Shown here: positions 1 through 4,226 of the stretch, piece by piece
Position numbering within the stretch: the stretch's first letter is position 1
How the letters are laid out: each line of letters opens with the position of its first letter
Source: a virus
Taxonomy: Duplodnaviria > Heunggongvirae > Uroviricota > Caudoviricetes
Direction: 5' to 3' (one strand)
DNA length: 4,226 nt
Virus record (IMG/VR): IMGVR_UViG_3300001919_000205
The notes under the pieces: generated by a model
Databases searched by the model: none
Told to the model about the DNA's origin: nothing
Seen by the model: the letters and a program-made list of their open reading frames with translations, nothing else
Program-made: the position numbers and the translations under genes

Positions 1-25
1 AATGCCCCTGCGGGGGCATTTATGG
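1..25 (+). terminator. Possible intrinsic terminator hairpin for an upstream gene outside the window
   Basis: Perfect 8-bp inverted repeat AATGCCCC (1-8) / GGGGCATT (13-20) with a 4-nt loop TGCG, followed by a T-containing tail (TATGG). The U-tract is short, so strength is uncertain. Confidence 0.35.
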
Positions 26-115
26 AAACGTAATTAACTCAATAATCACCGGATGGTGAGAGCTTCCTTTTAGCAGAATTCAGCGCGGTGCAGCGCATAT
101 AAAGTGGAGAACGAA

Positions 116-652
116 ATGTCATTTATTAAAACTTTTTCCGGGAAGCATTTTTATTATGACAAGATAAATAAAGACGACATCGTGATTAACGATATCGCAG
201 TTTCCCTTTCAAATATCTGTCGCTTTGCAGGACATCTTTCACACTTCTACAGCGTCGCCCAGCATGCGGTGCTTTGCAGCCAGCTGGTACCGCAGGAATT
301 TGCTTTTGAAGCGTTAATGCATGATGCAACAGAAGCATATTGCCAAGACATCCCCGCTCCACTGAAACGCCTTCTTCCTGACTATAAACGGATGGAAGAA
401 AAAATAGATGCCGTAATCCGTGAGAAATACGGGTTACCCCCGGTTATGAGCACGCCTGTGAAATATGCCGATCTCATCATGCTGGCAACCGAACGCCGCG
501 ATCTCGGGCTTGATGATGGCTCTTTCTGGCCTGTACTGGAAGGCATCCCGGCAACAGAGATGTTCAACGTGATTCCACTGGCACCGGGCCATGCCTACGG
601 GATGTTTATGGAACGTTTTAACGAGTTATCGGAGTTACGCAAATGCGCATGA
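116..652 (+). CDS. yfdR: HD-domain phosphohydrolase, YfbR/YfdR-family 5'-deoxynucleotidase (CPS-53 prophage YfdR-like), 178 aa
   Basis: ORF track 104..652 uses a GTG at 104; the ATG at 116 (MSFIKTF...) sits behind GGAG (106-109) with a 6-nt spacer. Protein carries the HD motif ...EALMHDATEAYCQDIPAPLK..., closely resembling YfbR (HDASEVLTGDLPTPVK) as I recall it. The 178-aa length matches E. coli K-12 YfdR as I recall it. Confidence 0.85.
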   Translation: MSFIKTFSGKHFYYDKINKDDIVINDIAVSLSNICRFAGHLSHFYSVAQHAVLCSQLVPQEFAFEALMHDATEAYCQDIPAPLKRLLPDYKRMEEKIDAVIREKYGLPPVMSTPVKYADLIMLATERRDLGLDDGSFWPVLEGIPATEMFNVIPLAPGHAYGMFMERFNELSELRKCA

Positions 653-1005
653 ATGTTTTCGAAATGGAAGGGTTTCTTCGCGGGAAATGTGTACCGCGAG
701 ATCTGAAAGTGAACGAAACAAATGCTGAGTACCTGGTACGTAAATTCGATGCGCTTGAAGCTAAATGTGCGGCACTGGAAAACAAAATAATACCAGTGTC
801 AGCTGAACTGCCACCAGCAAATGAAAGTGTTCTGTTATTTGATGCTAACGGAGAAGGCTGGCTAATTGGCTGGCGTTCTCTCTGGTACACCTGGGGACAA
901 AAAGAAACCGGAGAATGGCAGTGGACATTTCAGGTCGGGGACCTTGAAAACGTCAATATCACTCACTGGGCAGTAATGCCAAAAGCACCGGAGGCTGGAG
1001 CATAA
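643..1005 (+). CDS. yfdS: YfdS-like prophage protein, 120 aa (DUF551 family as I recall)
   Basis: ORF 643..1005 with GGAG (631-634) 8 nt upstream of ATG 643. Overlaps the yfdR stop (650-652), indicating translational coupling. Size (120 aa) and position after yfdR match the K-12 CPS-53 order yfdR-yfdS-yfdT as I recall it. Trp-rich C-terminal half (WLIGWRSLWYTWGQKETGEWQW). Confidence 0.75.
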   Translation: MRMNVFEMEGFLRGKCVPRDLKVNETNAEYLVRKFDALEAKCAALENKIIPVSAELPPANESVLLFDANGEGWLIGWRSLWYTWGQKETGEWQWTFQVGDLENVNITHWAVMPKAPEAGA

Positions 1006-1903
1006 TGACCACATTTACCAATAAAGAACTGATTAAAGAAATCAAAGAACGAATCAGCAGCCTAGAGGTTCGAGACGATATTGAGCGCCGTGCTTATGAA
1101 ATTGCTCTGGCATCGCTGGAAGCAGAGCCTGTAGCGGAATGCATTGTTGAAGATGGGGGGATGTGTATTGACGGGTTCGGTGAGTATGTGGGTCACTCGC
1201 TACCTGATGGAACGCACCAGCTTTACACCGCCCCGCCGGCGCAGGTAGTGACGGATGAAATGTATTGGCAGGATGCGCCAGTTGAAGGCAGCAGCAAAGC
1301 GGCTGCATACGCTACAGGCTGGAACGCCTGCCGCGCTGCCATGCTCTATGGTGCCGTACCTGCAAGCAAGGCTTACAAGTTGCCACAAACGCAGTTTAAA
1401 CAGGTTGCTGACCTCTACGAAATGCAATTTGATGACGGTCGCACTTGTGCCTTTCACACTGANNNNNNNNNNNNNNNNNNNNNNNNNNNNNNNNNNNNNN
1501 NNNNNNNNNNNNNNNNNNNNNNNNNNNNNNNNNNNTTCACACTGATGCGCAAAAGGCTGTGCAATGGCTTCAGGCGTGCGACGGAAACAGGGTTCAGGAA
1601 TACGTTAAGCTGGAACGATTGCAGAACGCACTGTCTGGCAACTCTCCGGTAACTCCGGATGGTTGGGTTATGGTGCCGAAGAGACTAACAGCCGAGAACG
1701 GCGCTAAGGGGGCGCTATCCGGTGAATTTTCAGAAACTACGTTTATAAGCTGCCTGGAATGCTTTGGCGATGATGATTGCGATACCTGTGACGGGAGCGG
1801 ACGTATTGAAATTAAAGTGCCAGTCACGTGGTCGACCATAAAATCTATCTGGGATAAAGGTATCGAGTATTTTGCAGCAAAACCATCACAAGAGGTGAAG
1901 TGA
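1005..1903 (+). CDS. Hypothetical prophage protein (YfdT-position), ~271 aa if the gap is collapsed; C-terminal CxxC...CxxCxGxG zinc-finger-like motif
   Basis: ATG at 1005 overlaps the yfdS stop (TAATG). Frame-0 ORF runs into the N run at 1463; an open frame resumes after the gap in frame 2 and ends at TGA 1901-1903. Removing the gap and one copy of the flanking 10-bp repeat joins the two halves in frame (...CAFHTD|AQKAVQWLQ...). C-terminus has CLECFGDDDCDTCDGSGRIE, resembling DnaJ-type CxxCxGxG repeats. Confidence 0.6.
1463..1535. other. 73-nt run of N (assembly/scaffold gap or masked segment) flanked by a 10-bp direct repeat
   Basis: N at 1463-1535. The sequence ttcacactga occurs immediately before (1453-1462) and immediately after (1536-1545) the run. 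Confidence 0.95.
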
Positions 1904-2475
1904 TGAACAACTTAATGATCGACCTTGAGACGATGGGGAAAAATAAGGATGCACCGATCGTTTCCATTGGCGCGGTGTTCTTCACTCCAGAAACCGGAGA
2001 CATCGGACAAGAATTCTATACGGTTGTTAGCCTGGACAGTGCTATGAAGCAAGGAGCTACACCTGACGGCGATACCATCCTGTGGTGGTTGAAACAGAGC
2101 TCTGAAGCACGAGCTGCAATCTGTATTGATGATACTTTGTCGATCAGCGATGCACTCTCTGAACTGAGCCATTTCATTAATCAGCATGCAGACAATACAA
2201 AATATTTAAAAGTCTGGGGTAACGGGGCCACCTTCGACAACGTAATTTTACGTGGAGCTTACGAGCGAGCAGGACAAATCTGCCCGTGGGCATACTGGAA
2301 TGACCACGATGTACGCACGATCGTTACGCTTGGGCGTTCCATCGGATTCGACCCCAAAATGGACATGCCTTTCGATGGCGAACGGCACAACGCCCTGGCC
2401 GATGCCCGTCATCAGGCAAAATATGTTTCCGCTATCTGGCAGAAATTAATTCCTGCCACCAGCACAGAATTATGA
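1903..2475 (+). CDS. DnaQ-like DEDDh 3'-5' exonuclease, 190 aa
   Basis: ATG 1903 overlaps the upstream stop (TGATG); GAGG at 1892-1895. Exo I motif MIDLET (D-x-E), Exo II WGNGATFDNVIL, Exo III H-x4-D (ERHNALADARHQAKY), typical of DEDDh exonucleases. ORF track start 1900 is a GTG 3 nt upstream. Confidence 0.85.
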   Translation: MNNLMIDLETMGKNKDAPIVSIGAVFFTPETGDIGQEFYTVVSLDSAMKQGATPDGDTILWWLKQSSEARAAICIDDTLSISDALSELSHFINQHADNTKYLKVWGNGATFDNVILRGAYERAGQICPWAYWNDHDVRTIVTLGRSIGFDPKMDMPFDGERHNALADARHQAKYVSAIWQKLIPATSTEL

Positions 2476-2511
2476 TTTTCCCAGGTGCAGCCGGTTTTGA
2501 TGGAGAAAATT

Positions 2512-2784
2512 ATGAACACCTTGTTTTTACTGATGGCTGAATTCAATACCCCTAACATTGAACTCTCAGCAGTTAGTCAAAAATACTTTGGTATGAGTCC
2601 AGCCACAGCAGAAGCAAAAGCAAACGCTTGTAAGTTGCCTGTACCTACATATCGCATCGGTACATCACAAAAAGCAAAACGCTGCATCAACATTCAGGAT
2701 CTTGCGGAATATATTGACAAAAGACGGGAAGAAGGGCGAGCTGAGTGGGAAAAAGTCAGAACGGAAAAACAAAAATATAACTAA
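2512..2784 (+). CDS. PrtN-family small DNA-binding protein (pyocin-activator PrtN-like; excisionase/regulator-like), 90 aa
   Basis: ORF 2485..2784; preferred start is ATG 2512 (MNTLFLLMAEF...) behind GGAG (2502-2505) with a 6-nt spacer. The MNTLFLLMA... opening and ~90-aa basic C-terminus resemble the PrtN family as I recall it. Followed by a terminator. Confidence 0.7.
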   Translation: MNTLFLLMAEFNTPNIELSAVSQKYFGMSPATAEAKANACKLPVPTYRIGTSQKAKRCINIQDLAEYIDKRREEGRAEWEKVRTEKQKYN

Positions 2785-2800
2785 ACTAAAACTATGGATA

Positions 2801-2831
2801 ACCCGTATATGTACGGGTTATTTTTCTTTAT
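2801..2831. terminator. Bidirectional intrinsic terminator between convergent operons
   Basis: Hairpin ACCCGTA (2801-2807) / TACGGGT (2812-2818) with loop TATG, followed on + strand by T-rich tract TATTTTTCTTT (2819-2829). The stop codon of the - strand gene (2818-2820) abuts the stem. Confidence 0.7.
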
Positions 2832-3366
2832 CACTATCTTTTCTTGATTTGAACAATCCACTAACAACGAAACCAACCAAACCAACAATACTAATTGTAC
2901 TTGTACCTAGTAATGCAACGATCGCTTCAACTGGAGGCTTTCCTTCATGTGCAATAAGAAACGATGTAAACATTGCGACAACGAATAAGCACCAACACGA
3001 CATAAACCAAACCGTGAATGAGGCCATTTTTGTCCGAAGCTCATTGTCTATTTCTTTACCAGTTGCGTCAGCTATCTTATCCCGTACTTGTGATTTGAGC
3101 ATATCAAGCTGAGCTTGAAGACTGTCCATTCTGTTCTGCTGCATAAACTCATGCAATGCACCAGTATTAGAACCAAACTCTTCTGCCTCCAGAATAGCTT
3201 TATTTTCTGAAGAAGAATCATCGTCGCTCTCATGATTAGACGGCTCAAATGCAGATTTAAAAACCTGTTCTTGACTGTCAGTAGAGTTTAAGGATGCTTC
3301 AGAGCGACCATTTTCAACACCTGCGGCCGCTCCGATAAGTTTATAAATATCTGAATTGTGAGACAT
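2818..3366 (-). CDS. Putative membrane effector/toxin: acidic N-terminal region, predicted amphipathic helix, C-terminal 2-TM hairpin, 182 aa
   Basis: ORF 2818..3366 (-), ATG at 3366 lying 21 nt downstream of the Panacea gene stop, with AGGGA upstream. Hydrophobic segments SFTVWFMSCWCLFVVAMFTSFLIA and AIVALLGTSTISIVGLVGFVVSGLF separated by HEGKPPVE; basic C-tail KSRKDSDKEK. N-terminus is acidic and Ser-rich (ESDDDSSSENKAILEAEEF) followed by QAQLDMLKSQVRDKIADATGKEIDNELRTK. No recognised family. Confidence 0.75.
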   Translation of the reverse strand: MSHNSDIYKLIGAAAGVENGRSEASLNSTDSQEQVFKSAFEPSNHESDDDSSSENKAILEAEEFGSNTGALHEFMQQNRMDSLQAQLDMLKSQVRDKIADATGKEIDNELRTKMASFTVWFMSCWCLFVVAMFTSFLIAHEGKPPVEAIVALLGTSTISIVGLVGFVVSGLFKSRKDSDKEK

Positions 3367-3387
3367 GTCATCCCTGAATATTACTTT

Positions 3388-3861
3388 TCAGAGGCCCTGA
3401 CATTGCTGTCGGTTATTCAATAAATCATGATAATAAGCCTTGATCGCATCATTTGAGATGATTGACGAGCCAATACCATTATAAGCTTGTGACCAAGGCG
3501 TACCTGGCATATGAGTTAGAGTTGATAACTCAATTCCATTTTTCGAGCCGTAAAACTTATAAACAGCCCCGATAATGCTCTCTGCTTGCGGATCCATAGT
3601 AACGATGCCACCAAAAGGAGCTACTGCTACATTCGTAACAGGTTTATTCCCATAGTCTTTGAAAGCATCGTACATTCCAGGAATAACTGGACCGTACTTC
3701 CACGCGGAGACACATTCATTGAGCAAAGGCTTACCTGTTAATGCTAAATAGTAACCATGGGCAATATAAGTAAGCTTCTGCAGTTGCATGTGGGTCAGAG
3801 GATTATGATGTTGGTTTCCCAACGTTATGAATTTATTGGCTATTTGTACCGGACTGTACAT
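3388..3861 (-). CDS. Panacea-domain (DUF4065) protein, putative antitoxin/immunity component (PanA-like), 157 aa
   Basis: ORF track 3388..3876; preferred start is ATG at 3861 (MYSPVQIANKF...) preceded by a perfect AGGAGG (complement of 3868-3873) with a 6-nt spacer. The track's ATG at 3876 overlaps that SD. Motifs LTHMQLQKLTYIAHGYYLA...PLLNECVSAWKYGPVIPGMYDAFKDYG match the Panacea/DUF4065 signature (LT..KLQKLLY.AQG...AW..GPV...Y) as I recall it. Confidence 0.8.
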   Translation of the reverse strand: MYSPVQIANKFITLGNQHHNPLTHMQLQKLTYIAHGYYLALTGKPLLNECVSAWKYGPVIPGMYDAFKDYGNKPVTNVAVAPFGGIVTMDPQAESIIGAVYKFYGSKNGIELSTLTHMPGTPWSQAYNGIGSSIISNDAIKAYYHDLLNNRQQCQGL

Positions 3862-3984
3862 AACCACCCTCCTCATTACACTGAATGTGCAAACAGTATC
3901 ATCACTGTTATCTCAACCTAACACGAACAAAAAAGTTTTGGAAGATTGCAAGAGCAATTCACTGTGTTTATAACCAGCAAATGA

Positions 3985-4000
3985 CTGTACATATACACAG
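3985..4000. promoter_or_regulatory. LexA-box-like operator (SOS box) CTGT-N8-ACAG
   Basis: CTGTACATATACACAG at 3985-4000: perfect CTGT / ACAG half-sites with an 8-nt AT-rich spacer (consensus CTGT-(AT)4-ACAG). It lies ~12-27 nt downstream of the predicted - strand TSS. A weaker adjacent match CTGTGTTTATAACCAG sits at 3962-3977. Confidence 0.45.
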
Positions 4001-4018
4001 GTTACAAATTGGTGGCGA

Positions 4019-4046
4019 ATTATACCTGCAGAAGTTGCGATGTCAA
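4019..4046 (-). promoter_or_regulatory. Consensus sigma70 promoter for the - strand Panacea/2-TM operon
   Basis: On the - strand: TTGACA (complement of 4041-4046), 16-nt spacer, TATAAT (complement of 4019-4024). Both hexamers match consensus exactly. Predicted TSS ~4012, giving a ~150-nt leader to the ATG at 3861. Confidence 0.6.
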
Positions 4047-4147
4047 CAAAGCGACCATCACAGTGTTTTGCATCTGACACTGTTATGACAAAAAATCTTT
4101 TGATAGGTTCCCAATAGGCTCCCACAAAACACATAACCAATTGTTTT

Positions 4148-4226
4148 TCAAAAACGATACATCCTATCGAGCATTGGTGCAACGCTAAACCGACCACTCC
4201 AGTGAACGTCAGTTTTTTCAGGCATT
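4148..4226 (-). pseudogene. dusA: Orphaned 5' fragment of host dusA (tRNA-dihydrouridine synthase A) truncated at the prophage att junction
   Basis: Reading the - strand from 4225: ATG CCT GAA AAA ACT GAC GTT CAC TGG AGT GGT CGG TTT AGC GTT GCA CCA ATG CTC GAT = MPEKTDVHWSGRFSVAPMLD, then RMYRF and TGA (4150-4148). The peptide matches the DusA N-terminal region with the Dus-family APM.D motif as I recall it; native DusA continues ...LDWTDRHCRYF. Similarity is lost below ~4165. Confidence 0.55.

Follow-up and report, generated by a model that had tools for sequence, protein, structure and literature searches.

The window analysed here, by which we mean the whole stretch of 4226 nt from the Caudoviricetes record IMGVR_UViG_3300001919_000205, comprises one end of a prophage and a short piece of the adjoining host chromosome. 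Near that end lie two minus-strand genes, panA and panT, encoding a Panacea-domain protein and a protein with two membrane helices; they are convergent with the early-left prophage genes, all on the plus strand. Features are collected in Table 1.

A sequence-only reading of this DNA had described two minus-strand genes 21 nt apart at 2818–3861, convergent to the phage operon, bounded by a terminator and placed just inside an attachment junction. Each element of that description was confirmed: the two ORFs occupy 3388–3861 and 2818–3366, a terminator-like hairpin is located at 2796–2823 and the junction falls at 4166/4167.

Table 1. Features of the window and layout of the PanT protein
Feature	Position	Strand	Description
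YfdR-like 5'-deoxynucleotidase gene		+	Early-left prophage gene
DUF551 protein gene		+	Early-left prophage gene
ea22-like gene		+	Early-left prophage gene; partly masked by N run 1464–1535
3'-5' exonuclease gene		+	Early-left prophage gene
PrtN-like excisionase gene	2485–2784	+	Last of the early-left prophage genes
Bidirectional terminator-like hairpin	2796–2823	both	Stem of 10–12 bp; between excisionase gene and panT
panT	2818–3366	-	182-aa membrane toxin, WP_021563277.1; allele of E. coli STEC O31 PanT
panA–panT spacer	3367–3387	-	21 nt, AAAGTAATATTCAGGGATGAC; AGGGA ribosome-binding site before panT ATG
panA	3388–3861	-	157-aa stand-alone Panacea (DUF4065) antitoxin, identical to WP_000287252.1
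panA ribosome-binding site	3867–3874	-	GAGGAGGG, read from the sequence; 5 nt before the ATG at 3861
Candidate panAT sigma-70 promoter	4019–4046	-	TTGACA-16 nt-TATAAT, 12/12 consensus; ~157 nt upstream of panA ATG
Displaced host dusA 5' end	4167–4226	-	Matches prophage-free E. coli genomes; co-oriented with panAT
PanT acidic disordered N-terminal region	residues 1–75		Hydropathy, charge, AlphaFold2
PanT juxtamembrane helix	residues 76–113		Hydropathy, charge, AlphaFold2
PanT TM1	residues ~114–136		Hydropathy, charge, AlphaFold2; followed by a short loop
PanT TM2	residues ~149–172		Hydropathy, charge, AlphaFold2; followed by a basic tail

Prophage and attachment junction

From 2700 to 4226 the window is 100% identical to the chromosome of E. 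coli strain 19-5, in whose genome the window is the right-hand end of a ~38-kb prophage. Prophage-free genomes such as that of K-12 BW25113 match positions 4167–4226 only, which sets the boundary between prophage and host. This host segment is translated as MPEKTDVHWSGRFSVAPMLD and diverges from dusA afterwards, the truncated frame ending in APMLDRMYRF and a stop codon. At its far end the prophage carries an integrase gene and a reconstituted intact dusA; panAT therefore occupies the end that is distal to the integrase in a prophage integrated in dusA. The pair sits at the extreme end of the element, with ~300 nt or less between it and the attachment junction. The displaced dusA fragment is co-oriented with panAT, and transcription from the promoter of the host dusA could read through into the pair.

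The run of 72 N at 1464–1535 interrupts the ea22-like gene, which is a single ORF of 269 aa in the identical genome where the masked sequence can be read. The two ORFs listed at 1005–1652 and 1559–1903 are therefore artefacts of the mask. A search of the window against Rfam gave no match.

Antitoxin and toxin genes

PanA matches the Pfam profile PF13274 (SocA_Panacea) with 66.3 bits (E 5.9e-18) over profile positions 1–112 of 113, against a gathering cut-off of 25.7 bits. This was the check that the sequence-only reading had named for its assignment of the upstream protein to the Panacea (DUF4065) family, and the assignment stands. The GPV motif of the family is found at G57-P58-V59 (...AWKYGPVIPG...). 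The RefSeq accession was taken from a 100%-identical genome, and the RefSeq start codon is the ATG at 3861; an alternative in-frame ATG at 3876 would add five residues. The best NCBIfam match is the SocA antitoxin model NF047745 (E 1e-27), where the 97 bits scored by PanA fall short of the equivalog cut-off of 190 bits. With PADLOC-DB v2.0.0, the sole match of PanA, with a type I restriction enzyme model at E 0.02, is spurious. Neither PanA nor PanT had a relative in the PDB when this was searched by sequence and by profile.

The partner had been described from the letters as having an acidic N-terminus and two C-terminal membrane helices, and it does: residues 1–75 of PanT contain 15 D/E against 4 K/R, and two hydrophobic segments, at ~114–136 and 149–172, exceed a 19-residue Kyte–Doolittle mean of 1.6. 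An AlphaFold2 model, computed from a 28-sequence alignment, has helices at 68–139 and 146–179 joined by a loop at 140–145, with low confidence (mean pLDDT 60, pTM 0.27). The protein is likely to adopt an N-in/C-in helical hairpin with the loop HEGKPPVEA on the periplasmic side, a predicted topology that we favour because basic residues flank the outer ends of the helices and the loop is short.

No Pfam, NCBIfam or PADLOC family matched PanT, and among all 28 members of its family Pfam gave only sub-threshold matches to DUF2975 and DUF2207_C. In PHROGs it belongs to phrog_13343 (E 1.9e-113), annotated as of unknown function. The family alignment is variable in its N-terminal half; there is hardly any variation in the motif G..IDN.LR..MA..T..FM..WC.FV or in the second membrane helix, ALLGTSTISIVGLVGFVVSGLFK. 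Some PanT alleles show a reciprocal swap in TM1, W120C with C124W.

Regulatory elements

The stop codon of panT lies inside the stem of the hairpin that separates it from the excisionase gene. Scanning 2400–4226 for terminators gave five terminator-like sites, with 1.5 expected. Upstream of panA, the TTGACA and TATAAT hexamers of the candidate promoter are kept in 5/5 diverged alleles, also where there are sequence differences closer to the attachment site. The pair thus probably has a strong constitutive promoter of its own at 4046–4019, as judged from its sequence, and the conservation of a perfect sigma-70 promoter suggests that panAT is expressed in the lysogen.

The hexanucleotide ACAGTG/CACTGT occurs four times in 3862–4166, with 0.11 copies expected. 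Two of the copies form an inverted repeat at 4056–4087, directly upstream of the -35 hexamer, and the other two are in the panA 5' leader, at 3903 and 3960. The copies may serve as arm sites for the integrase, or as an operator coupling panAT expression to the state of the prophage.

Relation to a published PanAT pair

Kurata et al. list WP_000287252.1 and WP_000019185.1 as PanA and PanT of E. coli STEC O31, with ‘Membrane’ as the mode of action (Kurata 2022, Table 1; PNAS 119:e2102212119; PMC8832971). Their Dataset S1 assigns this pair to toxin cluster T3, with no N-terminal domain, antitoxin before toxin, a distance of 22 and the result ‘TA’ (PMC8832971). We found WP_000019185.1 in the complete genome NZ_CP129263.1, adjoining the same PanA. 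The PanA of the window is identical to that neighbour at 157/157 positions, and the window PanT is identical to WP_000019185.1 at 175/182 positions in an ungapped alignment. In both pairs the antitoxin gene comes first and the spacing is the same; the flanking genes also agree in the genome with the STEC O31 toxin accession, including the PrtN-like excisionase gene next to the pair.

WP_000019185.1 is the allele that was tested, and the window allele, WP_021563277.1, differs from it by seven substitutions: V35A, K37E, S47R, V130A, A131G, T134V and S178G. Each of the seven affects a position at which family members differ, invariant columns being spared; three lie within TM1. The same pair is labelled ‘PanA antitoxin’ and ‘PanT toxin’ in GenBank record PV340566.1, of phage PhiR47_1 from ECOR13.

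We are highly confident that the window pair is the PanAT type II toxin–antitoxin module of E. coli, cluster T3, present as an accessory prophage pair in dusA. The sequence-only reading had suggested that the pairing might be undescribed. With an identical PanA and a near-identical PanT in the work of 2022, this claim to novelty fails: the pair is PanAT of STEC O31, cluster T3, and is annotated as such a pair in PV340566.1. The same reading's proposal of a toxin–antitoxin module with a membrane-disrupting toxin agrees with what is published for the identical PanA and the 96%-identical PanT.

The pair, its toxicity, neutralisation and membrane-pore action have all been in the literature since 2022. 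E. coli PanT is toxic in BW25113, and cognate PanA restores growth (PMC8832971). The toxin blocks transcription, translation and replication indiscriminately, like HokB and CCCP (PMC8832971); it causes strong depolarisation of the inner membrane, measured with DiSC3(5), and uptake of SYTOX Green, which the authors read as the formation of large pores (PMC8832971). A 10 x 10 cross-test matrix showed PanAs to neutralise their cognate toxins only (PMC8832971), and neutralisation was independent of ClpXP and Lon (PMC8832971). By analogy, given the identical antitoxin and 96%-identical toxin, toxicity, rescue and pore formation would carry over to the window pair.

Complexes of PanA with PanT were pulled down for five pairs other than that of E. 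coli (PMC8832971), so for the E. coli pair direct binding is something that we infer. The inference is supported by a comparable pair of Panacea antitoxin and membrane toxin, in which the stand-alone antitoxin contacts the unstructured N-terminal region and the pre-membrane helix of the toxin, an interface that was modelled and is supported by mutagenesis (Ernits et al. 2023).

Conservation, distribution and selection

A search of 5.8 billion proteins gave 67 relatives of PanT, with identities as low as ~32%, and those that are named are all from Enterobacterales. Loci for assessing co-conservation came from a contig scan (three loci), look-ups of exact proteins and a scan of viral contigs. 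Among IMG/VR viral contigs, 51/53 have a Panacea gene directly upstream of panT on the same strand; of the two exceptions, one begins at the end of its contig, where nothing upstream can be read, and the second retains just 32 codons of panT as a remnant. The same arrangement holds in 9/9 diverged lineages: two from Enterobacter, one each from Providencia, Pantoea, Erwinia, Pectobacterium and Buttiauxella, and two metagenomic phage contigs. Relative to the window, these nine are 34–66% identical in PanT and 43–59% in PanA. Co-conservation of the gene pair across genomes, which the sequence-only reading had put forward for checking, is thus borne out.

Within E. coli, panAT is present in 79 of 5426 complete genomes (~1.5%), each with one chromosomal copy adjoining a displaced dusA fragment. 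Over ten alleles, dN/dS is 0.07 for panA and 0.17 for panT. Both genes are thus under purifying selection and are not chance ORFs. Ten E. coli alleles encode three distinct PanA proteins and nine distinct PanT proteins. An apparent excess of amino-acid change in panT raised diversifying selection as a candidate explanation; it was rejected, since a dN/dS of 0.17 denotes a constraint weaker than that on panA.

The pair is also present in the phage records KF030445.1 and OQ243220.1, with PanT 94–96% identical; the phages that carry it are 1720a-02, from an O174:H21 strain, and phiSTEC1575-Stx2k, named as an Stx2k phage. A preprint of 2025 works with another carrier, PhiR47.1, as an infectious temperate phage.

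Proposed mechanism

Driven by its own promoter at 4046–4019, panAT would be expressed in the lysogen. PanT would insert in the inner membrane as an N-in/C-in helical hairpin, and its nearly invariant, Gly/Ser-rich TM2 probably drives oligomerisation into a pore. PanA, soluble and cytoplasmic, probably binds the acidic N-terminal region and juxtamembrane helix of PanT, which would prevent assembly.

A comparable system is PanAT from Bartonella apis / B. choladocola (cluster T12, NetFlax PanT D11). As in the window, a stand-alone Panacea protein is the antitoxin, and in the toxin a charged N-terminal region precedes membrane helices at the C-terminus; the toxin causes depolarisation and SYTOX-permeable pores, and the Panacea protein directly contacts the N-terminal region and pre-TM helix. 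T12 and T3 are separate clusters in the work of the authors, homology between them being uncertain.

Biological role

In P2-like prophages, several PanAT relatives occupy the variable region that separates the replication gene gpA from the portal gene, which has been described as a hotspot of antiviral systems (PMC9122126). The genes next to these relatives include those for CBASS (DncV-like cyclase and Cap15), for a reverse transcriptase of 586 aa, for DinI or for type I restriction–modification. Relatives directly beside CBASS, the 586-aa reverse transcriptase or type I restriction–modification genes are found at loci L024 (4051–5962), L014 (3964–5724) and L018 (3866–6495). In one P2-like prophage (locus L084, 2501–2602), a 32-codon 3' remnant of panT without panA follows gpA, adjoined by a gene for a 764-aa protein on the opposite strand; this looks like the replacement of cargo at a hotspot.

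Because no PADLOC-DB v2.0.0 model matched, sequence provides no link from panAT to a catalogued defence system. The label of defence or abortive infection given in the sequence-only reading was therefore not upheld by a PADLOC match, and the one line of support that it has is genomic context. Among the papers searched, none contained a phage-challenge experiment on this pair. Guilt by association makes an anti-phage role plausible, through abortive infection or the exclusion of competing phages; judged in this way, abortive infection or exclusion appears to be the most likely role, with prophage stabilisation as the alternative.

RosmerTA and similar membrane-depolarising defence systems offer a parallel. 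Like panAT they consist of two genes and are often phage-borne, and the RosmerTA-type toxin has a C-terminal membrane region and depolarises and permeabilises the membrane, as does the published E. coli PanT. Antiphage activity has been shown for the RosmerTA of a Gordonia phage, whereas a defence function for panAT is suggested by genomic context.

Stabilisation would amount to addiction by post-segregational killing: where PanA is lost, leftover PanT kills, and the dusA element is thereby retained. We think it somewhat unlikely that this is the main function of panAT. The pair is a validated toxin–antitoxin pair situated at the very end of the prophage, close to the junction, and Kurata et al. 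raised the possibility for PanATs near the junctions of mobile elements (PMC8832971). Addiction, however, needs an antitoxin that is less stable than its toxin, and the neutralisation that does not depend on ClpXP or Lon gives no sign of this, no instability of PanA being known; moreover, the relatives are found repeatedly as neighbours of defence genes in the cargo regions of prophages, which points to defence. The two roles are mutually compatible. We attach very little probability to a third possibility, that PanT is a holin-like protein of lysis or lysis timing and PanA its antiholin-like inhibitor. A small protein with two membrane helices that forms large pores does superficially resemble class II holins, but PanT has no holin family match in Pfam or PHROGs, and the prophage already has a complete lysis cassette ~14 kb away, with a lambda-family holin, a GH24 endolysin and Rz1 (locus L001, 5123–6471). 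These two observations make a lysis role unlikely and answer the one alternative, a known holin or lysis cassette, that the sequence-only reading had itself raised against its proposal. The pair is, besides, convergent to the phage operons with a predicted promoter of its own at the prophage end, and PanT is paired with a Panacea antitoxin in every case and with an endolysin in none.

A further rival concerns how PanA acts. In the type VI system SocAB of Caulobacter crescentus, whose antitoxin has a Panacea domain as PanA does, SocA acts as an adaptor for ClpXP, and the toxin, SocB, is soluble and blocks the replication clamp; PanA might similarly hand PanT over to ClpXP for proteolysis, as an adaptor and not a direct inhibitor. 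That its best NCBIfam match is the SocA model favours this, as does the remark of Kurata et al. that the two mechanisms are not necessarily exclusive (PMC8832971). We nevertheless regard it as quite improbable: the score is far under the equivalog cut-off, PanA neutralises without ClpXP and Lon, and PanT, a membrane protein, has no relationship to SocB. Direct contact is, moreover, the way in which one stand-alone Panacea antitoxin neutralises a membrane toxin comparable to PanT (Ernits et al. 2023).

Since the same antitoxin and a near-identical toxin were characterised in 2022, the scientific gain from this locus is small, and the interest that remains lies in its genomic context and in the question of phage defence. 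We tentatively propose that T3 PanAT may be a dedicated prophage anti-phage system, in which the Panacea antitoxin would sense a cue of infection and release the pore-forming PanT. Such a role would explain the recurrent placement of the pair as prophage cargo, at the dusA-proximal end here and in the gpA–portal region elsewhere.

Follow-up and report, generated by a model that had tools for sequence, protein, structure and literature searches.

A probable PanA-PanT (Panacea) toxin-antitoxin cassette with a membrane hairpin toxin at the end of a prophage

The minus-strand gene at positions 2818..3366 of the window (the whole 4,226-nucleotide stretch of Caudoviricetes DNA that was analyzed) is very probably panT, the toxin half of a PanA-PanT (Panacea) type II toxin-antitoxin (TA) cassette. 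The best overall explanation, which we hold with high confidence, is that PanT is a hairpin toxin restrained by PanA, and that the two genes form a self-contained TA cassette at the prophage end. The pair is already known. It was validated in 2022, when the layout of a charged N-terminus followed by C-terminal transmembrane (TM) regions was also described, and its discovery value is correspondingly small. What the present analysis offers is a sharper map for the under-studied question of how a soluble Panacea domain might restrain a membrane toxin, in which TM2, G103-R111, and E60/F64 are constrained and aa 21-55 are free.

Identity of the gene and its partner

The features of the cassette are given below by coordinates and strand, with the basis for each in parentheses.

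2796..2823, both strands: terminator-like hairpin that overlaps the panT stop codon (stem scan)
2818..3366, minus: panT, 182-aa membrane toxin (ORF; 175/182 to PanT(Esc. col.); phrog_13343)
2821..2850, minus: PanT aa 173-182, Lys/Asp-rich cytoplasmic tail KSRKDSDKEK
2851..2925, minus: PanT aa 148-172, TM2 AIVALLGTSTISIVGLVGFVVSGLF, nearly invariant (conservation)
2926..2949, minus: PanT aa 140-147, loop HEGKPPVE, predicted periplasmic (AF2 non-helical at 140-145; charge)
2950..3024, minus: PanT aa 115-139, TM1 (Kyte-Doolittle; AF2 block pLDDT 78-85)
3025..3165, minus: PanT aa 68-114, long cytoplasmic helix that runs on into TM1 (AF2 helix 68-139)
3169..3201, minus: PanT aa 56-66, conserved acidic motif KAILEAEEFGS, A57-x-x-E60-x-x-x-F64 (AF2 helix 56-66; conservation)
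3202..3321, minus: PanT aa 16-55, acidic Ser/Asp/Glu-rich low-complexity stretch, probably disordered (AF2 pLDDT <50)
3325..3357, minus: PanT aa 4-14, short N-terminal helix NSDIYKLIGAA (AF2 block pLDDT 52-59)
3367..3387, minus: panA-panT spacer of 21 nt with an AGGGA ribosome-binding-like site (sequence)
3388..3861, minus: panA, stand-alone Panacea-domain antitoxin of 157 aa (PF13274; start methionine at 3861)
4019..4046, minus: promoter-like site of panA-panT, TTGACA, 16 nt, TATAAT (consensus scan, 12/12)

The open reading frame (ORF) at 2818..3366 encodes 182 aa plus a stop codon in the ORF list. It matches phrog_13343 over its full length (E=2e-113, PHROGs), and a profile search returned 255 homologs. 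This full-length match, the number of profile homologs, and the strict synteny with a Panacea gene place the ORF far beyond chance. WP_000019185.1, which is PanT(Esc. col.) and was found encoded in NZ_CP129263.1, is identical to the window protein at 175 of 182 positions (96%) without gaps. The seven substitutions relative to this tested toxin are V35A, K37E, and S47R in the variable acidic region, V130A, A131G, and T134V in TM1, and S178G in the tail. The protein encoded just upstream is identical over 157/157 residues to WP_000287252.1, the RefSeq accession in identical records for PanA(Esc. col.). The STEC O31 pair differs in the toxin and shares with the window the same antitoxin, the gene order, the spacer, and a slot adjoining a PrtN-family/xis gene. 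The record of phage PhiR47_1 already names the two proteins PanT/PanA. Together with the published phenotype of the toxin, these identities bear out the original prediction that the gene encodes a membrane-acting toxic effector paired with a Panacea protein.

PanT(Esc. col.)/PanA(Esc. col.) of E. coli STEC O31 is a validated TA pair of the "Membrane" class (Kurata et al. 2022, PMC8832971 Table 1). Both the toxicity of PanT(Esc. col.) and its neutralization by PanA(Esc. col.) were shown experimentally, and the charged N-terminus and C-terminal TM regions of the toxin were remarked on by the same authors (PMC8832971). The toxin indiscriminately inhibits incorporation of 35S-Met, 3H-uridine, and 3H-thymidine, and in E. 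coli it causes strong DiSC3(5) depolarization and raised SYTOX Green permeability, with HokB serving as the comparator phenotype (PMC8832971). The allele in the window is, judging by its sequence, presumably toxic as well. In the supplementary table of that study, the STEC O31 pair is listed with order A|T, a gap of 22, cluster T3, and the flag "TA" (PMC8832971). We found no literature on this pair past two papers from the Hauryliuk/Atkinson group, and a paper that uses phage PhiR47.1 leaves PanAT unmentioned. The same supplementary table flags the STEC O31 locus as "NotPhage" (PMC8832971), which conflicts with the prophage context seen in the window.

Assignment to PanAT toxin cluster T3 is indicated by the near-identity to a validated toxin, by the adjoining co-oriented Panacea (PF13274/DUF4065) gene, and by an architecture that, according to Kyte-Doolittle, AF2, and charge analyses, is as described in PMC8832971. 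Searches of Pfam, NCBIfam, and PADLOC returned no meaningful family for PanT. Matches to DUF2207_C, 7tm_6, and exosortase were weak, fell below the cut-off, and look like TM-composition matches, and they were set aside along with the PDB matches of the PanT profile, which are weak and reflect TM composition only (e.g., Piezo, E=0.002).

PanA matches PF13274 SocA_Panacea in Pfam (E=6e-18) over aa 37-133 of 157 (32-128 of the 162-aa ORF form). A Shine-Dalgarno sequence, AGGAGG, is present at 3873..3868, and the longest ORF form (162 aa) begins at 3876. A PDB sequence search with PanA found no solved structure.

Architecture and conservation of PanT

The AF2 monomer of PanT has low overall confidence (mean pLDDT 59, pTM 0.27). 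Two hydrophobic helices, as originally predicted, are recovered near the C-terminus. Averaged over 19 residues, Kyte-Doolittle hydropathy reaches maxima of 2.15 (aa 121-139) and 2.22 (aa 149-167). AF2 folds this region into a helical hairpin whose first helix ends at residue 139 and whose second begins at residue 146; block pLDDT is 77-85 through most of it and drops to 68 in the loop block (aa 141-150). The 8-residue turn between the helices and the short Lys/Asp-rich tail that had been described are both present. With charges of +1/-2 in the loop and +5/-3 in the tail, the positive-inside rule predicts an N-in/C-in topology for PanT, both termini being cytoplasmic.

TM2 has 91% mean identity to the reference over 33 homologs whose overall identity ranges from 31 to 95%, and its GLVGF...GLF core is retained in even the most distant relatives. 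Nine of the 11 small residues of TM2 lie inside a 160-degree arc and form a face. Conserved residues of TM1 are A115, T118, F121, M122, W125, C126, F128, and V129. Residues 21-55 of PanT drift freely across the family while TM2 is near-invariant, an observation that is new here. This stretch has a mean identity to relatives of 0.16, with gaps making up 26% of aligned cells, and the acidic stretch is net acidic in about 28 of 33 relatives. The first 60 residues hold 12 D/E versus 4 K/R and 13 S/T, and pLDDT stays below 50 for aa 16-55, in agreement with the proposal of a Ser/Asp/Glu-rich, disordered N-terminal segment of about 60 aa. The NSDIYKLIGAA motif at aa 4-14 is conserved in relatives of at least 60% identity; the short helix that it forms in the model was absent from the earlier description.

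Another element overlooked in that description is the motif A57-x-x-E60-x-x-x-F64, in which E60 is present in 33/33 sequences, A57 is present in 26/33, and position 64 is F, L, or Y in 33/33. The long helix that follows includes the juxtamembrane motif G103-x-x-I-D-N-x-L-R111, whose residues G103, I106, D107, N108, L110, and R111 are invariant in 33 PanT sequences.

The original prediction had also singled out a heptad-like amphipathic segment, and here the outcome was mixed. The stretch QAQLDMLKSQVRDKIADATGKEIDNELRTKM (PanT aa 84-114) is helical according to AF2, with low confidence (pLDDT 56-60), but instead of standing alone it belongs to a single unbroken helix (aa 68-139) that leads into TM1. 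The hydrophobic moment of aa 85-114, 0.125, lies below the mean of shuffled sequences (0.181 +/- 0.093), 68% of which equal or exceed it. The amphipathic or heptad label is weak because this moment does not exceed that of shuffles, and we dropped an amphipathic helix and a coiled coil as established features of PanT. A heptad a/d pattern is limited to M80-L83-L87-L90-V94. The claim of an unusually long N-terminal domain depends on the comparison: the pre-TM1 region of about 114 aa is long relative to distant relatives of 108-147 aa, which are shorter and still have the pre-TM helix, but it is normal for the enterobacterial long-form PanT subfamily (156-214 aa).

Cassette organization and genomic context

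The genes panA and panT share one reading frame, and the gap between them in 73 related loci is 21-47 nt. The promoter-like site at 4019..4046 agrees with the sigma-70 consensus at 12/12 positions, precedes the panA ATG by about 158 nt, and falls inside the prophage, given that isolated phage genomes end at about window positions 4167-4174. This site may serve as the panA-panT promoter. At the other end, the hairpin at 2796..2823 sits between a convergent xis-like gene (plus strand) and panT (minus strand), with stems of 12 pairs on the plus strand and 10 pairs on the minus strand. Four terminator-like sites were found in all, versus 0.8 +/- 0.8 in shuffles. The cassette is predicted from these elements to be an autonomous unit consisting of its own consensus promoter, two genes, and a terminator, a proposal that is also new here.

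A Panacea (PanA homolog) gene lies directly upstream of panT on the same strand in all 73 of the PanT loci for which upstream sequence was present. The locus scans covered 53 loci in a viral collection and 3 loci in a genome collection with one genome per species. For distant PanT homologs, including forms of 140-147 aa, a PF13274 gene was directly upstream or overlapping in 4/4 cases checked. This synteny, too, is a new observation.

In the window, the cassette occupies the dusA-side end of a lambdoid E. coli prophage, flanked by the xis-like gene on one side and by attR/dusA on the other, and three isolated phages likewise have it at a prophage end. Its G+C content is 0.37-0.42 versus mostly 0.44-0.56 elsewhere in the window (excluding bins with a run of Ns). 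In sister dusA prophages, other Panacea cassettes occupy the same slot, which is also new here. Homologous cassettes are found in P2-like and lambdoid prophages at positions known to hold variable cargo, where one neighbor encodes a retron-type RT-Toprim protein (E=2e-212) and a second gives a weaker PD-T7-4-like match (E=1e-6). Of 741 E. coli genomes with the neighboring exonuclease-xis backbone, only 79 have the cassette, which marks panAT as dispensable cargo.

Proposed mechanism and alternative readings

We propose that PanT would enter the inner membrane as a hairpin of two helices, its N- and C-termini both on the cytoplasmic side. Free PanT would depolarize and permeabilize the membrane, and translation, transcription, and replication would consequently shut down together. 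The small-residue face of TM2 would most likely drive helix packing or oligomerization into the lesion. PanA, the product of the gene just upstream, would keep PanT harmless, most likely by binding its cytoplasmic N-terminal part through the aa 56-66 motif and/or the juxtamembrane helix at aa 103-114; the variable acidic stretch itself is not the proposed contact. A likely role for the cassette would be prophage-encoded abortive infection or superinfection defense, with prophage maintenance as an alternative. Four components of this scheme are our inference: oligomerization into a pore, the place where PanA makes contact, the triggering signal, and the biological function of the cassette.

It is plausible that PanA binds the N-terminal region of PanT, and aa 56-66 may be regarded as a candidate contact element. 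The case for such a contact site is drawn from conservation and from the Bartonella pair. The PanT protein of Bartonella apis/choladocola (cluster T12 / node D11) also depolarizes and permeabilizes the membrane (Kurata 2022; PMC10440598) and is neutralized directly by a stand-alone Panacea domain (PMC10440598). In an AlphaFold model of the Bartonella PanT(D11):PanA complex, the Panacea domain touches the N-terminal unstructured region and a short pre-TM helix (Ernits 2023, PMC10440598), and the PanA substitutions Y56A and H120E abolish neutralization (PMC10440598). Interface mutagenesis is available for the Bartonella pair only, and the PanA:PanT pull-downs of Kurata et al. covered five pairs, all other than PanT(Esc. 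col.)/PanA(Esc. col.) (PMC8832971). Bartonella PanT was clustered apart from T3 in the pipeline of that study (PMC8832971), although its authors state that the T3 and T12 toxin clusters may be homologous (PMC8832971). No Bartonella proteins are among the 120 PanT profile matches listed.

A different mode of restraint, in which PanA engages the TM hairpin or blocks its insertion co-translationally and the N-terminal region serves trigger sensing, solubility, or turnover, seems unlikely to us. It would fit the restriction of family-wide conservation to TM1, TM2, and the juxtamembrane residues, as well as the 140-147 aa forms that have much shorter N-termini and are still paired with Panacea genes. 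One identical PanA accompanies PanT alleles that differ in TM1, which can be read either way. However, PanA is soluble and has no hydrophobic segment, and the probed Bartonella model puts the contact on the N-terminal region and the pre-TM helix (PMC10440598). Moreover, among E. coli alleles paired with this PanA, TM1 varies, whereas aa 1-20 show no change or only H3R and aa 56-114 differ at three residues at most.

With the same toxin mechanism, PanAT might instead be mainly an addiction or maintenance module that kills or arrests cells in which this end of the prophage has been lost or rearranged. We judge this possible but somewhat improbable. The cassette does lie at the very end of the prophage on the attR side, beside an excisionase-like gene, and Kurata et al. 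discuss addiction as a function of TA systems found close to transposons and prophages (PMC8832971). Neither anti-phage activity of the PanAT(Esc. col.) cassette nor any other defense phenotype is reported in the literature found, and the PADLOC-DB v2 defense models gave no match for PanT and only a spurious one for PanA (E=0.017). On the other hand, homologous cassettes occur in variable slots of unrelated prophage types beside bona fide defense genes, and the alternative Panacea cassettes in the sister dusA prophage slot indicate turnover that is typical of defense cargo. Membrane TA toxins of a related kind do defend, as is the case for RmrT of phage Kita (PMC10440598).

HokB, TisB, GhoT, and RmrT have a toxic outcome like that of PanT, namely depolarization with or without pores. 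Hok and TisB are short peptides (<60 aa) countered by RNA antitoxins. The RosmerTA toxin RmrT is C-terminally membrane-anchored and belongs to a phage-borne TA system that defends against phages, but it pairs with an ImmA-type antitoxin whereas PanT pairs with Panacea (PMC10440598). Pfam and PADLOC searches detected no sequence relationship between PanT and the small membrane TA toxins or RmrT.

The likeness to holins invites another reading, in which PanT would time lysis as a phage holin or pinholin, with PanA as its antiholin. Class II holins combine two TM helices in an N-in/C-in arrangement with a strongly charged C-terminus. PanT shows the holin trait of at least one TM helix with a charged C-terminal tail, and it shares with class II holins and pinholins the two TM helices and the depolarization and permeabilization of the membrane, together with its predicted N-in/C-in topology. 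Unlike them, it extends into the cytoplasm by about 114 aa and is under the control of a Panacea protein from the same transcript. No Pfam holin family matched PanT at E<=0.1, and its PHROG matches are to families of unknown function. The gene sits at the prophage end outside any lysis cassette with endolysin or spanin genes, convergent with early-left genes and with a promoter and terminator of its own. One lambdoid relative has a PF05106 holin gene of its own, with the cassette standing apart from it on the upstream side, and the absence of the cassette from most backbone genomes shows that it is dispensable. We rejected this reading, which we consider barely credible, on the lack of a family match and of a lysis-cassette location. 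The suggestion of a holin-like or abortive-infection-like effector holds up as a working analogy but not as family membership, given that no Pfam or PHROG holin family and no PADLOC model was matched.

Also rejected, as very improbable, was a SocAB-like type VI arrangement in which PanA would act as an adaptor that targets the toxin to ClpXP rather than as a stoichiometric inhibitor. The antitoxin of the SocAB type VI TA system of Caulobacter has the same Panacea/SocA domain as PanA, the Pfam domain is named after SocA, and PanA matches NCBIfam SocA_antitoxin NF047745 with E=1e-27. This match reaches 97 bits, however, far below the 190-bit equivalog cut-off. The SocAB toxin is unrelated to PanT, which is a membrane protein that matches no curated toxin family. 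In addition, neutralization by PanA is protease-independent according to the literature, with ClpXP and Lon dispensable in the panel tested by Kurata et al. (main text, PMC8832971).

Within the preferred reading of a PanA-restrained hairpin toxin, we tentatively advance that the part of PanT ahead of the hairpin may be a modular control region and more than a passive linker. The residues A57-x-x-E60-x-x-x-F64 and G-x-x-IDN-x-LR could form the PanA dock, the fast-evolving acidic stretch could tune release or sense a cue from an invading phage, and cassettes could be swapped whole at the dusA-end slot. This proposal is conjectural and may well prove wrong. If it is true, the locus would be a natural system in which to observe how Panacea antitoxins become matched to new toxins.

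One cassette-bearing record is named as an Stx2k phage, and the PanAT cassette thus travels on medically relevant prophages.

Identity of the panA-panT pair

The ORF at 2818..3366 (-), which codes for 182 aa, is a gene that has already been characterized, and the original prediction read it correctly. Directly upstream on the same strand, panA encodes a protein in which the Panacea domain stands alone (PF13274, E=6e-18). RefSeq begins it at window 3861 (M6 in the longest ORF), a start supported by an AGGAGG six bases upstream. The panA product carries the RefSeq accession WP_000287252.1, under which PanA(Esc. col.) from E. coli STEC O31 is listed together with its "Membrane" toxin, PanT(Esc. 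col.), WP_000019185.1 (PMC8832971 Table 1). In the supplementary table of that study, the STEC O31 pair is given with the order A|T, a gap of 22, toxin cluster T3, and the validation entry "TA" (PMC8832971).

The window PanA is identical to PanA(Esc. col.) at 157/157 residues. When the window toxin (WP_021563277.1) is aligned with the WP_000019185.1 sequence, taken from NZ_CP129263.1, 175 of 182 residues are identical without gaps, and the differences are V35A, K37E, S47R, V130A, A131G, T134V, and S178G. This 96%-identical allele, PanT(Esc. col.), is toxic when expressed and is rescued by PanA (PMC8832971). It blocks translation, transcription, and replication indiscriminately, as HokB or CCCP do, and it causes strong DiSC3(5) depolarization and raised SYTOX Green permeability (PMC8832971). 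Among 5,426 complete E. coli genomes, panT was found in 79, each at a nucleotide identity of at least 94.7%.

Architecture and conservation of PanT

The architecture proposed originally stands, apart from the label "amphipathic" for its central helix. The acidic, Ser-rich character of the N-terminus is evident in residues 1-60, which include 12 D/E versus 4 K/R as well as 13 S/T. Kyte-Doolittle 19-residue means reach maxima of 2.15 (aa 121-139) and 2.22 (aa 149-167), the two hydrophobic segments are separated by the eight-residue turn HEGKPPVE (aa 140-147), and the short Lys/Asp-rich tail KSRKDSDKEK follows the second. An AlphaFold2 model built from a 33-sequence alignment likewise contains the hairpin, with helices at 4-14, 56-66, 68-139 (a single helix continuing into TM1), and 146-179, and a turn at 140-145. 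Model pLDDT is 77-85 by block over most of the hairpin and 68 at the loop block, with an overall mean of only 59, and residues 16-55 are of low confidence (<50). Two TM helices are predicted, and the charges (tail +5/-3, loop +1/-2, directly before TM1 +3/-4) fit an N-in/C-in topology under the positive-inside rule, which would place both termini in the cytoplasm. The heptad-like segment is predicted to be helical, but its hydrophobic moment (0.125) is not higher than that of shuffled sequences (0.181 +/- 0.093), and its a/d pattern is short, being clean for M80-L83-L87-L90-V94 only.

The protein had also been described as holin-like. PanT may still work like a holin, but membership was rejected because no holin family matches it and its gene is not part of a lysis cassette. 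SocAB membership was rejected because the equivalog score was not reached. A PDB sequence search returned no solved structure for any PanT or PanA relative.

The PanT family is small, with 53 matches when 1.84 billion representatives were searched with a single sequence and 255 proteins in a profile search. Conservation was evaluated on a set of 33 long forms from enterobacteria (156-214 aa, with identities of 31-95%). In these proteins, TM2 is nearly invariant (ALLGTSTISIVGLVGFVVSGLFK) at 91% identity to the reference, the juxtamembrane motif G103-x-x-I-D-N-x-L-R111 is fixed, and TM1 has fixed residues at A115, T118, F121, M122, W125, C126, F128, and V129. Nine of the 11 small residues of TM2 fall within a 160-degree arc, a face that could serve in helix packing or pore lining. 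Residues 21-55 exhibit only 16% identity and many indels, yet are net acidic in most of the 33 sequences. Past this variable stretch lies an acidic motif, A-x-x-E-x-x-x-F:

Window 3169-3201: acidic motif, PanT aa 56-66, recognized by conservation

Within this motif, E60 is present in 33/33 sequences, A57 in 26/33, and F, L, or Y at position 64 in 33/33. The motif is seen again in many distant long forms and was not found in short forms of 108-136 aa; it is a candidate for a short docking element. Many distant relatives have lengths of 108-147 aa, with alignments that span query residues ~70 to 178 only, and the features common to all members are the pre-TM helix and the hairpin.

Pairing and possible contact with PanA

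A PanA homolog is located directly upstream on the same strand, with a gap of 21-47 nt, in 73/73 related loci with upstream sequence. Furthermore, a PF13274 gene is directly upstream of or overlaps the genes for four distant PanT homologs, of which three have 140-147 aa and the fourth, from Vibrio, has 206 aa. Because the 140-147 aa homologs also adjoin PF13274 genes, the pairing with a Panacea gene does not hinge on the long acidic stretch.

Pull-downs demonstrating direct complexes have been published for five PanAT pairs other than PanA/PanT(Esc. col.) (PMC8832971). For Bartonella PanT(D11), also a membrane toxin, Panacea is modeled by AlphaFold as contacting the unstructured N-terminal region and a short pre-TM helix, and neutralization is lost with PanA Y56A and H120E (PMC10440598). 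In E. coli, the same identical PanA accompanies PanT alleles with differences in aa 21-55, TM1, and the tail. In the alleles sharing this PanA, aa 1-20 are constant or carry H3R only, aa 56-102 have at most two changes, and aa 103-114 are invariant. This pattern fits a PanA contact on the conserved cytoplasmic elements of PanT but does not prove it. The N-terminal region is a putative PanA-binding or sensing module, as originally proposed.

The two genes share a reading frame (window 3366-3861) with TGA and seven codons (KVIFRDD) between them, and one stop-codon read-through would give a PanA-PanT fusion. This frame sharing is probably incidental, since the spacers of relatives vary from 21 to 47 nt.

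Prophage setting and likely role of the cassette

The window corresponds to the right-hand terminus of an E. coli prophage of the lambdoid type, integrated at dusA. Its early-left genes are as follows:

(+) YfdR-type HD 5'-deoxynucleotidase
(+) DUF551 protein
1005..1652 (+) ea22-like ORF, broken by an N run
(+) Rv2179c-like 3'-5' exonuclease
(+) PrtN-family/excisionase-like (xis-like) gene

Two - strand genes come next, and then the beginning of a truncated tRNA-dihydrouridine synthase (dusA) fragment with its C-terminus missing, at ~window 4166 in the RefSeq annotation (region ~4166-4226 and beyond). A run of 73 N at 1463-1535 splits the ea22-like ORF, and therefore this gene is incomplete in the window. 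Two elements flank the cassette:

4046..4019 (-) sigma-70 consensus TTGACA-16-TATAAT, 12/12, within the prophage, ~158 nt upstream of panA
2796..2823 terminator-like hairpin, 10-12 bp, readable on either strand, where the xis-like gene and panT converge

The sigma-70 site, which falls inside an unannotated 94-aa ORF (3913..4197) with no family match, probably serves the cassette as its own promoter, in which case the 5' leader would be long. The hairpin stem contains the panT stop codon. G+C content is 0.37-0.42 in the cassette versus 0.44-0.56 for most of the remaining window, bins with the N run aside. Given its own sigma-70 consensus, the hairpin, and the lower G+C, the cassette looks like an autonomous cargo unit.

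The exonuclease-xis backbone occurs in 741 genomes, panT in only 79. Sister dusA prophages (L085-L087) have slots equivalent to window 2818-3876, between the xis-like gene and attR:

L085 4154-5142
L087 3919-4967
L086 3719-4622

The slot holds a 190-aa Panacea protein and an unrelated 128-aa protein in E. coli O121, and a 193-aa Panacea protein and an unrelated 153-aa protein in YZ22PE68; neither downstream protein matches PanT. In O157:H7 Z910, it holds two ORFs (177 and 57 aa), neither of which matches Pfam. Entire Panacea cassettes appear to be exchanged at this dusA-side slot. A homologous PanA-PanT cassette is also located in the Q antiterminator-holin interval of one lambdoid phage and in the DinI/gpA-portal interval of P2-like prophages, the latter with these cargo regions:

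L011 4964-6724
L014 4853-5551
L015 4844-6517

Among its neighbors in the P2-like prophages are a retron-type RT-Toprim protein (PADLOC E=2e-212) and weak matches to PD-T7-4-like (E=1e-6) and DitB-like (E=5e-10) proteins, and this site looks like a defense-cargo hotspot. The pattern of slots and neighbors suggests that PanA-PanT is anti-phage or superinfection cargo. The literature searched reports no anti-phage phenotype for the pair, none of the PADLOC models matches it, and a role as a prophage maintenance module is a live alternative.

The right-hand 1.5 kb of the window matches E. coli chromosomes at 100% identity and three isolated phages (PhiR47_1, 1720a-02, and phiSTEC1575-Stx2k) at 96-99% identity, and these phage genomes end at ~window 4167-4174. 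Isolated temperate phages carry the cassette (records OQ243220.1, KF030445.1, and PV340566.1), and one of them, phiSTEC1575-Stx2k, is by its name an Stx2k phage. Both genes are named PanT/PanA in PhiR47_1 only, the other two records having hypothetical or DUF4065 entries. The STEC O31 locus is flagged "NotPhage" in the published supplementary table (PMC8832971), which is at odds with the dusA prophage setting found here.

Follow-up and report, generated by a model that had tools for sequence, protein, structure and literature searches.

The panA-panT (panAT) toxin-antitoxin operon at the end of a lambdoid Escherichia coli prophage has a consensus sigma70 promoter which, judging from its sequence, is probably kept silent by the host repressor LexA until DNA damage sets off the SOS response. 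A LexA-repressed strong sigma70 promoter had been proposed in a first-pass annotation of this DNA, and the proposal is supported by heterology index (HI) values in the range of known operators, by a clustering of boxes beyond chance, by conservation within E. coli and by independent boxes in homologous modules.

The window analyzed here, the whole stretch of 4,226 nt, is the dusA-proximal end of the prophage, with panAT as its last transcription unit. A 5′ remnant of the host gene dusA (tRNA-dihydrouridine synthase A) occupies positions 4166-4226 on the minus strand and is a truncated pseudogene in RefSeq (positions 21377-21481 of the 41-kb genomic locus L001). This remnant would have been left by prophage integration, and transcription from the native dusA promoter would run towards the module. 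Beside it, positions 4105-4160 form a prophage-end (attP-arm) segment common to other dusA-integrating phages, which sets the outer limit of module-specific DNA. Matches to this end of the prophage were widespread, with mEp460-type phages matching window positions 4106-4225, 4,306 of 5,426 E. coli genomes matching the dusA-remnant end of the query only, and about 645 E. coli genomes matching query positions 229-284 only, at 80-90% identity. The module itself is shared by prophages that belong to two different immunity types, a distribution that speaks against a phage repressor as the ligand of its operators, and was also present in the Stx-converting phages 1720a-02 and phiSTEC1575-Stx2k.

On sequence grounds, the cargo operon is the PanA/PanT type II toxin-antitoxin pair described by Kurata et al. 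(2022). The first-pass annotation had correctly placed a cargo operon under the promoter, but had left it anonymous; the shared antitoxin accession and the Pfam family PF13274 now give it a name. The first gene, panA (3388-3861, minus strand), encodes a 157-aa antitoxin that consists of a single Panacea (SocA-like) domain and matches PF13274 at E = 6.2e-18 (66 bits; cut-off 25.7). In L001 it is RefSeq WP_000287252.1, the same accession as the validated antitoxin PanA(Esc. col.), listed as ‘noNTD’ in the supplement of that study (Kurata et al., 2022; PMC8832971). The second gene, panT (2818-3366, minus strand), is co-oriented, starts 21 nt after the panA stop and encodes a toxin of 182 aa with an acidic N-terminal part and C-terminal hydrophobic helices at about residues 119-140 and 146-172 by hydropathy; a Pfam search with PanT gave no credible match. 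Beyond panT lies a two-way terminator hairpin (2796-2823), in which 10-12 pairs precede a T run on both strands and which ends both the panAT operon, thereby delimited to two genes, and a convergent prtN-like gene. The pair is annotated as PanA and PanT in phage PhiR47_1; ECOR13, which carries PhiR47_1, APEC O78 and strain 19-5 are natural lysogens. The exact PanA and PanT sequences each occur on at least 1000 contigs. In most related loci a homologous toxin partner of about 165-193 aa is kept beside PanA, with the exception of L067 and L076, in which the gene downstream of PanA is missing or different.

The validated pair and the window pair are alike in antitoxin-toxin order, in the gap of about 22 nt between the genes and in toxin cluster (T3, antitoxin-then-toxin order and 22-nt gap in the supplement entry of the pair; PMC8832971), and their toxins share an acidic N-terminus and C-terminal transmembrane helices. 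The toxin tested by Kurata et al. (2022) was WP_000019185.1, to which the window PanT probably corresponds. In that study the toxin of the E. coli STEC O31 pair, the pair with the antitoxin accession found here, inhibited growth and was neutralized by its cognate PanA, and PanT(Esc. col.) depolarized and permeabilized the membrane, allowing entry of SYTOX Green (PMC8832971). Expression was driven from PBAD and Ptac, and the paper makes no mention of LexA, SOS or the native promoter. Furthermore, its supplement (PMC8832971) classes the locus as ‘NotPhage’, in contrast to the position of the operon here as terminal cargo in a dusA prophage.

The promoter reads TTGACA-tcgcaacttctgcagg-TATAAT on the minus strand (4046-4019), exactly where the first-pass annotation had reported TTGACA-N16-TATAAT, with the −35 hexamer at 4041-4046 and the −10 hexamer at 4019-4024 separated by a spacer of 16 nt. 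It is the sole 12/12 match in the window, in which the seven other promoter-like sites score 9/12, and it is also unique across the 41 kb of L001; no 12/12 match occurred in 3 Mb of 3rd-order Markov sequence. Both hexamers are free of variants across 12 E. coli haplotypes. In addition, they are kept in the homologous loci L055, L072 and L073 (−35 TTGACT, TTGACC and TTGACT, respectively; −10 TATAAT in all three), in which the spacer has diverged. From the position of the promoter, transcription is predicted to start at about 4013-4010.

Three LexA-like boxes lie inside the 244-bp leader. Box 1 (3983-4002, GACTGTACATATACACAGGT) has as its core CTGTACATATACACAG (3985-4000), an exact CTGT-N8-ACAG, and spans about +10 to +30 from the predicted start, in agreement with the placement in the first-pass annotation shortly after the start. 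Box 2 (3960-3979, TGCTGGTTATAAACACAGTG on the minus strand), at about +33 to +53 and centered 23 bp from the center of box 1, has the core CTGTGTTTATAACCAG (3962-3977), which is CTGT-N8-ACAG with one mismatch; its CTGG half-site is also found in the ruvA, cho and dinG boxes (table in PMC3009722). Boxes 1 and 2 are located downstream of the predicted start and not over the hexamers, a placement that counts against LexA control. Box 3 (3879-3898, TACTGTTTGCACATTCAGTG on the minus strand) lies about 115 nt downstream of the predicted start and ends 17 nt before the panA ATG, beside the ribosome-binding site GAGGAGGG (3867-3874, minus strand), which is kept in all close homologues. The TCAG half-site of box 3 occurs in the uvrA box as well.

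Scoring by heterology index, as suggested by the first-pass annotation, gave values of 9.1 for box 1, 7.9 for box 2 and 9.0 for box 3, against 14.4 for the next best site in the window. The index was computed from a 20-position matrix of the 18 E. coli LexA boxes printed in PMC3009722; this matrix was built here and is not that of Lewis et al. (1994), so the HI values are not directly comparable with published cut-offs. For calibration, the known boxes, each left out of the matrix in turn, scored 0.6-12.8, the second box of the lexA gene, which is outside the matrix, scored 7.76 in L001, and further operator boxes described in the literature scored 3.5-10.8. The three window boxes thus score inside the range of proven E. 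coli operators. Their values are moderate, comparable on the same matrix to those of uvrA, dinS and recN-3, and repression could therefore be leaky. The exact and the one-mismatch sites of the first-pass annotation were both recovered, but their order was reversed, with the one-mismatch site (box 2, the best in the window) being the better operator once the flanks are scored (7.9 vs. 9.1), and the third site had been missed.

Conservation of the leader was assessed within E. coli and among homologous modules of 59-76% PanA identity, obtained from a protein search plus contig look-ups. Across 12 E. coli haplotypes the leader has 13 variable positions, none of them in the hexamers or in the CTGT/ACAG cores. 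The only two substitutions within boxes shift them towards consensus: a G to A change at position 1, the only natural variant of box 1, takes its HI from 9.1 to 8.0, and the variant TACTGG takes box 2 from 7.9 to 6.2. Box 3 is invariant. Among the homologues sampled, those with 69-76% PanA identity all had leader LexA boxes, as did one of the two with 61-62%. Nine homologous loci carry their own leader boxes (L052, L055-L058, L072-L074 and L077), with HI 2.7-8.3, although their flanks have diverged and their contexts differ, and some of these modules lie away from any att site. Counterparts after the −10 were found in L055 (HI 4.86, with an abutting second box at HI 10.5) and L072 (HI 8.28), and boxes at the position of box 3 in L073 (HI 2.68), L052 (7.27), L077 (5.27) and L056-58 (3.1-5.5). 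The box spacers vary across these homologues, and conservation is confined to precisely the bases that LexA contacts.

Most homologues at or below 62% identity (Serratia, Providencia, Vibrio and others; L059-L065, L068 and L075/76) had no boxes, so LexA control appears to be specific to a clade and not a property of the family; most of these box-less modules sit behind Q antiterminators. A scan of genome contigs with PanA recovered only relatives at or below 44% identity (Bacteroidota and others), all without LexA boxes and used as negative background only, and about 100 kb of non-enterobacterial Panacea loci contained no site at HI ≤ 10.5. A tblastn search of plasmids and phages with PanA showed an identity gap between 97% and 37%. 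An Aeromonas homologue (L066/67) has a strong box 194 nt upstream, which was assigned to a divergent umuD-like gene and was therefore left out of the box count. Next to the Klebsiella homologues, near-consensus boxes (HI 0.27 and 1.3) lie by 79-aa genes, and in L052 a gene whose product, by our own reading, resembles DinI lies directly upstream of the module. Other boxes are predicted at the start of the DNA methyltransferase gene and within the cI gene of PhiR47_1.

A second conserved element of the leader is a palindrome, AACAGT-GATGAT-ACTGTT (3892-3909, minus strand), which could form a hairpin whose 3′ arm overlaps box 3, with 7 nt in common. It is about 90% conserved relative to L055, compared with about 60% for its flanks. 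Over eight loci (hand-picked segments) the arms covary and the loop is conserved, with 95.8% of cells pairing, compensatory changes in four of the six pairs and G-U pairs on the sense strand.

Chance resemblance in AT-rich intergenic DNA, with no regulatory role, is a very improbable explanation of the boxes. The leader is indeed AT-rich (38% GC), and one-mismatch 16-mers of CTGT-N8-ACAG show no significant enrichment in the window (4 observed, 1.4 expected, equalled in 9 of 200 shuffles), for which reason the 20-position HI was used instead of this count. In random sequence of matched composition, however, one site with HI ≤ 9.1 is expected in about every 230 kb, as against three in 244 bp here. 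Of 20,000 shuffles of the leader, 35 contained one such site and none contained two or more, and when the hairpin arm that overlaps box 3 was kept constant, HI ≤ 9.03 was reached with a probability of 0.003. The cluster of three sites in one leader is far beyond chance, and the conservation in E. coli and the independent boxes in the nine homologous loci also speak against coincidence. It is also unlikely that the CTGT/ACAG palindromes serve some other protein as operators, be it a CI-type repressor of the prophage, integrase/Xis at attP arm-type sites or the PanA-PanT pair itself. The boxes do lie less than 250 bp from the prophage end and next to the attP-arm segment, and ACAGTG/CACTGT words are repeated in the leader. 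However, they fall in module-specific DNA outside the segment common to dusA phages, and homologous modules remote from att sites keep them. Autoregulation is usual for type II toxin-antitoxin operons, and the conserved palindrome beside the ribosome-binding site could serve as such an operator, but PanA is a lone Panacea domain (‘noNTD’), and DNA binding by Panacea is regarded as improbable, as is a role in transcriptional autoregulation (Ernits et al., 2023). A phage repressor is an improbable ligand, as the two host prophages have cI-cro operators that are unlike one another and also unlike CTGT-N8-ACAG, and no HI match falls on these operators. The restriction of conservation to the LexA contact bases, with variable spacers, argues against all of these proteins.

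A further alternative, which we regard as improbable, is that LexA binds but has its main target elsewhere, in read-through from the dusA promoter of the host, in a second, weak promoter close to box 3 or in an antisense promoter. Consistent with it, there is no terminator-like site between the dusA remnant and the module, and the box position most widely kept is the one beside the ribosome-binding site (box 3, L052, L056-58, L073 and L077); L073 is boxed only there, about 110 nt past its consensus-like promoter. The antisense version would involve a plus-strand ATTACA-N16-TATCAT (3875-3902), a 9/12 match overlapping box 3 whose −10 is a perfect TATAAT in L055, and an RNA, starting near 3909, that would oppose the panA leader. 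Against these targets, boxes 1 and 2 lie where promoter-bound RNA polymerase would be predicted to extend, a layout kept in L055 and L072, and inspection of the window and homologues found no convincing sense-strand sigma70 −10 upstream of box 3, nor did a by-eye search near box 3 in five homologues find a conserved one. In addition, the folding of the leader RNA is not unusually stable relative to shuffles (z = −0.26), and an Rfam scan found no known small RNA (one match at E = 0.87). Box 3 would be effective only via a roadblock or an unrecognized second promoter.

Under the favored reading of direct LexA control, the panAT operon would be transcribed from the consensus sigma70 promoter along the minus strand from about 4012 to about 2800. 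Host LexA dimers would occupy the two tandem operators directly downstream of the −10 (about +10 to +53), and the third operator beside the ribosome-binding site is probably bound too. LexA at these sites may block the binding or escape of RNA polymerase as well as elongation, and by this block a potentially very strong promoter is proposed to be off in undamaged lysogens. Upon DNA damage, activated RecA would trigger the self-cleavage of LexA and panAT would be transcribed, coinciding with inactivation of the prophage’s own LexA-family (CI-like) repressor. As PanA has no DNA-binding domain, host LexA would replace the autoregulation by the antitoxin that is typical of type II systems. LexA occupancy, SOS induction and the effect of PanT once expressed are steps that we infer.

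The closest parallels to this arrangement are the colicin operons (E1, K and A), in which a strong promoter carries tandem LexA boxes just past the −10. The panAT leader is like them in having a strong sigma70 promoter with two adjacent boxes over the predicted start region, and in an envelope-damaging product released only by SOS, a feature of colicins that is predicted here. However, the colicin boxes overlap, whereas boxes 1 and 2 are centered 23 bp apart; the third, distal box and the leader of about 150 nt are unlike the colicin operons; and a colicin is a plasmid bacteriocin with a lysis gene, in contrast to a prophage toxin-antitoxin pair. LexA boxes also control the small inner-membrane toxins of the E. 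coli type I systems tisB/istR-1, dinQ/agrB, hokE and symE, by which cells are depolarized after DNA damage. The istR2/tisB box is included in the table of PMC3009722, and long box-to-ATG distances are normal, with 236 nt for tisB and 105 nt for uvrD (Salmonella, from a review). These SOS toxins are chromosomal peptides of 20-50 aa with RNA antitoxins, unlike the 182-aa toxin here, which is preceded by a co-transcribed protein antitoxin. A type II toxin-antitoxin pair within a LexA-regulated operon is found in dinB-yafNOP, which is similar in placing a protein pair under host LexA (predicted here) and not under antitoxin autoregulation alone. In contrast to panAT, with its own consensus promoter and multiple boxes, yafNO is transcribed from the dinB promoter and has a ribosome-dependent RNase as its toxin. 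Host LexA reportedly also controls accessory genes of prophages, such as the Gifsy antirepressors, dinI-like genes and tum of phage 186. The panAT operon would resemble these as a prophage-borne gene under direct repression by host LexA, but they steer induction or modulate RecA, whereas panAT encodes a membrane toxin and its antidote with no known role in induction. LexA boxes on the strong promoter of a toxic gene were known already, and what is new is this PanAT pair as a case; because the kind of control is familiar, the advance is incremental.

A literature search found no paper tying Panacea or DUF4065 genes to LexA control or SOS. The activating cue of Panacea systems has been described as unknown (Ernits et al., 2023). 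Panacea antitoxins are often without a DNA-binding domain, and little is settled about what turns toxin-antitoxin modules on; for a validated pore-forming PanAT pair, host LexA is now a clear candidate input. If the predicted control is correct, a membrane toxin with a protein antitoxin would join the E. coli SOS regulon in carrier strains, and DNA-damaging antibiotics as well as prophage induction, that of Stx-converting phages among them, would become linked to the expression of the pair. The operon would then also provide a natural case of a host factor replacing antitoxin autoregulation.

The first-pass annotation had further suggested a role of the module in abortive infection or superinfection exclusion, for which we found no support. 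A PADLOC search with PanA and PanT gave no match to a defense system for either protein, and we found no phage-protection assay of the PanAT pair in Kurata et al. (2022) or Ernits et al. (2023). A more speculative reading, which we consider doubtful, is that this clade of PanAT is not a stand-by addiction module but a device coupled to prophage induction or lysis, consisting of a holin-like pore former and its inhibitor. Such a device could be connected to the lytic switch by two interchangeable wirings, one through a stand-alone consensus promoter equipped with host LexA boxes (in E. coli, Klebsiella and relatives) and the other through a position directly behind a phage Q antiterminator (Providencia, Serratia and others). 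The leader hairpin, with its covarying arms and GAUGAA loop, would add a post-transcriptional control common to both wirings. Some of the Q-linked modules stand immediately before holin and endolysin genes.

The minus-strand operon pairs panA (3861-3388), which encodes a single-domain Panacea/SocA antitoxin (PF13274, E = 6e-18), with panT (3366-2818), whose 182-aa product is acidic in its N-terminal part and has two hydrophobic helices towards the C terminus. A two-way terminator hairpin (2796-2823, both strands) closes the operon against a convergent prtN-like gene. By RefSeq, PanA is WP_000287252.1, the same accession as the antitoxin of PanA(Esc. col.)-PanT(Esc. col.), an experimentally validated pair listed with this gene order, genes 22 nt apart, no N-terminal domain and a toxin of cluster T3 (Kurata et al., 2022 and supplement; PMC8832971). 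PanT(Esc. col.) halts transcription, translation and replication together, depolarizes the membrane and admits SYTOX Green (PMC8832971). Both genes are also labelled PanA and PanT in the annotation of phage PhiR47_1 from ECOR13. An abortive-infection role, suggested in the first-pass annotation, was unsupported, with no PADLOC match for either protein.

A consensus promoter, TTGACA-16 nt-TATAAT, is read directly on the minus strand at 4046-4019. The perfect match claimed for it in the first-pass annotation was borne out: it is the only 12/12 match in the window and in the 41-kb locus of E. coli strain 19-5 (L001), and none occurred in 3 Mb of composition-matched random sequence. The two LexA-type sites claimed with it are likewise present, CTGTACATATACACAG (3985-4000) being an exact CTGT-N8-ACAG and CTGTGTTTATAACCAG (3962-3977) having one mismatch. 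This simple pattern is not significantly enriched alone, since 9 of 200 shuffles equalled the window, and because the count was weak we built a heterology index (HI, lower values being closer to the LexA consensus) from the 18 LexA boxes that PMC3009722 gives for E. coli. The best three 20-mers in the window were box 2 (3960-3979, HI 7.9), box 3 (3879-3898, HI 9.0), which is additional to the sites annotated earlier, and box 1 (3983-4002, HI 9.1); the fourth scored 14.4. Known boxes, each left out of its own scoring, gave 0.6-12.8, and further LexA boxes from the literature gave 3.5-10.8. Scanning L001 recovered the two boxes of nearby lexA, the second of which lies outside the matrix (HI 7.76). 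The matrix check proposed with the original claim thus places all three boxes within the range of known operators. Sites with HI ≤ 9.1 are expected about once per 230 kb in third-order Markov sequence, and 20,000 shuffles of the 244-bp leader (4105-3862) yielded one such site in 35 cases and two in none. As far as sequence can tell, the element resembles a LexA operator in core pattern, heterology index and conservation, and box scores, clustering and conservation in diverged modules uphold the proposed SOS/LexA control at that level.

The predicted transcription start near 4012 puts box 1 at about +10 to +30 and box 2 at about +33 to +53, positions compatible with a block of polymerase binding or escape. 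This predicted layout resembles that of colicin operon promoters, which carry tandem boxes. Box 3 is farther away, ~115 nt past the predicted start, yet its position is the one kept most widely among homologues. No convincing sense-strand -10 was found ahead of it, and a weak promoter on the plus strand (3875-3902, 9/12) overlaps it. Among SOS genes, a box far from its ATG is not exceptional (tisB 236 nt, uvrD 105 nt).

Among 12 distinct E. coli leader haplotypes (96-100% identical), none of the 13 variable positions between 4105 and 3862 falls in the promoter hexamers or the CTGT/ACAG cores. Two variants lie inside boxes (G to A at the outermost position of box 1 and at position 2 of box 2), and both shift toward the consensus. 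Alone this signal is weak, the chance of no change in 60 critical positions being ~0.03 by rough arithmetic.

The strongest evidence for LexA comes from diverged modules. Protein searches recovered PanA homologues of 54-76% identity in Klebsiella, Serratia, Providencia and enterobacterial assemblies, and of 43-49% in Vibrio and Aeromonas. Leader LexA boxes were present in all sampled modules with 69-76% PanA identity and in one of two at 61-62% (L073/74 with a box, L075/76 without). In L055 (75%), TTGACT-16-TATAAT is followed, from 20 nt past the -10, by two abutting boxes (HI 4.86 and 10.5); compared with the window, hexamers, boxes and ribosome-binding region are kept and the remaining leader is ~60% identical. 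L072 (69%), from another species, is the orthologous end of a dusA prophage and has TTGACC-16-TATAAT with a box (HI 8.28) 12 nt past the -10, and L073, like L074 (61%), has TTGACT-17-TATAAT and one box (HI 2.68) 23 nt before the ATG. Short leaders of a second type carry one box each, 14 nt before the ATG in L052 and L077 (75-76%; HI 7.27 and 5.27) and 19 nt before it in L056-L058 (72%; HI 3.1-5.5). No site at HI ≤ 10.5 was found in ~100 kb of non-enterobacterial Panacea loci.

These modules lie variously next to putative dinI-like genes, next to invertase and tail-fibre genes, or flanked by a porin and a lipase gene, and host LexA is the only trans-acting factor common to the boxed loci. Operators of a phage repressor are an unlikely explanation: the prophages that carry the module fall into two immunity types, and their cI-cro operators resemble neither each other nor the LexA box. 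That the boxes are integrase arm sites is also improbable, given that they lie within module-specific DNA and that homologues remote from any att site keep them. PanA autoregulation is unlikely too: the window PanA consists of a Panacea domain alone, and Panacea has been argued to be probably not a transcriptional autoregulator (Ernits et al., 2023).

LexA control remains the preferred reading, and panAT is a credible candidate member of the SOS regulon in strains with this prophage cargo, its promoter offering a concrete candidate activating input for the validated PanAT system. As a mechanism this is not new: the element can be likened to the SOS-controlled membrane toxins tisB, dinQ and hokE, and yafNO, in the dinB operon, is likewise a protein toxin-antitoxin pair under LexA. 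The literature searched contained no paper in which LexA or SOS is linked to Panacea or DUF4065 genes.

LexA boxes were absent from most homologues at ≤62% PanA identity (L059-L063, L068, L075/76) and from the Vibrio loci L064/65 (49%). Seven of the ten boxless loci (L059-L063, L075/76) come straight after a Q-type antiterminator gene, with a terminator between that gene and the module in L060-63. The L075 module is immediately upstream of two holin genes and an endolysin gene, and in L062 a holin gene follows ~1.8 kb downstream. Placement behind Q looks like a second way of coupling PanAT to lytic growth; both arrangements would express the pair at the prophage lytic switch.

On comparison with L055, a hairpin or palindrome in the leader (AACAGT-GATGAT-ACTGTT, 3909-3892, minus strand) is ~90% conserved, unlike its flanks. 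It lies ~35-45 nt upstream of panA in eight loci (the window, L055, L060, L062, L068, L072, L073 and L075), LexA-boxed and Q-linked boxless ones alike, and is absent from the short-leader loci L052, L056-58 and L077. The loop is kept as GATGAA or GATGAT while the arms covary (ACAGT/ACTGT, CGTGGT/ACCACG, GCGGT/ACCGC, GGCAGT/ACTGTC). Pairing holds in 95.8% of cells, with two-sided changes in 4 of 6 pairs and G-U pairs on the sense strand, statistics that are optimistic because segments were chosen by eye. The hairpin may be an RNA element of the panA leader. Box 3 takes its left half from the 3' arm; with that arm held fixed, the chance of reaching HI 9.03 is 0.003 and of reaching the L073 value (2.68) ~1e-5.

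E. coli chromosomes match the window at 98.7-100% identity. In strain 19-5 it forms the right-hand end of a lambdoid prophage that has early genes of the ymfK/ymfT/ymfL and yfdP/Q/R kind as well as Q and genes for lysis and an HK97-type head. This prophage is inserted at dusA, which adjoins zur, dinF and lexA. Read from 4226, the first feature is what remains of the 5' end of host dusA (4166 to 4226, minus strand), followed by a ~55-bp attP-arm segment (4105-4160) with 80-90% identity to many other dusA-integrating prophages; mEp460-type phages share this segment too. Since the window ends in this displaced fragment and arm segment, panAT is the outermost cargo of a dusA-integrating prophage. 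DNA inward of 4105 was found only where both terminal genes also occur, in three phage records and 79 complete genomes of E. coli. The native dusA promoter is directed into the module, and a window scan found no terminator-like site between the two. An N run at 1464-1535 (assembly gap or mask) interrupts an ea22-like ORF (1005-1903), where RefSeq gives one 810-bp gene in L001.

Near-consensus boxes (HI 0.27-5.0) also lie beside 79-aa genes adjoining the Klebsiella-type modules (L056-L058, 1619-1638 and 3983-4003) and the L055 module (1584-1603); these genes are putatively dinI-like. An 82-aa gene with a DinI-resembling product is directly upstream of the L052 module (L052 1-249). From these neighbouring boxes and putative dinI-like genes, PanAT of the boxed clade tends to sit among other SOS-controlled prophage cargo. 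In Aeromonas (L066/L067), a PanA homologue diverges from a umuD/umuC-like operon with a strong box (2288-2307, HI 3.9) 194 nt upstream of panA, which makes shared LexA control possible; this box was left out of the evidence for panA control.

The strain 19-5 prophage has a strong LexA-like box in its late region, TACTGTAAAAATAAACAGTG (L001 7483-7502, HI 5.26), inside the first codons of a DNA-methyltransferase gene downstream of Q, and a weaker one (L001 7903-7922, HI 8.57) upstream of a small ORF. The cI coding sequence of PhiR47_1 contains a near-consensus box, TACTGTATGTAAAAACAGTA (L002 850-869, HI 2.09). The strain 19-5 prophage has a different repressor gene, which lacks this box. Within the window, GTGGTTATGTACAGTC in the first codons of panA (3852-3867, minus strand) repeats 14 of the 16 bases at 3983-3998 in box 1, which may be a trace of the origin of the box or a coincidence.

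Follow-up and report, generated by a model that had tools for sequence, protein, structure and literature searches.

A prophage junction at the 5′ end of Escherichia coli dusA

Genes of the window and its cargo cassette

The window, meaning the whole stretch of viral DNA analysed here (4,226 nt), is for the most part a conserved early-left region, in which genes for a YfdR-like HD-type 5′-deoxynucleotidase (104-652), a DUF551 protein (643-1005), an Ea22-like product (1005-1903) and an Rv2179c-like 3′-5′ exonuclease (1900-2475) follow one another. Beyond them, a plus-strand gene at 2512-2784 encodes a small DNA-binding protein of the PrtN family (Pfam PF11112, 'pyocin activator', E = 3e-23), which also matches PHROG 1300 'excisionase' (E = 8e-40) and whose equivalent in phage mEp460, gp25, is annotated as an excisionase. 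Judged by these matches, the gene probably encodes the excisionase, or recombination directionality factor, of the att/int module.

Within the Ea22-like gene, a run of 73 Ns (1463-1535) is bordered by a 10-nt direct repeat, TTCACACTGA, at 1453-1462 and 1536-1545. The gene spans 899 nt in the window versus 810-831 nt in the listed complete E. coli genomes, and removal of the Ns together with one repeat copy yields the 816-nt version of strain KE54. A hidden insertion was considered and rejected in favor of a scaffold gap with overlapping contig ends, which is what the run looks like; the splitting of the Ea22-like gene into two open reading frames (1005-1652 and 1559-1903) would therefore be an artefact.

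From the PrtN-family gene to attP, the minus strand is taken up by a two-gene cassette. Its first gene, panA (3388-3876; RefSeq start at 3861), encodes a Panacea-domain antitoxin (Pfam SocA_Panacea, E = 6e-18), and the corresponding RefSeq protein in the E. coli genome NZ_CP128581.1 is WP_000287252.1, the experimentally validated E. coli PanA antitoxin listed in Table 1 of Kurata et al. 2022 (PMC8832971). In that validated E. coli pair, PanT targets the membrane (PMC8832971). The second gene, panT-like (2818-3366, minus strand), encodes a 182-aa protein with a homologue at the same position of phage PhiR47_1, whose depositors annotated the two homologues as PanA and 'PanT toxin'. This protein combines a charged N-terminal part with hydrophobic segments toward its C-terminus, gives no Pfam match, and matches phrog_13343, a PHROG with no assigned function; as WP_021563277.1, it is a probable variant of the validated PanT toxin class (validated member, WP_000019185.1). 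The organization that defines PanA/PanT, a two-gene operon of a Panacea (DUF4065) antitoxin and a toxin, is thus present in the window. Upstream of this operon, a consensus scan identified a perfect sigma-70 promoter, TTGACA-16 nt-TATAAT (4019-4046, minus strand; 12 of 12 positions).

A sequence-only reading of this DNA had described it as the cargo-rich distal end of a prophage. One variable cassette does adjoin the attachment site, but the rest of the window consists of the conserved early-left genes and does not fit that description. The slot that extends from the excisionase-like gene to attP carries different genes in other phages such as mEp460 and SKA5, and the recognition of this slot as swappable cargo space, holding here an already validated PanA/PanT module, is a modest addition of the present analysis.

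The dusA fragment and the complete prophage

At the window end, the minus strand carries an orphan dusA′ open reading frame (4148-4226) composed of native DusA residues (1-)16-35, five phage codons (RMYRF) and a stop at 4150-4148; its host-derived part, codons 16-32 of the 345-aa DusA, occupies 4175-4226 (minus strand), where it is 100% identical to the intact dusA of thousands of E. coli genomes and was aligned to the empty site of K-12. The sequence-only reading had translated the frame from 4225 as MPEKTDVHWSGRFSVAPMLD followed by RMYRF and the stop, and our translation agrees. The Met at 4225 from which that frame had been read is, however, residue 16 of the protein: RefSeq DusA, 345 aa long, begins MHGNSEMQKINQTSA-MPEK..., and its annotated start falls 45 nt past the window end. 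The native dusA promoter and gene start therefore lie outside the window, and the orphan frame, counted from the annotated start, comprises 40 codons. RefSeq annotates the fragment as a tRNA-dihydrouridine synthase pseudogene, 'missing C-terminus'.

The similarity to dusA that the sequence-only reading had proposed was examined with window 4100-4226 as a megablast query, the database being 5426 complete E. coli genomes. Of these, 4306 were matched, and in 3693 records identity to the query reached at least 99%. Window 4167-4226 matched the 5′ coding region of intact dusA at 60 of 60 nt (E = 6e-22), and in the genomes with intact dusA among the matches listed, K-12 derivatives included, the match spans exactly these positions. 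Identity to the empty site stops at 4167, after the second base of an Asp codon. A direct alignment with the K-12 locus, the uninterrupted counterpart that had been asked for and in which intact dusA is flanked by pspG and a DUF2713 gene, places the last shared bases, ...CCAATGCTCGA, at the same position 4167, while in the upstream direction identity runs on beyond the window. The native dusA 5′ end is thus orphaned at the window as the sequence-only reading had supposed, with 60 native bases giving way to phage DNA.

An apparent junction of this kind could in principle reflect a chance or low-complexity resemblance to dusA, or a chimera introduced during assembly, and an assembly-type artefact does occur elsewhere in the window in the form of the 73-N run. 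An E value of 6e-22 over 60 nt speaks against chance. As for a chimera, the 927-nt junction region (window 3300-4226) is covered in 79 independently assembled complete genomes, being 100% identical in two of them and at least 99.4% identical in the other records listed among the 79, and at least 662 of the 5426 complete genomes have a related phage arm fused to the native dusA 5′ end. Chance matching and misassembly, to which we assign almost no probability, are ruled out by these data, and the dusA observation is real, far beyond chance.

The whole element could be followed in NZ_CP128581.1, which served as reference lysogen (one mismatch in 2691 nt relative to window 1536-4226, and identity over window 3300-4226). 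Core to core, the prophage in this genome measures 38,823 bp. One side of the dusA fragment is occupied by host genes in K-12 order (DUF2713, zur, yjbJ, dinF, lexA) and the other by the prophage, at whose far end lie an integrase gene, a full-length dusA encoding 345 aa, and then pspG, qorA and dnaB as in K-12. The integrase gene (locus L003, 14644-15741, plus strand) is divergent from this dusA (13518-14555, minus strand) across an 88-nt spacer, so that both the integrase and the restored dusA are found where they had been predicted, at the far end of the element. The 365-aa integrase is of the tyrosine type (Pfam Phage_integrase PF00589, E = 1.6e-20); a search with NCBIfam returned sub-threshold Xer/integron-type matches only, with no specific curated model found for it.

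The integrase-side dusA begins with a sequence of its own. Its first 96 coding nucleotides are 78/96 (81%) identical to the native gene, as expected of the replacement 5′ end that the element had been proposed to supply; identity with the host holds from ATGCTCGA onward, and the DNA upstream of the ATG shows no relationship to the promoter region of the host. At the protein level, restored and K-12 DusA differ at 9 of the first 30 residues with RFS(V/I)APMLD kept (RFSIAPMLD in the restored copy), and beyond the N-terminus by T271I alone. A second intact dusA had been named beforehand as grounds against the integration; the native 5′ end occurs at one place only in the lysogen record.

With dusA-like 5′ sequence present at both junctions, the roles of the two copies might also be reversed, such that the window would contain the phage-borne copy and the integrase side the native 5′ end. 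The copy in the window is, however, identical to empty-site dusA at 60 of 60 positions, and the sequence upstream of it in the reference genome is collinear with K-12 (DUF2713, zur). The integrase-side copy matches at only 78 of 96, and the sequence upstream of it bears no relation to the host and, in free phage genomes, is continuous with phage DNA. The reversed assignment is refuted by these observations, and we give it next to no weight; the window copy is the native one.

Attachment sites and the integration model

A four-way comparison of attB, the two prophage junctions and attP located the crossover core. In dusA sense, attB reads ...GCACCA ATGCTCGA CTGGACGG..., the window junction ...GCACCA ATGCTCGA TAGGATGT..., the integrase junction ...GCTCCT ATGCTCGA CTGGACGG... 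and the rebuilt attP ...GCTCCT ATGCTCGA TAGGATGT..., with ATGCTCGA as the only block identical in all four. This core occupies 4167-4174 on the minus strand (plus strand, TCGAGCAT), is present in the attP of free phages, and includes the 7-base core published for phage 1720a-02 (PMC6328086). The sequence-only reading had put the junction around 4150-4170; the upper edge of that range reaches the core, and the remainder of it falls outside. An att repeat at the other prophage boundary, which the same reading had called for, exists as an imperfect direct repeat shared by both junctions (23 of 26 positions identical) that has ATGCTCGA at its end.

In attP, the 7-bp sequence TGCTCGA sits between the arms of a near-perfect inverted repeat, CTCCTA / TAGGAT, and in attB it is flanked by CACCAA / CTGGAC. 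Inverted core-type sites around a 7-bp overlap are the layout expected for a tyrosine recombinase, and we infer that these particular inverted-repeat bases act as the core-type sites here. The rebuilt attP, a 183-nt sequence that joins arm, core and dusA copy, is contiguous and 92-96% identical in mEp460, mEp460_4F5, SKA5 and Lys8385Vzw, all of them phage genome records in which the attP region is internal, and the exact 27-nt attP junction string is present in five IMG/VR viral contigs.

The arm on the integrase-distal side (4106-4166, plus strand) is conserved among independent phages. When the rebuilt attP was aligned with mEp460, SKA5 and two IMG/VR contigs, the sequences proved unrelated on the cargo side, to the left of a GGTTCCC repeat, and nearly invariant from that repeat to the integrase ATG. 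Conservation sets in abruptly at GGTTCCCAATAGG(C/A)TCCCAC, at about window position 4106, and spans the core and the dusA copy. At this edge lie two direct plus-strand copies of AGGYTCCC (4105-4112 and 4116-4123), a motif found twice in the window versus 0.14 matches expected. The other attP arm, from the dusA copy to int, contributes a further two direct copies and an inverted partial one, whereas beyond the att arms a single plus-strand copy was found in 73 kb. The repeats are invariant or nearly so in the other phages of the alignment, and their position, repetition and conservation make them candidate arm-type integrase-binding sites, a role that they probably serve. The sharp outer limit of the conserved attP, drawn at this AGGYTCCC pair, is a second modest addition.

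On this evidence, the window end is almost certainly the integrase-distal junction of a temperate phage of about 38.8 kb integrated within E. coli dusA, in the 5′ part of its coding region, and we hold with the same near certainty that tyrosine-recombinase site-specific recombination brought it there. Beside its integrase gene, the phage attP bears the first 35 dusA codons as an in-frame copy, and strand exchange would take place inside the common ATGCTCGA core, at codons Met33-Leu34-Asp35. With exchange in that core, integration connects the copy brought by the phage with the rest of dusA on the integrase side and so restores a full-length gene, whose expression in the lysogen is assumed. On the window side, the native promoter and first 35 codons are left stranded, run into phage DNA and end after five foreign codons. 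No evidence contradicting this integration model was found.

The same junction could be the fossil of a decayed, immobile prophage remnant instead of a working attachment site. Remnants are indeed found at this locus: O157:H7 strain EC4115 has a 10.9-kb 'phage remnant' in dusA, and Table S1 of Farrugia et al. lists O157:H7 dusA phage remnants. RefSeq moreover classes two genes of the reference prophage, for a DUF2570 protein of the lysis region and for a gp53-like tail-fibre segment, as partial. The element as a whole nonetheless extends over 38.8 kb with a full gene complement, comprising the integrase, the excisionase-like gene, repressor/Cro-type regulators, terminase, portal, capsid, tail, baseplate, holin and endolysin. 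In the att arms, the core and the integrase, it shares 92-100% identity with phage records and with an experimentally mobile phage, and the partial gp53-like gene adjoins a DNA invertase. We consider decay of the element unlikely, and keep to the reading of the junction as one end of an integrated temperate phage.

Around that invertase (L003 16195-17585 of NZ_CP128581.1) lie partial and oppositely oriented genes for tail fibres and tail-fibre assembly, and the region looks like a Gin/Cin-type invertible host-range segment. A partial tail-fibre gene beside a DNA invertase is usual for invertible tail-fibre segments, and inversion probably accounts for the 'partial' status of the gp53-like gene.

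We also considered whether integration rewires transcription at both junctions. At the window end, the stranded dusA promoter would read through the 40-codon orphan frame and the attP arm into panA-panT; a scan from the stranded promoter to panA-panT detected no terminator-like site, and the first terminator-like hairpin on the minus strand is the one located 3′ of panT. At the far end, the restored dusA would be transcribed from the 88-nt phage spacer with its putative integrase arm sites. A simple consensus scan of this phage-supplied spacer detected no sigma-70-like promoter upstream of the restored gene. The idea that the cargo needs the host dusA promoter was rejected, since the perfect consensus promoter at 4046-4019 makes the host promoter dispensable for it. 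Rewiring at both ends strikes us as improbable. Were it to take place, lysogeny might lower DusA levels or make them dependent on Int, and expression of the toxin-antitoxin pair would be tied to host dusA regulation.

In the spacer itself (L003 14556-14643), where the promoters of int and of the restored dusA must both lie, there are two direct copies of AGGTTCCC and one inverted GGGAACC. Because it carries these repeat copies, integrase binding could overlap the two promoters.

For annotation, the analysis fixes one boundary of the 38.8-kb prophage to within 8 bp. It also explains the 'dusA pseudogene' that annotation pipelines call at this place, and shows that this lysogen has not lost dusA.

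Comparison with DusA-associated integrases and related phages

Farrugia et al. (2015, Nucleic Acids Res 43:4547; PMC4482086) described, as DusA-associated integrases (DAIs), enzymes encoded beside dusA in over 200 bacteria. According to these authors, DAI elements enter dusA at its 5′ end, for which they substitute a sequence of their own with the beta-1 strand of the TIM barrel. The displaced native end stays at the opposite junction, semi-conserved 21-bp repeats border the element, and excision yields circles (PMC4482086). Table S1 of the same study lists E. coli lysogens, H10407 among them. The sequence-only reading had pointed to such a family that inserts in the dusA 5′ end, and the integrase at the far end of our prophage proved to be 362/364 identical (99%) to the integrase of the H10407 dusA element. 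The distal end of the H10407 element also has the same layout, with a dusA pseudogene, a Panacea gene, variable genes, a PrtN-family gene and an exonuclease. More distantly, the experimentally mapped attR of Acinetobacter baumannii D1279779 matches E. coli attB in register at 22 of 28 positions, and the target codons are the same (SVAPMMDW in A. baumannii attR versus SVAPMLDW in E. coli).

The element carries every defining DAI feature that sequence can reveal. Its tyrosine recombinase is homologous to published DAIs, and the integrase gene lies directly beside the dusA 5′ end in NZ_CP128581.1. The replacement of the dusA 5′ end is in frame and preserves the beta-1 strand, and a native dusA 5′ remnant occupies the opposite junction. 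The 23/26 junction repeats correspond to the semi-conserved direct repeats of about 21 bp within the dusA target region. In integrase position, insertion at the S-V-A-P-M-L/M-D-W codons, 5′ replacement, orphan fragment and repeats, the element resembles the known DAI elements and shows no difference of kind from them; it is another E. coli lysogen, one that differs in its own cargo cassette, PanA/PanT.

The arrangement is common in E. coli, as the count of at least 662 complete genomes with a related junction shows, and the association extends to other genera. Among 52 integrase relatives (44-99% identity) from Enterobacterales, Vibrio, Shewanella, Aeromonas, Idiomarina and a Hyphomicrobiales metagenome-assembled genome, 34 have a divergent dusA about 88 nt upstream; some of the other loci are short contig fragments. 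The target codons (A/S)PM(L/I)DWT are conserved in the 33 loci in which the motif was found, with variation at third positions in the core. Several relatives at about 60-65% identity, from Xenorhabdus, Serratia and Pseudomonas lundensis (L036-L045, L058 and others), lack a dusA in the 3 kb upstream, which suggests that they are family members with other targets; Farrugia et al. noted such members as well.

Among individual phages, a close counterpart is the Stx2-converting phage 1720a-02 (KF030445.1), whose integrase is 363/365 identical (99%) to ours. Balasubramanian et al. (2019, PLoS Pathog; PMC6328086) reported that this phage integrates 100 bp into Citrobacter rodentium dusA, that the gene is reconstituted through a phage dusA′ open reading frame, and that attL, attR, attB and attP have a 7-base core in common. 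They further documented excision, with regenerated attP amounting to 0.44% of reads from infected mice, and the presence of the dusA repeat motif at the 1720a-02 junctions (PMC6328086). Our element shares with 1720a-02 an integrase-side junction that is 100% identical over 121 nt, a distal arm and early-left region that are about 97% identical over 78% of the window, and the same core and mode of dusA′ reconstitution, for which the 1720a-02 evidence is experimental. The two differ in that 1720a-02 is a lambdoid Stx2 phage with a different structural gene set and without panA at this position, whereas the prophage described here has a contractile-tail morphogenesis module (sheath, tube, baseplate) and lacks stx. 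The dusA phenomenon has thus already been described, both for the DAI family and for this phage lineage; since the family was reported in 2015 and studied experimentally in 2019, no new biology follows from the present case.

The KF030445.1 'complete genome' (L004 8190-8285) holds, past its right-hand core, 96 nt that we considered as a phage-borne attP copy and as part of a second, tandem dusA element. Both interpretations were wrong: the record is a prophage integrated in C. rodentium, and the 96 nt are the 5′ end of C. rodentium dusA (PMC6328086). Because the record was cut from a lysogen, it includes this host flank, which could pass for phage sequence in comparisons.

Phages mEp460 (NC_019716.1), SKA5 and PhiR47_1 share with the element the layout of xis, cargo slot, attP, int and dinI. 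In both mEp460 and SKA5, an exonuclease gene is followed by the PrtN-family gene, differing minus-strand genes, attP, and the integrase and DinI genes, which is the gene order of the window closed into a circle. The mEp460 integrase is 98% identical to ours, and the attP regions of mEp460 and SKA5 are contiguous and 92-96% identical, while PhiR47_1 shares 92% of the window at 98% identity, panA/panT included. The cargo genes between xis and attP are different in mEp460 and SKA5, and mEp460 has a lambda-type tail fibre.

The general design recalls that of lambda Int/Xis and of KplE1 (CPS-53) IntS/TorI, in which a tyrosine integrase acts with a short overlap between inverted core-type sites, arm-type motifs repeated in the two attP arms and a small DNA-binding directionality factor. 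In KplE1, the excisionase (TorI) and the integrase (IntS) are encoded at opposite ends of the prophage, and the putative excisionase and the integrase of the dusA prophage are likewise placed at opposite ends. The usual targets of integration are intergenic sites or tRNA genes at their 3′ ends. The dusA target differs from these in lying inside a protein-coding gene that is repaired by a phage-borne 5′ copy, and the putative excisionase that accompanies it differs in belonging to the PrtN family (PF11112).
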